This document shows, one piece after another, positions 1 to 64,000 of a stretch of DNA of 64,000 nucleotides. Positions within the stretch are counted from its first letter, which is position 1. Every line of letters begins with the position of its first letter. Where the stretch lies: the NCBI GenBank assembly GCA_937930305.1, contig CALGLE010000004.1, forward strand, positions 156,920-220,919. The letters run 5' to 3'. The notes beneath the pieces are model-generated. The model was given only the letters and a program-made list of their open reading frames with translations. It was not told where the DNA came from and did no database searches. This stretch comes from an uncultured Granulosicoccaceae bacterium (GTDB taxonomy: Bacteria > Pseudomonadota > Gammaproteobacteria > Granulosicoccales > Granulosicoccaceae). The position numbers were made by a program, and so were the translations under genes.

Positions 1-1
1 C

Positions 2-943
2 CTAGCCAGCGCCCGCAAGGTACAGAAATCCCGTCACGGTAAGCATCGACATCGCGGTGGTGATGACCACTAAGCTAGAGGCTTGTTCCTCCCAGGTACG
101 GTACTGCTGAGCCAGAACAAATACGTTGGTGGCGGTGGGCAGTGATGCCAACAGCACAGCGGTTAGTACCCAAGTGGGGTCAATGTCGGGAATGGCGCTT
201 AGCACCAGAAACATCACTAAAGGGTGGATGAATAGCTTAACTGGCACCACGTAACTGACGGCTACAGGTACGCGTTTCAAAGGGCGTAGTGCGGCCGTGA
301 CACCCATAGCGAATAGGGCGCAAGGGGCTGCGGCATTAGCCAAGCTGTTAATTAACTGATTGGCAGCGGCCGGTAGTGTCACCTCGTATACCGCTGCTGT
401 GATACCAACGGCAGTGGCGATGATAAACGGGTGCGTCAATATCCGCTTTAAGATGCCACCCGTGACTTGCAACACAGTACTTTTCTCACCGTCACCTGAA
501 AACGCCATAAGCAAGGGCGCGAGAATAAAATGCATGGTGTTTTCAAGGCAAAAAATAAGCGCCACCGGTACTCCGGCTTCTGGGCCAAAGGCTGCAATGG
601 CCAACGGTGGGCCCAGGTAGCCGATATTGCCGTAAGCTCCGCTAAGTCCTTGGATAGTGGCAACAGCGGTGCCTGTGCGACGCAAAAATAAAGCGATTAG
701 AAAACAAAGGACAAACATACCGAAAGTAACGCCAACCGCTGAAAAGAAAAAACGAAAGTTTTTAAATTCTTCTACTGGAGTGGCTGAGAGTAATTTGTAG
801 AACAGAGGTGGCAATGCAATATACACAATGAAGAAATTCAGCCACGCTAAAGCGTCTTTGCCTAACGATGAAATTCGGCCGCTGATGTAACCGAGTAATA
901 TGACGCCAAAAAGTGGCAGTACCAGCGCTATTACCGCTAGCAT
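2..943 (-). CDS. AEC (auxin efflux carrier / malate permease) family membrane transporter
   Basis: 313 aa, about 10 hydrophobic segments, AEC-type motifs 'GNIGYLGPP' and 'ASLPTATNVF'; stop TAG at 2-4, so the gene is complete. Confidence 0.9.
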   Translation of the reverse strand: MLAVIALVLPLFGVILLGYISGRISSLGKDALAWLNFFIVYIALPPLFYKLLSATPVEEFKNFRFFFSAVGVTFGMFVLCFLIALFLRRTGTAVATIQGLSGAYGNIGYLGPPLAIAAFGPEAGVPVALIFCLENTMHFILAPLLMAFSGDGEKSTVLQVTGGILKRILTHPFIIATAVGITAAVYEVTLPAAANQLINSLANAAAPCALFAMGVTAALRPLKRVPVAVSYVVPVKLFIHPLVMFLVLSAIPDIDPTWVLTAVLLASLPTATNVFVLAQQYRTWEEQASSLVVITTAMSMLTVTGFLYLAGAG

Positions 944-2403
944 GGATCAACAATTCGGCCGCTGTTTAACAAGTGGTGCTTGTCAAAAGTCTGCTTTAAA
1001 GACTGCATTACTTTTATTTCCGATTCACTTCGTGAAAAAGAAAGCCACGGCTTCTTGGTCAAGCCAATGCCATGTTCTGCGGAAATCGATCCGCCAATTT
1101 GACTCAGCGGCTCGTAAACCATTCGGCTCACTTGCTCATGCTGCGAATCACGTTTTTCTGAAAGAGCATTCGGAGGTGCGATGATTAAATGCAAATTGCC
1201 ATCCGCCACATGACCGTAGCTAAAGAGTTGCGTGTTAGGCCATGCTCGTTGAAGTTGAGTATCCAACTGTTGCACGTAGTCATCCATCGCGTTGATGGGT
1301 AAGCTAATGTCGAACACGTAGTGAGGATCAAATGCCAGCATGAGTTCGATATTCTCCCTTATCGCCCACAGTGCTTTTTGTTCCTGAGTAGACTGAGCAA
1401 TGACGCCATCACTGGCCCACCCACTTTCAAAACAGCGTTGCATTGCCGTTTCAAAGGTGGTGGCATCCATGCTTGCATTGCTGCCTTTGGCTTCAGCTAT
1501 AACGTAATAGTTTTCGTCTAAAGCAATAGGTGCGGCAACGGTACCTGGTAATTCGGGGTTGGTATTGAGCTTCACCACCGGTTTCCACAACACTTCAAAC
1601 GCATTTAATTGGCCATTCAATTGGTGATCAAGATGGCGTAACGTTTCAGTGACATCATTAAAAGTAGGGCATGCCAAAAATGCCGTGTTGGAGGTGGTGG
1701 TTGCGGTTCGCAGGCGCAGTACGGCGCGGGTAATCACGCCCAAAGTGCCTTCAGTGCCGATAAACAAATGTTTTAAATCATGGCCTGCATTATTTTTTAA
1801 CAGTGTATTCATTGATGACAACACGGTGCCGTCCATCAACACCACTTCAAGTCCTAGCACTTGTTCGCGAGTCATCCCGTACCGAAGCACCGAAAGCCCA
1901 CCCGCGTTCGTGGAAATGTTGCCGCCAATGGTGCAACTGCCCCGAGCACCTAAATCCAAACCGAAACTCAGTCCGTGCTCTGCGGATTGGTTTTGCACCG
2001 TTTCCAAAACACATCCGGCTTGGACTGTCATGGTTTTACCGATAGGGTCAATGGATTCAATTGCGCGCATACGCTCCAATGACAGCACCACATCGTCCTC
2101 GGTGGTGTGATCGCCATCAACTAGGCCGGTCAAGCCGCCGTGTGTGACAACAGTTTGACGCGCTGCATTGCACAGCGCCAATACCTCTGAGACTTCATTT
2201 GTGGTGGCCGGACGAACAATGGCCGCCGCTTGACGGGGTTCTGCGTTCCAAAAGTGCTTAGCACGCGCAGCTACCTGCTCGTTCTGCAATACATGAGAGC
2301 GGCCCACACACCGAACCAACTCATCAATTAGATTTTTCTCTATCGCCATGGCTTGGCAGTGTATCGCGATCTTGTCGATTTGGATTTCCGTGCTTGTGTT
2401 CAC
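937..2403 (-). CDS. FAD-binding oxidoreductase (D-2-hydroxyacid dehydrogenase / GlcD-like, FAD_binding_4 + FAD-oxidase_C)
   Basis: Motifs 'GGLTGLVDG', 'GGNISTNAGG', 'GTEGTLGVIT', 'GHVADGNLH', 'SAEHGIG'; overlaps the AEC start, so probably one operon. Confidence 0.9.
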   Translation of the reverse strand: MNTSTEIQIDKIAIHCQAMAIEKNLIDELVRCVGRSHVLQNEQVAARAKHFWNAEPRQAAAIVRPATTNEVSEVLALCNAARQTVVTHGGLTGLVDGDHTTEDDVVLSLERMRAIESIDPIGKTMTVQAGCVLETVQNQSAEHGLSFGLDLGARGSCTIGGNISTNAGGLSVLRYGMTREQVLGLEVVLMDGTVLSSMNTLLKNNAGHDLKHLFIGTEGTLGVITRAVLRLRTATTTSNTAFLACPTFNDVTETLRHLDHQLNGQLNAFEVLWKPVVKLNTNPELPGTVAAPIALDENYYVIAEAKGSNASMDATTFETAMQRCFESGWASDGVIAQSTQEQKALWAIRENIELMLAFDPHYVFDISLPINAMDDYVQQLDTQLQRAWPNTQLFSYGHVADGNLHLIIAPPNALSEKRDSQHEQVSRMVYEPLSQIGGSISAEHGIGLTKKPWLSFSRSESEIKVMQSLKQTFDKHHLLNSGRIVDPC

Positions 2404-2429
2404 AAATTCAGTTCAATAGACAAGTGCTC

Positions 2430-2446
2430 GCGGCACATGCGTTGCA
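2430..2446 (+). promoter_or_regulatory. Candidate sigma54 (-24/-12) promoter for the adaptor-kinase-EAL operon
   Basis: gCGGCACatgcgTTGCA: GG(2432-2433)-N10-GC(2444-2445), one mismatch to TGGCAC-N5-TTGCA, about 37 nt upstream of the ATG at 2483. Confidence 0.5.
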
Positions 2447-2482
2447 CCGAGTCATCGTATCTAACTTCCTGCCCGGTGTTTC

Positions 2483-3364
2483 ATGAACCGCCAATTGCTT
2501 CGTGATGTTTCTCGTTTCCTAAAGCCTCGACCACTGGGTGCATCGGCGGGCACAGCCGCAATAATTGTTGGCCTGACTGGCCTAGGCTTCGGGCAAATCG
2601 GTCATGCTAATCGCGTGGCATTGAGCGATGTAGATTGTTTAGTAGAACCCAGCATGGTGGTTGAACTGGGTGCTGCGGTTCCCGGTCAGTTAGCGGAAGT
2701 TACATTCGATCGCAGTGATTATGTCAGCGTTGGAACCATCATGGGCCAACTGGAATCTTCTGTAGAAACCACCGTCGTCCAAATTGCCGAACAAGTTGCT
2801 GTGGCGGATACCGGCGTGCAGCTGCGCCAGTTAAGTGCGTCATTTGGCTATCGCACCCAACAACGCAATCAAGAACTGTTGGCGTCGAAGTCCATTTCGA
2901 AACAAAGCATGGATCAAGTAACCACAGAAACCAAAATTGCCGAACTACAGGTAAAACAAGAAAAAGAAGCGAAAGCTTTGGCCAAACTGGAATTGGAACG
3001 AGCTAAGGCTAACTTGAACCGTCGATATATCGTAGCTCCCATCAGCGGTACGATCATGCAGCGTTACAGGAACCCTGGAGAATTTGTAGACAGTGATCCG
3101 GTGTATCAAATCGCTCAACTGAACCCTTTGCATATTGAAGTGTTACTCCCCATAAGCGAGCTTGGAACGGTAAGCGTTGGGTCGCGAGTTGATATAAAGC
3201 TTGATGTGCCCGGTTTTACCGACAATAGTTTTAGAGGAAAAGTGCGCCGGATAGATTCAGTCGCCGATGCAGCCAGCGGCACTTATGGGATCAGAGTGGA
3301 GCTTGAGAATCCTGAGCTAACCATTCCCAGCGGTGTGCGCTGTCAAGCCGACTTCCTCAGCTAA
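2483..3364 (+). CDS. Efflux RND/HlyD-family periplasmic adaptor (membrane fusion protein)
   Basis: N-terminal hydrophobic anchor, lipoyl-like halves ('[14 protein letters not shown]', '[20 protein letters not shown]'), central coiled coil, beta-barrel '[21 protein letters not shown]'. Confidence 0.85.
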
Positions 3365-3369
3365 ACACG

Positions 3370-6288
3370 ATGTTTGCTTCTATACGCAAGGCGTTTCGTT
3401 GGTTGCCAACAGTTTCGCCGCGTTTTCATATTACGTTTGGATTGTGCTCGCTGCTTACTAGTGTCGTGCTGCTTGCCTATATGCTCGGGGTGTTTCCAAA
3501 CCGCGAAGCCACGCTTTCTGAGTCACATGTAAAACAAGCAGAAACCATGTCGTCTTCAGTATCGATCTTATTGCAGCGAAATAATGAAAACAGTGGTATC
3601 GGCAACCTATTGCGTTTTGTGATCGAACGTAATCCAGCGCTACTTGCCATCGATGTTGAGTTTCCAGGTAAGCAAGATGTCAGACGCTTTGGTGTAAGCC
3701 AGGGCTCTTTAGATTCGGAAGAGAAGGTCGGTGTAATCAGTGTGCCGTTGTATCAAAATGAGAAACTTTGGGGCACATTGTTATTTGAATTTAATGAAAA
3801 TGCGAATCTGCCTCTGTGGAAACAATGGCTGTCCAATCCTTTGGTCATGCTGGGGTTTATTCCACTACTTTGCTTTCCTAGTTTTTACTTCTTTTTAGGC
3901 AAAATGCTTAAAGAACTCAATCCCTCACAAGCGGTTCCGGGCAGGGTGCGATCAGCTCTGGATACGATCGCCGAAAGTTTATTGGTTCTGGATAAGCGCG
4001 GCAATATTGTTCTAGCGAATGCAGCTTTTACCGATCTTGTTGGCGAGCCTGTTGAGCAATTGATGGGACGCAACGCTGATCAATTTGATTGGAAATCCTC
4101 CTCATCGGATGGTCATGAAAGTTTGCAGGAGATGCCTTGGGCGAAAGCTTTTCGTACTGCAAATACCACCCGCGGTGAAATGATTTCCTTGGAGGATGGA
4201 GCCGGGTTGAGCCGAACCTTCATGGTTAACTGCTCACCGGTCATGGGGCCGAAAGGTGTCCCAGGCGGTGTTCTGGTGAGTATGGACGATGTGACGTTAC
4301 TTGAAGAGAAAGAAATTCAGCTGCGTGAATCCATGCAAGCAGCGGAAGCGGCTAACTTAGCTAAATCTTCGTTTCTATCAAACATGAGTCATGAAATTCG
4401 AACCCCGATGACATCCATTCTAGGGTTTACCGAAGTGCTTAAGCGCGGCTATGAAACCTCGGGTGAGGAACGCCTGAAACACTTAAATACCATTTCACGC
4501 AGTGGCAATCATTTACTTGAACTGATTAATGATGTACTCGATTTATCCAAAGTTGAATCGGGTGTTATGGATTTGGAAGTTCTGCCAACCGATGTGGCTG
4601 AGATTGTCTCTGATGTGAAGCAAGTGCTGAACGTCAAAGCAGAAGAAAAAAATATTGGTCTTAACATTGAAATTGATGGGAACCTACCAGAAACGATTCA
4701 ATGTGACCCGTCACGCCTTCGACAGATCGTTACAAACTTGGTGGGTAACGCTATAAAATTTACCACGGAGGGTGCGGTAACGATCCGCTTGTCCTGCGAC
4801 TCGGACGTGTCGAAATCTGTGCCAACAGACCCGTTTTCAATTGCGGTGAGTGATACCGGTATTGGCATGACACCCGAACAACAAGCCACAATTTTCACCG
4901 CCTTCACACAAGCAGATGCCTCAATTACACGACGTTTTGGGGGCACCGGCTTAGGATTATCCATCAGCCGAAAACTTGCTGAAGCCATGGGCGGAGAGGT
5001 TACTGTCAGTAGTACCGCGGGTGAAGGCAGCACCTTTTTAGTCACGTTGCCTGTGGGTGATATTTCACAGGTGAGGTGGTTAACCCCAACTGAAGTTGAA
5101 TCCAGATTAGAAACTGTTGCATTACAGAGCAATCAAACTTGGGATTTTGAACACCAGCAAATCTTGGTGGTTGATGATGGGCCGGAAAATCGCGAGCTGC
5201 TCAAGTTGGTACTGAGTGAGTATGGCTTGAAGGTTGATGTTTGTGAAAACGGTTTGGAAGGCGTTAACGCCGAAAACGTAGGTAACTATGATGTGGTGCT
5301 GATGGACATCAATATGCCCGTTATGGACGGTTACCAAGCGGTGGCTAAAATGCGTGAGAATGGCCGCACACGTCCGGTCGTGGCACTAACGGCAAACGCG
5401 ATGAAAGGGGTTGAGGAACAAATTCTAGCGGCAGGTTTTTCGCACTACCAAACCAAACCGATTGACTTAGACAAACTGGGGCGTCTGCTTGCAGAACTCA
5501 TGGATGGCCGGTCAGTGGAAGAATCTGCATCGAATTCTGCTGAACCTAGCCCGGTAGCGGCAGTGTCATCAGGGGCCACATTAATCAGCACCCTGGCGCT
5601 TCGGGATCCAAGATTTCAGCCAACAGTGGATGATTTTGTGATCCGTCTCAAAGAGCGTTCTACTGAATTTTCGCTCGCTCTGGACAATGGCGATTTCAAC
5701 GAACTTGCCGCCATTGCACATTGGTTGAAAGGCAGTGGCGGAACCGTGGGATTCGCTGAATTTGTTGAACCAGCGGCAGAATTGGAAATTGCTGCTAAAG
5801 CGCAAGATGCTGACCGATGTCGATCTTGCCTGGAGGAGCTTAAATCATTGTGGAGTCGCCTACCGGAACCTGGCAATTCTCCTGATAACAGCTCTGGCGT
5901 TGCGGACGTAGTCACGAAAAGCCCTGTGATCGCTAGAGATGAAGGGCTGGAGGCCGATACGCCAATAGTCAGCGAGCTACTTAACCGCAGTCCTGCCATG
6001 GCGGATATTGTGGATCAATTCATTCCACGATTAGATTCTCAGATTGAAGCGATGAATGCCGCGGCACAGACAAATGATTTTGCGGAGGTAGCCAACTACG
6101 CACATTGGCTGAAGGGATCTGGTGGAAACGTTGGTTTTCTTGGTTTAAGTTCGTTGGCATCAGAGCTTGAGCAACATGCGAAGGATACCAATGAACAAGG
6201 TATAGCCAATTTAATGAAATCGATCGAAAACTATGCTGTTCGCATTAAACTCGGTCGTGATCCAAGCTTTTTAAAACGTTCTGCTTAA
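3370..6288 (+). CDS. Membrane hybrid sensor histidine kinase: 2TM-PAS-HisKA-HATPase-REC-Hpt-Hpt
   Basis: H-box '[11 protein letters not shown]', N-box '[13 protein letters not shown]', 'DTGIGM', 'GGTGLGL', REC 'VVDD...DINMP...K', and two Hpt motifs 'AHWLKGSGG' (His codons 5719 and 6103). Confidence 0.93.
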
Positions 6289-6317
6289 CCGATTTCACCC
6301 GAGGATTAGTAACTAAA

Positions 6318-8144
6318 GTGACGTTCACTGAAGCACCAGGTAGGCAAGAATCAGGTTTAGATACTTCGCGCCTGCTTGGGCATGTGAAAATAATGATGGT
6401 GGACGATGAGCCACTGAATATGGATGTTCTTCGCATCCATTTAGAAATCGAAGGCTACGCAAATTTCGTATGCGTCAGTGATTCTAATAAGGCCATTTCC
6501 ACTATGGAAGTGGAGCAACCTGATGTTGTGTTGCTGGATCTGGTCATGCCCGGAATGACGGGTTTCGACATTCTTGGAAAATTGCGTGAACATGAAACTT
6601 TAAAACATATTCCTATTGTCGTTTTGACTTCATCAGACGATGCTGAAACAAAACTACAAGCTCTGCAACTGGGCGCGAGCGACTTTCTAGCGAAGCCGGT
6701 AGACGCCAGTGAACTTGCACTGCGAATGCGTAACACCCTAGCGGCTCGTGCGTATGAACAGCGAATGAAATATCAAGACCCGCTGACGCAATTACCGAAT
6801 CGGTTGTTGTTTACTCAAAGGGCCACCAGCGCACTAAAGAAAGCACGAGAAATTAATCACAAAGCGGCGGCAATACTGGTCAACATCAATCGCTTTAAAT
6901 TGATAAACGATTCATTAGGCCCCTCACGTGGTGACGATGTTTTATGGGCATTCAGTCAACGCTTATGCCAAGCGTTTGATTTATCACCTGAAGATGGATT
7001 CGCCGATGATTCTGAGCTGAATCACTTTATCGCTAGAATCGGTGGTGATCGATTTGTGGTTTTGGTGCCAGGGGTTGAGTATTCCCATGAGGGAGTTAAG
7101 GCAGATCGCACCACCGGACCTGCAGAAGAGATGAGACAGGCCATTGACCGATTTCTCGAGGTAATGGAGAAGCCATTAAGCATCGGCGGCCAAGACATCT
7201 ATTTGAACGTGTATCTGGGTGTGTCCAGCTTATCTTCTGCCACACGATCAGTAGAGCATCTGATCAACGATGCTGAAACCGCAATGATGCATGCGCGTCG
7301 TCGCTTGAACACTAAAGTGGCTTACTACTCTGAGCAGATGGATTCAAAAGCACATGAGCTGCTGAGCATTGAAAACGGATTACGCACTGCGGTAGAAAAC
7401 AAAGAAATTTTTGTTGTTTATCAACCGAAAGTGAAGATAGCCACTGGGCAAATCACTGGCGCTGAGGCATTAGTGCGCTGGATGCATCCAGAATTCGGGC
7501 TAATATCCCCGGTTGATTTCATTCCGCTGGCCGAGGACTCAGGCATGATTGTGTCCATCGGTGAATGGGTGTTACGAGAGGCCTGTACGCGAGCTGTAGA
7601 GTGGCAAAAAATCACTTGCGAAAATTTTCACATAGCGGTAAACGTCTCCATTCGGCAGCTGTACGAACCTGATTTCACCAGCTTAGTTGAGCAAGTGCTT
7701 AAGGAAACCGGTCTGGATCCACGGTGTTTAGTCATCGAACTGACTGAAAATATGATCATGGAAGACGCCGATAGCAATATCATCAAAATGCGGCAATTGA
7801 AAGAATTAGGCATTCGTTTGTCCATAGATGATTTTGGAACAGGTTACTCGGCATTAAATTATTTGCAGCGTTTCTCAATGGATCAATTGAAAATTGATCA
7901 ATCTTTCATTCGACCGATCAATTCTCCAGATGAAGCGCAACCGATCGTTCGTGCGCTTATAACGCTGGCGCACGATTTAGGTATGCATGTTGTGGCTGAA
8001 GGGGTTGAAACACGCAATCAACTCGCGCTACTAGCGAATCTATCCTGCGATGAATATCAGGGATATCTGTGCAGTAAACCGGTGGCAAGTACCAGCTTCA
8101 TTCGGTTGTTGCTAGAACAGGCTGATATGAGAAAGTCCGCTTAA
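6318..8144 (+). CDS. REC-GGDEF(degenerate)-EAL response regulator, probable c-di-GMP phosphodiesterase
   Basis: REC 'MVDDE...LLDLVMP...FLAKP'; GGDEF-like site reads GGDRF (7041-7055); EAL motifs 'GAEALVRW', 'IELTE', 'DDFGTGYS', 'KIDQSF', 'AEGVE', 'QGY' are intact. Confidence 0.92.
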   Translation: MTFTEAPGRQESGLDTSRLLGHVKIMMVDDEPLNMDVLRIHLEIEGYANFVCVSDSNKAISTMEVEQPDVVLLDLVMPGMTGFDILGKLREHETLKHIPIVVLTSSDDAETKLQALQLGASDFLAKPVDASELALRMRNTLAARAYEQRMKYQDPLTQLPNRLLFTQRATSALKKAREINHKAAAILVNINRFKLINDSLGPSRGDDVLWAFSQRLCQAFDLSPEDGFADDSELNHFIARIGGDRFVVLVPGVEYSHEGVKADRTTGPAEEMRQAIDRFLEVMEKPLSIGGQDIYLNVYLGVSSLSSATRSVEHLINDAETAMMHARRRLNTKVAYYSEQMDSKAHELLSIENGLRTAVENKEIFVVYQPKVKIATGQITGAEALVRWMHPEFGLISPVDFIPLAEDSGMIVSIGEWVLREACTRAVEWQKITCENFHIAVNVSIRQLYEPDFTSLVEQVLKETGLDPRCLVIELTENMIMEDADSNIIKMRQLKELGIRLSIDDFGTGYSALNYLQRFSMDQLKIDQSFIRPINSPDEAQPIVRALITLAHDLGMHVVAEGVETRNQLALLANLSCDEYQGYLCSKPVASTSFIRLLLEQADMRKSA

Positions 8145-8650
8145 CCCTTCCAAACCATAGGCTGAGTGTCAGCCCGTTGGTACAATGGATGGGCAGGACT
8201 TCCATCGGTATTAATAGCTAAACAGAACAGTTGGCCTACATAGCGTTTCGCCAAACGTTTATCTTGCTCTTTCCAACCTCCATGTCGCCCCCAGCAAGCA
8301 ATAACCAGATCAGCGTTATCTATGGCTTGATGTAAGTGTTTCGAGTTATAAGGCCCCACAGGATCAATCGCATTTTTTAGCTCATTGGGGTAGGGCGTTC
8401 GATAAGCAAATAGATTGATGACCGTGAGTGCGTTGAAGCCCCAGCGTCGAGTGAAATCCATACAGCGACGAATGGTGGGATCATCCACGCGGTGATCCGC
8501 CGTGGAAGGATTGAGTCCGATAAACACCACACGCCTGGCCGCCTCGTCATTAGCCCAATAACGCTCTAACTTGTATCGGTAGCGTTTGCATCGAGAAAAA
8601 GCTGCCGTGCGTGTGATGTTCTCGTTTTTCAACGGCGCCTCTTGCGCCAT
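8141..8650 (-). CDS. DUF1643 family protein
   Basis: 'SRCKRYRYKLERYW', 'FIGLNPSTAD...DDPTIRRC', 'NLFAYR', 'VIACWG', 'PAHPLY'; start overlaps the rtcB remnant stop by 22 nt. Confidence 0.88.
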   Translation of the reverse strand: MAQEAPLKNENITRTAAFSRCKRYRYKLERYWANDEAARRVVFIGLNPSTADHRVDDPTIRRCMDFTRRWGFNALTVINLFAYRTPYPNELKNAIDPVGPYNSKHLHQAIDNADLVIACWGRHGGWKEQDKRLAKRYVGQLFCLAINTDGSPAHPLYQRADTQPMVWKG

Positions 8651-8958
8651 GGGGCGTCGTTTTGCCAGTCACCTGCCATGATGCATCCATAAGGCTGCAC
8701 GCGATCGACCACATCACACAGGGCGAACCGGTGCATATCCTCTTGAACAGCGGCAGCGTTTTTATACGCCGACGGCAGTTCTGATATATCAGGCTTGCCA
8801 CAATAAAACCGCGCATCCAGCCCTTCGGTCTCTTGTGCGTACACGACTTCCTCATCTTTTGTGTGAGGTGCGGCGTTGATGGTGCGCAACAGTTCACCCA
8901 CGATACGACCTTGCGGGCAGCCCAGTTTTAATAGCTCTTTTCCAGTCCAGGTTTTCAT
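8629..8958 (-). pseudogene. rtcB: RtcB-family RNA ligase remnant with large in-frame internal deletion
   Basis: N-terminus 'KTWTGKELLKLGCPQG' fused at about 8860-8872 to the RtcB C-terminus 'ETEGLDARFYCGKPDISELPSAYK...PYGCIMAGDWQNDAPWR'; 109 aa versus roughly 400-480 aa for the family; no GNH, HxGSR or HGAGR motifs. Confidence 0.8.
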
Positions 8959-8986
8959 AGCTTCTTGCTCTTCTTAGTTAATCCTC

Positions 8987-9326
8987 TTACGCGTTCAGGT
9001 GTTTAAACCCAGCGCGTAAGTACTGCATTTGATCCGCTAATACGGACCGATTCGACAACGCAAACCATTCATTCACGTGCAAACAGTGCCGCGTTGTTAA
9101 TACGAGGCACACTTTGCTCGCTAACTTTCCCTTTCACGGCAATAATAGTGGGCACGGCAATGACTGAGCGAGTTCCGTCGCGTTGGTAACCCCCATGCAG
9201 TGTGCTGGCAATTTCATTCATCGACCAAGACACCAGATCTTTTGCCAACAGTGAGGCTGCGGATTCAAAATTAATCCAGTCGGTGGGAAGCCCAGCTTTG
9301 TTCAGTTTTAATATTTGAGTGTTCAT
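8987..9326 (-). pseudogene. HNH endonuclease remnant: N- and C-termini kept, HNH/zinc core deleted, frameshifted
   Basis: 9326-9069 gives 'MNTQILKLNKAGLPTDW...NNAALFARE*'; a second frame at 9073-8987 gives 'NEWFALSNRSVLADQMQYLRAGFKHLNA*', the typical C-terminus of this HNH subfamily; no CxYCG, DHxxP or CxxCN between them. Confidence 0.72.
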
Positions 9327-9345
9327 AATGTATGTCGAAGAAACG

Positions 9346-9372
9346 AAAAAACCCGCTAAATTAGCGGGTTTT
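9346..9372 (-). terminator. Intrinsic terminator of a putative attenuator, 20 nt upstream of the HNH start
   Basis: Minus strand AAAACCCGCTA-ATT-TAGCGGGTTTTTT: perfect stem with a U6 tail. Confidence 0.85.
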
Positions 9373-9403
9373 CAGGCAAGAACTCGATACTTAAGTTTTA
9401 CTG

Positions 9404-9484
9404 TTAAACCCGCACACGCAAAAGCGCATCTCCCATCTCTGGGAGGCAGCGATTGCCGTGTAAATTGTTGAGTATCGTATTCAT
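9404..9484 (-). CDS. Putative 26-aa leader peptide MNTILNNLHGNRCLPEMGDALLRVRV
   Basis: ATG 9484 to TAA 9404; the last codons (GCGGGTTT, 9406-9413) are complementary to the terminator 5' arm; internal hairpin CTCCCA-GAGA-TGGGAG at 9430-9445; no clear Shine-Dalgarno. Confidence 0.55.
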   Translation of the reverse strand: MNTILNNLHGNRCLPEMGDALLRVRV

Positions 9485-9568
9485 GCGCGAGATGTTAACA
9501 GATTGTCCAAACTATGGCTAATTTCTCAATCTCTCCTGTCAGCCGAAGGCCTGTAACCCGGTGATACT

Positions 9569-9679
9569 ATGTCCAAAAACCGCCACCGGAAAAATTCAGC
9601 GTTTTATGTTGAAAAAATCACCTTAAACCCCGAAGAGGGCATCAAACGAACGCTGACACTCAATTTCAAAGCGTTCTAA
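9569..9679 (+). pseudogene. 36-aa small ORF resembling the C-terminal half of the Lrp/AsnC-domain protein at 15025-15261
   Basis: 'YVEKITLNPEEGIKRTLT-LNFKAF*' aligns by eye to 'YINEHLLNI-EGIDRSLTTLTFSAF*', including the stop position. Confidence 0.4.
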
Positions 9680-9707
9680 ACTACCAACAGAGGATTACAC
9701 AGAAACT

Positions 9708-10838
9708 ATGAAAAAATTACTATTAGCGACAGCGGCCACGTTGTTATACGCAACCGCCGCTATCGCAGAAGTCAAGGTCGGAATGATCACAACATTGTCG
9801 GGTGGAGGCGCGGGTTTGGGCATCGACGTACGCGATGGTTTCATGTTGGCGATTAAGCAATCCGGTCGCGATGACATTAACGTGGTGATTGAAGATGATC
9901 AGCGCAAACCTGAAATCGCAGTGCAGCTTTCAGACAAAATGATTCAGTCTGAACGAGTGGATATAATGACTGGGATAATTTGGTCGAATCTGGCCATGGC
10001 CGTTGTGCCTTCCGCAGTTAACCAAGATGTTTTTTACCTCTCTCCCAATGCGGGGCCGTCGCCTTTAGCCGGGCCGGGCTGTCACAAAAATTACTTCAAT
10101 GTAGCGTGGCAAAATGACAATCTTCATGAAGCGGCCGGTGCCTATGCGAATGGAGTTAACTACAAAAACAGCTTCATCATGGCACCCAATTATCCTGCGG
10201 GTCAGGACGCGTTGACAGGCTATAAACGTTTTTATGAAGGCAAGTTATCTGGCGAGATTTTCACCCAGCTTGGACAGACCGACTACGCTGCAGAAATTGC
10301 TCAGATCCGCGCCAGTGGAGCGGATAGCGTGTACTTCTTTTTACCCGGTGGTATGGGTATCTCGTTCCTTAAACAATACGCGGACAGCGGTGTGGATACA
10401 CCCGTCATCGGACCTGCGTTCAGTTTCGATCAAGGCATTTTACAGGCGGTAGGTGAAGCGGCCTTAGGTGTTGTAAATACCTCGCAATGGAATAAAGACA
10501 TTGATAATCCGACCAATTCGGGCTTTGTCGATACATTTCAAGCTGAGTATGGCCGACTACCTTCGCTCTACGCCAGTCAGGGTTTCGATACCGCGAATCT
10601 GCTATTGTCCGCGCTAAACGTAGCAGAACCTTCGGATGCTGACGCATTCCGCGACGCGCTACGTGCCGCAAATTTTGATAGTACCCGAGGTGATTTTTCC
10701 TTTGGTCCTAACCACCATCCTGTGCAGACGATTTATGCGCGTGAAGTGATCAAAGAAGGTGATGTATTCACCAACAAGATCATTGGTACCGCGTTAGAAA
10801 ACCACTCTGACGCATACGCTGCTGATTGCAAAATGTAA
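9708..10838 (+). CDS. ABC transporter substrate-binding protein, branched-chain amino acid (LivK-like) family; aromatic-acid-type subgroup is inference
   Basis: Signal peptide, 'VKVGMITTLSG', 'EDDQRKPE', 'NAGPS', 'APNYPAG', 'YASQGFD'; RBS AGAGG upstream. Confidence 0.92.
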   Translation: MKKLLLATAATLLYATAAIAEVKVGMITTLSGGGAGLGIDVRDGFMLAIKQSGRDDINVVIEDDQRKPEIAVQLSDKMIQSERVDIMTGIIWSNLAMAVVPSAVNQDVFYLSPNAGPSPLAGPGCHKNYFNVAWQNDNLHEAAGAYANGVNYKNSFIMAPNYPAGQDALTGYKRFYEGKLSGEIFTQLGQTDYAAEIAQIRASGADSVYFFLPGGMGISFLKQYADSGVDTPVIGPAFSFDQGILQAVGEAALGVVNTSQWNKDIDNPTNSGFVDTFQAEYGRLPSLYASQGFDTANLLLSALNVAEPSDADAFRDALRAANFDSTRGDFSFGPNHHPVQTIYAREVIKEGDVFTNKIIGTALENHSDAYAADCKM

Positions 10839-10858
10839 ATGATCGCCTGTACTGCACT

Positions 10859-10884
10859 TGCATGCCCCAGTGTTGGGGCATGCA
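10859..10884 (+). repeat. Perfect 11-bp stem-loop after the binding-protein gene (likely mRNA stabiliser/attenuator)
   Basis: TGCATGCCCCA-GTGT-TGGGGCATGCA, no U-tract. Confidence 0.7.
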
Positions 10885-10900
10885 GATCTTCGGAGTTTTC

Positions 10901-11821
10901 ATGTCCACAATACTCATTATCGAGCAAATCCTAAATGGATTGCAGTTTGGCGTCATGCTCTTTTTAATGGCAGCTGGACTCACCTTGATCTTTGGCGTAA
11001 TGGGGCTTATCAACCTGGCACATGGTTCGCTATACATGGTGGGTGCTTTTGCAGCTGCGGCCGTAGCGGGTGCTACAGGATCTTTCTTGTTGGGTCTAAT
11101 CGCTGCATTTGTAGCCGCAGCACTTGCCGGTGCCATTGTTGAAATGGTGATAATCCGACGTTTGTACAAAGCGGCGCATTTGGATCAAGTGTTGGCCACC
11201 TTTGCCTTGATCCTAATATTCTCAGAAGGCACCCGCTGGTTGTTTGGTTCATTTCCACTTTTTTTAAATATTCCATCGGCGTTATCAGGGCCGGTTACGC
11301 TTCCGGGAGGCATACAGTACTCACTGTATCGGCTGACATTAATCGCCATCGGGTTGGCGGTCGGTCTTGGACTGTGGGTATTGATCGAGCGCACTCGAAT
11401 CGGCGTGCAAATACGCGCCGGTAAAAATGATCGCGAAATGATCAGCGCCTTAGGCGTTGACATTGGCAAGCTCTATACCCTGATTTTTGCATTAGGCGCC
11501 GCCCTGGCTGGACTTGCGGGTGCGCTTGTCGGTGCCATACAGTCCGTGCAGGTGGGTATGGGTGAACCTGTTTTAATTCTCGCCTTCGTTGTCATCGTAA
11601 TCGGCGGCATAGGCTCCATTCGAGGCGCTTTTGTCGGTGCGCTTTTGGTAGGTTTGACTGACACTCTCGGTGGCGTGTTTCTGCCGGAATTGTTCAAACT
11701 GTTTATGGACAACGGTGCTGCGCAGAAAAGTGGTTCAGCGCTAGCGTCTATGGGAATCTATGTCCTAATGGGGGTGGTTTTAATATGGCGACCCACTGGG
11801 TTATTTGGAGCCCGTGCGTGA
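10901..11821 (+). CDS. Branched-chain amino acid ABC transporter permease (LivH-like)
   Basis: 'GLTLIFGVMGLINLAHG', 'RTRIGVQIRAG', 'VIVIGGIGS'; ATG at 10901 preferred over the ORF-track start 10826. Confidence 0.92.
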   Translation: MSTILIIEQILNGLQFGVMLFLMAAGLTLIFGVMGLINLAHGSLYMVGAFAAAAVAGATGSFLLGLIAAFVAAALAGAIVEMVIIRRLYKAAHLDQVLATFALILIFSEGTRWLFGSFPLFLNIPSALSGPVTLPGGIQYSLYRLTLIAIGLAVGLGLWVLIERTRIGVQIRAGKNDREMISALGVDIGKLYTLIFALGAALAGLAGALVGAIQSVQVGMGEPVLILAFVVIVIGGIGSIRGAFVGALLVGLTDTLGGVFLPELFKLFMDNGAAQKSGSALASMGIYVLMGVVLIWRPTGLFGARA

Positions 11822-12804
11822 GAGTTCAAGAGAAAACCATCAATGCCCTTGTGGTTGTTGGGCTTATGGCGTTGCCGTTGATTGCCTTTGTAAACGATGA
11901 ACCCTTCACGATCACACTGGCAACCCGCGCTGTTATCTTGGCCATAGCGGCAGTAGGACTTAACGTCATATTGGGGATAGGTGGGCTGGTTAGTTTTGGT
12001 CACGCGCTATTTTTTGGGATAGGTGGATACTCGATGGGTATTCTCGCTCATCACGCGCAAACCTATACCGCACTGGATCTTGGGTTTCTTACGACAGACG
12101 GCACTAAACTCATGCCAGTTATATGGCTTGTGGCTATGGCGGTTTCAGCCATCGTCGCCTACGTTATAGGCCTGCTGATACTGAGAACATCTGGCGTGTA
12201 CTTCATTATGATCACACTCGCCTTTGCGCAGATGTTTTATTACTTTTCAATTTCTTGGGCGAAGTATGGCGGCGAGGATGGGCTATCGATTTATGTGCGT
12301 AATGATTTCCCAGGATTAAACACACTCATCCCCATTCAGTTCTATGCCATTTGCTTCATCATTCTTTGCATAGTTTTGTTCCTTTATGCACGACTGCAAG
12401 CCTCGCCCTATGGCTTAGCGTTGAACGCAAACCGCCAAACGGAAACGCGCGTGGAAACGGTGGGATTGAATTCCATGAAATTGAAGCTCGTGGCGTTTGT
12501 TATCTCCGGTGCAATCACTGGGCTGGCAGGTGCACTTTTTGCCGACCTTAATCGTTTTGTATCGCCCACTATGTTCAGTTGGCAACTCTCTGGCGAATTG
12601 ATCGTGCTTATCATTATTGGTGGTGTGGGGCGCTTGATGGGGCCGGTGATAGGCGCTTGCGTTTTCATAACACTTGAGCATTTCTTGGGCGGCTTAACTG
12701 ACTTTTGGCATATCTTTCTTGGGTTAATTTTGCTTTGCATTGTTTTGTTCGCTCGTGGTGGTGTCGTTGGTGTGTTGACTGGAAAGGAAGGTGCTCATGT
12801 CTGA
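11818..12804 (+). CDS. Branched-chain amino acid ABC transporter permease (LivM-like)
   Basis: 'GGLVSFGHALFFG', 'GVYFIMITLAF', 'GGEDG', 'IIGGVG'; GTG at 11818 overlaps the upstream TGA. Confidence 0.92.
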   Translation: MRVQEKTINALVVVGLMALPLIAFVNDEPFTITLATRAVILAIAAVGLNVILGIGGLVSFGHALFFGIGGYSMGILAHHAQTYTALDLGFLTTDGTKLMPVIWLVAMAVSAIVAYVIGLLILRTSGVYFIMITLAFAQMFYYFSISWAKYGGEDGLSIYVRNDFPGLNTLIPIQFYAICFIILCIVLFLYARLQASPYGLALNANRQTETRVETVGLNSMKLKLVAFVISGAITGLAGALFADLNRFVSPTMFSWQLSGELIVLIIIGGVGRLMGPVIGACVFITLEHFLGGLTDFWHIFLGLILLCIVLFARGGVVGVLTGKEGAHV

Positions 12805-13546
12805 ATCCATTCTTGCCACGCATAACCTAATGAAAAAGTTCGGTGCTGTGACCGCCACTGATGATGTTTCAATCGACGTGAGATCTGGTGAAATTCATGC
12901 CGTGATCGGCCCAAACGGAGCTGGAAAATCGACCCTGATCAAACAGATTTGCGGTGCACTTCGCCCGGACGCAGGCCATGTTGAGTTGATGGGTCGTAAC
13001 TTGTCCGATCACAGCACTGCAGCGCGAGCTCAGGCAGGTTTAGGTCGCACTTTCCAAATTTCTGAATTAGCCATGGAAGACAGCGTTTTGGAAAATGCGG
13101 TGCTTGGTGCCATTGGTGCGGTATCCGGGCCTTGGAAGTTTTGGAAAAGTGCATTAAAAACGAAAGAGCTAACTGATCGGGCCGATCAGGCGTTGGCCCG
13201 TGTTGGTTTATTGCAGGAACGCGATTCGCGAGTTGCCAACCTCAGTCATGGACAACGCCGACAATTGGAAGTGGCTGTGTCACTCACGCTGTCACCCAAA
13301 GTTTTTCTCATGGATGAACCTATGGCGGGCCTAGGGGTTGAAGGTTCAAAAATTATGACCGGTTTTCTCGATGGTTTAAGGGACGAAGCACCGATACTGT
13401 TGGTTGAGCACGACATGGACGCGGTGTTCGCTCTAGCAGACAGAATTAGCGTATTGGTTTACGGAAAAATCATCGCCAGTGGTAACGCCGATGACATTCG
13501 GTCGAGCAAAGCGGTACGCGAAGCCTATTTAGGAGACGCAAAGTGA
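12797..13546 (+). CDS. ABC transporter ATP-binding protein (LivG-like)
   Basis: Walker A 'GPNGAGKS', 'LSHGQRR', 'LMDEPMAG', 'VEHDM'. Confidence 0.93.
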   Translation: MSESILATHNLMKKFGAVTATDDVSIDVRSGEIHAVIGPNGAGKSTLIKQICGALRPDAGHVELMGRNLSDHSTAARAQAGLGRTFQISELAMEDSVLENAVLGAIGAVSGPWKFWKSALKTKELTDRADQALARVGLLQERDSRVANLSHGQRRQLEVAVSLTLSPKVFLMDEPMAGLGVEGSKIMTGFLDGLRDEAPILLVEHDMDAVFALADRISVLVYGKIIASGNADDIRSSKAVREAYLGDAK

Positions 13547-14229
13547 GCTTGCTGTCTGTTGAAAACTTAACGGCCAGCTACGGCAGCAGCCAAGCGTTGT
13601 TCGGAGTAGACCTATCGATGGCTGAAGGTGAGGTCACCGCGCTGATGGGGCGCAATGGTATGGGTAAATCGACAACCGTTAAAGCCATATGCAGGCTTAT
13701 TCGTTCAAGTGGTCGGTTGAACTTAGATGGAAAAGATCTACATAAATTACCCAGCTATAAAGTCGCGCGGTTAGGGGTGGGTCTTGTCCCAGAAGGGCGG
13801 CGATGTTTTGCAGATTTGACCGTACGCGAAAATCTCATTGCCGCCGCGAGATCAGGGGAATGGACTTTGGACACTGTTTCCACACTGTTCCCGCGACTTG
13901 AGGAACGTAATCGTCAGCGAGCCACATCCCTGTCGGGTGGAGAGCAACAGATGCTGGCGATCGGGCGTGCGCTTATGACGAACCCACGTTTGTTGATTCT
14001 TGATGAGGCAACAGAAGGGCTTGCGCCTATTATTCGCCAAGAAATCTGGTCGGCGATTCAGCGCTTGAAAAAAGAAACGGGCATGACGATCTTACTCATC
14101 GATAAGTCGCTCAGTGAGTTGTCGGCCGTATCCGACAAAGCCGTGATTTTGGAACGTGGCGCGACAGTTTGGTCGGGTGCGATGCCGGCGTTAACGCCAG
14201 AAATTTCCGAAAAATATCTTGGTGTGTGA
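13543..14229 (+). CDS. ABC transporter ATP-binding protein (LivF-like)
   Basis: Walker A 'GRNGMGKS', 'LSGGEQQMLAIGRALM', 'LDEATEGLAP'. Confidence 0.93.
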   Translation: MSLLSVENLTASYGSSQALFGVDLSMAEGEVTALMGRNGMGKSTTVKAICRLIRSSGRLNLDGKDLHKLPSYKVARLGVGLVPEGRRCFADLTVRENLIAAARSGEWTLDTVSTLFPRLEERNRQRATSLSGGEQQMLAIGRALMTNPRLLILDEATEGLAPIIRQEIWSAIQRLKKETGMTILLIDKSLSELSAVSDKAVILERGATVWSGAMPALTPEISEKYLGV

Positions 14230-14636
14230 TGACTTACGAATTTAAACAAAAAGTGTTGTTTAAACACTGCGATCCAGCGGGAATCGTTTTTTATCCGCGG
14301 TATTTTGAAATGATCAACGATTGCATAGAATCGTTTTTTGATGTGGTGCTAGCCAATCCTTTCGAACAGTTACACAAATTCGGCGGCGTTCCAACCGCGC
14401 AAATTCAAACTCGTTTCCTGTCGCCATCTCGCCACGGCGATCAACTCCTATTTAAACTTCAAGTGCCGAACGTTGGTAATAGTTCTGCCGAATACCGCTT
14501 GAGCGCCTCTTGTGATGAAGATCCACGCTTCGAAACCATTGCCACACTCGTCAATGTGAACACCAACGGCCGGCCAACACCTTGGCCAGACAATGTTCGA
14601 GCAAAACTTTCAGAATTTAAAGGTGGCACCCCATGA
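14229..14636 (+). CDS. Acyl-CoA thioesterase (4HBT/hotdog fold)
   Basis: 'FKHCDPAGIVFYPRYF' motif; ATG at 14229 overlaps the upstream TGA. Confidence 0.88.
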   Translation: MTYEFKQKVLFKHCDPAGIVFYPRYFEMINDCIESFFDVVLANPFEQLHKFGGVPTAQIQTRFLSPSRHGDQLLFKLQVPNVGNSSAEYRLSASCDEDPRFETIATLVNVNTNGRPTPWPDNVRAKLSEFKGGTP

Positions 14637-15028
14637 CACATCAAACCATTCATCCAAGCGGTTGGTTACCTGCAAAAGGGTACGCGAATGGGATCTTGAC
14701 AAAAAACGGCACCTTGCACATTGGTGGTCAGATCGGTTGGGATGGCAACAAGAAATTTGTTGCTGGGGGCTTCATTGAGCAGATGAAACAGGCGCTTCGC
14801 AATATTGCTGCAATCGTCGAGGAAGCGGGTGGGAAAACCAGCGATGTAACGCGCTTAACGTGGTTCGTTACTGATAAGTCTGAATACTTAACCCATCAGG
14901 CTGAGGTTGGAGTGGCCTATCGAGAAGTGTTTGGAAAACACTTTCCAGCCATGTCGTTGATCATTGTTGCCGGTTTAGTGGAAGACGATGCGATGATAGA
15001 AATTGAAGCAACCGCCCATATTGATTAA
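14633..15028 (+). CDS. RidA/Rid family protein
   Basis: 'GYANG', 'GGQIGW', 'FPAMSLIIVAGL...IEIEA'. Confidence 0.9.
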   Translation: MTHQTIHPSGWLPAKGYANGILTKNGTLHIGGQIGWDGNKKFVAGGFIEQMKQALRNIAAIVEEAGGKTSDVTRLTWFVTDKSEYLTHQAEVGVAYREVFGKHFPAMSLIIVAGLVEDDAMIEIEATAHID

Positions 15029-15261
15029 AACGCGCTAAACGTCAAAGTCGTCAAGCTTCGATCAATGCCTTCAATATTCAACAAATGCTCATTGATGTAT
15101 CGCCCAATGTCTTCCTTCTCATCGATGTACATCTTCATCAACAAATCATAATCACCACTGGTGGAATACAGTTCAGAGTGAATCTCAAGCTTCGCGATTT
15201 CATCGGCAGCCGAGTAGGTTGTGCCAGGTTTGCAGCGGATTTGTACGAAAACGCAGTGCAT
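15025..15261 (-). CDS. Stand-alone Lrp/AsnC ligand-binding-domain protein
   Basis: 78 aa, 'ELYSTSGDYDLLMK' AsnC ligand-binding signature, no HTH. Confidence 0.85.
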   Translation of the reverse strand: MHCVFVQIRCKPGTTYSAADEIAKLEIHSELYSTSGDYDLLMKMYIDEKEDIGRYINEHLLNIEGIDRSLTTLTFSAF

Positions 15262-15387
15262 TGAAGTCTCGATAGGGTTTGTGATGGTGAAGTTGTATTA
15301 TCCACGATAGCCAACTATTGACAAGTGCCGATATCCATGTCCGATTTCGGCGAGATCGAAAAGAACACTGCCAGATAAAATGTTCCC

Positions 15388-15855
15388 ATGAACTATAAAT
15401 GCACCGCTTTACCCATAGAACAATTCGATCACGCACTGAACGCCTCAGACGCCGAGTTAAAAGAAATAGGCGCATGCTGGTTAGTTGCCGATGAATCCCC
15501 GGGCTTCCCGTGCCGAGTGTCGTTAGAGGATGCTCGTGTCGATGAACGCGTACTGGCCATCAACTTTGAACATCACAATGCAAAATCACCTTATAGAGGT
15601 TCAGGCCCCGTTTTTATACGTGAACTAGCAGAGCCAGCGATAATAGAAAAAAACACAATTCCCACCTTATTTTTGCACCGCCAAATCGCGTTACGCGGTT
15701 ACGATGTAGACGGCATGATGATTCACGCTTTAATAACACCCGGTATAAAACTACACGATCACATCCTTACAGCGTTTGAAAACCAGTCCGTTTCGATCAT
15801 CCACTTACATTACGCAATTCCTGGTTGTTACGCCTGTGCAGTGCATCGATGTTGA
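15388..15855 (+). CDS. DUF1203 family protein
   Basis: 'PGFPCRVSL', 'SPYRGSGPVFI', 'LRGYD..GMM', 'HLHYAIPGCYAC'. Confidence 0.85.
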   Translation: MNYKCTALPIEQFDHALNASDAELKEIGACWLVADESPGFPCRVSLEDARVDERVLAINFEHHNAKSPYRGSGPVFIRELAEPAIIEKNTIPTLFLHRQIALRGYDVDGMMIHALITPGIKLHDHILTAFENQSVSIIHLHYAIPGCYACAVHRC

Positions 15856-15900
15856 TAACATACCTTGCAACAGATGCAAAAAATTTAAAGGACCAAACCT

Positions 15901-16314
15901 ATGAAACACACCGGTGGATGTCAATGTGGCGCAGTCAGGTATGTGGCAACCGGTGAGCCCGTTCGGGCCATGGCCTGTCACTGCACCACTTGTAAGTTAA
16001 GAACCGGCGCGCCCTATGGAATTGGTGTGTACTACAACGATGCGGCGGTAGAATTTCTGTCTGGTGAGCTAGGCGTATATGAATATAAGTCCGATGAAAG
16101 CGGCCGTTGGATACGCAACGAATTCTGCGTTGCGTGCGGCTCAGCCGTCACGTGGACACTAGAGATGCGCCCCGGTTTACGCGCGATAGCCGGCGGCTCC
16201 TTCGACGACCCAGACTGGTACAAACTGGAAGCGCACATCTGGGCCCGATCCGCCCGATCCGACATGTGTTATCCGGAAGGGATGAGGGTGTGTGAGGAAG
16301 TGTTGGTTACGTGA
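15901..16314 (+). CDS. GFA (CENP-V/glutathione-dependent formaldehyde-activating) family protein
   Basis: 'GGCQCGAVRY', 'CHCTTC', 'FCVACGS'. Confidence 0.9.
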   Translation: MKHTGGCQCGAVRYVATGEPVRAMACHCTTCKLRTGAPYGIGVYYNDAAVEFLSGELGVYEYKSDESGRWIRNEFCVACGSAVTWTLEMRPGLRAIAGGSFDDPDWYKLEAHIWARSARSDMCYPEGMRVCEEVLVT

Positions 16315-16328
16315 CGAGATGTTAAAAA

Positions 16329-16350
16329 AAACACCCCCGCGGGGGTGTTT
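16329..16350. repeat. Perfect 22-bp palindrome AAACACCCCCGCGGGGGTGTTT upstream of DUF222-HNH
   Basis: Read directly; 21 nt (16328-16348) recur identically at 17040-17060 inside the DUF222 ORF. Confidence 0.9.
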
Positions 16351-16366
16351 ATTAGGCGACATTTTA

Positions 16367-16395
16367 TTGACTTTCAAAGCGGGAAAAGTTAACAT
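16367..16395 (+). promoter_or_regulatory. Candidate sigma70 promoter for DUF222-HNH
   Basis: TTGACT (16367-16372)-17 nt-TAACAT (16390-16395); AAGGA RBS before the ATG at 16424. Confidence 0.6.
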
Positions 16396-16423
16396 AAACC
16401 ACTGAAATCAATAAGGAAACCGC

Positions 16424-17755
16424 ATGGACGCCACCCCTGATTTTGATACCATCTCCAACGATGAACTCGTTGACTCACTCACCAGCCTAAGCGCCAGAAT
16501 CAACGCCGCCACCTTCGAGCAATTAATGCTCATTGCTGAATTTGATAAGCGCCGGGTGTGGGGCATCGAAGGCAGTCGCAGTTGCGCCCATTGGTTGAAT
16601 TGGCGTTGCGGTTTGTCGTTAAATGCCGCCCGTGAAAAACTGCGAGTGGCTCACGCGCTGCAAGAACTGCCCAAAACACGAAAGGCTTTTGCAACCGGTC
16701 AACTCAGCTATTCAAAAGCTCGCGCCATTACCCGTGTTGCCAACACCGACAATGAATCCTGCCTTTTATCTTATGCTCGCTACGGCAGCGCCCAACATTT
16801 AGATCGAACCGTACGGCTGTATCGCCGGCAATTTGTAAACCCCGATCCGATTTACTCCCCAGATCCGATAGACCCCAATACACCCGCTGTTCAGCACCAT
16901 CTAGACAGTCGCGAACTCAGTACTTATTGGGACGAACAAGGCTGCTTGGTTATCCGAGCTCGGTTACCGGCAGAGCAAGGAGCAGTGGTATTAAAAGCAT
17001 TAGAGTGCGCTGTCGACGACATGCGCGGCGAAGAAACTGAAAACACCCCCGCGGGGGTGTCAGCAACCCATCGTCGCGCCGATGCATTGGAACGTATCGC
17101 GGAAAGTTCACTGCAAAACAGTAAAACTTCAGCGAATACGGGCGATCGTTATCAAGTGGTGGTTCATGTTGACCATGATGTTTTGGCTGAAACCTCTCCA
17201 TCCCAACCCACAGGAAAACCCGATTGTTATATTGAAAATCAAGTGGGTTTACCGGTTGAAACAGCGCGACGAATCAGTTGTTGCAGCAAACTCGTCACGG
17301 CTGTCACCAAAGGCTCAGAACCGTTGAGTATTAGTCGCAGCTCTCGCGCGATTCCCACTGCTATTCAACGTGCATTGGCCATACGAGATGGGCATTGCCA
17401 ATTCCCAGGCTGTGGTTGCGATAAGCATTTGGATGCGCATCACATTGTTCATTGGTCAAACGGTGGTGATACGGCGCTAGATAACTTGGTGCTGCTATGT
17501 CATCACCATCACACCTGCTTACATGAAGGGGGTTATCGAATGGAACGTCACGCCGAAACGGGTCAGTTATCGTTTTATCAAACGGATGGATCTTGGATTG
17601 ATCCTAATACGGACTGGCGTGAGTCGGACGGTGCGTTGCCACAAAGTGTGGGAATGGGCTGGCAGTGGAATGGGGATGTTATGGATTATGGGATTGCGGT
17701 GGATGCGATTCATTATCGGACTCAGAAAAAAAGCCCGCCAATCTTTAACGATTAG
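16424..17755 (+). CDS. DUF222 + C-terminal HNH endonuclease (13E12-repeat-like family)
   Basis: 'SCAHWLNWRCG', 'LSYSKARAITRVA', 'RRADAL', intact HNH 'RDGHCQFPGC...DAHHIVHWSNGG.T.LDNLVLLCHHHH..LH', C-terminal 'W.G..MDY..AV'. Confidence 0.9.
   Translation: MDATPDFDTISNDELVDSLTSLSARINAATFEQLMLIAEFDKRRVWGIEGSRSCAHWLNWRCGLSLNAAREKLRVAHALQELPKTRKAFATGQLSYSKARAITRVANTDNESCLLSYARYGSAQHLDRTVRLYRRQFVNPDPIYSPDPIDPNTPAVQHHLDSRELSTYWDEQGCLVIRARLPAEQGAVVLKALECAVDDMRGEETENTPAGVSATHRRADALERIAESSLQNSKTSANTGDRYQVVVHVDHDVLAETSPSQPTGKPDCYIENQVGLPVETARRISCCSKLVTAVTKGSEPLSISRSSRAIPTAIQRALAIRDGHCQFPGCGCDKHLDAHHIVHWSNGGDTALDNLVLLCHHHHTCLHEGGYRMERHAETGQLSFYQTDGSWIDPNTDWRESDGALPQSVGMGWQWNGDVMDYGIAVDAIHYRTQKKSPPIFND
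17040..17060. repeat. Intragenic copy of the 16328-16348 palindrome-containing sequence (encodes ENTPAGV)
   Basis: AAAACACCCCCGCGGGGGTGT identical to the upstream copy. Confidence 0.9.
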
Positions 17756-17764
17756 CGGGCTTTT
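17725..17764 (-). terminator. Intrinsic terminator downstream of tmRNA, overlapping the DUF222 stop codon
   Basis: Plus strand AAAAAAAGCCCGCCAATC-TTTAAC-GATTAGCGGGCTTTT; U7 tail on the minus strand. Confidence 0.75.
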
Positions 17765-17769
17765 GCTTT

Positions 17770-18145
17770 TGGTGGAGCAGGGGGGAGTCGAACCCCCGTC
17801 CGAAAGCACTCTGCCTTTGGTACTACATGCTTAGTTTAGTCATTGGCTTTAATCTTTTAACCGAGGACTAGCACCCTGAAAAAAGACGAGCTCATTATTT
17901 GTTTAGCGATCCAGTGTAAGAGCGACCCTTCACGCGATCCTGTGGCTATTGCCCCAAGGTCCGAGTCACAGGCAAAACGGACCAAGGGTAGAACTGAACA
18001 ACTAGACGTTAAGGTCTAATTATGCAGCCATTGCGTAGTTGTCGTCGTTGGCAACTATAAAGTTATCAGCTGATTTTAACGAGGGGATCTGATCCTCGGC
18101 ATGCACCTCAGGGTTTGTCACTCCCGTCGAGACCATGTCTGCCCC
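17770..18145 (-). ncRNA. ssrA: tmRNA (one-piece, 376 nt); tag peptide ANDDNYAMAA at 18052-18020
   Basis: 5' GGGGCAG pairs with 3' CUGCUCC-ACCA including G3.U; T-arm GGGGGTTCGACTCCCCC; resume codon context TATAGTTGCC followed by the tag ORF ending AA-stop. Confidence 0.97.
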
Positions 18146-18169
18146 AGGGAAGGTCGTAACCTTGAATAC

Positions 18170-18198
18170 AGTATGCGGCCGGTGGGGGTGAAATTCAA
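18170..18198 (-). promoter_or_regulatory. Candidate sigma70 promoter of ssrA
   Basis: Minus strand TTGAAT-17 nt-CATACT, 24 nt upstream of the mature 5' end. Confidence 0.6.
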
Positions 18199-18307
18199 GT
18201 CGATTGGCTAGGTTGTACGCATTGTTACGCAGCAATCACACTCAGTTCACGCAAAGCTCGGTATAAAATGCTGAAAGCTCACTTCGTTTCGGCCACTGCT
18301 CTCAGCC

Positions 18308-19165
18308 ATGACAAATCTTCACAATCGCCTTGTATCAGCCCTTCGCCTGTTTATTGTCACATCTGCGATTGCCTTTTCACAGGTGTCTTTATCACAGGAA
18401 ACTGAATCCAAAGCCGAATCGGGCCGTGTCGCTGTGTTTGAAGGTTGGTCGGGGTCGGCAACTTTGGGTGCTAGCACGTCAACCGGTAGTGCTGAAACGA
18501 GCAGTGTGAACGGTTCGGTTCGAGTGGGTAAGCGCTCTGGTAAATGGGAGCATTGGTTTTCGGCCGCCGCATTTAAAGGTGAGTCGGCGGTGGTGGCTCC
18601 GCGTCGGGGTGCGGATGGTGAGCCCATACTTGATGATAACAACGAACAAATTCTTGACATTGTTCGTGGTGATACGTCAGATCGGATTTCAGCCTCCTAT
18701 CAACCCCGGTATTTTTTCAGTACGAAAACTTATGGCTTTTTGACCTTTGACTGGGAACAAGATGAGCCGGCGGGTGTTTCTAATGCGACGCGCCAATTGA
18801 TCGGGGTGGGGCATACGTTCTATCAAGACAACTCGGGCTATCTGTCGGTGGAGTTGGGAGCGGGTAACAAAAACCTAGAAACGGTGGCGGGCGAGGACAT
18901 CAATGGCGCTATTGGATACGCGGCAGCTAACTATCTTTATCGGGTGAGCAACAACGTGACGTTTAATGCGAATTTACTTGGCGATTTTGGCAGTGACAAT
19001 CGCACCTTTGATGCAGCCGTTGGCATCAATTTTAAGCTGACGAATACGCTGGCTTTTGGCATCTCACATTTTGTTCGTTCGAATAGCGATGTCACGAATG
19101 AAGCCAACCCACTCAGTGGTCGCCGCGACAGCGTCACTACCATGAATTTAGTGATCGATATTTAA
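18308..19165 (+). CDS. DUF481 (YdiY-like) outer-membrane beta-barrel protein
   Basis: Signal peptide; 'WSGSATLGASTSTGSAETSS', alternating beta-strand pattern, 'GVGHTF', 'LSVELGAG', terminal strand. Confidence 0.75.
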   Translation: MTNLHNRLVSALRLFIVTSAIAFSQVSLSQETESKAESGRVAVFEGWSGSATLGASTSTGSAETSSVNGSVRVGKRSGKWEHWFSAAAFKGESAVVAPRRGADGEPILDDNNEQILDIVRGDTSDRISASYQPRYFFSTKTYGFLTFDWEQDEPAGVSNATRQLIGVGHTFYQDNSGYLSVELGAGNKNLETVAGEDINGAIGYAAANYLYRVSNNVTFNANLLGDFGSDNRTFDAAVGINFKLTNTLAFGISHFVRSNSDVTNEANPLSGRRDSVTTMNLVIDI

Positions 19166-19260
19166 CCAATCGAACCAGACAGACTGAATTTCCCAGCATG
19201 CCCTTGGAAGCGGCTGCTTGGCCCGGTACTCTATCGTTTTAGATGGAAGTGGAACCGTCG

Positions 19261-22200
19261 ATGCTCTGCTTACTCGGGCCTTCTGCCTTATCGAGTTTCC
19301 GAACTGACAACTTGCTAGAGCGCTTGCGCGTGGTGCAACCGGACATCACAGAGGTGACGGTTGAACAGTTGTACATCGCTGATCTGCACGAAAGTGACGA
19401 TTGGGGGGAGTCAAATCAGCGCACCTTGAATGATCTATTGGGCGCAACGGCAGCGGCGGCTGACGATTTATCCGCCACTTTATTGGTGCTGCCACGTGTG
19501 GGTACGGTCTCTCCCTGGTCCTCGAAAGCCACGGACATTTGTCACGCAACAGGCCTTGACGGGTTGAAGCGGGTCGAGCAAGGCCGATTGGTGAGCGTGT
19601 GGGCTAACGAAAACTCATTGTCGTCGGAAGACCTGTCCGATGAGGCTATGCAAATTCTGCACGATCGCATGGTGGAATCCCCATTTTCTGATTTCGAAGC
19701 GATTACCGATTATTTCCTCAGCGGAAAGCCGCAGCCATTAACGACCATTCCGGTGTTGGCTGAGGGTGCTGCTGCTTTACGAAAAGCGGATGAACTGTTA
19801 GGGCTTGCCTTGTCAGAAGACGAGGTGGACTACTTGGTGCTAAGTTTTCAAACGCTTCAGCGAGACCCGACGGATGCGGAACTGATGATGTTTGCGCAAG
19901 CGAATTCAGAACATTGTCGTCACAAAATTTTTAATGCCAGTTGGACGCTGGATGGGCATGCGGCTGAACATTCTTTGTTCGGCATGATTCGAAACACAGC
20001 CGATGTGACCAGCGCGGGGTTGCTGTCGGCTTATCATGATAATGCGGCGGTTATTGAAGGGTACAACGCGAATCGTTGGTTGCCTGATGCGAGTGGTGGC
20101 TATGTTACGTTGCCTGAACCTACGCACATTCAAATCAAAGTTGAAACGCATAATCACCCAACGGCTATTTCTCCATTTCCAGGTGCGGCAACGGGTGCCG
20201 GTGGGGAAATTCGCGATGAGGGTGCGACGGGGAATGGCTCAAAACCAAAAGCTGGTTTGTGTGGGTTTACTGTGTCGAACTTACAGATACCTGGGTGGGA
20301 GCAACCTTGGGAGGAAGATTCTATAGCGTTGGGGAAACCGGATCGCATTGCCAGTGCGTTTGACATCATGATGGATGGACCTATTGGGGCGGCAGCCTTT
20401 AACAACGAATTTGGTCGACCGAATTTAACGGGCTACTTTCGAACCTATTGCGAGTCAATTGGTGCAGACACACGTGGATATCACAAGCCGGTCATGATCG
20501 CTGGCGGCTTGGGGAATATTCGTCCGGGCAATGTGGATAAGCAACCGATTGTTGACGGGGCTGCGTTAGTGGTTTTGGGTGGGCCTTCGATGCAAATCGG
20601 ATTAGGTGGAGGGGCCGCGTCTTCAATGACCAGTGGCAGCAGTGATGCGGAATTAGACTTTGCATCGGTTCAACGAGGTAATCCTGAGATGCAGCGGCGT
20701 TGCCAGGAAGTGATTGATCGATGCATTGCATTAGGTAAAGACTCACCGGTTTTGTCGATGCACGATGTGGGGGCTGGGGGTATTTCGAATGCACTGCCTG
20801 AGCTGATTAATGATGCAGGCATGGGCGGCATCATTGAATTACGTGATGTGTTAAACGATGAACCTGCAATGACACCACTGGCGTTGTGGTGTAACGAATC
20901 GCAAGAGCGTTATGTGCTTGCCATCAGTGCAAACAAGCTCGATCAATTTAAAGCGTTATGCGAACGAGAAAATTGTTTGTACGCCGTCGTTGGGCATGCG
21001 ACTAAGCAACAAGACTTGGTGGTAAACGATGCCTTATTCAATAATAAACCGGTTGATTTGCCCTTGTCCGTGCTGTTGGGTAAACCGCCTAAGCTCGCTA
21101 TTGATGCCAAACACTATGAGCCAACGGTTAAGCCACTTAACACGCAAACGTTGGAAGTGAATGAATGCGTTAATCGTGTATTGCAATTGCCGTCGGTGGC
21201 TGCGAAAAACTTCTTGATTACGATTGGGGACCGCAGTGTGACAGGTCAAGTGGTAAGGGATCAGTTGGTGGGCCCTTGGCAAATGCCAGTGGCTGATGCT
21301 GCGGTGACGGCTGCTGACTATGTGGGTTTTACCGGGGAAGCCATGTCGATGGGTGAGCGTTCTCCGGTTGCGGTCATCAATGCGGCAGCATCTGCGCGTT
21401 TATCAATTGGGGAGGCGATAACCAATTTAGGGTGTGTGCATGTTGGCGAATTGTCGAATGTTAAGTTATCGGCGAATTGGATGGCATCGGCGGGCAATCA
21501 ACCTGATGATGCGGATTTATTTGATGCTGTGAAAGCTGTGGGGATGGAGTTAGCACCTGAACTGGGCATTGCCATTCCAGTAGGAAAAGATTCGCTGTCT
21601 ATGCGCACGCAATGGAATGACAAAGATCATCCATTGAGCGTGACGGCACCGGTGACGGTCGTGATTACAGCGTTTGCTCCCGTTGAAGATGTGCGACGTG
21701 TTGTCACGCCCCAGTTACGTACCGATTGTGGGGAGACGGAACTTTTACTCATCGATTTGGGGATGGGTAAAAATCGTTTGGGTGGTTCTGCGCTGGCGCA
21801 AGTATTTAATGCAACCGGAACATCGGCACCGGATGTGGATGATGCGGCGTTGTTGAAAGGGTTCCATGCTGCGCTACAACAGCTGCATGAACAGGAACTC
21901 TTGTTGGCTTATCACGATCGATCCGATGGCGGGTTGTTCGTTACCTTGGCGGAAATGGCGTTTGCTGGCAGCGTGGGTATAAGTGCGCAATTGCAATCGC
22001 TATCCAACGATGTCATTGCCGCTTTGTTTAATGAAGAGCTGGGGGCGGTGATACAAGTTCGTGAGTCTCAATATGCGGCTGTGATGGCCGTGCTTGAGTT
22101 GGCAGGTGTGGGAGACGCTGTGCATACCATTGGCACATTGAATGAACAGCAAGAACTTTACATTCAACACGGTGCAGAATGGGTGTATGCAGAACCTGTG

Positions 22201-23142
22201 GCTGAGATTCGGCGCGCTTGGTGGCAAACCAGTTATCACATGCAACGACTTCGCGATAACCCAGCCTGTGCTGACCAAGAACTGGCCCACATTTCCAAAG
22301 CTGACGATCCAGGCTTGTCACCGTTATTAAATTTTGACCCACAACATTCTGTATTGGATGCACCCGGTGTAATAAACACGAAACCGAAAGTGGCCATATT
22401 ACGAGAACAGGGCGTTAACAGTCATGTTGAAATGGCGGCCTGCTTTGCAGCAGCTGGCTTTGAACCGATTGATGTTCACATGAATGATTTATTCGCCGGT
22501 TCAACGGATTTGCAAGCTATGAAAGGGTTGGTGGCTTGCGGCGGTTTCTCTTATGGGGATGTACTGGGTGCAGGCGGTGGCTGGGCAAAACGAATTTTAT
22601 ATACACCGCAGCTATCCGACGCATTTGAAGCCTTTTTCCATCGTGATGACACCTTTAGTTTAGGTGTGTGTAATGGTTGTCAAATGATGTCTCGACTGAA
22701 AACGTTAATTCCGGGTGCGCGCTATTGGCCAAGCTTTGAACGTAACGCATCCGAACAATATGAGGCGCGATTAAGTACGGTAGAAATTTATGAGTCCCCC
22801 TCGGTGTTGCTAACCGACATGGAAGGTTCTCGTATTCCGGTCGCGGTGGCGCATGGGGAAGGGCGAGCACAATTTAACCGTGATGAAGATATTTTAGAAA
22901 CAAACGTGGCGGTGGGCTTTGTTGATAATCATGGTGCGATGACCGAGAGCTACCCCTTGAATCCTAATGGTTCACCTCACGGCATAACTGGGTTGTGTTC
23001 AGATGATGGTCGCGTCACCATCTTAATGCCACATCCTGAACGAGTGGCTCGCACACTGACCAACTCTTGGCATCCGCCCACTTGGGGAGAACGAGGGCCG
23101 TGGTCTCGAATGTTTGACAATGCCCGGGTGTTTGTTGGATGA
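19261..23142 (+). CDS. purL: Phosphoribosylformylglycinamidine synthase (large, fused PurL)
   Basis: 'AQANSEHCRHKIFN', 'KVETHNHPTAISPFPGAATG.GGEIRDE', 'HDVGAGG', glutaminase 'LGVCNGCQ', 'MPHPER'; about 1290 aa. Confidence 0.98.
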   Translation: MLCLLGPSALSSFRTDNLLERLRVVQPDITEVTVEQLYIADLHESDDWGESNQRTLNDLLGATAAAADDLSATLLVLPRVGTVSPWSSKATDICHATGLDGLKRVEQGRLVSVWANENSLSSEDLSDEAMQILHDRMVESPFSDFEAITDYFLSGKPQPLTTIPVLAEGAAALRKADELLGLALSEDEVDYLVLSFQTLQRDPTDAELMMFAQANSEHCRHKIFNASWTLDGHAAEHSLFGMIRNTADVTSAGLLSAYHDNAAVIEGYNANRWLPDASGGYVTLPEPTHIQIKVETHNHPTAISPFPGAATGAGGEIRDEGATGNGSKPKAGLCGFTVSNLQIPGWEQPWEEDSIALGKPDRIASAFDIMMDGPIGAAAFNNEFGRPNLTGYFRTYCESIGADTRGYHKPVMIAGGLGNIRPGNVDKQPIVDGAALVVLGGPSMQIGLGGGAASSMTSGSSDAELDFASVQRGNPEMQRRCQEVIDRCIALGKDSPVLSMHDVGAGGISNALPELINDAGMGGIIELRDVLNDEPAMTPLALWCNESQERYVLAISANKLDQFKALCERENCLYAVVGHATKQQDLVVNDALFNNKPVDLPLSVLLGKPPKLAIDAKHYEPTVKPLNTQTLEVNECVNRVLQLPSVAAKNFLITIGDRSVTGQVVRDQLVGPWQMPVADAAVTAADYVGFTGEAMSMGERSPVAVINAAASARLSIGEAITNLGCVHVGELSNVKLSANWMASAGNQPDDADLFDAVKAVGMELAPELGIAIPVGKDSLSMRTQWNDKDHPLSVTAPVTVVITAFAPVEDVRRVVTPQLRTDCGETELLLIDLGMGKNRLGGSALAQVFNATGTSAPDVDDAALLKGFHAALQQLHEQELLLAYHDRSDGGLFVTLAEMAFAGSVGISAQLQSLSNDVIAALFNEELGAVIQVRESQYAAVMAVLELAGVGDAVHTIGTLNEQQELYIQHGAEWVYAEPVAEIRRAWWQTSYHMQRLRDNPACADQELAHISKADDPGLSPLLNFDPQHSVLDAPGVINTKPKVAILREQGVNSHVEMAACFAAAGFEPIDVHMNDLFAGSTDLQAMKGLVACGGFSYGDVLGAGGGWAKRILYTPQLSDAFEAFFHRDDTFSLGVCNGCQMMSRLKTLIPGARYWPSFERNASEQYEARLSTVEIYESPSVLLTDMEGSRIPVAVAHGEGRAQFNRDEDILETNVAVGFVDNHGAMTESYPLNPNGSPHGITGLCSDDGRVTILMPHPERVARTLTNSWHPPTWGERGPWSRMFDNARVFVG

Positions 23143-24047
23143 GCCATTCCGTAAACACGACGCAGGCCATCCAACGCTATTGCGATATCCGCCACCGGTT
23201 ACCCAAAGCAACGCACCCCAGTGATTGGGTTAGTGTGGAGACGTTGGATGATCTCGTTGATGAATTTGATTTGTTTGTATTGGATGGGTTTGGTGTATTG
23301 AACGTCGGGGCCACGCCAGTGCCGGGTGCGGCCGACCGAGTGAATTCATTGCGAGCGGTGGGTAAATCGGTTGTGGTGCTGACGAATGGCGCTACATTGC
23401 CCGCTTACAAAACCCTGGAAAAGTATGCGGGCTGGGGTATGGCGTTTAAAGAGCAAGATGTCGTATCCAGTCGTGATGCGTTGGTGTACGGCATGCAACG
23501 AGACGGGCGTGACAACTTAGTTTGGGGCGTGGCGGCGACGGACTTTGCACAGATTGATCTGTTGCCCGGTCATTGTCATTTGTTGGAAGACGATGACGAT
23601 GCGTATCGAACCTGCGATGGCTTTGTCCTATTGAGTGCTTTGGATTGGACAGATGCCAGGCAGCATCGAATAACGAACGCAATGCAGGAAAACCCGCGTC
23701 CGGTCTTAGTTGGAAATCCCGATTTAGTGGCACCGCACCCAGAAAGGCTATCTTTGGAGCCGGGTTGGTTTGCGCATCAACTGGCTGATGAATTAGCTGT
23801 GTCTCCAGAATTTTTTGGCAAACCGTTCGGCAACGCCTTTGATGCCGTCATTCGGCGTTTTCCAGGCTTTGATCCTCAACGCATCGCAATGGTGGGTGAT
23901 TCACCGCATACAGATATTCTGGGAGGCGCTGCGGCAGGTTGGCGCACGGTACTGATTCAAGAACATGGCTTATGCAAAATGCACGAATTGAATGAGGTGT
24001 TTCAGCAAACTGGAATTTGCCCGGACTTTGTTGCTAGAACGACTTAA
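23139..24047 (+). CDS. HAD-IIA family hydrolase
   Basis: 'FVLDGFGVL', 'VLTNG', 'VGNPD', 'FFGKP', 'MVGDSPHTDILGG'. Confidence 0.88.
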   Translation: MSHSVNTTQAIQRYCDIRHRLPKATHPSDWVSVETLDDLVDEFDLFVLDGFGVLNVGATPVPGAADRVNSLRAVGKSVVVLTNGATLPAYKTLEKYAGWGMAFKEQDVVSSRDALVYGMQRDGRDNLVWGVAATDFAQIDLLPGHCHLLEDDDDAYRTCDGFVLLSALDWTDARQHRITNAMQENPRPVLVGNPDLVAPHPERLSLEPGWFAHQLADELAVSPEFFGKPFGNAFDAVIRRFPGFDPQRIAMVGDSPHTDILGGAAAGWRTVLIQEHGLCKMHELNEVFQQTGICPDFVARTT

Positions 24048-24061
24048 GAAAACGACTTAAG
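24038..24061. repeat. 11-bp direct repeat AACGACTTAAG x2 spanning two convergent stop codons
   Basis: Copies at 24038-24048 and 24051-24061. Confidence 0.7.
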
Positions 24062-25865
24062 CCGCTTCGTTAGCTGCCAACATTTCCTTTATTTGCGCGT
24101 TTAGCATGTCCGATTCAACTGGCTTGTGCAGTATTTCTATGCCAGTGGATGCCAGTTCGGCAACACGTTGGGGGGAGGTATCACCGGTGACTATAAGCCC
24201 TGGAATATCTCGATCGATGGCAGCGCGTAATTCCTGAATGACTTTGTCGCCGGTCAAGTGATCGCGCAAGCGGTAGTCAGCAATAATTAAATCAGGTTCT
24301 AGTTGCCTCTCAGCCAGCAGTTCAAGTGCCTCGTCGGTACATTCAGCACACACCGATTGATAATTTAAATAATCCAGCGTCATTCCCATTGCTTTACGAA
24401 TGCTTCTGTCGTCGTCTACCACGACAATGACCGCGCCATAATTTCTATTTTCAGCTTTCATGGGTTGGCTAGGAATAATGATTGATTGAACTGCTTCTGC
24501 CTCGCCAATGGGCACCGTCATAGAGAAGCGGGTGCCCGTGCCCGGGGATGAACGAAGCTTTAAGTCGATATCGAGCAGCTGACTTAAACGTTTTACAATG
24601 GATAAGCCTAATCCGAGCCCCTTGGATCGATCTCGTTCTGGATTGCCTATTTGGTAGTATTCTGAAAATACGGCTTTGTGTTCTTTTTTATCAATGCCCT
24701 TGCCGTTGTCCTGTACTGATATTTCAAATTGATCTCGAACTCGTCGAAACTCGATCGTGACATTAGTTGCGCCACTGTGTGCGATGGCATTTTCTACCAA
24801 GTTACGAATGATGCGGCTTAGCAAAATAGGGTCTGTTTTTGCGAATGCTTCCTCGCGACCTTCAAGTCGTAAAAATATCCCGTGGCCACTGGCAGATGGC
24901 TTTAATTGGTTGTGAAGGTTTTTTAATAACTCGCCTAAATCAAAATTCTCTTCCTCAATCGCGACGACGCCGGCATCTAATCTTGATAAGTCGAGCATGC
25001 TATTGAACAATCGATTGAGCGCATCAGCACATTCCATGGCTTCACTGAGTGCACGTCGCCCGGAGGGTTTGACTTCATTCTTTAAAGAATTTAAGAACAA
25101 GCCCAAGGCGTGTAAGGGCTGACGTAAGTCGTGGCTGGCGGATGCGATGAAGCTATCTTTTGCTTTTTGTTCTCGTCGACCGCTGCGCAATTCGTCTACG
25201 GTGTAAGCCAATTCACTCCTGGCACTTTGCGCTTCATGAAACAAGGCGTTAGTGCGAATGTTGGAACGAATTAGCAATCCGATGCCCAGCCCGCCGGTGA
25301 GCATGAGCAGCGCGATAAAAATGCGCATGTAGCCAGAGAGTTCAGATATTTGTTCTTCAACAGCGTCCGTTTGCTCTGCGGCGTTTATAAAATAACCGTG
25401 CCCTAATCGCTTGAGCGCGTTGGACACGCTGCGAGAGCGCTTAACCAGTTCGCTGAGGTCCTCACTGGTATATTCATGGTCGGGATGCATTTTCGGTTCA
25501 GCATCTTTTAAAAATTGTTCTGCATTGTTGATGAAGTCATCAGTCAGCACATCGGATGCGGTCGACATTGGAAACTGCATACGAAAGATGTAAAACGAAC
25601 TCCACATGACGTCAAACCGGTTCCTAACATCTAGCTCCATGGAAGCGCGGGAAACATCGTCCGTACCAGCTAGCTGCAGTTCGCGAATTGAGTCAATGAA
25701 TTGATCCACGTTGTGATCTGATTGCAGCAAATAATTCAGTGCGGCAGGGGCGTCGGCGGTGATGGTCTCGCGGGCGGTTGAAATGTTGCTTTGTACAACC
25801 CACATCACCAACACGCTTAAAGAGGCGCATATGAGAAGTACAAAGGTAAGTATGCGTTCGGCCAC
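24057..25865 (-). CDS. Hybrid sensor histidine kinase (2TM, helical periplasmic domain, HisKA, HATPase, REC)
   Basis: 'ASASHDLRQPL', 'RNLVENA', 'DNGKGI', 'GLGLGLSIV', REC 'VVDDD...ADYRL...HKP'; periplasmic 'RFDVMWSS'. Confidence 0.92.
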   Translation of the reverse strand: MAERILTFVLLICASLSVLVMWVVQSNISTARETITADAPAALNYLLQSDHNVDQFIDSIRELQLAGTDDVSRASMELDVRNRFDVMWSSFYIFRMQFPMSTASDVLTDDFINNAEQFLKDAEPKMHPDHEYTSEDLSELVKRSRSVSNALKRLGHGYFINAAEQTDAVEEQISELSGYMRIFIALLMLTGGLGIGLLIRSNIRTNALFHEAQSARSELAYTVDELRSGRREQKAKDSFIASASHDLRQPLHALGLFLNSLKNEVKPSGRRALSEAMECADALNRLFNSMLDLSRLDAGVVAIEEENFDLGELLKNLHNQLKPSASGHGIFLRLEGREEAFAKTDPILLSRIIRNLVENAIAHSGATNVTIEFRRVRDQFEISVQDNGKGIDKKEHKAVFSEYYQIGNPERDRSKGLGLGLSIVKRLSQLLDIDLKLRSSPGTGTRFSMTVPIGEAEAVQSIIIPSQPMKAENRNYGAVIVVVDDDRSIRKAMGMTLDYLNYQSVCAECTDEALELLAERQLEPDLIIADYRLRDHLTGDKVIQELRAAIDRDIPGLIVTGDTSPQRVAELASTGIEILHKPVESDMLNAQIKEMLAANEAA

Positions 25866-25879
25866 GGTATTGGATTAGT

Positions 25880-26425
25880 TTATTGCACGTTAAGACGAAC
25901 AAGCTGCCAAACGCTGGCGGCTTTGTTTTTTGCCGTCAACAACTCAGGGTATTCATCCCACGGAAAAGTGATCCACAATGGGCCCAATTCTCTCAAGCTG
26001 AGAGGTTTGCCGTTTTTTTCGTAGGCGACGATAACAGGATACTTTGTGGCTTCAACGCTGTCTAGATAATACCAATAATCGTCCAGTCCGAAGGCTTTGA
26101 CCTTATTCTTCTCCACATCAGCGCCGACGACAGCCAGCAGTTCGTTTAAGCGAACCCCTGCAAAGGTGCTGGTGACAGTCCATGGGGTGCTGGTGGTGTA
26201 ACTGGTACTACCAAACGCCTTGAGCATGTCTAAGTCAAATTCGGCCACAGGCTGGCCGTCACGCATGGCATTAGATGCAGAAATGTTACCGTCAATGACA
26301 AGCAACACTTCACCTTGGGCAGGGTCAAGAGCCCACGCGACATTTAGCATGAGCCCGACAGCAAATACCCCGCACATAAGTCGCGAAATTACTGGTTGGA
26401 GCAAGCTTTTTGTAAGATTCAGCAC
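25880..26425 (-). CDS. Periplasmic molybdopterin-oxidoreductase-like small protein (PruR-like pterin-binding candidate)
   Basis: Signal peptide; 'LLVIDGNI', 'TTSTPW...FAGVRL..LL', 'A..LDDY', 'GPLWITFP', 'VWQL'; 14 nt upstream of the kinase start. Confidence 0.7.
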   Translation of the reverse strand: MLNLTKSLLQPVISRLMCGVFAVGLMLNVAWALDPAQGEVLLVIDGNISASNAMRDGQPVAEFDLDMLKAFGSTSYTTSTPWTVTSTFAGVRLNELLAVVGADVEKNKVKAFGLDDYWYYLDSVEATKYPVIVAYEKNGKPLSLRELGPLWITFPWDEYPELLTAKNKAASVWQLVRLNVQ

Positions 26426-26523
26426 AAACTCTCGTGACCTTAAAGTCTAGGTACAATGATACTTAAGGCTACAATACCTTATAGTCATGTTTTATACACC
26501 TATCAATCGCGCTTTTGCCCGGC

Positions 26524-28623
26524 CTAAGCAATGTTCAAGCGCTCAACAATCGCATCGATATTCAGCAGTTGACGGGTGGCGGTTTCACTCGCTTGGAGTA
26601 ACCAGTTTAGGGTATCTGTAATGGCTTTTGGATCGGTTTTGCGAGTGGATAAGTGTTGCCGAATTCGCATCTCAGTTTCTGCGACAGCAGCTTCGGTGTG
26701 ATGATCGGTGCGAGCAACCCCGGAAAAACAACCCAATACGTCGGCAGCAGATCTCGTACTGTAGGCACTTAAGTCCAATTCTGGGGCGCGCCAGGTTTGT
26801 AGATTGTCGGCTAATACTGTGGCGTTGGTCACCAGCTTATTTACGGCCGTATGGCGATGAGAGGTGCCTACCACTCGCAGTAATTTGCGCAGCGAGTCAG
26901 CCGCTTGTTGTAGTTGTTCGAAATCGTCTACGTACAGCTTTCGCCCACTTTGCCAATGTGTCAAAAGTTTAGCAGCGACAGATTCAGACTCTAAGTGTTC
27001 TGATATTTCAATGGCGTAGTTAACCATCGATTCCAGCTCTGCCCACGCAGTTTGCAACCCCCGGTAACCCGGGCCCAGTGCTTGACGGTATTCAGAGTTG
27101 GTGACAAACAATTCTCGAAACCGCAGCACTTTAGCTAGCTGGCTTAACAAACGTCTGTGTTCAATTGTTAAATTGGCAGGCTTGTCTACGCTGAATTCCA
27201 TGAATTGACGCCGAGCATTGAAATAGTCTGCATCGACGACGTCAGGTTCACTTAAATTGTTACCGCCTAATTCTTCAATCAAATTCAGCAGTTGTTTTTT
27301 TGAAGGAATACGTTCGAGATGAAAATAATTTTGCAAGTCTTGCAGTTCTTGTTCAATCAGTTTTGCTTGGTGATTTGCACGACGAAGCAGGGCGCGGGTC
27401 GATTGGTAAGCTAAATGTGGGTGAATGTACTGTTTGAATTCCTTGGGTTCTCGATCGATCAATTCGACCATGGATGAGAAGCGAACCAATTGCAGTGCGG
27501 TTATTGATTCGGAATCACCAAATTTTTCCAGCGTAGACGTTTTCATAACCGCGCGAACACAATCCGCCCACTCATGCAAGCGCGTGGGAAGGTCATCTAA
27601 GTGACGAAACTCAACTCGCTCTAATCCGACATCGGCCAAGTGTCTGGCTAGCTGGTGAATCTCCACGATGGACGCGGCGGTGTCATTGGCGGCATCGGTG
27701 GCAACCCAATCCTCTTTTTCATTATCGGATTGACCAATCAATTGCATAACGGCGTTCAATTGCGGCAGGCTCATACTTTCGGCTATAGCCATCGCCAGTG
27801 GCGCGTCAAAATGATCGGGCAATTCGGGAAACCAAGGGGATCCATCTTCGTGTTCTGTAATGTGTTGCGGCGGACAGGCGGTGCCCACGGCAATATCAAA
27901 TTCAAGTGACACTTCGGTGAGTCCCTGAATCACTTCCGCCACGTTGGCGTACCAGTCTGTGAGTGAATCACCGGTTTTATACTCGGGCAGTCGAATACCC
28001 CAACGATCCAATGCCACATCAATTAATTCTAAATTTACATCCGGTGTGCTGCTGTCCATGCGCAATTCGTAGCGTCGCTCGGCGGTCGCGTGCTCGCTGG
28101 TTTTGCGGGTCAATATGGCAGGAAATAACAGTAAAGGTGCGCGAATTAACGTGCCTTGATCAGCCTTCTTCCATTGCAGAAAGCCCGCCGCTAAATACAA
28201 GCGTTGAATCCCTGGCTGCTTCACCAAGGCGTTCATCACTTGAATTTGCTTACAACGCTCGTACAGCTCTTCCAAGGGATGCCGGGTCAGTAAATTGGCT
28301 TTCTCACGCCGTTTTTTAGGCGGTTTGGTCCGCCGAAGGGTTGCGACTGTGTCAGTTTCTTGTATATCCGATAGTCCAATTGCATCAGGCACCAAATCGA
28401 GTCGTCCGCCCGGTTGGGTGAGAATGTCCGCCAGCGCCAGTGGCGAGTGAGGGTGGACGTGAATATCGCCTCGCCGGGATGCCCAGTCTAATGAGCGATG
28501 CCAGTTTTCGTGCTGATCTGCACGGCGACGCGAGGCGGTATTTTCGTTTGGAGGGGGGGTTACAACATCCACGTTTGAAATAAGCCCTAGATAAAGACGC
28601 TGAACAGCAATGTCTAGGAGCAA
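26524..28623 (-). CDS. Divergent DUF4011-domain protein lacking helicase motifs
   Basis: 'GIQRLYLAAGFLQW...RAPLLLFPAIL...PDVNLEL' is the DUF4011 signature; the remainder is helical, with no GPPGTGK or DEA motif; start codon uncertain (GTG 28572 possible). Confidence 0.65.
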   Translation of the reverse strand: MLLDIAVQRLYLGLISNVDVVTPPPNENTASRRRADQHENWHRSLDWASRRGDIHVHPHSPLALADILTQPGGRLDLVPDAIGLSDIQETDTVATLRRTKPPKKRREKANLLTRHPLEELYERCKQIQVMNALVKQPGIQRLYLAAGFLQWKKADQGTLIRAPLLLFPAILTRKTSEHATAERRYELRMDSSTPDVNLELIDVALDRWGIRLPEYKTGDSLTDWYANVAEVIQGLTEVSLEFDIAVGTACPPQHITEHEDGSPWFPELPDHFDAPLAMAIAESMSLPQLNAVMQLIGQSDNEKEDWVATDAANDTAASIVEIHQLARHLADVGLERVEFRHLDDLPTRLHEWADCVRAVMKTSTLEKFGDSESITALQLVRFSSMVELIDREPKEFKQYIHPHLAYQSTRALLRRANHQAKLIEQELQDLQNYFHLERIPSKKQLLNLIEELGGNNLSEPDVVDADYFNARRQFMEFSVDKPANLTIEHRRLLSQLAKVLRFRELFVTNSEYRQALGPGYRGLQTAWAELESMVNYAIEISEHLESESVAAKLLTHWQSGRKLYVDDFEQLQQAADSLRKLLRVVGTSHRHTAVNKLVTNATVLADNLQTWRAPELDLSAYSTRSAADVLGCFSGVARTDHHTEAAVAETEMRIRQHLSTRKTDPKAITDTLNWLLQASETATRQLLNIDAIVERLNIA

Positions 28624-28750
28624 TTCAGGAATCGAGCCAAGCTGTTTGCCGAGCCCTTGATCAGACGCTCGATCACGCCGGATGGCGCGTTTTTGGCTTT
28701 AGATCACGGAATTATCTGGCCGCTAAAGTGTCTACACTTGAGTAACTCCA

Positions 28751-29740
28751 GTGAAATCGATACCAGGAACTCTTATGCGCGATTGGATGAAAATGGCGGG
28801 AATCCGCTCCAGTGAGATTACCGATGAAACCGTGTTTCGTCAGCGTCGTCATCTAATTCAAGCCGCTGCAGCTGCTGGAATAACAGGTGCCATTGCCAGT
28901 GAGGCGCATGCTAAATCTAACCCGCTGGGCATGCCGGTTAAAAAATCCGACTACACCGTTGATGGTGAACTTACCTCGGAAGAGACGGCTACGACCTACA
29001 ACAATTTTTATGAGCTTGGCACCGACAAGGGCGACCCGGTTAAGAACGCGAAGTTTTTGAAAACTGAACCTTGGAGTGTAACGATTGATGGCGAGTGCGA
29101 TGCACCGGGTACTTACACCTTGGAAGACATTTTAAAACCCCACGATATCGAAGAGCGCGTTTATCGGCTACGTTGTGTTGAAGCTTGGTCCATGGTCATT
29201 CCATGGAATGGTTTTGCGTTGGGGGACTTATTAAAACGGTTTAAGCCGAACAGCAACGCAAAGTATGTAGCGTTTGAAACAGTCAGCGATCAAAAGCTTC
29301 CTGGCATGCGCAGTCGAGTTCTAGATTGGCCGTACCGTGAAGGTTTACGTATTGATGAAGCCATGCACCCACTAGCGTTCATGGCCATTGGAATGTATGG
29401 CAACGTGATTCCAAATCAAAACGGTGCACCCATGCGTTTGGTGGTTCCTTGGAAGTACGGTTTTAAGAGCATTAAATCCATCGTGCGAATTAGTTTCACT
29501 GATGAATTGCCAGCAACCAGTTGGAATATGTCCGCGCCCCATGAATACGGCTTTTTCAGTAACGTGAATCCCGAAGTGTCTCACCCGCGTTGGAGCCAGG
29601 CGAAAGAACGCAAACTCACCGGTTCCGCCGGTGGCTTATCGGCGCTGTTTGCTTCAAAAACAGAAACCTTTTATCTCAACGGTTACGCCGATGAAGTTGG
29701 AAGCTTATACGCCGATATGGATTTGAAGAAATTTTTCTAA
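28751..29740 (+). CDS. msrP: Protein-methionine-sulfoxide reductase catalytic subunit MsrP
   Basis: Tat motif 'RRHLIQAAA', 'YNNFYELGTDK.DP', 'LRCVEAWSMVIPW', 'PWKYGFKSIKSIV', 'HPRWSQA'. Confidence 0.96.
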   Translation: MKSIPGTLMRDWMKMAGIRSSEITDETVFRQRRHLIQAAAAAGITGAIASEAHAKSNPLGMPVKKSDYTVDGELTSEETATTYNNFYELGTDKGDPVKNAKFLKTEPWSVTIDGECDAPGTYTLEDILKPHDIEERVYRLRCVEAWSMVIPWNGFALGDLLKRFKPNSNAKYVAFETVSDQKLPGMRSRVLDWPYREGLRIDEAMHPLAFMAIGMYGNVIPNQNGAPMRLVVPWKYGFKSIKSIVRISFTDELPATSWNMSAPHEYGFFSNVNPEVSHPRWSQAKERKLTGSAGGLSALFASKTETFYLNGYADEVGSLYADMDLKKFF

Positions 29741-30339
29741 TGGGTTCATCCGCTCGATGGACTTGGGTGTCTTGGTTAAAGATCGTCGTATTTTTATTGT
29801 TGTGTGCCCCCGCCGTGGCAATGGTTGTGGCGGTGGTGAGTGGTCGTGCAGGGCCAAACCCCATAGAATTTCTCACCCACGAAACTGGCGAAATGGGTTT
29901 ACGCATGCTGATGCTGGGATTAATGCTGACACCGATGCGTTGGTGGTTTAAATCCACCGTGCCCATTCGATTTCGTCGGATGATCGGCTTGTTCGCCTTC
30001 TTCTACGTCATCATGCACTTTGCCATTTATACGGTACTGGATCAGCAGCTGGACATCGCGTCCATTACCGAAGACTTGTTCAAGCGCACTTACATCATTG
30101 CAGGTTTTGTCAGTTTGGTTTTATTAGTGCCACTCGCCATCACATCCACTAAAGCGATGATGCGTCGACTGGGTAAGCGTTGGCTGTCGTTACACAAATT
30201 AGTGTACGTCGCAAGCATTGCTGCGGTGCTGCACTACATATGGTTAGCCAAAGGCGATCAAATTGAGCCGCTGGTTTACGCGGCAATTTTGGCAGTTTTG
30301 CTGGGTATGCGTTTATGGCGAAAATTTAGGCGCGGATGA
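29740..30339 (+). CDS. msrQ: Protein-methionine-sulfoxide reductase heme-binding subunit MsrQ
   Basis: 'NPIE...TG', 'RRMIGLFAFFY...H', 'LAITS', 'W..LHKLVY...LHY.W'. Confidence 0.95.
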   Translation: MGSSARWTWVSWLKIVVFLLLCAPAVAMVVAVVSGRAGPNPIEFLTHETGEMGLRMLMLGLMLTPMRWWFKSTVPIRFRRMIGLFAFFYVIMHFAIYTVLDQQLDIASITEDLFKRTYIIAGFVSLVLLVPLAITSTKAMMRRLGKRWLSLHKLVYVASIAAVLHYIWLAKGDQIEPLVYAAILAVLLGMRLWRKFRRG

Positions 30340-30371
30340 TTGTGGTCATCCACGCCTGATTAATGTCTAGG

Positions 30372-31352
30372 TTAAGACAACAGATCTTTTACGGTTTCGC
30401 GTTCTTCGTTTAATTCTGTTTGACTGGCTAACATCTTCTCGCGGATCGCATCACTGACTTCTAAATCGCTGATGATGGTGTAGTCGCCGTTTTTACACGT
30501 TACAGGGAATGAGTAAATTAAACCCTCTTCAATGCCGTAACTGCCATCGCTGGGCACAGCCATGCTGACCCAGTCACCATCCGGTGTGCCTTGCACCCAG
30601 CTGGCCATGTGATCAACCACGCCATTGGCAGCTGATGCTGCGCTGGAGCTGCCGCGTGCATCGATGACGGCTGCACCGCGCTTAGCGACAGTTGGGATGA
30701 ACGTATCGTGTGCCCAGGCTGTGTCTACCAAATCGGGTGCGCTTTTCCCAGCAACCGATGCCCAAGTGATATCGGGTACTTGAGTAGTGGAGTGGTTGCC
30801 CCAAATCACCATCTTTTTGATGTCACCGATGCGTGAATCGGTTTTCTCGGCTAGTTGCGAAATGGCGCGGTTGTGATCCAAGCGAGTTAACGCGGTGATG
30901 TTGCGAGGATTCATTTTTGGAGCATTAGCTTTCAGAATGTAAGCGTTCGTGTTCGCAGGATTGCCAACCACCACAACTTTGCAATCGGGGTTACCCACTT
31001 CATTCAAGGTCTGACCCAAGGCGCTAAAAATTTTGCCGTTGTCGCTGATCAGGTCTTTTCGTTCCATACCGGGCCCACGAGGCTTTGCACCAACAAAAAG
31101 GGCGGCATCCACATCTTTAAGCGCCACTTTTGGGTCGTCAGTGCAAATGACTTCGTGCAGCAATGGGAATGCACAATCGTCCAATTCCATTTTGACCGCT
31201 TCAAGCAAGCCTAAGGCTGGAGTAATTTCTAACAGCTGCAGGCTGACGGGCTGGTTGGGGCCGTAAATATCGCCATTGGCGATACGAAATAACATGGAGT
31301 AGCAGATTTGACCGGCAGCCCCGGTCACCGCAATGCGTTTGGGTTCGCTCAT
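30372..31352 (-). CDS. mdh: Malate dehydrogenase
   Basis: '[13 protein letters not shown]', '[11 protein letters not shown]', 'VVGNPANTN', 'TRLDHNRA', 'WGNHS'. Confidence 0.97.
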
Positions 31353-31490
31353 GTAGGGTGTGTTCTCTCGTAATGAATCTATTAGGTTGGCTGACTACTA
31401 GCTTAAGACGTGCCAGCAACAAAGCCGGAAAATAGTAGCACAAGCCCATATGCTACCCTCCGCCACGCAATTGTAATTAAGGTCGTCTAC

Positions 31491-32003
31491 GTGCGCTGTC
31501 CCTTCTGTGGTGCCATTGATACACGAGTTGTTGATTCTCGCTTGGTAGGTGATAACGACCAAGTTCGGCGCCGTCGTGAGTGCACGGAATGCGAAGAGCG
31601 CTTCACAACCTACGAAACCGCTGAGCTCAATTTACCTCGAATCGTGAAATCGGATGCGAGCCGAGAACCCTTTTCGGCCGGTAAACTCTCCAGTGGCTTT
31701 CAAAAAGCCTTGGAGAAGCGCCCGGTGAGCGTAGAGGCGATTGATGAGGCGGTGGCCAGAGTCAAGCACCGGCTCTTGGTGGCTGGGGAGCGCGAAGTGC
31801 CATCCCGCCAATTGGGTGAATGGGTGATGGATGAGCTACGAAAACTGGATCAAGTGGCGTATATCCGCTTCGCCTCGGTGTACCGCCGGTTCGACGATGT
31901 GGCCGAATTTCGAGAAGCCATCGAGATATTAGAAAAGGCCCCAGATGCCAGTGCGAGCGCCAATCAGCTCTCACTCTTGAAAGACGACAGCGCAGAACCC
32001 TGA
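31491..32003 (+). CDS. nrdR: Transcriptional repressor NrdR
   Basis: 'RCPFC...RVVDSR...RRRREC.EC.ERFTTYE', ATP-cone, '[13 protein letters not shown]'; GTG at 31491 preferred. Confidence 0.97.
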
Positions 32004-32124
32004 CGCTGCGCGCACTCTTGCCGGACCCGCATGGCGCTTTCATCATTGGTTCTCCACAACAGCAGGATGTCCGTGCCAAACTTGGGGTCGAAAACCTAGA
32101 AATTCTTAACAGTGAGCGAACACC

Positions 32125-32694
32125 TTGTCCACGATTGTTGTGGCCCGAAAGGGCAAAAGCGCATGCATTGCGGCCGATACTCTAACGACCTTTGGCGATA
32201 TTCGGCTCAGCTCCGAGCTGGACTGCCATCATTCGAAAATCCAGACATTTGGAAAAACCCATATGGGCATCGTGGGCAGCGCGGCCCACACCTTGGTCGC
32301 GGAGCGCGCGTTTCGGGATAAAGACGCTAAAGCGGATTTCTCAACCCGTGACGACGCCTTCGATTCTCTGGTGCGCTTGCACCCCATCTTGAAAGAAAAG
32401 TACTACCTGAATTCCAAAGATCAGGACGACGATCCTTACGAAACCACCCAAATAGATGCCGTTTTCGTTAACCCTAACGGCATTTTCGCGTTGTATTCGC
32501 TGCGTGAAGTGTATGAGTACACCCGATTTTGGGCGGTGGGCTCTGGGGCTTGTTTTGCGCTGGGAGCGATGCACGCAGTCTATGACAAGTACAAAAGCGC
32601 CAAGGACATTGCCAAGGCTGGTGCGGAAGCGGGGGCAGAATTCGACACCTCTTCGCATTTGCCCTTAAACATCAAGACTGTTCGTCTGAAGTAG
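32125..32694 (+). CDS. Proteasome-beta/HslV-like Ntn hydrolase (BPH-like)
   Basis: N-terminal '(M)STIVV', 'AADTLTTFG', 'SKI', 'GIVGSAAH', 'WAVGSG..FALGAM'; TTG start, in-frame TGA at 32113. Confidence 0.75.
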   Translation: MSTIVVARKGKSACIAADTLTTFGDIRLSSELDCHHSKIQTFGKTHMGIVGSAAHTLVAERAFRDKDAKADFSTRDDAFDSLVRLHPILKEKYYLNSKDQDDDPYETTQIDAVFVNPNGIFALYSLREVYEYTRFWAVGSGACFALGAMHAVYDKYKSAKDIAKAGAEAGAEFDTSSHLPLNIKTVRLK

Positions 32695-32766
32695 GCGGGG
32701 GCGAATGGCGGCTAAACGCGCTAGAATGGGGAGTTAACTTGATAAATTCCACGGAAAATCCCCAAA

Positions 32767-33198
32767 ATGGCTGTTGAACAAACTCTTTCGATCATCAAAC
32801 CAGACGCTGTGGGCAACAATCACATTGGCGAAATTTACGCCATGTTTGAAAAAGCCGGCTTAAAAATCGTTGCGGCCAAGATGATCCATCTGTCTGAAGA
32901 GCAGGCAGGCGCTTTTTACGCGGTTCACAAAGAGCGTCCTTTCTACAAAGATTTGGTGGGCTTCATGACGTCCGGCCCGGTCATGGTTCAGGCCTTGGAA
33001 GGCGAAAACGCGATTGCTGCTCATCGTGACGTGATGGGAGCCACCAACCCGGCAGAAGCGGCCGAAGGTACGGTTCGTAAGCGCTTTGCCAGCTCTATCG
33101 ATGAGAACGCTTGCCACGGTTCTGATGCGCCAGAAACTGCCGCTGAAGAGATTAAATTCTTCTTCGGTGATGGCGGTCTTTGCCCGCGCACTCGCTAA
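32767..33198 (+). CDS. ndk: Nucleoside-diphosphate kinase
   Basis: '[10 protein letters not shown]', 'FMTSGP', 'NACHGSD'. Confidence 0.98.
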
Positions 33199-33216
33199 AG
33201 CGAACTTTCTCACCCC

Positions 33217-34338
33217 GTGAGCGCATCCGCTAACACCCCGGTTAATTTGTTTTCGTTCGACCGCGATGGGTTGGGCGAATACTTGGCCAGCTTGGGCGAA
33301 AAACCCTACCGGGCCAAGCAAGTTATGCAGTGGTTGTATGCGCGCGGGGTGAGAGATTTTGATGAGATGTCGGACATCTCAAAATCTTTGCGGGCCCAAT
33401 TCCATGAGCACTGCACAACGGCTTTGCCGCAAGTGTCTGAAGAGCATTTGTCGAAGGACGGCACGTGTAAGTGGTTGTTTGAATTGCACGACGGCAACCG
33501 TATTGAAACGGTTTATATCCCAGAGAAAGATCGGGGAACCTTATGCGTATCTTCGCAAATAGGATGTGCCCTTGACTGCTCGTTCTGCGCTACCGCGCGG
33601 CAAGGTTTCGCTCGCAACTTATCGGTTGATGAAATCATCGGGCAAGTTTGGTTAGCAAACCATTTGTTGGCGGCTCGGCCCGAAACTCAAGGCCAACGAG
33701 TTACCAACGTGGTGATGATGGGCATGGGCGAGCCCTTGCTGAACATGTCAGCGCTAATTCCATCGTTGTCCTTGATGATGGACGACTTAGGTTATGGATT
33801 GTCAAAACGGCGAACCACAGTGAGTACCTCGGGTGTGGTACCGGCTATGGATCGGCTAACCGATGCCATTGATGTTTCCTTGGCGGTGTCTTTGCACGCC
33901 CCAACCAATGATTTACGCGATGATTTGGTGCCAATTAACCGAAAGTACCCTATAAAAGAACTGATGGATGCCTGTTGGCGCTACGTCAAATCAGGCTCTC
34001 GGAAGAAAAGCGTGTTGTTTGAATACGTCATGCTCGATGGCGTGAATGACAACCCGGCAGAAGCTCGTGCGCTGGCAAAGTTATTGCGCAACTTTCCTGG
34101 AAAAGTGAACCTGATTCCGTTTAATCCGTTTCCAACTTCCGGTTACGAGCGATCCAGCCGGACGCGTATTGAACAATTTCAGTCTATCTTGAGTGATCAA
34201 GGCGTTTTAACGCTTACTCGTACAACTCGGGGCGATGACATCGACGCAGCTTGCGGTCAATTGGCTGGTCAAGTGGATGATCGAAGCCGACGTTACGTTA
34301 AATTTGCCGAGCCGCGTTTCGGAGAACAATTCAGATGA
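33217..34338 (+). CDS. rlmN: 23S rRNA/tRNA m2A methyltransferase RlmN
   Basis: 'CVSSQIGCALDCSFCAT', 'MGMGEPL', 'SLHAP', 'IDAACGQL'. Confidence 0.97.
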   Translation: MSASANTPVNLFSFDRDGLGEYLASLGEKPYRAKQVMQWLYARGVRDFDEMSDISKSLRAQFHEHCTTALPQVSEEHLSKDGTCKWLFELHDGNRIETVYIPEKDRGTLCVSSQIGCALDCSFCATARQGFARNLSVDEIIGQVWLANHLLAARPETQGQRVTNVVMMGMGEPLLNMSALIPSLSLMMDDLGYGLSKRRTTVSTSGVVPAMDRLTDAIDVSLAVSLHAPTNDLRDDLVPINRKYPIKELMDACWRYVKSGSRKKSVLFEYVMLDGVNDNPAEARALAKLLRNFPGKVNLIPFNPFPTSGYERSSRTRIEQFQSILSDQGVLTLTRTTRGDDIDAACGQLAGQVDDRSRRYVKFAEPRFGEQFR

Positions 34339-35108
34339 AGACCGATTGGGCCCTTGCAGTTCGTTCTTTAGTGGTGATTGCGATGGCAATGACCTTGATG
34401 GCGTGCACTATTGTAACCACGTCACCAAAGCGCACCACCGACGATGAGGATGCTGCCAGCTTCAACGCTAAGTTGGGCTTGCAGTATTTGCAACGTGGGG
34501 ACTTGGAGCTAGCTAACGAGAAGTTAACTAAAGCCTTAGAACAAGATAGCAAAAATTCTCTAGCTCACATCAGTATGGCGCAACTGCAGTTCGCTATTGA
34601 TAAACCTGAGGTGGCGCGAAAGCACTACAAGCGTGCCGTGGCCTTAGACCCTGACAATGCGGATAACAGAAACGCCTACGGCATTTTTCTTTGCAGCACC
34701 GGGGACGTAGAGGGCGCTGAACGTGAATTTGATAAAGCGGCCAGCAATCCATTCTATGACACACCAGAATACGCTTTGGACAACGCAGGTGTTTGCATGT
34801 TGGAAGCGGGGCGTTTAAAAGATGCTGAAGGTTACTTACTCAAAGCGCTGCAAAGAAACCCGAAGTTTGGCAATGCCTATTTGCATATCGCTGAACTGCG
34901 TTTTAAAGAACGCAGGCTAACCATTGCGGAATCCTATTTAGCCCGTCATCACGACACCAGCCCGATTTCATCTGCCAGCCTATGGCTTGGGCTGCAAATT
35001 CAGCGTGATCGCGGTAACGTCAGTGCTGCGGATAGTTACGCAAAGCGCTTGCTGAATGAATTCCCGAATTCACTTGAGGCTGGGGCCTACCTCGCCCAAC
35101 CCAATTAA
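34335..35108 (+). CDS. pilW: Type IV pilus biogenesis/stability lipoprotein PilW/PilF (TPR)
   Basis: Lipobox 'LMAC', TPR repeats, 'NAYGIFLC', 'NAGVC'; follows rlmN as usual. Confidence 0.88.
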   Translation: MKTDWALAVRSLVVIAMAMTLMACTIVTTSPKRTTDDEDAASFNAKLGLQYLQRGDLELANEKLTKALEQDSKNSLAHISMAQLQFAIDKPEVARKHYKRAVALDPDNADNRNAYGIFLCSTGDVEGAEREFDKAASNPFYDTPEYALDNAGVCMLEAGRLKDAEGYLLKALQRNPKFGNAYLHIAELRFKERRLTIAESYLARHHDTSPISSASLWLGLQIQRDRGNVSAADSYAKRLLNEFPNSLEAGAYLAQPN

Positions 35109-35134
35109 CCTTAACCTCGCCGACAGGCCTGTTC

Positions 35135-36427
35135 ATGAAAGCCGTTTATAAGCACCCGCGCGGAATGCCTGATATCCTGCCCGGAGACATCGGCTCGTGG
35201 CATCGTATCGAAAAAGCGGTTCGTTCCACCATGCATTCTTACGGGTATGAAGAAATTCGTACCCCTTTGGTGGAAAAAACGGCACTGTTCGAACGCGGTA
35301 TTGGTGAAGCCACCGATATTGTTGAAAAAGAGATGTATACGTTTCCTGATCGGAAAGGTGAAAGCTTAACGCTACGACCCGAAAACACCGCCAGTTGTGT
35401 TCGGGCGGCAGTGGAAGGGGGCTTGTTGCAACCTGGCAGTGTGCATCGCGTTTGGTACCAAGGGCCGATGTTTCGTTATGAGCGCCCACAATTGGGGCGA
35501 CAACGTCAGTTTTATCAAACCGGTGCGGAAGTCTATGGCGTGGCTGGGGCCTCCATTGAAGTGGAGCTTATTTTAATGACGGCTGAGCTTTGGCGTCGCA
35601 TTGGCGTTTTTGATGCCGCTCAATTAGAGATCAATACGCTGGGCACTGCAGAGGATCGAGCCGCGTATCGCGAAAAGCTTATAGCGTATTTCGAATCACA
35701 TACCGATCAGCTAGATGAGGACAGTGTTCGTCGCTTAACCAAAAACCCGTTGCGAATTTTGGATTCGAAAAATCCGGATATGGCCAAGTTAATTGAAGAT
35801 GCGCCTAAGTTGGCGGATAACTTGTCGGCCGAATCGAAAGCCCATTTTTATGAGGTGCAAGCCTTGTTGGTAGCGAATGGGATAGATGCCACCGTCAATA
35901 ACCGATTGGTGCGCGGTTTAGACTATTACAGTCACACCGTATTTGAGTGGACGACTGATCGACTGGGATCGCAAAGCGCTATTTGCGGTGGTGGCCGATA
36001 TGACGCCATGTTGGAAGATTTTGGGGCAAAAAATACCCCCGGTGTTGGCTGGGCCATGGGGATGGAAAGAATTGTGGCACTGGCTGAGGCGCTATCCAAA
36101 GATCAACCAGAACAAGCAATCGTGGACGGACCCGATGCGTTTGTTATCTGCACGGTTAAGGATGAGGCTGCGTACCCGCTGATTGTGACGGAGCAGCTGC
36201 GACGAAAGTGCCCGGCACTTAAAATTGTACAAAATACCGGGGCTGCGAATTTAAGTAACCAATTGAAACGCGCTGACAAGCTCAATGCTCGCTGTGTGGT
36301 GTTAATTGGTGAAGAAGAGAAAGCAAATCAAACAGTTAGTTTGAAATTGCTGGATGGAAAAAACGAGACCCGAACCCTGCCGCAAAACGAAGCTGCAGCG
36401 GTGCTGTCATCTATACTAGGCAGTTGA
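35135..36427 (+). CDS. hisS: Histidine--tRNA ligase
   Basis: 'RGMPD', 'LRPENTAS', 'FRYERPQ.GR.RQF', 'LVRGLDYY', 'GGGRYD', 'GMER'. Confidence 0.98.
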   Translation: MKAVYKHPRGMPDILPGDIGSWHRIEKAVRSTMHSYGYEEIRTPLVEKTALFERGIGEATDIVEKEMYTFPDRKGESLTLRPENTASCVRAAVEGGLLQPGSVHRVWYQGPMFRYERPQLGRQRQFYQTGAEVYGVAGASIEVELILMTAELWRRIGVFDAAQLEINTLGTAEDRAAYREKLIAYFESHTDQLDEDSVRRLTKNPLRILDSKNPDMAKLIEDAPKLADNLSAESKAHFYEVQALLVANGIDATVNNRLVRGLDYYSHTVFEWTTDRLGSQSAICGGGRYDAMLEDFGAKNTPGVGWAMGMERIVALAEALSKDQPEQAIVDGPDAFVICTVKDEAAYPLIVTEQLRRKCPALKIVQNTGAANLSNQLKRADKLNARCVVLIGEEEKANQTVSLKLLDGKNETRTLPQNEAAAVLSSILGS

Positions 36428-36455
36428 ACGCTCAGCACGAGCTGGAGAGACAAGA

Positions 36456-37091
36456 TTGAGTTACGAAACAGAAGAACAGCAGGTTGAAGCCCTAAAAGCC
36501 TGGTGGGATGAGAACGGTCGTGCGGTACTGCTAGGTGTTGGTCTCGGTATCCTGATCATTGCCGCTTACAATTTTTGGCAGCATCGAAAAGAACAAGCCG
36601 CGGTTGAGGCATCGGATTTGTACAGTCAATCCATGGATGCACTGCGTGCCGGTGATACGGATAAAGCTCAAGCGCTCGCGAAAGAGCTTAGTGATGAGCA
36701 CGGTGGGGCGCTGTATGCCAGTTACGCTAGAATGGCTGCCGCTCGTGCCGCTATTGAAGCCGGTGATATTCAAGCGGCTGCAGATCACTTGTCGTGGACG
36801 GTGAAAAACACCGATCACCCCGATGTGAAGGTGATCGCACAAATTCGGTTGGCCCGTGTGCACGCGGAATTAGGCGACACCGATGCAGGTTTGAAGGCCT
36901 TACCAAAGGGTGCGCACGAAGCTTTCACTGGCATGGTCGAAGAAGTGCGCGGGGATTTACATGCCTTAGCCGGTGATTTGGCTGCGGCCCGATCGGCGTA
37001 TCAAGCAGCGCAGGAAGCCGGTGGTGTGGCAAACCCGCAAACCTTGGAAATTAAATTGAATGATCTTGCTGAGCCTGCTGATGCCAGCTAG
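36456..37091 (+). CDS. yfgM: YfgM family TPR membrane protein
   Basis: 'ETEEQQVEALKAWWDENG', single TM, TPR-like helices, 'GD'; located between hisS and bamB. Confidence 0.88.
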   Translation: MSYETEEQQVEALKAWWDENGRAVLLGVGLGILIIAAYNFWQHRKEQAAVEASDLYSQSMDALRAGDTDKAQALAKELSDEHGGALYASYARMAAARAAIEAGDIQAAADHLSWTVKNTDHPDVKVIAQIRLARVHAELGDTDAGLKALPKGAHEAFTGMVEEVRGDLHALAGDLAAARSAYQAAQEAGGVANPQTLEIKLNDLAEPADAS

Positions 37092-38232
37092 GTCGGAAAA
37101 CCGACTCAGTCTCGCCTGTAAGGCCGTTTTTTTGGCAGTGCTGGTCAGTGGCTGCGCTACTGAACCCCCGCCTGTACCACCGGCGGAACTGCTGTTGCTC
37201 AATGCCAAAGCGGAAATGAAATCGGAGTGGCGTAAATCCGGTTTCTATGCGGGCCGAAGCCAACTGCAACCCTTACCCTTGGCCGAAGGTCTTTATGTAG
37301 CGTCCCGTGAAGGGGTGGTGCAGCGTTTAGACCGAATCACAGGCAAATCAGACTGGAAGCGAGACCTTAACCAGACGCTGGGTGCTGGTGTGGGTGGAGA
37401 TGGAGACAGAGTCTTTGTTAGTACCGAAGACGGTACCGTGTTTGCGTTGGATTCGGAAACAGGCGAGACGCTTTGGACGCAAGCCGCGTCTTCGGAAGTA
37501 CTGGTGCCAGCCGTGGCTCGATTTGGTGCCGTAGTGGTGCGCAGCGCCGATGGCCGAATCGTCGTACTGGAACCTGAAACCGGTGCCGAGCGTTGGTCGG
37601 CATCGTTTACGCCACCGGCTTTAACGCTAAACGGATACAGCACACCCGTTGTTGTAGACGGTGGTGTATTGGTTGGCTTGGATGATGGGCGCGTGATTGC
37701 TTTGGCGTTAGATTCGGGTCGAGTCATTTGGGAATCGATAGTCAGTGTTCCCAGCGGTCGTTCAGAAGTCGAACGTTTAGTGGATATTGATGGTGATATT
37801 CAAATTGACGATGAGGCGATTTATTTAGCTTCTTACCGAGGTCGTATCGTTCGCATCGAACCTGCCCAAGGCAACATTGTTTGGTCAACGCCGATGTCGT
37901 CTACTGCGGGTGTGTTGTTAGGCAGTGACAAGATTTATGTGGTGAACGAGGAAGACTCGGTTCTAGAAGTAGACAAAGTTACCGGTGTAATTGGCTGGGA
38001 ACAGAAAGCGCTACGCGGTCGACGACTTACCCGTCCTGTAGCGGTAAGCGATGACACCTTACTCGTTGCAGATTTTGAAGGTTACGCGCATTTGATTAGC
38101 GCGAGAACTGGCGAGCTGGTGGGCCGAACGCGGGTCGGCAAAAAAGCGATTCGAACAACGCCGACGCAAGTGGGTGACATCATTTATATTCAGTCATCGG
38201 ACGGTGCATTAGCCGCTCTGCGGCAGCGGTAA
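37081..38232 (+). CDS. bamB: Outer membrane protein assembly factor BamB
   Basis: Lipobox 'LVSGC', PQQ-type beta-propeller repeats, 'SEVERLVDID'. Confidence 0.92.
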   Translation: MPARSENRLSLACKAVFLAVLVSGCATEPPPVPPAELLLLNAKAEMKSEWRKSGFYAGRSQLQPLPLAEGLYVASREGVVQRLDRITGKSDWKRDLNQTLGAGVGGDGDRVFVSTEDGTVFALDSETGETLWTQAASSEVLVPAVARFGAVVVRSADGRIVVLEPETGAERWSASFTPPALTLNGYSTPVVVDGGVLVGLDDGRVIALALDSGRVIWESIVSVPSGRSEVERLVDIDGDIQIDDEAIYLASYRGRIVRIEPAQGNIVWSTPMSSTAGVLLGSDKIYVVNEEDSVLEVDKVTGVIGWEQKALRGRRLTRPVAVSDDTLLVADFEGYAHLISARTGELVGRTRVGKKAIRTTPTQVGDIIYIQSSDGALAALRQR

Positions 38233-38252
38233 GCACCCGTCAACAACCCTAT

Positions 38253-39752
38253 ATGAAACCGGTAATCGCCCTAGTGGGCCGACCCAACGTTGGAAAATCC
38301 ACGCTTTTTAACAAGCTAACTAAAACGCGTGATGCGTTAGTGGCCGATTTTCCAGGGCTAACACGCGATCGTCAATATGGCGATGGTCGAGTGGGTGGTT
38401 TTGACTATCTGATTATTGATACGGGTGGTTTATCGGGTGAGCCTGAAACCCTAGATGCCGCCATGGCAGATCAAACGTTGCAAGCGGTTGTTGAGGCTGA
38501 TTTAGTCGTGTTCTTAGTGGATGGACGCGATGGCTCCACATCCATTGATGAAGACATTGCCGATGTTTTGCGGCGCATGGCCAAACCGATTGTTCTGTGC
38601 GTAAATAAAACCGATGGCATTGGTGATGAGCAAGCTCAGTTAGATTTTTACGCCTTAGGTTTTGAGCACATGGTGAGTGTTGCTGCTGCCCATAACCGAG
38701 GCTTAGGCAGCTTGATGAGTGAGGCTGCAGCCATACTCGGTGTTGAAGTGGCCGATGAGGCAAAACGTAAGTCCCGTAAAGAGCGTCGCAAGTTAGCGGA
38801 AGAAGCCGAAGCTTTGAAAGCGTTGGAAGAAACAGACGACACCGATTCTAATGCGGATGCGTTTGTTGAAAGGGACATCGCTTCAGGCGACTTACGGATC
38901 GCTTTTGTTGGGCGGCCCAACGTTGGTAAATCCACGTTAATTAATCGATTGGTGGGCGATGAGCGGGTTATCGCCTATGATCAACCGGGTACCACACGTG
39001 ATTCTGTGCACGTGCCGTTTTCTCGTGGCGGAAAGGAATACACTTTAGTGGATACCGCGGGTGTGCGTCGACGCGGCAAGGTGAGTGAAACGGTAGAGAA
39101 GTTCAGTATTATAAAAACCTTACAAGCCATCGACGACAGTAACGTGTGTGTGATGTTGTTGGATGCGGCCGATGGGGTCACTGAACAAGACATGCATTTG
39201 CTGGGACACATTATTGAAAAAGGCAGAGCCCTGGTTGTGGCCGTTAACAAATGGGATACCTTAACCACTGAAGAGCGTGAGAACGTTAAGACGGTTTTAG
39301 AACGCCGTGTTGAGTTCCTAAAATTTACGCGTATACATTTCATCAGTGCCTTGAAAGGGTCTGGTGTTAATGATTTATTTAAGTCCGTTAACCGAGCCTA
39401 CGCCTCAGCGTTTGCAAAATTTCAAACGCCGCGCTTAACTCGTTTGCTGGAAGTGGCCGTGCAGCAGCATCAACCGCCGCTGAAATCAGGACGCAGAATA
39501 AAGCTGCGGTACGCGCACCAAGGCGGAATGAATCCACCGGTTATCGTTGTGCATGGCAATCAAGCATCGAAAACGCCAGTAGCGTACCAACGTTATCTTG
39601 TCAATCAATTCATGAAGTCACTGCATTTATTTGGTACCCCGTTGCGGCTTGAATTGAGGGACGGTGAGAATCCGTTCGCGAAAAAGCCCAAACGCGTCAA
39701 ACCTCCGAAAAAAGAGGCTTTCAAAGAGCGAAAACGTAATACCGATCGTTGA
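38253..39752 (+). CDS. der: Ribosome biogenesis GTPase Der (EngA)
   Basis: Two 'GRPNVGKS' G-domains, 'DTGG'/'DTAG', 'NKTD'/'NKWD', KH-like C-terminus. Confidence 0.98.
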   Translation: MKPVIALVGRPNVGKSTLFNKLTKTRDALVADFPGLTRDRQYGDGRVGGFDYLIIDTGGLSGEPETLDAAMADQTLQAVVEADLVVFLVDGRDGSTSIDEDIADVLRRMAKPIVLCVNKTDGIGDEQAQLDFYALGFEHMVSVAAAHNRGLGSLMSEAAAILGVEVADEAKRKSRKERRKLAEEAEALKALEETDDTDSNADAFVERDIASGDLRIAFVGRPNVGKSTLINRLVGDERVIAYDQPGTTRDSVHVPFSRGGKEYTLVDTAGVRRRGKVSETVEKFSIIKTLQAIDDSNVCVMLLDAADGVTEQDMHLLGHIIEKGRALVVAVNKWDTLTTEERENVKTVLERRVEFLKFTRIHFISALKGSGVNDLFKSVNRAYASAFAKFQTPRLTRLLEVAVQQHQPPLKSGRRIKLRYAHQGGMNPPVIVVHGNQASKTPVAYQRYLVNQFMKSLHLFGTPLRLELRDGENPFAKKPKRVKPPKKEAFKERKRNTDR

Positions 39753-39830
39753 AACTTGACCAACAACGCCTTTTAAATTTGCGAATCTGGCGTATTGCCT
39801 GTACATTTTGTAAAACGTCAGGAGGTTGCA

Positions 39831-41456
39831 ATGATCGGATCGATGATGTCTACATCGCTCACAGTTCCTTCGTTGTTGGACCATGCCAATCGCTATCATG
39901 CCAGTACAGAAGTGGTGTCAGTGGCAACCGGTGGCGGGGTCGAACGCCATACCTGGCACGATATCTGGGTAAACGCTAGAAAACTGGCTTCGGCATTAAC
40001 TAAATTAGGCTTACCTGCTGGTTCCCGTGTTAGCACGATAGCGTGGAACAACCATCGTCATCTTGAAATTTACTTTGGCGTATCCGGCGCAGGCATGGTT
40101 TGCCACACCATAAATCCTCGTTTGTTTCCTGAACAATTGATCTACATCATCAATCACGCTGAGGATGCGGTGTTGTTTGTTGATGAAACGTTTTTACCGC
40201 TGGTTGGGAAAATTTATCGTTCACTTAGCACGGTTAAACACATTGTCTTAATGGGGAACACAAAGCCAAAAGAAACCTATGGCTTAAACGTGTTGTTGTT
40301 CGATGAACTGCTGCATCACGAGTCTGAATTTGACGGTTGGGCAGACATTGATGAAAATCAACCTTCCAGTCTTTGTTACACCTCGGGTACCACTGGAAAT
40401 CCTAAAGGGGTTTTGTATACACATCGCTCAACGGTGTTGCATTCCTTGGGTGGGAATCAACCGGATGGTTTGGCGATATCTGCGCGTGATTGCGTGCTGC
40501 CCGTGGTACCCATGTTTCATGTGAACGCCTGGGGCGTACCTTATGTTGCGGCCGCTACCGGGTGTAAGTTGATTTTGCCAGGGCCTGGGTTAGATGGCGC
40601 AAGTTTGGTTGAACTCATTGATTCAGAAAAAGTCACCTTAGCGCTAGGCGTTCCAACGATCTGGCAGGGGCTATTGGCTGCACTGGGCAGTTCAGGCAGT
40701 AAAGCATCCAGTTTAAAGCGCACGATTGTGGGTGGCTCGGCCTTACCACCCAGCATGATTCAGATTTTTCGCGACCAGTACGATGTGGAATTGGTGCACG
40801 CCTGGGGTATGACGGAAACGAGCCCTTTGGGTTCGATAAACAACTTGTTGGCGAAACACGGTGAATTAGATGAAGATACACAAGCCTTGCTTCGGTTAGG
40901 GCAGGGGCGTCCACCTTATGGTGTTGAATTGCGATTAGTTGATGATAAAGCGTTTGTTCTTCCCAACGACGGTAAAACTCAAGGGCAGCTGCAAATACGC
41001 GGACATTGGATAGTCGACACGTACTTTAATGCTGAGCAATCAGCCTTAACAACTGACGGCTGGTTCGATACGGGTGATATTGCCACACTGGATTCTGATG
41101 GGTACCTCGTGATTCGGGATCGCGCTAAAGACATCATAAAATCGGGTGGTGAATGGATCTCTACTGTTGAACTGGAAAATATTGCTGTGGCGCATCCGAA
41201 TGTGCAATCGGCAGCGGTGATTGCCGCGCGACATGAAAAATGGGATGAGCGTCCATTGTTAATCGTTGTAGAGAAAGAAGGCGCTGATATCGATGAGGCC
41301 GAGTTGTTGAGTTTTTATGTGGATAAAGTGGCTAAATGGCAGATTCCGGATCGTGTCATTGTGGTTGATGCCCTGCCGTTGGGTGGTACCGGAAAAATTT
41401 TGAAAAATCGGTTACGCGAAACCTACGGTGATGCATTACTTGCAGAGCCTGCATGA
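39831..41456 (+). CDS. Acyl-CoA ligase, AlkK/DmdB (3-methylmercaptopropionyl-CoA ligase)-like
   Basis: 'YTSGTTGNPKG', 'PMFHVNAWG', 'AWGMTE', 'TGD', 'KSGGEWIS', 'GKILK'; GGAGG RBS before ATG 39831. Confidence 0.88.
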   Translation: MIGSMMSTSLTVPSLLDHANRYHASTEVVSVATGGGVERHTWHDIWVNARKLASALTKLGLPAGSRVSTIAWNNHRHLEIYFGVSGAGMVCHTINPRLFPEQLIYIINHAEDAVLFVDETFLPLVGKIYRSLSTVKHIVLMGNTKPKETYGLNVLLFDELLHHESEFDGWADIDENQPSSLCYTSGTTGNPKGVLYTHRSTVLHSLGGNQPDGLAISARDCVLPVVPMFHVNAWGVPYVAAATGCKLILPGPGLDGASLVELIDSEKVTLALGVPTIWQGLLAALGSSGSKASSLKRTIVGGSALPPSMIQIFRDQYDVELVHAWGMTETSPLGSINNLLAKHGELDEDTQALLRLGQGRPPYGVELRLVDDKAFVLPNDGKTQGQLQIRGHWIVDTYFNAEQSALTTDGWFDTGDIATLDSDGYLVIRDRAKDIIKSGGEWISTVELENIAVAHPNVQSAAVIAARHEKWDERPLLIVVEKEGADIDEAELLSFYVDKVAKWQIPDRVIVVDALPLGGTGKILKNRLRETYGDALLAEPA

Positions 41457-42052
41457 CGAACGCGGTAACACACCTAGTTTTTGATCTGGGTGGGGTAATT
41501 GTCAAATTACGAGGAACTCCGGTTCCGTTGAAGTGGTTCCCGGTTAGCGACAAACCGGATGATGTTTGGCAGCGATGGTTGACCAGTGATGCACCGAGGT
41601 TGTTTGAAGCAGGGAAAATTGCGCCTAAGGAATTTTCTGAACAGCTGGTGCAAGAGCTCAGCTTATCGGTTACTGCTGAACAGTTTTTGGAATACTTTCG
41701 GGATTTACCCGAATGCGTGTTTGATGGGGCTTTACCGTTACTGGTAGAGGTCAAGCAGCGCTACACAACTGCGTGTTATTCCAATTCCAACGAATTGCAT
41801 TGGCATGGGAAAATGATTGAAATGGGGCTTGCTCCGTATTTTGATCATCACTTTGCGTCTCATCTCATGGGCATAGTGAAGCCGGATGTGGAAGGGTTTC
41901 ATTTCATCGCTGATGCGCTTAATGTGGATGCATCGAATATCTTGTTTCTGGACGACAACCAATTGAACGTCGATGCGGCCCAAGCTGCCGGGTGGCAAGC
42001 GCTGAGAGTTGTGGGTGTGGATGAGCTTCAACAGGCGCTTTCGCTGCTGTGA
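41453..42052 (+). CDS. HAD family phosphatase (YihX-like)
   Basis: 'FDLGGVI', 'SNSN', 'KPD', 'FLDDN..NV..A...G'. Confidence 0.88.
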   Translation: MTNAVTHLVFDLGGVIVKLRGTPVPLKWFPVSDKPDDVWQRWLTSDAPRLFEAGKIAPKEFSEQLVQELSLSVTAEQFLEYFRDLPECVFDGALPLLVEVKQRYTTACYSNSNELHWHGKMIEMGLAPYFDHHFASHLMGIVKPDVEGFHFIADALNVDASNILFLDDNQLNVDAAQAAGWQALRVVGVDELQQALSLL

Positions 42053-42134
42053 TTTTCGCTTAAATAAAGTGCTTCAGTTTTTTGTGTCTGACCCGTTAGT
42101 TGTACTTAAGTGTAAATTATTTACTGGGTGAGAC

Positions 42135-43163
42135 GTGGTACATCATTGGCTGAATTGGAACGCAGAAACTGACAATGTCATCATCTCTAATCATTTCAGC
42201 TTGTGTATTGGTTCGTGTACTAGTGATCAATGCTTTTCGGTAGATCAAAAACTTAGCGCAGGGGAGCCGGCGGCAAACGTGTTGGACGGTTCGCGTTTAA
42301 CACTAATAAAATTTAGTTCGTTTATTAGTATTCGCTACGTTCGTAAAGCAACGGCTGTACTCATAAAATATCGCACTCAAAATAATACGAAGACCCGAGA
42401 AATTGAACTCGGTAGCCCAGAGAAAGCTGAAGAGCTGTTTGATCACTTAAGTCAATACCTATCTTCAAGCATGGACAAGTGTTCGGGGGATCACTCTCGA
42501 AATTATGGACTCATGCTGGTGATTTGCAGTGTGTTTTTTAGCGCGGTTTTTTTGTACGCGTATTTTAATAAATTTCGCCTGCTCGCCTATCTGTTGCCCT
42601 TGTTTTGTGTGCTAGGTGTCTTGGCGTACGTCATTCGAATGGAAAATATACAGCGGCGAATAACGCGTTGGACCAGCGAACCCGATCGGCAAAGTTTGAA
42701 AATTCCTGCCCTGAGAGCCATGGGGGCCTGTTTGATATTCAGCACGCTGTCCCTATGTGTGTCGCCGTTTTTTGCAGATCGCTATGGTCACAAAGCGCTT
42801 TACTCGGCAGCCCAAGGCAACGCATTGCAGGTGGCTGACATTGCTGGCTTTTTAGATCGCGGTTCTTCCGTTAACTACCTTCACACTGACAATACATCCG
42901 CGCTGTGGTGGTCAATAAAAAACCAGGCTCATCCCGTCTCGCTAAAGCTCATTGAATTAGGCGCGGATGTGCGGGTGAAGCAGGGTGGGTTGCTGGAGCA
43001 TGCGTTGGCGAATGAGGCCAATGAAGTCGTGCTTCGCGCCATGCTTGATCGGGGTGCATTGGAATCCGCTGAACTCATGGGTAAGTTTGATACCAAACAT
43101 CATTTAAAAACTAACACCAACAACTTTGCGCGGGTGTTCCGACGTTATAGAGACTCACTATAA
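42135..43163 (+). CDS. Hypothetical membrane protein with C-terminal ankyrin-like repeats
   Basis: 342-aa ORF, three hydrophobic segments, 'GHKALYSAA', 'FLDRGSSVN', 'TSALWWS', 'LIELGADV'. Confidence 0.6.
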   Translation: MVHHWLNWNAETDNVIISNHFSLCIGSCTSDQCFSVDQKLSAGEPAANVLDGSRLTLIKFSSFISIRYVRKATAVLIKYRTQNNTKTREIELGSPEKAEELFDHLSQYLSSSMDKCSGDHSRNYGLMLVICSVFFSAVFLYAYFNKFRLLAYLLPLFCVLGVLAYVIRMENIQRRITRWTSEPDRQSLKIPALRAMGACLIFSTLSLCVSPFFADRYGHKALYSAAQGNALQVADIAGFLDRGSSVNYLHTDNTSALWWSIKNQAHPVSLKLIELGADVRVKQGGLLEHALANEANEVVLRAMLDRGALESAELMGKFDTKHHLKTNTNNFARVFRRYRDSL

Positions 43164-43180
43164 CGGTCGTTGTCCAACGC

Positions 43181-44035
43181 TTAATCGTGGGCCAAGGCCA
43201 GTGTTGGGTCAACCCAGGTACCGTTTAAACCCAGCGACCAATGTAAATGGGCGCCGGTGACTCGGCCCGTTGCGCCTACGGTGCCAATCATATCGCCTTG
43301 CTGCACTGTCGTCCCAATATCAACGGCTATCGAGTCCATGTGGGCATAGAAGGTTTGTACACCCTGTCCGTGCTCAATAAAAACTGAGTTACCGTTAAAA
43401 AAGTAATCCCCCGTGTCAATAACTTTGCCATCAGCCGGGGCAAATATGGGGGTGCCGGTTGGCATGGCGATGTCGATGCCGCCGTGGGGTTTTCTTGGTT
43501 CACCGTTATAAAACCTTTTCAGTCCAAACGTGCTGCTTATTGGACCTTCAACAGGCCATATAAAGTGGCTGGCAATCGGGGCGTCCCGGCGCATGCTTTT
43601 CACTTTTTTTAACCGGGCAGTTTCACTCTTGATACGTTTCATATCAAGCGGTGCGGGGTTTACTTTGCGTTTGTTTTTTATGGTAAGTCGCTGCTCATCG
43701 TAGCGAACAGGAATGATGTTAAAGGCAATGCGATATTGCCGCTCATCGGCTGTGACTGTAATAAAATCGGAATCAGCATTCGCGCTAAGCGGTATACCCA
43801 CAATCGCAAACCATTCTTTTTTGTCTGGCAGTACTGCAACCGCGCGTTGATTCCACTGTGCTGTGGGGCGTGGTTCTGAGCGTGTTACCCCAGTGGGTAC
43901 GATGGCGATGCCGCCTGGTACATTGTGGTGTTCGAATGGGCCCACTTGCACCTGGTCAGTTTCTGCAGCGGCTTTGCCGTTGAACGTAATGGTGAAACAG
44001 ATCAGTAAACAACTGGCAATTGCCTTAGTACGCAT
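43181..44035 (-). CDS. M23 family peptidoglycan metalloendopeptidase
   Basis: 'HGGID', 'YAHM', 'GRVTGAHLHW' M23 zinc motifs; signal peptide. Confidence 0.92.
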   Translation of the reverse strand: MRTKAIASCLLICFTITFNGKAAAETDQVQVGPFEHHNVPGGIAIVPTGVTRSEPRPTAQWNQRAVAVLPDKKEWFAIVGIPLSANADSDFITVTADERQYRIAFNIIPVRYDEQRLTIKNKRKVNPAPLDMKRIKSETARLKKVKSMRRDAPIASHFIWPVEGPISSTFGLKRFYNGEPRKPHGGIDIAMPTGTPIFAPADGKVIDTGDYFFNGNSVFIEHGQGVQTFYAHMDSIAVDIGTTVQQGDMIGTVGATGRVTGAHLHWSLGLNGTWVDPTLALAHD

Positions 44036-44828
44036 GCTTTAAACGCTCCACCCAAAGTGCAGTCGCGCCAGCAACCGCAGCTGGCATGACGATAAAATTG
44101 ATAATCGGAATGCTGCTCATCAGAGCCACCACGCAACCAAACCCAAAGGCTGCGGGTTTTTGTTTTCTGGCAAATTGGCGAACGTCGGCGAACACCGCAC
44201 CGTGATTGCCCATGGGATAGTCCCAGTATTCGATAGCGAACATCCAGGCCCCAAACAAGATAAGTAAAAACGGTGCAACTAAATTGATAATCGGGATCCA
44301 ATGCAAGATGCCGATACCCAGTAGCATCAACGCAAGATAAAGCAGTTTTCTAAGTTCGGAACCTATCGTGCGAGGTAATGCCTTTAGTAGCGCTCGAAAT
44401 GGGGTATCGGGCGCTGGGGTGCCAGTGAGATGCGCCTCCACCCGTTCCGCCAAAAGCCCATTAAATGGCGCGGCCACTAAATTTGAAAATAACGCGATGA
44501 GAAACAATACGATGGCGAACACCGCCACTACGATCAGAGCGCGGAAAAACCCCACCACAGCTCCTAACACCGGCACGTCCGATGCCCAACGCAGCACAGC
44601 AAACCCCTCTAGCCATCCTACAAACCAACTGTAGGCCGCCCAGCCGAATACACCGAAAACTGCGATATTGATCAATAGTGGCACGATCACAAAACGTCGA
44701 ATGCCCGAAGTGTTCACCAATTGAACACCTTTGAGCAGGTAGCGTGCTGAGGTTGCGAAATTTGGGTTACTCATAACTGAAGAATAGCCGCCATAGAAGG
44801 GTTTCGCCGAAACGAAAAGCCAGTACAA
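44025..44828 (-). CDS. cysZ: Sulfate transporter CysZ (EI24 domain)
   Basis: 'FVIVPLLINI', 'VAAPFNGLLAERVE', 'YWDYP', 'IPIINFIVMPAAVAGAT.LW'. Confidence 0.9.
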   Translation of the reverse strand: MYWLFVSAKPFYGGYSSVMSNPNFATSARYLLKGVQLVNTSGIRRFVIVPLLINIAVFGVFGWAAYSWFVGWLEGFAVLRWASDVPVLGAVVGFFRALIVVAVFAIVLFLIALFSNLVAAPFNGLLAERVEAHLTGTPAPDTPFRALLKALPRTIGSELRKLLYLALMLLGIGILHWIPIINLVAPFLLILFGAWMFAIEYWDYPMGNHGAVFADVRQFARKQKPAAFGFGCVVALMSSIPIINFIVMPAAVAGATALWVERLKHAY

Positions 44829-44876
44829 TGTGACTCTTCGAATAGCCTAACGCTGTGATAGCGAAGACACCATTTA

Positions 44877-47800
44877 ATGCGGTTGACACGAATCAAGATC
44901 GCTGGGTTTAAGTCGTTTGTCGACCCCACAGATCTCAGGATGCCAAGTTCATTGGTCGGCATTGTCGGCCCCAATGGCTGCGGCAAGTCAAACACCATCG
45001 ACGCGGTTCGATGGGTCATGGGCGAATCCTCTGCGAAACATCTTCGCGGCGAATCCATGGACGACGTCATATTCAATGGCTCGTCGCAACGTAAGCCCGT
45101 AGGGAAAGCCTCTGTTGAACTCATCTTCGACAATAACGAAGGCCGCCTAGGGGGTGAGTACGCCCAATACGCGGAAATCTCCATTCGCCGCGAAGCGACG
45201 CGCGATGGAAACTCTAAGTATTTTTTGAACAACACTCGCTGCCGCCGCCGCGACATTCGTGACATATTTTTGGGCACGGGCTTGGGCCCGCGCAGTTACG
45301 CCATTATCGAGCAAGGCATGGTGTCGCGCTTAATCGAAGCGAAGCCTGAAGACCTGCGTGTCTACTTAGAAGAGGCAGCAGGAATTTCGAAGTACAAAGA
45401 ACGCCGTCGTGAAACCGAAAACCGCATTCGTCACACCCGAGACAATCTGGATCGGTTGAACGATTTAGTGGAAGAGATAGACAAGCAGCTGGATAAGCTG
45501 AAGCGTCAAGCGAGTACGGCGGAACGGTTTCAGGTATTGAAGAGCGAAGAGCGCACGAAAAAAGGCGAACTGCTGTTGCTACGGCGTCGAGAATTTGAAG
45601 CGGCCCGCGAGAAGCAAGGTGTCGCAATTGCCGAAAAAGAAAAAGAGCTGGAATCGGTCATTGCCGAGCTGCGCGCGGAAGAAACGGCCATTGAGCGGTC
45701 ACGCGAATTGCGAGAATCGGCCAATGAGGAATTCAGCCGGGTGCAGGCCGATTTTTATCGCATCGGCGCGGATGTGTCGAACATCGAACAGCGCATTGAA
45801 CACACCAAAGCCACTCGGCGACAACAAAATCAAGATTTGGCGGATGTCGAAAAGTCGCTTTTGGAAGCCGAACAGCATGTGGCAGAGGATGAAAAGCGCA
45901 TCGGTGAAATTGATGAAACCATGGCCGTGGACCAGCCTCAGTTTGATCAATTAAAGGACAGCCAAAAAGTTCAGGCCGAAGTGTTAACCCAAGCGGAAAC
46001 TCAGCGTGCACAGTGGCAAGAACGCAGCAACGTGCACAGCGCACGCCGTGCTGAACTGGCACAAACGGCCCAAGTTGAGCGCTCTCGGAAAGACCAACTG
46101 GCACGCGGCATCGAGCAAAACGCGGCTCGTTTGATGCGCTTGGATGAAGAGAAGCATTCAGCCAACACCGCGTCATTGGAATCGGCGATTGCCACATTTA
46201 TTTCCGATGAAGTCGTTGCCGCTGACACGGAAAGTAAACTCAAGCTGCAAGTCGAGCAAAGCGTTGAATCTCAACAAGTGCTGCGAGAAGAAGTTCGCCG
46301 CAAGCAAGTTGAGGTGAATGAATCAAATATGAAGTTGCAGTCTCACTTAGGTCGATTGGCGTCCCTAGAAGCGCTGCAGCAAGCTGCCCTCAACAACGAC
46401 ACTAGCGCTGGCGATGCTTGGTTGGTGATGCATGAACTGGATGCGGCACCGCGCTTAGCTCAGCAGCTCACCATTGAGTCGGGTTGGGAGAAAGCGGTTG
46501 AGCTGGTGTTAGGTCCTAGCCTAGAGGCGGTGTGCGTTGACGACGAAGACATTCTGCAGCGCTGCTTGAATGATTTGCCCGCCGCCCAGCTCACCTTATT
46601 GGCCCCGAGTAAAGCGCCTTCACCCGATGCGCATTCCCTGCTAACCAAGGTTGAGCATGCTGGGGCTGTAGCTCACTTATTGGGCAGAGTACGAGTAGCT
46701 AACGATCTCAATGAGGCGCAAAGTGTTCGGCCAAGTTTAGATGATGATGAGTCCGTTATTACGCGTGATGGCGTGTGGCTGGGGCGTCAGTGGCTGCGCA
46801 TTGCGCGAGCCGATGCGGAAGACAGCGTATTGGTGCGTGAGAATGAAATAGCGGAGCTTCGCAACACCATTACCGATGTTGAAAAAAGCATTGAGAGTCA
46901 ACAGTCGGATTTACAGAATTTAGAAGAAAAGCTGTCTGGCCATGAAGCCCGTCGCGATACCTTGCAACACACATTCAATGATGCTGTACGTGCTCTGGCC
47001 GATGTGAAATCTAATTTGCATGCGCAGCGACAAGAACTCACTCAAATTACAGCGCGTCAACAGCAAATCGATGGCGAAGCGGATGAGTTGCGTTCTCAGT
47101 TGGCGGATGATCGTCAGTCATTAGAAGAGGCCACTCGTGCTCATGCCAGTGCAGCTGAATCGCTGGACGCTATGGCCGACGACGATGAACGTTTGCTGCT
47201 CGAACAAAGTGAACTGGATACCGCGCTTAAGGAGGCGAAAGCGCGCGTGGAGCAAGAACGCGACGCCGGCCAAGAAATTGCCATTCGAGTGGAATCGATG
47301 AAAAGTGCGCGCGTCGCGACTGAGCAGAACTTGCAGCGCATGCAAAAACGCATTCAGGAGCTGACAGATCGACGTGAGGCGTTGAACAGCGTCCTGGTGG
47401 AAGATGCGGTGGATCCACTCATTGCGCTAGAAGCCTCGTTGAACGATATGTTAAGCGCCCGAGGCAGCAGTGAAGAATCACTGAATGTGGCGCGCCAATC
47501 GCTGCAAGAGGTTGAGGAACGTTTGCGTCAACATGAGCAAGCTCGGGTGCGCCATGACCAACAATCTCAATTGGCGCGAGAGGCCTTGCAAAATGAGCGT
47601 ATGGCCACTCAAGAGTCGGTGGTGCGATTAAAAACCTTAGATGAGCAGCTGGCTGAGCACGACTACAATGTCGACGAGCTAAGTGAGAATATGCCGGCGG
47701 AAGCGACAGTATCGGATTGGGAGCAGGCCGTTGTTCAACTTGAGCAAAAAATTAACCGTTTAGGCCCGATCAATTTGGCGGCGATTGATGAACATGCTGA

Positions 47801-48374
47801 ACAATCTGAGCGTAAGAATTACTTGGATCAACAATACGCCGACGTTACCGAAGCCTTAGAAACCTTAGAGCGTGCGATTGCCAAGATTGATCGGGAAACT
47901 CGAGCCCGCTTTAAAGAAACTTACGAAGCGGTTAACGCGAAATTTGAAAAGTTCTTTCCTCGCTTATTCGGCGGAGGTAAGGCGTCGTTGCAGCTCACAG
48001 GTGATGATTTATTAAACACGGGTGTGACTGTTTTTGCGCAGCCTCCGGGTAAGCGAATCAATAATTTGCAGCTGTTGTCAGGTGGTGAAAAAGCACTAAC
48101 CGCCGTATCATTAGTGTTCGCCTTCTTTGAATTGAACCCTTCGCCGTTCTGTATGTTGGACGAAGTAGATGCACCACTGGATGATGCGAACGTTGGGCGC
48201 TTCTGCGAGCTGGTGCGAGAAATGTCTGAGCGTGTACAATTCATTATCATCACGCACAACAAGGTGACAATGGAATTGTCAGATCAGTTGATGGGTGTCA
48301 CCATGAATGAGCCAGGTGTTTCCCGTCTTGTTGCCGTGGATGTAGAAGAAGCCGTCGAATTGGCAGGCGTATAG
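44877..48374 (+). CDS. smc: Chromosome segregation protein SMC
   Basis: Walker A 'GPNGCGKS', coiled coils with hinge, 'LSGGEK', 'LDEVDAPLD'. Confidence 0.98.
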   Translation: MRLTRIKIAGFKSFVDPTDLRMPSSLVGIVGPNGCGKSNTIDAVRWVMGESSAKHLRGESMDDVIFNGSSQRKPVGKASVELIFDNNEGRLGGEYAQYAEISIRREATRDGNSKYFLNNTRCRRRDIRDIFLGTGLGPRSYAIIEQGMVSRLIEAKPEDLRVYLEEAAGISKYKERRRETENRIRHTRDNLDRLNDLVEEIDKQLDKLKRQASTAERFQVLKSEERTKKGELLLLRRREFEAAREKQGVAIAEKEKELESVIAELRAEETAIERSRELRESANEEFSRVQADFYRIGADVSNIEQRIEHTKATRRQQNQDLADVEKSLLEAEQHVAEDEKRIGEIDETMAVDQPQFDQLKDSQKVQAEVLTQAETQRAQWQERSNVHSARRAELAQTAQVERSRKDQLARGIEQNAARLMRLDEEKHSANTASLESAIATFISDEVVAADTESKLKLQVEQSVESQQVLREEVRRKQVEVNESNMKLQSHLGRLASLEALQQAALNNDTSAGDAWLVMHELDAAPRLAQQLTIESGWEKAVELVLGPSLEAVCVDDEDILQRCLNDLPAAQLTLLAPSKAPSPDAHSLLTKVEHAGAVAHLLGRVRVANDLNEAQSVRPSLDDDESVITRDGVWLGRQWLRIARADAEDSVLVRENEIAELRNTITDVEKSIESQQSDLQNLEEKLSGHEARRDTLQHTFNDAVRALADVKSNLHAQRQELTQITARQQQIDGEADELRSQLADDRQSLEEATRAHASAAESLDAMADDDERLLLEQSELDTALKEAKARVEQERDAGQEIAIRVESMKSARVATEQNLQRMQKRIQELTDRREALNSVLVEDAVDPLIALEASLNDMLSARGSSEESLNVARQSLQEVEERLRQHEQARVRHDQQSQLAREALQNERMATQESVVRLKTLDEQLAEHDYNVDELSENMPAEATVSDWEQAVVQLEQKINRLGPINLAAIDEHAEQSERKNYLDQQYADVTEALETLERAIAKIDRETRARFKETYEAVNAKFEKFFPRLFGGGKASLQLTGDDLLNTGVTVFAQPPGKRINNLQLLSGGEKALTAVSLVFAFFELNPSPFCMLDEVDAPLDDANVGRFCELVREMSERVQFIIITHNKVTMELSDQLMGVTMNEPGVSRLVAVDVEEAVELAGV

Positions 48375-48408
48375 TCTTAACCTCACACCGACCATTGGGG
48401 TCTTTTGC

Positions 48409-51389
<2,981 letters not shown>

Positions 51390-51462
51390 CCCGTCATCAC
51401 AGCCTAATTGGCCGTGGTATTCTGTTCATCCTATTATCAGCCCTCAGCGCGAAAATCGATTC

Positions 51463-52269
51463 ATGAGCACTGCCATTGCCGTTCACGGCGCGGCTGGCCG
51501 AATGGGCCGGCAACTCTTGGTCGCTGTGGCTGAAAACGCATCAGCCAAGCTCACTGAGGCGTTTGAATCCTCAGGTAATCCGTGTGTGGGGCAAGATGCC
51601 AGCCTGTTGTTTGGTGGCGACACCGTGGGCGTGCCCGTGGTAGATCAGGTGACGACCAAGGAAAGCCAATTTGATGTGGTGGTGGATTTCACCGCGCCTG
51701 TGGCCACGTTGGCGTTGTTAGATGCTTTGCAAGATTCAAGTAAAGCCATCGTTATCGGTACCACCGGTTTTGATGACGCGGGGCTGGCGGCGCTAAAAAG
51801 TCACGCCATAAAACGTCCGATTGTGTTTGCCTCCAACTACAGCGTCGGTGTCACTTTGTCCCTGCAGCTGCTGGCTGATGCAGCTAAAGCGTTGGGGGAC
51901 GACTACGATGTTGAGATAACCGAAGCGCACCATCGGCACAAAGTGGATGCGCCTTCTGGCACGGCGTTAAGCATGGGTCAGGCAGTCGCGGATGCACTGG
52001 GACGAAACTTAAAAACCGATGCGCTCTACGGGCGAGAAGGCATTACCGGTGCGCGAGATTCTAAAACCATCGGTTTTACCACCGTACGAGCCGGTGACAT
52101 CATTGGCGATCACACCGTGTTGTTTGCCGGTAACGGGGAACGACTGGAAATTACCCACCGGGCAGTGGATAGAATGACATTCGCACGTGGCGCGATACGA
52201 GCTGCGTGTTGGTTAAAAGGTCAAGCCCCCGGCTTGTATGACATGAGACATGTATTAGGTCTTGTTTGA
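51463..52269 (+). CDS. dapB: 4-hydroxy-tetrahydrodipicolinate reductase
   Basis: 'GAAGRMG', 'IGTTG', 'EAHHRHKVDAPSGTA', 'FARGA'. Confidence 0.97.
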   Translation: MSTAIAVHGAAGRMGRQLLVAVAENASAKLTEAFESSGNPCVGQDASLLFGGDTVGVPVVDQVTTKESQFDVVVDFTAPVATLALLDALQDSSKAIVIGTTGFDDAGLAALKSHAIKRPIVFASNYSVGVTLSLQLLADAAKALGDDYDVEITEAHHRHKVDAPSGTALSMGQAVADALGRNLKTDALYGREGITGARDSKTIGFTTVRAGDIIGDHTVLFAGNGERLEITHRAVDRMTFARGAIRAACWLKGQAPGLYDMRHVLGLV

Positions 52270-52324
52270 TTTTTCCTTGCCATCGAGACACTATTTTTAA
52301 ACGCTGTTGCGAAACGAGAACAAC

Positions 52325-53278
52325 ATGACAATTGCAGTGGTTTTTCCTGGCCAGGGGTCACAAAAGACCGGCATGCTAAAAGAGTTAGCCGACGAACACG
52401 CCGTGGTTAAAGAGGTCTTTGCCGAAGCCAGTGATGCGTTCGGTCAAGAGTTATGGGCGTTATCGCAAAACGGCCCAGACGAAGCCTTAGCGGATACACG
52501 CGTCACTCAGCCGTTAATGTTCACCAGTGGCGTGGCCGTTTGGCGTACCTTGCAATTGGTCGGTGTGCCGGCACCGGTTGCCGTGGCTGGTCATAGCTTG
52601 GGCGAATTTGCTGCCTTGGTCGCAGCCGAAGTTCTGTCGTTTGCAGACGGTTGTCAAATCGTTAAGCGGCGGGCGGAACTCATGGCGCAGGCGGTGCCTG
52701 ATGGGGAAGGGGGCATGGCTGCTCTGTTGGGTATGGACGATGCAGATGTGCTTAGCTTGTGTGCAGACATGACGGGTGAGCGTGTGGTGGAAGCGGTTAA
52801 CTTTAATGCGCCTGGGCAAGTCGCAATTTCTGGGCATGTGGATGCCTTGGAACTTACCGTGGTTGAAGCGAAAACTCGCGGCGCAAGAAAAGCCATCATG
52901 TTGCCAGTGAGTGTGCCTAATCACAGTTCGCTGATGCAAGACGCAGGTAAGCAATTGGCTGAGTTAATGGCTTCGATCACTTTCAACGAACCCAGCGTGC
53001 CGATTGTTCAGAACGCCAGTGCGTCCGCGCCACAAGATGTGAACGCTTTGATGGCAAGCTTGAAAGAACACGTTTACAACCCGGTGCAGTGGACACGTAC
53101 CGTGGAAACATTAAGAGATCAATTCAACGTTACTACCTTGATAGAGGCAGGCCCGGGGAAAGTATTGACCGGTTTGTCAAAACGAATTGATCGTGGTTTA
53201 CCGTGTTTGTCGGTGGACAGTGCGGACACTTTGGCGGCAGCAATAGAATCGGTAAACACCGCAGGAATAGAAGCATGA
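52325..53278 (+). CDS. fabD: Malonyl CoA-ACP transacylase
   Basis: 'FPGQGSQ', 'GHSLGE', 'NFNAPGQV', 'VPNHS', 'GPGKVL'. Confidence 0.97.
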   Translation: MTIAVVFPGQGSQKTGMLKELADEHAVVKEVFAEASDAFGQELWALSQNGPDEALADTRVTQPLMFTSGVAVWRTLQLVGVPAPVAVAGHSLGEFAALVAAEVLSFADGCQIVKRRAELMAQAVPDGEGGMAALLGMDDADVLSLCADMTGERVVEAVNFNAPGQVAISGHVDALELTVVEAKTRGARKAIMLPVSVPNHSSLMQDAGKQLAELMASITFNEPSVPIVQNASASAPQDVNALMASLKEHVYNPVQWTRTVETLRDQFNVTTLIEAGPGKVLTGLSKRIDRGLPCLSVDSADTLAAAIESVNTAGIEA

Positions 53279-54021
53279 GTGAAGTCAACCAATCGGTTGT
53301 GTTGGTCACAGGCGCAAGTCGTGGAATTGGTTCTGCCATCGCCGATGGCTTCATTACCGAGGGTGCATGCGTCGTTGGCACAGCAACCAGTCAAGCCGGT
53401 GCAGACAAAATTACTGAACGATTTGCGGCCGCCGGTGGTAAAGGCACGGGTATGGTACTAAACGTCACAGACGCGGCTGGCTGTGAAGCCACGCTGGCAG
53501 CGATCACGGAACAGTTTGGGGCAGTCAATGTTTTGGTGAACAACGCAGGTATCACGCGTGACACCCTGATGATGCGCATGAAAGAAGAGGATTGGGATGC
53601 GGTGATTGCAACGAACCTGACCAGTGTGTGGCGCTTATCCAAATTGGCGATAAAGCCCATGATGAAAGCTCGCAGTGGACGTATCATTAACATTTCATCG
53701 GTGGTTGGGCATACCGGAAATGCCGGTCAAGTGAATTACGCTGCTGCAAAGGCGGGGCTGTCGGGTATAACAAAATCGATGGCCTCTGAATTGGGATCTC
53801 GCGGTATTACCGTCAATTCCATAGCGCCGGGTTTTATTCAATCAGACATGACTGATGAATTAAGTGATGAGCAGAAAAGTGGGCTGATGGGGGCTATCGC
53901 TTTGGGGCGCTTTGGTGCTCCCGAAGATGTGGCCGCTGCGGCCCGGTTTTTGGCCTCTGATGGGGCTTCTTACATCACCGGTCAAACACTGCATGTAAAT
54001 GGAGGCATGTATATGGGGTAA
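53275..54021 (+). CDS. fabG: 3-oxoacyl-ACP reductase
   Basis: 'TGASRGIG', 'NNAGITRD', 'YAAAK', 'APGFI'; ATG at 53275 overlaps the fabD stop. Confidence 0.97.
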   Translation: MSEVNQSVVLVTGASRGIGSAIADGFITEGACVVGTATSQAGADKITERFAAAGGKGTGMVLNVTDAAGCEATLAAITEQFGAVNVLVNNAGITRDTLMMRMKEEDWDAVIATNLTSVWRLSKLAIKPMMKARSGRIINISSVVGHTGNAGQVNYAAAKAGLSGITKSMASELGSRGITVNSIAPGFIQSDMTDELSDEQKSGLMGAIALGRFGAPEDVAAAARFLASDGASYITGQTLHVNGGMYMG

Positions 54022-54220
54022 CCGGCGAACGATTTCGGTCTTGAATCGGTGCCATGAGCCCCTATATTATGTACAAATATTGGCCAGTTGATTGGGGGTA
54101 ACCCCACTACAGGGCAAAACGAGCGGCAAGCTATCGAATAAGTCGTAGCGCGTCGACGGTGGTTTCACTACAATAGCGGCGCGGAAAGTCTGTCCGCTAA
54201 ATTTTCGGAGTTTATCTACG

Positions 54221-54460
54221 ATGAGCAGTATCGACGAACGCGTCAAAAAGATTGTTGTCGAGCAATTAGGTGTTAAAGAAGACGAAGTGACCAATGCGGC
54301 TTCCTTTGTGGAAGATTTAGGCGCAGACTCACTCGATACGGTCGAGCTGGTCATGGCTTTAGAAGAGGAATTCGAATGTGAAATTCCTGATGAAGAGGCG
54401 GAGAAAATTACTACGGTGCAGCAAGCAGTCGATTATGTGAATGCGCACCTAGAGGCATAA
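54221..54460 (+). CDS. acpP: Acyl carrier protein
   Basis: '[20 protein letters not shown]'. Confidence 0.98.
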
Positions 54461-54483
54461 ACCTCTGACGTAAATTGATGAAG

Positions 54484-54509
54484 CAAGCCGGCGCAATTGC
54501 GCCGGTTTG
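54484..54509 (+). terminator. Hairpin after acpP (probable terminator/attenuator)
   Basis: CAAGCCGGCGC-AATT-GCGCCGGTTTG followed by a T-rich stretch. Confidence 0.55.
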
Positions 54510-54562
54510 TCGTTTGGCTGTATTAAATTTAATGCGATCTTCATCGCTGGTACGGGGTAGAA

Positions 54563-55810
54563 ATGTCTTCAAAGAGACGTGTGGTAGTGACCGGCTTAGG
54601 GCTTATCACGCCAGTCGGTAACGATGTAGACAGTTCCTGGCAAGCCATCTTGGCCGGCCAATCGGGTGTACAAACCATCGACTTTTTTGATGTCGAACCC
54701 TATGCCACAAAATTCAGTGCATCCGTTAAGGGTTTCGATCCGTTGGAGCACTTTGCTAAAAAAGACATTCGCAAAATGGACACCTTTGTGCATTTTGGTG
54801 TGGTCGCTGGCGAGCAAGCCATTAAAGACGCAGGCCTGGATGACGCTGACGGCTTGGATATGGAAAGGGTGGGCGTGGCGGTCGGGTCCGGCATCGGCGG
54901 TTTACCCAACATCGAGGTGCAGCATGCCGCCATGTTGAAAGGTGGCCCACGTAAAGTGTCGCCGTTCTTTGTACCTTCAACCATTATAAATATGATCAGC
55001 GGCAACATCTCAATACGCCGTGGTTTTAAAGGGCCCAACATCTGTATCACCACCGCCTGTACGACTGGCACCCATAACATTGGGGACGCAGCTCGCTTCA
55101 TTGAATACGGCGATGCTGACATCATGATCGCTGGTGGTGCTGAGATGGCGACTTGCCCATTGGGCTTATCCGGGTTTGGAGCTGCTCGTGCTTTATCGAC
55201 TCGCAATGACGATCCCGCTGCAGCGTCTCGCCCATGGGATAAAGATCGCGATGGCTTTGTGCTCGGTGACGGCGCTGGCGTTATGGTACTAGAAGAGTAC
55301 GAACACGCCAAAGCTCGAGGAGCAAAAATCTATTGCGAATTAGCCGGCTATGGCATGTCAGGGGATGCATACCACATGACACTACCGGCGGAAGGGGGCG
55401 AAGGGGCAGCGCGTTGCATGAAGGCGGCGTTAAGAAATGCCAACCTAGATCCATCAGACATCAGTTACATCAACGCCCACGGCACATCCACTCCGGCGGG
55501 TGACTTGGCCGAAACCGAAGCGGTTAAAAGTGTGTTTGCATCACACGCCAATGATGTGTTGGTGTCATCAACCAAAAGTATGACGGGGCATCTGCTGGGG
55601 GCTGCCGGTGGTATTGAGGCGGTGTTCAGTGTGTTAGCGCTGCGTGATCAAGTGGCACCTCCCACCATTAATCTTGAAAACCCGAGTGATGGTTGCGATT
55701 TAGACTTTGTTCCGGGTAAGGCGCGACCCGCACCACTCAAAGCCGCCTTATCCAATTCCTTTGGTTTCGGTGGCACCAACGGAACCTTAGTTTTTAAAAC
55801 GACTGATTAA
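54563..55810 (+). CDS. fabF: Beta-ketoacyl-ACP synthase II
   Basis: 'TTACTTG', 'NAHGTST', 'GHLLGAAG', 'NSFGFGG'. Confidence 0.97.
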
Positions 55811-55816
55811 TCACTC

Positions 55817-56824
55817 ATGCTGCGTTTTCTAGGATGGATGTTTCTGTTGGCCCTGATCGCTGTAGCAGGCGCTGCGTTCTGGGGTTGGAACGATTACCAA
55901 ACGTTTCTCAAACAAAAGCGTGAAATCTCGCCGACCGCTCAATCGTTTACCGTGAAAAGTGGTTGGTCTGCAAAGCGTGTTGCTAACGAACTGGTTAGCA
56001 CCGGCATCATCAACAAGGCGCATTGGTTTGAATTGTATGCCAGGCAAAGCCAGTTAGCGCCTTCGATTAAGTCGGGTGAATTTAAGTTACCAGCCGCCGC
56101 TACGGTGCCAGAAATTTTAGATGTGTTGGTTGCGGGTAAAACCGTACAGTATTCCCACACCGTTATCGAAGGGCATAATTGGCGCCAAGTGAGATCTCAG
56201 CTGGCCAAGGCAGACGATCTTGTTCAAACGATTGGCGAGATCAGTGACGAAGAATTGATGGCAAAGCTCGGCTTGGATGGGCAGCACCCAGAAGGGGTTT
56301 TCTTTGCTGACACTTACGCCTTTCCTCGTAACACAAGCGATGTGGAATTTTTGCAACGCGCGAACGATATGTTGCAGCGTGTGTTGCAAGAAGAGTGGGA
56401 TAAACGTGATGAAGGTTTGCCGTTTGAGTCGCCTTATGAAGCCTTAATACTGGCATCGATTGTTGAAAAGGAAACGGCTGTGCCCGCTGAACGCCCTGAG
56501 ATTGCGGGCGTGTTTGTTTCACGATTGCGTAAGCGCATGCGTTTGCAAACCGACCCCACGGTTATTTATGGCATGGGTGAGGCGTACGATGGCAATATTC
56601 GCCGTAAAGATCTTAGAACCGATACCCCTTACAACACCTACACGCGGGGCGGGCTGCCACCCACACCCATTTCGATGGTGGGACGAGATGCCATTCAAGC
56701 CGTCATGCACCCTGAAAACACCACCGCTTTGTATTTTGTGGCACGAGGTGACGGCACACACCAATTTTCTGAAACCATCGAACAGCACAATGCGGCGGTT
56801 CGTAAATATCAGTTGAAACGCTAG
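55817..56824 (+). CDS. mltG: Endolytic transglycosylase MltG (YceG)
   Basis: 'EGVFFADTY', 'LASIVEKET', 'LQTDPT', 'YNTY...GLPPTPI'. Confidence 0.95.
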   Translation: MLRFLGWMFLLALIAVAGAAFWGWNDYQTFLKQKREISPTAQSFTVKSGWSAKRVANELVSTGIINKAHWFELYARQSQLAPSIKSGEFKLPAAATVPEILDVLVAGKTVQYSHTVIEGHNWRQVRSQLAKADDLVQTIGEISDEELMAKLGLDGQHPEGVFFADTYAFPRNTSDVEFLQRANDMLQRVLQEEWDKRDEGLPFESPYEALILASIVEKETAVPAERPEIAGVFVSRLRKRMRLQTDPTVIYGMGEAYDGNIRRKDLRTDTPYNTYTRGGLPPTPISMVGRDAIQAVMHPENTTALYFVARGDGTHQFSETIEQHNAAVRKYQLKR

Positions 56825-57471
56825 TGGCGTCCGCTGGCAAATTCATTTCGGTAGAAGGATTGGAAGGTGTTGGTAAGACCACGAATTTAACTTACCTTCA
56901 ATCGCTGATTGAAAACGCTGGGCACCAATTGGTCGTTACTCGCGAGCCAGGTGGCACCGAATTAGGTGAAGCTTTGCGGGATGTGCTGTTGCATAGCCAA
57001 CATCAAATGCAAGCGGAAACCGAGATGTTGATGATGGCAGCTTCGCGTGTTGAACATGTCGCGCAAGTCATACTGCCAGCGTTAGCTTCTGGCAAATGGG
57101 TGCTGAGTGATCGTTACTTGGATGCCAGCTTGGCGTATCAAGGCGGTGGTCGAGCCATTGGAATTGAACGCGTTAGAGAGATTCATACCTTAGCGGGGGT
57201 GACACGCATGCCGGATTTAACTCTATTATTGGATATGCCAATTGAGCTGGGAAGAGAGCGGATAGCCGGTCGCGGAGCAGCAGATCGAATTGAGTCAGAA
57301 GCCAATGAATTTTTTGAACGTTGTCGCGCGGGCTACTTAGCAGTCGCAGGTGCTGAACCGGATCGGGTCAAGATCATTGACGCCAGTGCACCTTTGGTCG
57401 ATGTTCAGCGAGCGATTCACGCGTGTTTGGAACCTTTACTGAATGCGTCGGTGCCGCATGGCGAAAGTTGA
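56824..57471 (+). CDS. tmk: Thymidylate kinase
   Basis: 'EGLEGVGKTT', 'TREPGG', 'DRY..ASLAYQG'. Confidence 0.96.
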   Translation: MASAGKFISVEGLEGVGKTTNLTYLQSLIENAGHQLVVTREPGGTELGEALRDVLLHSQHQMQAETEMLMMAASRVEHVAQVILPALASGKWVLSDRYLDASLAYQGGGRAIGIERVREIHTLAGVTRMPDLTLLLDMPIELGRERIAGRGAADRIESEANEFFERCRAGYLAVAGAEPDRVKIIDASAPLVDVQRAIHACLEPLLNASVPHGES

Positions 57472-58486
57472 CGAAGAGCAACCGCAGAGCCTCAATGAGG
57501 TTCAAACATGCCCGCCGTGGTTAACGCACAGTTATATCCATGTCGTGAATCGTCATCGCGCAGGCACCTTACCGCATGCCTTGCTATTCAGTGGTCAGGC
57601 AGAACTGGGTAAACGCTGGTTTGCACAGAGCCTAGTTCGAACTTTGGCTTGTCGAACTGTCTTGGCAGATAATGCGTTGGCAGCTTGTGGGACGTGTGAA
57701 TCCTGTGCGCAATTGAGCGTGGGTTCTTCAACAGAGTTTCGTTATTTACAGCCTGCCGGTAAAAGCCACACCATTCGAATTGACCCAGTCAGAGAATTAG
57801 TTGAATGGTTGCAGTTAGCGGCCAGTGCGGGACGTTATCGCATCGCGCTCATTACTGGCGCTGACACAATGAATCGAGCGGCTGCAAATGCCTTGTTGAA
57901 AACCTTGGAAGAGCCCGCGGCTCGAAGTGTGTGTGTTTTAGTAGCGGATAACCCGGCGCAGCTGCCACCCACGGTGATTAGCCGCTGCCAGCAAATTCCG
58001 TTGAGTGTGGAGAGCCGGGAAGATGCCCTGGGTTGGTTAAGCCAGCAGTTGCCCGAAGGTGATGATGCGGCGGCGGCTTTGGATACGGCACGCGGTGCAC
58101 CACTACGTGCTGTTAGAGAAGCAAATCCGGATTGGAGAAACCAACAAAGCGTAATCGACGCGGCTTGGTGGAATCTATTGATGCACAAGCGCAGTGTTGG
58201 GGCGATTGTTGAGTCGTTGAAAGATGTGCCGCTATCGTTGTGCTTGGCAAGATTCATGGCCTTAAGTGCATCAGCCATCGCTCATCGGCAGGGCGCAGGC
58301 GCGTATTCAACCGCAAATGATCTGTCTGAGGAGCAATTGGCGGCTGTCCACCGGCTCAATAGTGTGCAGTGGTTCACAATTCGCGATGATCTTCTGCGTT
58401 TGTACCGAATCGACAGCGCCAGCTTTAAGACTCAGACTGTGCTTGAGGGATTTCTTGCCGATACGAGAATTAAGATTAACGGTTGA
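57458..58486 (+). CDS. holB: DNA polymerase III delta' subunit
   Basis: 'HALLFSG', 'CGTCESC', 'AANALLKTLEEP', 'TVISRCQ'. Confidence 0.93.
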   Translation: MAKVDEEQPQSLNEVQTCPPWLTHSYIHVVNRHRAGTLPHALLFSGQAELGKRWFAQSLVRTLACRTVLADNALAACGTCESCAQLSVGSSTEFRYLQPAGKSHTIRIDPVRELVEWLQLAASAGRYRIALITGADTMNRAAANALLKTLEEPAARSVCVLVADNPAQLPPTVISRCQQIPLSVESREDALGWLSQQLPEGDDAAAALDTARGAPLRAVREANPDWRNQQSVIDAAWWNLLMHKRSVGAIVESLKDVPLSLCLARFMALSASAIAHRQGAGAYSTANDLSEEQLAAVHRLNSVQWFTIRDDLLRLYRIDSASFKTQTVLEGFLADTRIKING

Positions 58487-58495
58487 GATTGGCCC

Positions 58496-58843
58496 ATGAC
58501 CACCGAGACGCGTAAAGGTATTATCGCTTTCTCCATCACCGACCGCGGTGCTTTGTATTCTTCGTATATGCAATACGTGACTAATGGCGGTGTATTTGTT
58601 CCCACCTCTCGTTCCTATGATATCGGCGACTGCGTCTTCGTGTTGCTGAAAATTATGGATGAAACCACGCCTTTTGCTCTAGAAGCTGAAGTGGTTTGGA
58701 TTACTCCACCGGGTGCACAGGGCAACAAGCTCAATGGTATTGGTGTGCAATTTGACGAAGCTGACAAAGGCGCTGCGAAGAACGCGATTGAACAGCACTT
58801 GGGCGGCACGCTGCAATCGGAACGACCGACTCAAACTATGTAA
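58496..58843 (+). CDS. pilZ: Type IV pilus PilZ-domain protein
   Basis: 'LYSSYM.YV.NGGVFVPT', 'VVWITP', 'GIGVQF', C-terminal 'T.TM'; follows holB. Confidence 0.92.
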   Translation: MTTETRKGIIAFSITDRGALYSSYMQYVTNGGVFVPTSRSYDIGDCVFVLLKIMDETTPFALEAEVVWITPPGAQGNKLNGIGVQFDEADKGAAKNAIEQHLGGTLQSERPTQTM

Positions 58844-58867
58844 TTCAGTGACGTTGGCGTCACTGAA
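58844..58867. repeat. Perfect 10-bp inverted repeat after pilZ
   Basis: TTCAGTGACG-TTGG-CGTCACTGAA; no long U-tract. Confidence 0.7.
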
Positions 58868-58935
58868 GTTCGCTATTGGGGTCTGCTACTATGGCATTCG
58901 TTTTGTCGTAAGCCCTTTAGCGAGCCCCAAAAAGT

Positions 58936-59271
58936 ATGAGTAAGACCAACGTGGTTGAGCGCCCGAACCGGCGCCCCAGTGATGTATCGGATTTAGTGTA
59001 CGTTGCTGACAGCGAAATCCATGGCAAAGGCCTGTTTGCCGCCGTTGATATAAAGAAAAATACCTTAATTGGCGAGCTGCTCGGAACACCGACCCGCAAA
59101 GACGGCACCTATGTGTTGTGGCTAACAAAGAAGTTAGGGCTGCGGTTAAAAAATGATTTACGTTTTATAAACCACGGGAAAAAACCCAATTGCGAACTCT
59201 CCGATATTGATGTCGTTACGGTTCGCTCCATAAAAAAAGACGAAGAATTGTTACACGACTACGGTTGGTAA
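58936..59271 (+). CDS. Small SET-domain protein (putative lysine methyltransferase)
   Basis: 'SEIHGKGLFA', 'RFINHG..PN', 'EELLHDYG'. Confidence 0.88.
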   Translation: MSKTNVVERPNRRPSDVSDLVYVADSEIHGKGLFAAVDIKKNTLIGELLGTPTRKDGTYVLWLTKKLGLRLKNDLRFINHGKKPNCELSDIDVVTVRSIKKDEELLHDYGW

Positions 59272-59280
59272 CCAAAGAGC

Positions 59281-60408
59281 GTGAGCGCCATTGAGTCATT
59301 GCGGCATGGCCTTGGCCTTGGCCTTGGTTATCGGCTAGCGTGTTCATTGATTGCTGCTGCGATGTTGATCGCGTGCCATCCGGACACGGCAACGAAAGTG
59401 GTTGAATGGCAGGGGCCCACAATGGGCACGCAGTGGCAAATAAGTTTAGGTACTCAGAACGAGGCTTTTGAGACGCTGCGAAAACCTGAATCAACGCTCT
59501 CGGTTGCTGTACAGCTTGCCGTGGTGCAAGAGCTCGAACGCATCAATGCATTGATGTCTACCTGGGATCCAACGTCTGAATTGTCTTTGTTTAACGCTAA
59601 TCGCTCGCTAAAGCCCGTAACCTTGCACCCTGATACCCTAGCGGTTCTTCAACAGGCACTCACCGTTTCTGAGGCCACCGATGGGGCCTATGATGTTACC
59701 CGTGGGAATGTTTTCAAACTGTGGGGCTTTAGTCGTGATACGCCGCAACCCACCCCGCCGTCGCTGTCCGACTTGGCCCAGGCCTTAGCGCAATCGGGTT
59801 GGCAGAGCATCGACATTTCTGCCAACGCGGTGTCAAAACGTTTTCCAGCAACCACCATCGATCTCTCATCAATAGCCAAGGGCTTTGCGGTTGATCGCAT
59901 TGGAGAATTACTCGAGCAGAAGGGTATCAGTCACTATGTGGTGAACATAGGTGGTGAAATACGAACACGCGGAGAACAATCTGAGAACAGGCCGTGGCGA
60001 ATAGGGGTAGAGCAGCCGAACGCCAGTTCACCTACTGGACTGGAATTAACGGATGCACATGTGGCCACATCCGGCAGTTATCGCAATGTGCGCATTATCG
60101 ATGGCCGCCGGGTATCGCATTTGATCGATGGCCGTTCCGGACAACCCACAGACCACAATTTGGTGGCTGTCACGCTGCTACACGAGTCCACTCAGTTGGC
60201 TGATGCTTGGGCCACCGCTTTTATGGTACTGGGCGTAAAAGATGCCAAAGCGTATGCCATTGAGCATGCCTTGGCGGTGCAGCTGACGCTGCTAGAAGAA
60301 CCTAAGGAGGGTGTTGAAAAACCCCCTCAATTTTCTCTATGGGCCAGTCCGAAATGGGGTGAGCTGGAGTCTGTTGCTATGCCTAGCCGGAGCGCTGTGC
60401 GGGAGTGA
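59281..60408 (+). CDS. apbE: FAD:protein FMN transferase ApbE
   Basis: Lipobox 'LIAC', 'GPTMGT', 'MSTWDPTSELS.FN', 'DLSSIAKGFAVD', 'GGE', 'ATSGSY', 'ADAWATA'. Confidence 0.93.
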   Translation: MSAIESLRHGLGLGLGYRLACSLIAAAMLIACHPDTATKVVEWQGPTMGTQWQISLGTQNEAFETLRKPESTLSVAVQLAVVQELERINALMSTWDPTSELSLFNANRSLKPVTLHPDTLAVLQQALTVSEATDGAYDVTRGNVFKLWGFSRDTPQPTPPSLSDLAQALAQSGWQSIDISANAVSKRFPATTIDLSSIAKGFAVDRIGELLEQKGISHYVVNIGGEIRTRGEQSENRPWRIGVEQPNASSPTGLELTDAHVATSGSYRNVRIIDGRRVSHLIDGRSGQPTDHNLVAVTLLHESTQLADAWATAFMVLGVKDAKAYAIEHALAVQLTLLEEPKEGVEKPPQFSLWASPKWGELESVAMPSRSAVRE

Positions 60409-60414
60409 GGGCGG

Positions 60415-60430
60415 TGGATCGCTTGTTGCA
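60415..60430 (+). promoter_or_regulatory. Weak candidate sigma54 promoter for the GAF-HlyD / M50-HlyD operon
   Basis: TGGATCGcttgTTGCA: GG(60416-60417)-N10-GC(60428-60429), two mismatches in the -24 element. Confidence 0.3.
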
Positions 60431-60475
60431 TTCTTTGAGACTTAAGTTTCAACGTGCCAATCGAGCGGTTTATCT

Positions 60476-62257
60476 ATGGGCGATGTGCAAGGAGCATCAC
60501 GCTCCCAAATTCCAGCTGCAGTATCTGCCAACCAACAATCTTTAACTCGGGTCTCTGGTCGATGGTTGCGTTGGCAATGTCAGTTGCTGAGCAGCGTGCG
60601 CTTCGGTGCTGTCGTTGATTTAACGGGTCTTGGCACCGGTGCGGGAATTCGCTCACAGATGCTGATTACATCGATTGGCACGGCGGCCGTACCCTTAATC
60701 GTGGTGGGTGATCCCAATAGTTACCATCAAAATTCCGCTATGGGCGTCACCTATTGGCAAGTGCCAGTTAAGATTCCAGGTAAATCCTTGTGTGTTCTAT
60801 TGCACGTGTCCGAATTGAATGAACAAGAACGACTGGCTGCTGATCGATTGCTGCGTTGGGGTGTGTTGAATTTCACTGACTGGCTTGCGGATGCGCAAGT
60901 GGTTGCCGCTCAATCATTACCGCCGCTTCGGCTGATGCTATCGCATAAGAATTTAGAACAATCGGCTGCGCGCTGGGTTGATGACTTGCAATTTCGCACA
61001 CAAGCCTCCCGCATTAGTGTCGCTTGGGATGAGGGTGGAAGAACACGATTACTGGCGATATCGGGTGTTCCTGCGTTGGATATTCGTCGCGCTTTACCGC
61101 GTGCGTTAACCGGGGCCTTGGTTGAAAGTATGCAGGCGGAAAAAATCATCCGTTATCCTAACAAAGTGCCTTCGGCTATTGATTTAATCAAACATCAACA
61201 ACTGCACGAGTGTCATGGCGAGCACCACATACTCTCGCTGCCCTTGGAGCACAACAGTGTGTGTGTTGGGTCGTTGCTGCTTGAATTTGATTCGGACAAT
61301 GAAGAGCTGTTTGATGTAGAGAGCCTACAACAAGAAGTTACGATGGCCGTTCCGGTGTTGGTCACGCTCAGCGATACTAAGCCAGGAATTCTGTCGTCTT
61401 TTAGGCGAATTTTGAACCGATGCCATCAGCGCTTATTTAAGCCCGACACACAACGTCAAAAAATAGCGGCGCTGGCCACATTTGGTTTTCTGTTGTTGGC
61501 GTTGTTGTTTCCATTCCCACAGCACGCCAGTGTGCAGGGCAAAATTCAAGGGGCTGATCGTCAAGTATTAGCAGCCACACACGCAGGGTATTTGCTGTCC
61601 GCATCCGCTCGGGCTGGAGACCCAGTCCGTGCTGGGCAAGTGTTGGCGCAGTTTGATCACACGCGCATGAATCTCGAACGCGATACTTGGGTGAGTGAAT
61701 TGACACGGCTTGATGCTGCGTTAGTGCAAGCGATGTCAGCACGAGATCGTTCAGCCATAGGCCGGTTGAGGGCAGAGCAAGCCGCCGCATCGGCAGAATT
61801 GGAATTAATGGATCATCATATTAACGAATCAGACATTATCGCGCCCTTTGATGGCATTTTAGTCAGTGGGGACTTGGATGATCGACTGGGCAGTTCCGTT
61901 TCAGCGGGTGAAGCCTTATTTCAAATTGCTTCCTTGAACGATTACACGTTGCAATTGGATGTGCCAGAACAATTAGCTGCGGATGTATCACAGGGCTCGG
62001 AAGGTAAGATGCGTTTTGCTGCCTTTCCTTCAAAGGCTTATGATTTCTCAGTCGATACCTTAGTACCGGTGGCCATTCCACAAGAGGGTGCAAACGTATT
62101 TCGAATGCGGGCTGCATTAAACGGGGATACCTCGCAGATTCGTCCCGGCATGACGGGGGTGGCGAAAATTTCCATTGGCCAGCGCTCGTTAATTTCTCGC
62201 AGCTTAGATCTGTTGCGCCATCGTTTGCGATATTGGTGGTGGTCGTTCGGTGCTTAA
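60476..62257 (+). CDS. GAF-like domain + HlyD/RND periplasmic adaptor fusion
   Basis: GAF-like segment 'SLPLEHNSVCVGSLLLE', one internal TM 'LLALLFPFP', lipoyl halves 'ASARAGDPVRAGQVL' and 'IIAPFDGILVSGDL', 'IRPGMTGVAKI'. Confidence 0.8.
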   Translation: MGDVQGASRSQIPAAVSANQQSLTRVSGRWLRWQCQLLSSVRFGAVVDLTGLGTGAGIRSQMLITSIGTAAVPLIVVGDPNSYHQNSAMGVTYWQVPVKIPGKSLCVLLHVSELNEQERLAADRLLRWGVLNFTDWLADAQVVAAQSLPPLRLMLSHKNLEQSAARWVDDLQFRTQASRISVAWDEGGRTRLLAISGVPALDIRRALPRALTGALVESMQAEKIIRYPNKVPSAIDLIKHQQLHECHGEHHILSLPLEHNSVCVGSLLLEFDSDNEELFDVESLQQEVTMAVPVLVTLSDTKPGILSSFRRILNRCHQRLFKPDTQRQKIAALATFGFLLLALLFPFPQHASVQGKIQGADRQVLAATHAGYLLSASARAGDPVRAGQVLAQFDHTRMNLERDTWVSELTRLDAALVQAMSARDRSAIGRLRAEQAAASAELELMDHHINESDIIAPFDGILVSGDLDDRLGSSVSAGEALFQIASLNDYTLQLDVPEQLAADVSQGSEGKMRFAAFPSKAYDFSVDTLVPVAIPQEGANVFRMRAALNGDTSQIRPGMTGVAKISIGQRSLISRSLDLLRHRLRYWWWSFGA

Positions 62258-64000
62258 TACAGAACCTCAAACAACTTGGGAGCATCTCTCCCAGCTTCGC
62301 CCGTCGATGGCCGCACATGTTTTTTGGCACGAGCAAACGCAAGGTGGTACCACTTGGTTTGTGCTGCAAAATGAAGCTACCGGTGAACACGCCCGCTTCA
62401 ACGCGACGGCGCATGCGATCATTTCTCGGCTAGATGGGCGTCACAACTTAAGCCAGATATTTAAAGCGGTGGATGCCTTACCGTTTACTCAATGCGATCA
62501 GACAATGTTAGTGGAGCTCATGAAAAAGCTTCAGCGCATGGGGGCATTAAAAGGTGCGGAATTTATAGATTCTAGTACGATGCGTGATGAGCATGAAGCC
62601 TTGGGAAAACGCGGGCAAATGAAACGTTGGCTAAATCCGTTGGCTGTGCGCATTAATTTATTTGACCCCGACCACATACTGACACGAGTCGCCCCTAAAT
62701 TTAAGCCACTGTTTCATCGGGCGACAGCTTGGGTTTGGTGCTTAGTTACGGCCCTTGCTTTGGTTTTATTGGTGAGCGGGTGGTCGGAAGTTAAGCAGGA
62801 GTTTTTAACCCGCACCTTGCGTGTACAAACGCTATGGTGGTTTGCCCTGTTATATCCGGGTATGAAAGTGTTGCACGAATTTGCTCACGCGCTGTGTATC
62901 AAGCACTGGGGCGGGCAAGTGCGTGATGTAGGCATTTCATTTTTATTGTTAGTACCCGTGCCGTACGTGGATGCAACGGATGTATATAGCTCCCACACGC
63001 GTCGGCAACGTATGATACTAACTGCCGCTGGCATGTGCACTGAACTATTTATCGCAGCTATTGCCTTGGTGTTTTGGTTTTGGGTTGAGCCCGGTTATAC
63101 CCGGGATGCGCTGTTTTCTATGTTTATCATCGGCGGATTAACCACGCTGTTGTTTAACGCCAATCCTTTGTTGAAATTTGATGGCTATTACCTATTGCAG
63201 GACGCGCTGGATATTCCTAATTTAGCCGCTAGAGCAACCGTTTGGTTGCGTTATATTGTAAAAAGTCGGGTGTTTGGCGTGCAGCAGCTCTCCAAGCCTT
63301 ACTTATCAAAGCGAGAGTCGGTGTGGTTAACGCTGTATGGAGTAGCCGTTATCTTATATAAGCCAATACTGACTCTCACCATTATTATTTTTCTCTGGCG
63401 TGAGCATCCGTTGTTAGGCATCGTGCTCGCGGGTTTTGCATTGTTTCATCAATGGCTATGGCCATCAGTGAAGGGGGTTCAATGGTTAGTGCAATCGGAA
63501 CAGCTTCATGGTCAACGTCCACGGGCAATAGCCTTAGTGTTTTGTTCTGTTTGTGTGCTTGCAACGTTACTGCTCATTCCTTTGCCTTCATCAACGAAAG
63601 CTCAAGGGATTGTGTCTGCGTCTGAACAGGGTGAGGTGTTTTCAAAATCTAGTGGGTTAATTCGTGCCGTTCATATTCCACCGGGGGCCGAAGTGAAACA
63701 AGGGGATAAGCTAGTAACGCTAATCAACCCCAGTATTAACCGAGATCTGCAAATTATCAACGCGGAAATTGACGCCTTAAAAACTGATCAGGTTGCGAAT
63801 ATAAAGCGTGCATCTAATTTGCAGTCGATGGATCATGCCACAGCTAAAGCTGAGCGAATCCGCTTAAAAACCAATCGAGATGAATTGCTTAAGCGCTTCG
63901 ATGCCTTAGTGATAACCGCGAAGCAAGATGGTGTGTTTGCACCTTTGGAAGACCTATTACCAGGGCGACACGTTAAACAAGGTGAACGTATCGGCTATGT
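62250..64000 (+). CDS. PqqD-like N-domain + M50 (site-2) metalloprotease + HlyD adaptor fusion; 3'-truncated by the window
   Basis: Translated by hand from GTG 62250, open to the window end: 'LHEFAH' (His codon 62874), 'VPYVDAT', 'AAGMCTE', 'FNANPLLKFDGYY', then lipoyl half 'HIPPGAEVKQGDKL' and coiled coil; absent from the ORF track because it has no stop. Confidence 0.88.
   Translation, partial: MLNTEPQTTWEHLSQLRPSMAAHVFWHEQTQGGTTWFVLQNEATGEHARFNATAHAIISRLDGRHNLSQIFKAVDALPFTQCDQTMLVELMKKLQRMGALKGAEFIDSSTMRDEHEALGKRGQMKRWLNPLAVRINLFDPDHILTRVAPKFKPLFHRATAWVWCLVTALALVLLVSGWSEVKQEFLTRTLRVQTLWWFALLYPGMKVLHEFAHALCIKHWGGQVRDVGISFLLLVPVPYVDATDVYSSHTRRQRMILTAAGMCTELFIAAIALVFWFWVEPGYTRDALFSMFIIGGLTTLLFNANPLLKFDGYYLLQDALDIPNLAARATVWLRYIVKSRVFGVQQLSKPYLSKRESVWLTLYGVAVILYKPILTLTIIIFLWREHPLLGIVLAGFALFHQWLWPSVKGVQWLVQSEQLHGQRPRAIALVFCSVCVLATLLLIPLPSSTKAQGIVSASEQGEVFSKSSGLIRAVHIPPGAEVKQGDKLVTLINPSINRDLQIINAEIDALKTDQVANIKRASNLQSMDHATAKAERIRLKTNRDELLKRFDALVITAKQDGVFAPLEDLLPGRHVKQGERIGY

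What the first reader, a model, noticed from the sequence alone, without database searches (positions are those of the whole stretch)
8629..9326. Two adjacent genes each lack their catalytic core while keeping both termini
Seen: the HNH gene joins 'LFAR' directly to its C-terminal 'NEWFALSNRSVLADQM' at about 9073, with a frameshift creating TGA at 9069-9071. The whole zinc/HNH core is absent. About 200 nt away, rtcB joins its first ~32 residues in frame to its last ~77 (junction about 8860-8872). All metal-binding and guanylation motifs are gone, including HGAGR. Two separate deletions spare the 28-nt intergenic spacer, the attenuator and the rtcB/DUF1643 overlap. Inference: either the nuclease-ligase pair was inactivated while regulated expression of DUF1643 was kept, or this is an assembly collapse. 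The rtcB remnant is still an open 109-aa frame and could be translated, maintaining translational coupling to DUF1643.
Basis: partly seen in the sequence, partly recalled or inferred. Interest (0 to 1): 0.62.

Follow-up and report, generated by a model that had tools for sequence, protein, structure and literature searches.

The report
Two deletion-broken genes in an eroding operon
Two neighbouring genes, a DNA/RNA-cutting HNH nuclease and the RNA ligase RtcB, have each lost their catalytic middle through a clean deletion, while the third gene of the operon (DUF1643) stays intact; this is ordinary gene decay in an accessory gene cassette that relatives are also losing piece by piece.

Summary

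- **HNH gene:** on the minus strand it lacks exactly 203 nt (68 codons holding the whole CxxC/HNH core). The loss shifts the frame and creates a TGA at 9069-9071.
- **rtcB gene:** it is an open 109-aa frame. About 32 N-terminal residues are fused in frame to about 77 C-terminal residues, so roughly 332 codons with every catalytic motif are gone.
- **DUF1643:** it is intact.

Syntenic metagenome loci show the ancestral cassette: leader/terminator, HNH (180 aa), RtcB (about 442 aa) and DUF1643, convergent with the same REC-GGDEF-EAL gene. The cassette is eroding differently in each relative. One relative keeps RtcB, three have no RtcB at all, and one has also broken DUF1643. Only the window has a broken HNH.

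All 75 complete frames recovered from 80 other loci of this RtcB subfamily are 391-555 aa, mostly 444-478. The 109-aa form is therefore not a normal family length.

Both junctions are flush, with only 1-2 nt of microhomology or a short imperfect one.

The remnants are well conserved, but so is the untranslatable out-of-frame HNH tail. This points to recent deletions and gives no evidence for a functional mini-protein.

Verdict: real, recent pseudogenes. Interest is low to moderate.

The parts
9404..9484 (-). Candidate 26-codon leader ORF (MNTILNNLHGNRCLPEMGDALLRVRV*) in the conserved leader upstream of the HNH gene
   Evidence: Read from the sequence. A short ORF of 25-26 codons is alignable in L131 and L132. 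Translation was not tested.
9347..9373 (-). Intrinsic-terminator-like hairpin with a U-run, about 20 nt upstream of the HNH start (the 'attenuator' terminator)
   Evidence: Found by the terminator scan. It is conserved in the window, L131, L132, L137 and L139, with C-G to U-A compensatory changes at two pairs.
9069..9326 (-). HNH pseudogene, N-terminal remnant ORF (84 homologous residues, then E, then TGA at 9069-9071)
   Evidence: 82% identical to residues 1-85 of the intact 180-aa HNH in L131. No Pfam HNH hit.
9072..9074 (-). HNH deletion junction. 203 nt (68 codons, the whole CxxC/HNH metal-finger core) are missing, which shifts the frame.
   Evidence: Global DNA alignment to L132 and a codon-level comparison with L131, L132, L137 and L139.
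8987..9073 (-). HNH pseudogene, C-terminal 28 codons (NEWFALSNRSVLADQMQYLRAGFKHLNA*). They are out of frame with the start and so cannot be translated as HNH.
   Evidence: pN against relatives is 0.06-0.09, like the values between intact pairs.
8959..8986 (-). 28-nt HNH-rtcB intergenic spacer, retained
   Evidence: The spacer is 25 nt in L132.
8629..8958 (-). Mini-rtcB: an open 109-aa frame made of about 32 N-terminal RtcB residues fused in frame to about 77 C-terminal residues. It has no catalytic motifs.
   Evidence: The AF2 model has pTM 0.45 and no fold match in the PDB.
8842..8862 (-). rtcB deletion junction interval (codons 33-39). About 990 nt (about 332 codons) are missing relative to L132.
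8141..8650 (-). Intact DUF1643 gene (169 aa from the ATG at 8650, or 163 aa from the TTG at 8632, which overlaps the mini-rtcB stop as TTGA)
   Evidence: Pfam PF07799 at 135.9 bits. Many intact homologues at 64-75% identity. The AF2 model has pLDDT 92.7.
6318..8144 (+). Convergent REC-GGDEF-EAL gene. It is the syntenic anchor that identifies the orthologous loci.
   Evidence: 75-80% identical in L131 and L132 and in the same position.

Best explanation
The locus is a decaying copy of an accessory operon. The operon consists of a leader with terminator, HNH, RtcB and DUF1643, and it is ancestral to this lineage of marine Gammaproteobacteria. The genus assignment (probably Granulosicoccus) is an inference.

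In the window's genome, two separate simple deletions removed the catalytic cores. A 203-nt frameshifting deletion hit HNH, and an in-frame deletion of about 990 nt hit rtcB. Neither gene can now make an active enzyme. The HNH product stops after 85 residues. The 109-aa mini-RtcB lacks every metal-binding and guanylylation motif.

DUF1643 is the only intact gene. It is probably still expressed from the conserved leader-controlled promoter. The surviving mini-rtcB frame delivers ribosomes to the overlapping DUF1643 start.

Shown: the deletions, their breakpoints, the ancestral arrangement, and the variable erosion in relatives. Inferred: that the deletions are recent, that the mini-RtcB is a non-functional relic, and that its in-frame state helps or at least does not hinder DUF1643 expression.
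For: 1. Anatomy and breakpoints are established.

2. Syntenic loci next to the same REC-GGDEF-EAL/hybrid kinase/HlyD genes are in different states:
- L132 has HNH, a full-length RtcB (one frameshift) and DUF1643.
- L131 and L139 have HNH followed directly by DUF1643, with no trace of rtcB DNA.
- L137 has HNH and a truncated, frameshifted DUF1643.

3. More distant species of the genus have DUF1643 convergent with EAL and no HNH or RtcB within about 1.3-1.5 kb upstream.

4. All 75 complete frames recovered from 80 other loci of this RtcB subfamily are 391-555 aa, mostly 444-478. All 180-182-aa HNH relatives carry the HNH Pfam domains.

5. No RtcB core exists elsewhere in the assembly.

6. Recency: synonymous sites are saturated against every relative (pS 0.7-0.8). 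Even so, the out-of-frame, untranslatable HNH tail still shows pN 0.06-0.09, within or just above the range for intact pairs (0.015-0.08).

7. The HNH remnant has 4 changes at 60 otherwise invariant positions, including G30D and G37N. Intact genes show 0-4, mean 1.3. Tajima relative-rate tests show an excess of unique changes in the window for all five outgroups, significant for only one (11 vs 3, p=0.03).

8. The mini-RtcB AF2 model has pTM 0.45 and no PDB fold match.
Against: - Raw reads could not be inspected, so the assembly was not verified directly.
- No close relative (above 85% identity) is available, so the deletions cannot be dated and selection on the mini-ORF cannot be tested.
- The mini-RtcB deviates at only 1 of 34 highly conserved columns. 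This is also what a protein under selection would show.
- Independent in-frame N+C mini-RtcB alleles exist elsewhere (P0045, P0122), with similar boundaries. That could hint at a selected architecture.
Confidence: 0.8

Rival explanations
1. The mini-RtcB is a selected, functional micro-protein, made of an N-terminal 'TGKELLxLGxxxG' hairpin and the C-terminal 75 residues. It might act as a non-catalytic binder or regulator, or its in-frame state might be selected to avoid polarity on the downstream gene.
For: - At least two other in-frame N+C fusions with nearly the same boundaries exist.
- P0045 (110 aa) lies between rpmA and a GNAT gene. That is exactly where nine loci, six of them annotated as Paracoccaceae or Rhodobacter, carry a full-length RtcB.
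- P0122 (139 aa) was found in two independent samples, next to a metallophosphatase.
- P0086 fuses 135 N-terminal residues to the same C-terminal block.
- The window's allele keeps 33 of 34 highly conserved residues.
- Its stop overlaps the DUF1643 start.
Against: - There is a detection bias: only in-frame fusions are called as one ORF with both ends.
- There are three or four cases among about 15 billion proteins. Each has a different junction, and each sits where a full-length gene is the norm.
- The equally good conservation of the untranslatable HNH tail shows that conservation here needs no selection.
- The AF2 model has pTM 0.45 and no fold match.
- Three syntenic relatives do without any rtcB.
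- In P0045 and P0122 the downstream gene does not overlap the mini-ORF.
Confidence: 0.1
2. The deletions are an assembly or consensus artefact. The organism would have full-length HNH and rtcB, or a mixed population in which the assembler chose a minor deletion path.
For: - The genome is a draft of 55 contigs and may be a MAG.
- No reads could be examined.
- The exact alleles occur on only this one contig in the protein collection.
Against: - Both junctions are flush, with at most 1-2 nt of microhomology or a short imperfect one. A graph assembler has no repeat to collapse on.
- There are two independent deletions within 250 nt, deep inside a 307-kb contig.
- No orphan RtcB or HNH-core fragment exists on any other contig.
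- Relatives show that real, different deletions of the same genes occur in nature.
Confidence: 0.07
3. Both deletions arose in one complex event, such as template switching or microhomology-mediated repair of a single break. They may have been selected together because the HNH/RtcB pair became harmful.
For: - The two junctions are only about 215 nt apart.
- Both have minimal microhomology.
- No relative shows an intermediate state with only one of the two deletions.
Against: - Nothing distinguishes one event from two.
- Relatives lose rtcB alone while keeping HNH, so the two genes are not obligatorily linked.
Confidence: 0.03

Closest known systems
RtcB RNA 3'-phosphate/5'-OH ligase family (Pfam PF01139; E. 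coli RtcB of the rtcBA repair operon, archaeal and human tRNA-splicing ligase)
   Same: The N-terminal 32 and C-terminal 77 residues are clear homologues of a 444-478-aa bacterial RtcB subfamily. They are 65% and 77% identical to the L132 copy.
   Different: About 332 codons are missing, including the Cys/His/Asp metal ligands and the HGAGR guanylyl-histidine motif. The Pfam score is below the cut-off. It is a remnant and cannot be a ligase.
Stand-alone 180-190-aa HNH endonucleases of Gammaproteobacteria (PF01844, PF13395, PF14279)
   Same: The N-terminal 84 and C-terminal 28 residues are collinear with intact 180-aa relatives, 84% identical to L131 over these 112 residues. The genome also has an intact paralogue on contig C21.
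   Different: The 68 residues that carry CxxC...DH...N...CxxCN are deleted and the frame is shifted. Neither remnant ORF has a Pfam HNH hit.
Bacterial pseudogenes formed by deletional decay of dispensable accessory genes (general knowledge: deletional bias in bacterial genomes)
   Same: There are simple deletions with little microhomology. The loss is patchy and lineage-specific across relatives, and the still-useful neighbour is retained.
   Different: One of the two deletions happens to be in frame, leaving an ORF that keeps both native termini and overlaps the next gene's start.
Leader-peptide transcription attenuators (trp and leu operon leaders)
   Same: There is a short upstream ORF and a conserved intrinsic terminator immediately before the first gene. 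Rfam gives weak hits to Trp_leader and Leu_leader (E 0.06 and 0.9).
   Different: The hits are below the Rfam gathering scores. No antiterminator or regulatory codon run was demonstrated here.

Membership tests
RtcB (PF01139) | Whole-domain match above the Pfam gathering score (27 bits) | tested here: not met
   The score is 19.7 bits and only profile positions 362-424 of 426 are matched. No other PF01139 match exists in the genome.
RtcB (PF01139) | Catalytic motifs: metal-binding Cys/His/Asp (MPDACPAG, HSADICCS, GDGNHF, HHGSR) and the guanylylated His in HGAGR | tested here: not met
   All of them are absent in alignments with full-length homologues.
RtcB (PF01139) | Homology of the retained ends to genuine RtcB genes | tested here: met
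   tblastn against L132 gives E 3e-17 for the N-terminus and 6e-38 for the C-terminus. The query gave 271 proteins at E<=0.001; every one inspected is an RtcB or a fragment of one.
HNH endonuclease (PF01844/PF13395/PF14279) | Beta-beta-alpha metal finger with CxxC...H...N...H/CxxC | tested here: not met
   Neither remnant ORF has a Pfam hit. The 68-residue core present in seven intact relatives is deleted.
HNH endonuclease (PF01844/PF13395/PF14279) | Single open reading frame of about 180 aa | tested here: not met
   A 203-nt deletion shifts the frame, giving a TGA after codon 85.
DUF1643 (PF07799) | Full-length domain match above the gathering score | tested here: met
   135.9 bits against a 22.5-bit cut-off, covering profile positions 1-134 of 134. 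The 30 columns invariant across all 74 aligned sequences include the window's protein. The AF2 model has pLDDT 92.7.
Leader-peptide attenuator | Short leader ORF, intrinsic terminator before the first gene, and an alternative antiterminator | tested here: inconclusive
   The terminator is conserved with compensatory changes, and a short ORF is present. No antiterminator pairing was tested. The Rfam leader hits are below threshold.

The most novel reading that the evidence does not exclude
In-frame 'mini-RtcB' alleles keep only the N-terminal ~30-residue hairpin and the C-terminal ~75 residues. They may arise repeatedly in unrelated bacteria (this Gammaproteobacterium, the P0045 locus with Paracoccaceae-type rpmA/GNAT synteny, and the P0122 lineage seen in two samples). 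They may be retained by selection, either as a non-catalytic protein or because an in-frame relic keeps translation and transcription flowing to the downstream gene.
Probability: 0.1. Interest if true: 0.55.

Novelty: new member of a known kind. Interest (0 to 1): 0.25.

Why it matters
The main value is for annotation. The 85-aa 'HNH' and 109-aa 'RtcB' ORFs should be marked as pseudogene remnants. This genome should be recorded as having no RtcB ligase at all.

The comparative picture is mildly useful. It defines a previously undescribed, leader-controlled HNH-(RtcB)-DUF1643 cassette in a marine gammaproteobacterial lineage. It shows that DUF1643 and the leader are the stable parts, while RtcB is dispensable.

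The recurrent in-frame mini-RtcB alleles offer a small natural test case. They could show whether non-polar (in-frame) deletions are favoured when an upstream operon gene dies.

Tried and rejected
- DNA search of 40 relatives, the search for related loci with DUF1643 in genome contigs and the same in metagenome contigs found no close locus. The syntenic relatives came only from a protein search with the two HNH remnants joined, followed by contig look-ups.
- Synteny through the LivK-like gene upstream failed. Relatives have other neighbours there.
pS is 0.7-0.8, which is saturated, against every available relative.
- Adding the mini-protein to the full-length alignment with MAFFT --addfragments misplaced the N-terminal part. 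This was redone on trimmed N+C sequences.
- The idea that HNH-RtcB-DUF1643 is a widespread conserved trio was rejected. None of 80 loci of this RtcB subfamily has HNH or DUF1643 within 3.5 kb. Most HNH homologues in the class stand alone.
- The idea that the short forms are normal family lengths was rejected.
- Fold search of the mini-RtcB model gave nothing.
- Fold search of DUF1643 gave only weak matches to alpha/beta-hydrolases and to a uracil-DNA glycosylase (TM about 0.4, E>=1.6e-3). No function is claimed from them.
- PDB sequence search with DUF1643 found nothing.
- The literature search shows that DUF1643 is uncharacterised.

Full report
**What is in the window**

Three co-oriented reading frames lie on the minus strand between a convergent REC-GGDEF-EAL gene (6318-8144, +) and a divergent LivK-like gene (9708, +):
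- an 85-aa ORF at 9326..9069;
- a 109-aa ORF at 8958..8629;
- a 169-aa ORF at 8650..8141.

Pfam recognises the third ORF as a complete DUF1643 (135.9 bits). It recognises the second only as the last 60 positions of RtcB (19.7 bits, below the 27-bit cut-off). It finds nothing in the first ORF, or in the out-of-frame 41-aa ORF at 9112..8987. The window is C4:156920-220919 of a 55-contig, 4.2-Mb genome, and contig C4 is 307 kb long.

**The rtcB remnant**

A full-length RtcB of the same subfamily from a congeneric genome (478 aa, L003) aligns with both ends of the 109-aa protein and has about 370 extra residues between them. The closest copy lies in the syntenic metagenome locus L132. It is 65% identical over residues 1-43 and 77% identical over residues 36-109.

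All catalytic motifs fall in the missing part: MPDACPAG, HSADICCS, GTQGDGNHF, HHGSR and HGAGRN.

At the DNA level, about 990 nt (about 332 codons) are absent. The junction lies within codons 33-39 (CAC ACA AAA GAT GAG GAA GTC, window 8862-8842). At most, an imperfect GAGnnnGT similarity exists between the two parental sites.

No other RtcB sequence exists in the assembly.

**The HNH remnant**

I joined the two HNH pieces into one search query. This retrieved intact relatives of 180-182 aa, up to 79% identical over the BLASTP-aligned part, and all carry the HNH Pfam domains. Against seven of them the window is collinear for residues 1-84 and 153-180 and lacks residues 85-152. That block is the whole CxxC...DH...N...CxxCN core.

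The deletion is exactly 203 nt. The junction reads CGTGA|ATGAATGG at 9073 +/- 1, with 1-2 nt of microhomology. The deletion shifts the frame and produces the TGA at 9069-9071.

**The ancestral arrangement and its erosion**

Contig look-ups for the intact HNH relatives gave loci syntenic with the window, each followed by the same convergent REC-GGDEF-EAL gene (and, where the contig reaches that far, the hybrid-kinase and HlyD genes). They are in different states:

| Locus | HNH | RtcB | DUF1643 |
|---|---|---|---|
| L132 | intact | full-length (about 442 aa), split by one frameshift | intact |
| L131 | intact | none; DUF1643 follows directly, probable TTG start inside the HNH 3' end | uninterrupted frame from a probable TTG start (the gene caller called only 111 aa) |
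| L139 | intact | none; 28-nt spacer to DUF1643 | intact |
| L137 | intact | none | N-terminally truncated and frameshifted |
| window | deleted core, frameshifted | deleted core, in frame | intact |

- The frameshift in the L132 RtcB may be a sequencing error. The EAL gene of L137, from the same metagenome, is also split.
- L131, L137 and L139 contain no detectable rtcB DNA.
- More distant species of the genus have DUF1643 convergent with EAL and no HNH or RtcB hit within about 1.3-1.5 kb upstream.
- The cassette is therefore an accessory module in flux. DUF1643 is its most constant part, HNH comes next, and RtcB is usually absent. The window is the only case with a broken HNH.

The trio is also not a general association. 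None of 80 loci of this RtcB subfamily from named genomes has this HNH or a DUF1643 within 3.5 kb. The 75 complete RtcB frames recovered from them are 391-555 aa, mostly 444-478.

**Regulatory parts**

The leader upstream of HNH is conserved in the window, L131, L132 and L137; L139 could be aligned only from the conserved block just before the terminator onward. It contains:
- a short ORF of 25-26 codons in the window, L131 and L132;
- a small hairpin inside that ORF;
- an invariant CCCGY...RCGGGUUUUUU terminator hairpin with C-G to U-A compensatory changes.

Rfam gives only sub-threshold hits to amino-acid operon leaders. So the 'attenuator' is real as a conserved terminator-containing leader. 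Its switching mechanism was not tested here.

The collection's own gene caller starts the window's DUF1643 at the TTG at 8632 (163 aa, P0254). That start overlaps the mini-rtcB stop as TTGA and is preceded by AAGAGG, so translational coupling is plausible.

**Real or artefact?**

The indirect evidence argues against an assembly collapse:
- both junctions are flush, with no shared k-mer-length sequence;
- the locus lies deep inside a long contig;
- no orphan core fragments exist in the assembly;
- relatives carry other, different natural deletions of the same genes.

**Relic or functional mini-protein?**

The mini-RtcB differs from the family consensus at only 1 of 34 columns that are at least 90% conserved. 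Full-length members average 0.65. This cannot be read as evidence of selection, for two reasons.
- Synonymous sites are saturated against every relative (pS 0.7-0.8), so dN/dS cannot be used.
- The 28 out-of-frame codons of the HNH tail cannot be translated as HNH, yet they are equally well conserved (pN 0.06-0.09, against 0.015-0.08 between intact genes).

Most of the divergence therefore predates the deletions, which are recent on this time scale.

The HNH remnant shows a slight excess of changes. It has 4 substitutions at 60 positions invariant in seven intact relatives, including G30D and G37N. Relative-rate tests give an excess in the window for all five outgroups, significant only with L132 as outgroup (11 vs 3, p=0.03).

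AlphaFold gives the mini-RtcB locally confident secondary structure but pTM 0.45. Foldseek finds no matching fold in the PDB.

**Independent mini-RtcB alleles elsewhere**

Other mini-RtcB alleles do exist.
- P0045 (110 aa) lies between rpmA and a GNAT gene. Nine loci, six of them annotated as Paracoccaceae or Rhodobacter, have a full-length RtcB in that position.
- P0122 (139 aa) occurs in two samples, next to a metallophosphatase.
- P0086 joins 135 N-terminal residues to the same C-terminal block.

Their junctions differ from one another. Only in-frame fusions can be detected as a single ORF with both ends. I therefore treat these alleles as a lead worth about 10% probability.

**Conclusion**

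The finding is a correct description of two recent deletional pseudogenes in an eroding accessory operon whose third gene survives. Its second alternative, assembly collapse, is unlikely but untested. The phenomenon is ordinary. The cassette and the recurrent in-frame mini-RtcB alleles are minor points of interest.

Noticed in passing
L139:1912-2064: In one syntenic relative, two tRNA genes (tRNA-Lys UUU and tRNA-Arg ACG) sit between the conserved leader terminator and the HNH start. They would be transcribed only by read-through of the terminator. In Anabaena, a translation-stress regulon (TrcR) includes rtcB, HNH endonuclease genes, a slipin gene, GNAT genes and a tRNA operon (PMC10272220).
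   Followed up: partly
own genome C21:48030-48587 (outside the window): The genome keeps a second, intact 185-aa HNH endonuclease. It is 71% identical to the stand-alone HNH of a congeneric genome and only 42% identical to the window's remnant. About 45% of sampled genomes of the class have a homologue of this HNH family.
   Followed up: partly
L135:389-1384 and L142:1223-3783: In more distant relatives of the HNH clade (59-63% identical to the window's remnant), a canonical 398-aa RtcB of a different subfamily lies about 2.5-3.6 kb upstream of the HNH gene on the opposite strand. L142 also shows a Band_7/slipin gene there. This is a second, independent HNH-RtcB neighbourhood.
   Followed up: no
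L006 (P0045) and L034, L049, L063, L070, L078, L097, L101, L103, L113: Nine loci, six of them annotated as Paracoccaceae or Rhodobacter, conserve rpmA - RtcB - GNAT acetyltransferase. One Logan contig carries a 110-aa in-frame mini-RtcB in exactly that slot.
   Followed up: partly
L144:4001-4420 and L145:1926-2345: An identical 139-aa mini-RtcB (N-terminal 30 residues plus a divergent C-terminal block) occurs in two unrelated samples, between a polysaccharide deacetylase and a metallophosphatase gene.
   Followed up: no
L032 (G297:C312): The only other genome of 400 sampled in the class with this RtcB subfamily carries it in a prophage-like stretch, with replication genes, a RusA-like resolvase and a DNA methyltransferase.
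   Followed up: no
window 8141-8144: The stop codons of the convergent DUF1643 and REC-GGDEF-EAL genes overlap by 4 nt. This tail-to-tail junction is conserved in L131, L132 and L139 and in more distant species of the genus.
   Followed up: partly
window 8141-8650: DUF1643 gives a confident AlphaFold model (pLDDT 92.7, pTM 0.89). It has only weak structural similarity to alpha/beta-hydrolases and to a rhizobial uracil-DNA glycosylase (TM about 0.4). Its function remains unknown.
   Followed up: partly
window 9708-10838 and own genome C19:64701-65813: The LivK-like substrate-binding protein gene has an 81% identical paralogue elsewhere in the genome. Its upstream neighbours differ in every relative examined.
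   Followed up: no
L132:4616-4677 and L137:2766-4795: Two contigs from the same JGI metagenome (3300001278) show single frameshifts in otherwise well-conserved genes: RtcB in L132 and EAL in L137. These may be sequencing errors, so the RtcB of L132 may be intact.
   Followed up: no

What the first reader, a model, noticed from the sequence alone, without database searches (positions are those of the whole stretch)
8987..9484. Complete leader-peptide attenuator controlling an HNH-RtcB-DUF1643 operon: candidate translation-stress switch for RNA repair
Seen: on the minus strand a 26-aa uORF (9484-9404, MNTILNNLHGNRCLPEMGDALLRVRV) is followed by a perfect intrinsic terminator (9372-9346, U6 tail) 20 nt before the HNH ATG. 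The last leader codons carry GCGGGUUU (9406-9413), exactly complementary to AAACCCGC in the terminator 5' arm (9364-9371), so an antiterminator and the terminator are mutually exclusive. A GNRA-capped hairpin (CTCCCA-GAGA-TGGGAG, 9430-9445) lies mid-leader. Inference: a ribosome that finishes the leader masks the antiterminator (OFF), while a stalled or absent ribosome frees it (ON). That would induce RNA repair genes when translation fails. Established precedent: the P. aeruginosa RtcB-like gene PA5471/armZ is induced by ribosome-targeting antibiotics through leader-peptide attenuation, whereas E. coli rtcBA uses sigma54/RtcR. I know of no description of this HNH-RtcB-DUF1643 version. Caveat: no Shine-Dalgarno precedes the uORF.
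Basis: partly seen in the sequence, partly recalled or inferred. Interest (0 to 1): 0.75.

Follow-up and report, generated by a model that had tools for sequence, protein, structure and literature searches.

The report
Leaderless uORF attenuator, relic operon
A short upstream reading frame, an anti-terminator and a terminator form a conserved transcription switch that, in relatives and in phage-like contigs, sits in front of spare tRNA gene arrays and an HNH-RtcB RNA-repair module; in this window the switch is intact but the HNH and RtcB genes behind it are deletion relics.

Summary
Comparison shows the leader is real and conserved. A covariance model found it in 8 independent loci. Five precede HNH(-RtcB-DUF1643); three sit about 20 nt upstream of tRNA gene arrays that run into or lie beside the same HNH family. 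The uORF has 26 codons in 7 loci and 24 in one. Its stop codon (TAA, TGA or TAG) always lies in the 5' strand of a -13.5 to -21 kcal/mol anti-terminator hairpin that competes with the terminator. The central hairpin, terminator and anti-terminator all show compensatory changes. A -10 element lies 6-7 nt before the AUG in all 8, which suggests a leaderless uORF and would explain the missing Shine-Dalgarno. The same architecture is enriched upstream of tRNA arrays in IMG/VR contigs.

Two caveats apply. In this window the HNH and RtcB catalytic cores are deleted and only DUF1643 is intact. There is also no transcript or ribosome data, and the peptide shows no coding-type selection.

Most likely this is a ribosome-dependent attenuator that opens when leader translation fails. 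It is a new variant of a known mechanism with a new cargo (tRNA arrays, HNH, RtcB).

The parts
9492..9520 (-). Predicted sigma-70 promoter. It has a weak -35 TAGCCA (9520-9515), a 17-nt spacer ending in TGT (extended -10), and a -10 TAACAT (9497-9492). A pyrimidine-rich 7-nt stretch (9491-9485) then leads to the uORF AUG.
   Evidence: The geometry is the same in all 8 leaders. L106 has TTGACT-17-TATGAT-7 nt-ATG, L107 has TTGACA-17-TAAGGT-7-ATG, and L001 has TTGACA-17-TATAAA-6-ATG. The five HNH-type leaders all carry TGT-TAnnnT 7 nt before the ATG. The transcription start site has not been verified.
9404..9484 (-). Leader uORF of 26 codons plus TAA, probably leaderless (AUG at or next to +1).
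   Evidence: Searches show the ORF. Homologous uORFs have 26 codons in 7 loci and 24 in one. The AUG is invariant, and the stop is TAA, TGA or TAG. The only population variant seen in the uORF is synonymous, AAT>AAC.
9415..9461 (-). Central hairpin inside the uORF (core 9445-9430, GAGA loop). It is a candidate RNA polymerase pause hairpin that could synchronise ribosome and polymerase.
   Evidence: Searches show the fold. In the 8-leader alignment, 7 of its 8 pairs carry compensatory changes (helix 2). The pause role is inference only.
9364..9413 (-). Anti-terminator hairpin. The 5' strand GCGGGUUU (9413-9406, the last uORF codons and the first base of the stop) plus CAG (9403-9401) pairs with CUG (9375-9373) plus AAACCCGC (9371-9364).
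   Evidence: Its energy is -17.3 kcal/mol with z = -3.4. An equivalent hairpin of -13.5 to -21 kcal/mol exists in all 8 leaders, and the partner bases covary around the stop codon. In the nascent transcript its predicted probability is 1.0 unless a ribosome sits at codon 22 or later.
9341..9373 (-). Intrinsic terminator: a 12-bp stem (9373-9347), a U6 tract and a conserved CGUUU(CU) tail.
   Evidence: One search finds it; its energy is -15.6 kcal/mol. Two stem pairs show compensatory changes across leaders (helix 4). It shares its 5' arm with the anti-terminator.
8987..9326 (-). HNH endonuclease pseudogene. N-terminal domain residues 1 to about 86 lie in ORF 9326-9069, and the C-terminal tail (about residues 143-180) lies in another frame (9103-8990). 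The catalytic HNH core is deleted.
   Evidence: There is no Pfam HNH hit. The gene was aligned to the intact 180-aa orthologues of L006, L018 and L001.
8629..8958 (-). rtcB relic. An in-frame deletion of about 354 codons (residues about 37-390 of the 465-aa orthologue) leaves a 109-aa ORF without the catalytic centre.
   Evidence: Pfam RtcB matches only model positions 362-424 of 426, at 19.7 bits, below the cut-off. tblastn against the L018 RtcB aligns residues 1-36 and 391-459.
8141..8650 (-). Intact DUF1643 gene (169 aa), the only undamaged cargo behind the switch in this window.
   Evidence: Pfam PF07799 matches at 1.2e-39 over the full model. Orthologues 65-75% identical lie at the same syntenic site.

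Best explanation
This is a ribosome-dependent (leader-peptide) transcription attenuator.

Transcription probably starts at or next to the AUG of a 26-codon uORF, so the uORF would be translated as a leaderless mRNA. The last codons and the stop codon of the uORF form the 5' strand of an anti-terminator hairpin. The 3' strand of that hairpin is the 5' arm of an intrinsic terminator.

If a ribosome translates the leader promptly and occupies the stop codon while RNA polymerase makes the terminator, the anti-terminator cannot form and transcription ends (OFF). If leader translation is not started or stalls before about codon 20, the anti-terminator forms first and polymerase reads through into the cargo (ON). 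A conserved hairpin in the middle of the uORF may pause polymerase to keep the two machines in step.

What is shown: the parts, their conservation, their covariation and their mutual exclusivity. What is inferred: the start site, translation of the uORF, the pause role and the physiological signal.

The cargo in relatives is a spare tRNA array plus an HNH nuclease, or HNH-RtcB-DUF1643. That points to failing translation as the signal, for example tRNA damage or ribosome-targeting drugs. In this window the switch is intact, but behind it only DUF1643 is still functional.
For: The anatomy was confirmed.

Five independent leaders were found upstream of orthologous HNH genes: window, L006, L018/L019, L103 and L105. 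Their alignment is ungapped from the -10 element through the uORF.

Covariance model R1 found three more, directly upstream of tRNA arrays: L107 (E 1e-8), L106 (1.6e-8) and L001 (0.007). Only about 18-24 nt separate the terminator from the first tRNA, so the array can hardly have a promoter of its own.

The uORFs have 26 codons in 7 loci and 24 in one, so the only length change is in frame. The AUG is invariant, and all three stop codons are used.

On the 8-leader alignment, 90.3% of cells are paired against 40-52% when the partners are slid. Thirteen pairs carry double changes, a value reached by 0 of 500 shuffles.

Anti-terminator hairpins of -13.5 to -21 kcal/mol start 5 to 7 nt before the stop codon in all 8. 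The partner bases covary with the stop codon: L001 UGA:UCA, L105 UAG:CUG, L107 UAG:CUA.

Folding of nascent transcripts gives P(anti-terminator) of 0.45-1.0 with no ribosome. With a ribosome at codons 2-18 it is 0.41-1.0 (0.99 or more at codons 2-6). With a ribosome at codon 22 or at the stop it is 0.

The promoter geometry, a -10 element 6-7 nt before the AUG with no Shine-Dalgarno, holds in all 8.

In IMG/VR, 27 of 106 matches to the anti-terminator/terminator pattern lie 200 nt or less upstream of tRNA genes (baseline 3.2%, p about 6e-17). Of these, 67% have a uORF that ends in the anti-terminator strand, against 22% elsewhere.

Functional context: this HNH family is homologous (37% identity, E 3e-26) to the Anabaena HNH next to the 24-tRNA array. 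That gene, the array and rtcB are induced together by translation inhibitors (PMC8421152). The RtcB-like ArmZ is controlled by a leader peptide that senses ribosome stalling (PMC3575510, PMC12057347).
Against: There are no transcript, start-site, termination or ribosome-footprint data; no RNA run holds the locus.

The peptide shows no coding-type selection. Synonymous changes are 25% of single-base codon differences against 22.5% expected, and the third codon position is no more variable than the others. Frame 3 is also almost free of stops. The case for translation therefore rests on the AUG, the length and the stop-codon placement.

Leaderless translation is uncommon in Gammaproteobacteria.

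RNAalifold also proposes a helix between the supposed -10 region and the end of the uORF (helix 1). If transcription starts further upstream, this helix would be an RNA-only anti-anti-terminator.

The regulatory codons are unknown.

The folds predict read-through as the default, so the OFF state needs tight coupling of ribosome and polymerase.

In this window the cargo is largely dead.
Confidence: 0.65

Rival explanations
1. This is an RNA-only attenuator of the riboswitch or protein/tRNA-binding type. The same terminator/anti-terminator pair would be flipped by a ligand, a protein (for example the HNH product) or a tRNA that binds the structured leader. The ORF would be incidental.
For: There is no coding-type selection, and frame 3 is almost open too. 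The central hairpin covaries strongly. RNAalifold helix 1 and long-range 5'/3' pairings appear in some members. No Shine-Dalgarno is present.
Against: The AUG is invariant and sits exactly at the predicted start site in 8 of 8 leaders. ORF length is held at 26 codons even where the anti-terminator register shifts by 2 nt (L106, L107), and the only length change is 2 codons. The stop codon stays a stop while its pairing partners change. No Rfam riboswitch or T-box appears even at E up to 10. Viral versions keep a uORF that ends in the same strand, although their sequence is unrelated.
Confidence: 0.2
2. This is an independent small gene: an sRNA of about 140 nt, or an mRNA for a 26-aa protein, with its own promoter and terminator. 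It would merely lie upstream of the cargo and act in trans.
For: It is a complete promoter-to-terminator unit. Attenuator-derived RNAs and leader peptides can act in trans in S. meliloti (PMC7298713). The unit survives in this window although its cargo decayed.
Against: The peptide sequence is not conserved. The unit is always in the same orientation and lies 13-100 nt from the cargo. In front of tRNA arrays there is no room for another promoter. The anti-terminator, which would be pointless for a stand-alone gene, is conserved and covaries. In L022 a deletion removed the terminator but kept the promoter in front of DUF1643.
Confidence: 0.08
3. This is a chance combination: an ordinary, possibly bidirectional terminator left by a rearrangement, plus a random ORF and a random 8-mer.
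For: The simple scan finds terminator-like sites at the chance rate in this region, 3 found against 2.5 expected. A rearrangement scar lies just upstream, the CoA-ligase relic at 9570-9623.
Against: The leader is conserved across 8 loci whose flanks are otherwise unalignable. The model scores 122-167 bits for the HNH-type leaders and finds no second copy in the 64-kb window. The covariation statistics and the p of about 0.003-0.015 for the 8-mer also argue against chance.
Confidence: 0.02

Closest known systems
PA5471.1 leader peptide upstream of armZ (PA5471, RtcB-like) in Pseudomonas aeruginosa
   Same: A short uORF and downstream terminators gate an RtcB-family gene. Ribosome stalling on the uORF is proposed to restructure the leader and allow read-through (PMC12057347, PMC3575510).
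   Different: There is no sequence relationship (13 aa against 26 aa). ArmZ is an anti-repressor paired with a PrfH-like gene. The RtcB here is a different subfamily, scoring 47 bits against a cut-off of 271.8 for the release-factor-H-coupled type. The uORF here appears leaderless, and the element also gates tRNA arrays.
Classical amino-acid operon attenuators (trpL, hisL, pheL, leuL; Rfam leader families)
   Same: They share the uORF, the mutually exclusive anti-terminator and terminator, a possible pause hairpin, and termination when the ribosome reaches the stop codon.
   Different: There is no run of regulatory codons and no biosynthetic cargo. In most members here the untranslated state is predicted to be ON rather than super-attenuated. 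Rfam scores are below threshold (Trp_leader 23.5 bits against 41).
Leaderless leader peptides: S. meliloti trpL (rnTrpL starts at the ATG) and mycobacterial polycysteine leaderless uORF attenuators
   Same: The attenuator RNA begins with the uORF start codon and has no Shine-Dalgarno (PMC7298713; bioRxiv 10.1101/834739).
   Different: They occur in different phyla, sense amino acids, and carry different cargo. Here the leaderless state is only inferred from promoter geometry.
Anabaena PCC 7120 translational-stress regulon (trn tRNA array, HNH all8564, rtcB), repressed by TrcR
   Same: The HNH family is the same (37% identity) and lies next to a long tRNA array. The HNH gene, the array and rtcB are co-induced by chloramphenicol and other translation stress (PMC8421152).
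   Different: Regulation there works through a repressor and direct repeats over the -10 element. No such repeats occur at the window promoter, and no leader-like element occurs in the Anabaena locus. Here the proposed sensor is the ribosome itself.
Antibiotic-responsive ribosome-mediated attenuators of Firmicutes (bmrB-bmrCD, mef/mel leader)
   Same: Stalling on a short uORF prevents terminator formation and induces a gene that relieves translation stress (PMC4191407, PMC4335068).
   Different: Those uORFs are led by a Shine-Dalgarno, occur in Gram-positive bacteria, and carry a drug efflux pump or ABC-F protein as cargo.

Membership tests
Ribosome-mediated (leader-peptide) transcription attenuator | A short ORF lies in the transcribed leader upstream of the regulated genes. 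| tested here: met
   The uORF at 9484-9404 is conserved at 26 or 24 codons in 8 leaders.
Ribosome-mediated (leader-peptide) transcription attenuator | An intrinsic terminator lies between the uORF and the first regulated gene. | tested here: met
   The terminator at 9373-9347 plus its U tract is present in all 8 leaders at -11.9 to -16.5 kcal/mol.
Ribosome-mediated (leader-peptide) transcription attenuator | An alternative anti-terminator excludes the terminator and is occluded by a ribosome at a defined position in the uORF. | tested here: met
   This was tested by computation only. The hairpin spans 9413-9364. All 8 leaders have one, with covariation, and a ribosome mask at codon 22 or later abolishes it.
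Ribosome-mediated (leader-peptide) transcription attenuator | Regulatory codons are cognate to the signal that is sensed. | tested here: not met
   There is no codon run. The leaders are only somewhat rich in Asn.
Ribosome-mediated (leader-peptide) transcription attenuator | The uORF is translated, and read-through depends on that translation. | not testable with these tools
   No RNA or ribosome-profiling run holds the locus.
Rfam leader families (Trp_leader, Leu_leader, Phe_leader and others) | The covariance-model score reaches the gathering threshold. | tested here: not met
   The best hit is Trp_leader at 23.5 bits against 41. All the others are lower, and there is no hit at gathering thresholds.
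T-box or other riboswitch | The leader matches a known aptamer model. | tested here: not met
   No riboswitch family appears among the hits at E up to 10.
TrcR-controlled translational-stress regulon (Anabaena type) | An HNH gene of the same family is linked to a long tRNA array. | tested here: met
   The arrays are in L106 (15 tRNAs), L107 (7), L001 (7) and L180 (24). There is no array in the window itself.
TrcR-controlled translational-stress regulon (Anabaena type) | Direct 9-nt repeats (TGTWNWWNWNNWGTANYNWA) overlap the -10 element and the start site. | tested here: not met
   The only match in the window is at 1247-1266, at the chance rate.
RtcB RNA ligase (the window's own gene) | A complete catalytic domain, including the metal-binding residues and the guanylylated His. 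| tested here: not met
   Only model positions 362-424 of 426 remain. Residues about 37-390 of the orthologue are deleted. Intact orthologues score 118 bits on Pfam RtcB.
HNH endonuclease (the window's own gene) | The HNH catalytic motif. | tested here: not met
   The window ORFs give no Pfam HNH hit. The intact orthologue hits HNH and HNH_5 at residues 89-143, which is the deleted segment.

The most novel reading that the evidence does not exclude
The window's leader may belong to a widespread, undescribed class of leaderless-uORF transcription attenuators whose native job is to gate spare tRNA gene arrays, with an associated HNH nuclease and sometimes RtcB, in phages and bacterial islands. 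When ribosomes stall or fail to start on the leader, for example after anticodon-nuclease attack, tRNA depletion or ribosome-targeting drugs, the array and repair genes would switch on. The ribosome itself would then be the sensor for a back-up translation kit.
Probability: 0.4. Interest if true: 0.85.

Novelty: new variant of a known kind. Interest (0 to 1): 0.7.

Why it matters
It is largely unknown how tRNA gene arrays and RtcB-type repair genes are switched on. The one studied case, Anabaena, uses a repressor. E. coli rtcBA uses sigma-54 and RtcR. ArmZ uses a poorly understood leader peptide.

A compact attenuator that can be recognised from sequence would give a direct mechanistic link between failing translation and induction of spare tRNAs and RNA repair. 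It would be easy to test with reporter fusions. It would also give a sequence signature for finding such stress modules in phage and bacterial genomes.

For annotating this window, the result also corrects the picture. The locus is a decaying remnant in which only the switch and DUF1643 survive.

Tried and rejected
- A protein search with the 85-aa HNH fragment found only the query itself.
- Exact DNA pattern scans of GTDB genomes for the leader found nothing. Alignment-based HNH scans of genomes and metagenomes returned only solo HNH genes without this leader.
- The first viral pattern scan found nothing.
- No RNA runs are available for the window. A locus from the look-up of encoding contigs could not be submitted to the run search. 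The one run found for L001 was low-depth contigs with no information on transcript ends.
- Known RNA families gave only sub-threshold leader hits driven by the terminator.
- PADLOC gave only generic HNH-domain hits, so the module is not a known defence system.
- I looked for a coding signature (dN/dS-like counts and codon-position variability) and found none.
- My strict TAnnnT -10 filter on the viral uORFs was too narrow, because it misses TATAAA. I discarded it.
- I rejected the idea that the short spacer between terminator and HNH in the window is a decay feature, because L105 has a 13-nt spacer with an intact HNH.
- The Anabaena-type operator repeats are absent.

Full report
**1. Observation.**
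- The uORF runs from ATG 9484 to TAA 9406-9404 and encodes MNTILNNLHGNRCLPEMGDALLRVRV.
- The hairpin CTCCCA-GAGA-TGGGAG lies at 9445-9430.
- GCGGGTTT lies at 9413-9406 and is complementary to AAACCCGC at 9371-9364.
- The terminator has a 12-bp stem at 9373-9347 and a U tract.
- The next ATG is at 9326. No Shine-Dalgarno precedes the uORF.

GCGGGTTT is expected 3.4 times per 128 kb of strand. A copy within 110 nt upstream of the terminator on the right strand therefore has p of about 0.003-0.015. The leader folds with z = -4.4. It lies between divergent genes, since the + strand ABC-transporter binding protein starts at 9708. The terminator therefore ends no upstream gene.

**2. The cargo in this window is a relic.**
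- ORF 9326-9069 is only the N-terminal 85 aa of a 180-aa HNH protein. The catalytic core is deleted, and the C-terminal tail continues in another frame (9103-8990).
- ORF 8958-8629 joins RtcB residues 1-36 in frame to residues 391-459. Pfam matches only model positions 362-424 of 426.
- DUF1643 (8650-8141) is intact.
- The organism belongs to Granulosicoccaceae, from a marine metagenome.
- At the same syntenic site, next to a GGDEF-EAL response regulator, relatives carry an intact HNH(180)-RtcB(465)-DUF1643 operon (L018/L019, L103) or a frameshifted one (L006). Others carry HNH only (L105) or DUF1643 only (L005, L007, L020, L102, L104). In L022 a deletion fuses the promoter and uORF start to the HNH tail. 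The module is therefore being lost repeatedly.

**3. The leader is conserved.**
Five independent leaders precede the HNH orthologues, in the window, L006, L018, L103 and L105. They align without gaps from a TGT-TAnnnT motif through the uORF. A covariance model built from them scores them at 122-167 bits and finds no second copy in the window. It also finds three further copies: L107 (E 1e-8), L106 (1.6e-8) and L001 (0.007). Each of these lies 18-24 nt upstream of the first gene of a tRNA array, with 7, 15 and 7 tRNAs respectively. In L106 and L107 the array runs into an HNH gene 68-72% identical to that of L018.

**4. The uORF.**
The peptides are:
- window: MNTILNNLHGNRCLPEMGDALLRVRV
- L103: MNIMNLNTNGNRCLQSSEDALSRLRV
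- L018: MNRINQYFIGSRCLQNGEETLSPMRV
- L006: MNPSMRTINDKNFLLSLEGAWSRTRV
- L105: MSNSRTYFHSTTMRVSFRSVELSVRV
- L107: MNAINNILAKGNFRQDWTEVHSCMGF
- L106: MNAIRNIFTKGNCRQDWAEMHSCMGF
- L001: MISTHANNMFDRLPKQESWIRVRV

Seven have 26 codons and one has 24. The AUG is invariant. The only length change is in frame. The stop is TAA, TGA or TAG. In L106 and L107 the anti-terminator register is shifted by 2 nt, yet the ORF still has 26 codons.

Against a coding reading, the amino-acid sequence is not under purifying selection, and frame 3 is also nearly open. This pattern is what one expects of a leader peptide whose translation matters rather than its product. It means, however, that translation is inferred and not shown.

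**5. Promoter and the missing Shine-Dalgarno.**
In all 8 leaders a -10 element ends 6-7 nt before the AUG.
- L106: TTGACT-17-TATGAT-7-ATG
- L107: TTGACA-17-TAAGGT-7-ATG
- L001: TTGACA-17-TATAAA-6-ATG
- The five HNH-type leaders have an extended -10, TGT-TA(A/G/T)nnT.

The uORF would therefore start at or next to +1 as a leaderless mRNA, as is known for S. meliloti trpL (PMC7298713) and for mycobacterial uORF attenuators (bioRxiv 10.1101/834739). One alternative is not excluded. RNAalifold pairs this region with the end of the uORF (helix 1), and that pairing would matter if transcription began further upstream.

**6. Structures.**
On the 8-leader alignment, 90.3% of cells pair, against 40-52% when the partners are slid. 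Thirteen pairs carry double changes, a value reached by 0 of 500 shuffles. The central hairpin has 7 of 8 pairs with compensatory changes, and the terminator has 2.

Every leader has an anti-terminator hairpin that starts 5 to 7 nt before the stop codon and ends in the 5' arm of the terminator. Its energy is -13.5 to -21 kcal/mol, against -11.9 to -16.5 for the terminator. The partner bases covary with the stop codon: L001 UGA:UCA, L105 UAG:CUG. In L106 and L107 a continuous 14-bp helix, GGGUUUUUAGCGAA/UUUGCUAAGAACCC, includes the UAG.

Folding of nascent transcripts gives P(anti-terminator) of 0.45-1.0 with no ribosome. With a ribosome at codons 2-18 it is 0.41-1.0 (0.99 or more at codons 2-6). 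With a ribosome at codon 22 or at the stop it is 0. The last result follows partly from the mask, but the geometry is the same in all 8.

**7. Wider distribution.**
The pattern GGGTYT-N25-45-AACCCG-N7-14-CGGGTTTTTT has 105 hits in IMG/VR. Of the 106 matches, 27 lie 200 nt or less upstream of tRNA genes on the same strand, with arrays of up to 19-24 tRNAs. The baseline is 3.2% even within these loci, giving p of about 6e-17. Of those 27, 18 have an ATG uORF of 20-42 codons that ends in the GGG strand, against 17 of 79 elsewhere. Many of them have TATAAA(T) 6-7 nt before the ATG. Examples:
- L146: a 32-aa uORF and a 13-bp anti-terminator, GGGUUUUGUAUAG/CUAUACAAAACCC, that includes the stop.
- L180: a 40-aa uORF, GGGUCGGGUU/AACCCGACCC, and 24 tRNAs with the same HNH family (45% identity) inside the array.

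The pattern pre-selects the core pairs. The independent evidence here is therefore the enrichment next to tRNA genes and the placement of the uORF.

**8. Functional context.**
This HNH family is homologous (37% identity, E 3e-26) to the HNH gene just upstream of the 24-tRNA array on Anabaena pCC7120delta. That gene, the array and rtcB are co-induced by translation inhibitors, through the repressor TrcR and direct repeats (PMC8421152). No such repeats occur here, and the Anabaena locus has no leader-like element. The same kind of module thus appears to be wired to translation stress by a different device.

The RtcB-like ArmZ of P. aeruginosa is likewise controlled by the leader peptide PA5471.1 (PMC3575510, PMC12057347). 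The RtcB here is a distinct subfamily. It scores 118 bits on Pfam RtcB but falls far below the NCBIfam cut-offs for both the E. coli type and the PrfH-coupled type.

**9. Mechanism and confidence.**
- That this is a conserved cis-regulatory terminator/anti-terminator switch: about 0.9.
- That it is operated by translation of a leaderless uORF (ribosome at the stop gives OFF; stalled or absent ribosome gives ON): about 0.65.
- That the physiological signal is general translation failure or tRNA damage: about 0.45, inferred from the cargo and from analogy.

The rivals are an RNA-only switch (0.2), an independent small gene (0.08) and chance (0.02).

**10. Novelty.**
Ribosome-mediated attenuation, leaderless leader peptides and translation-stress control of RtcB are each known. 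The combination found here appears in no paper retrieved. That combination is a conserved leaderless-uORF attenuator in front of tRNA arrays, with an HNH-RtcB-DUF1643 derivative. I rate it a new variant of a known kind. The window's own copy is a well-preserved switch in front of a mostly dead operon.

Noticed in passing
window 9570-9623 (+): This is a 3' relic of an AMP-dependent synthetase (CoA-ligase) gene; frame 9501 reads ...CPKTATGKIQRFMLKKSP*. It showed up because contigs of unrelated genes in runs X1-X4 match only 9572-9611. It probably marks the junction between the leader-HNH-RtcB-DUF1643 module and the neighbouring ABC-transporter cluster.
   Followed up: partly
window 17770-18145 (-): A tmRNA gene with the tag peptide ANDDNYAMAA lies here, about 8 kb from the locus. 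No link to the finding was established.
   Followed up: no
window 37383-37466 (+): ARAGORN calls an 84-nt tRNA-Thr(AGT) with its anticodon at position 38. Rfam did not report it at gathering threshold, so it may be a false positive or an aberrant tRNA.
   Followed up: no
L106 876-3283; L107 3100-3880; L001 6794-7906 (-); L180 2453-8639 (-): Long tRNA gene arrays of 7 to 24 genes lie next to orthologues of the window's HNH gene, in marine contigs and in an IMG/VR contig. In L106, L107 and L001 the first tRNA is tRNA-Asn(GTT), and the leader peptides are rich in Asn.
   Followed up: partly
window 8141-9326 and loci L005, L007, L020, L022, L102, L104, L105, L006: The HNH-RtcB-DUF1643 module has decayed repeatedly and independently at one syntenic site. 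DUF1643 is usually the survivor, but in L105 HNH survives and DUF1643 is the relic. In L022 the promoter and the first uORF codons appear to be fused by deletion to the HNH tail.
   Followed up: partly
window 8851-8853 (rtcB deletion junction): The rtcB deletion of about 354 codons is in frame and lies between two Asp-Glu codon pairs, which suggests microhomology. It leaves a 109-aa ORF that keeps the small N-terminal domain and the C-terminal 70 residues.
   Followed up: no
window 9327-9345; L105 1762-1774; L106 3284-3306; L107 3881-4000: HNH genes of this family have no recognisable Shine-Dalgarno, whether they follow the terminator directly or follow the last tRNA of an array. How they are translated is unexplained.
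   Followed up: no
L001 7166-7393: A stretch inside the tRNA array, between tRNA-Met and tRNA-Gly, has a contig word depth of 900-2800 in run X5, against about 2 around it, and many variant joints. It may be an abundant or repeated element. Rfam gives no hit at gathering threshold.
   Followed up: partly
window 9479 and 9338: Related strains in the same study carry 9479 A>G on the + strand. This changes uORF codon 2 from AAT to AAC, which is synonymous and is the codon used in most other leaders. They also carry 9338 A>C in the spacer after the terminator.
   Followed up: no
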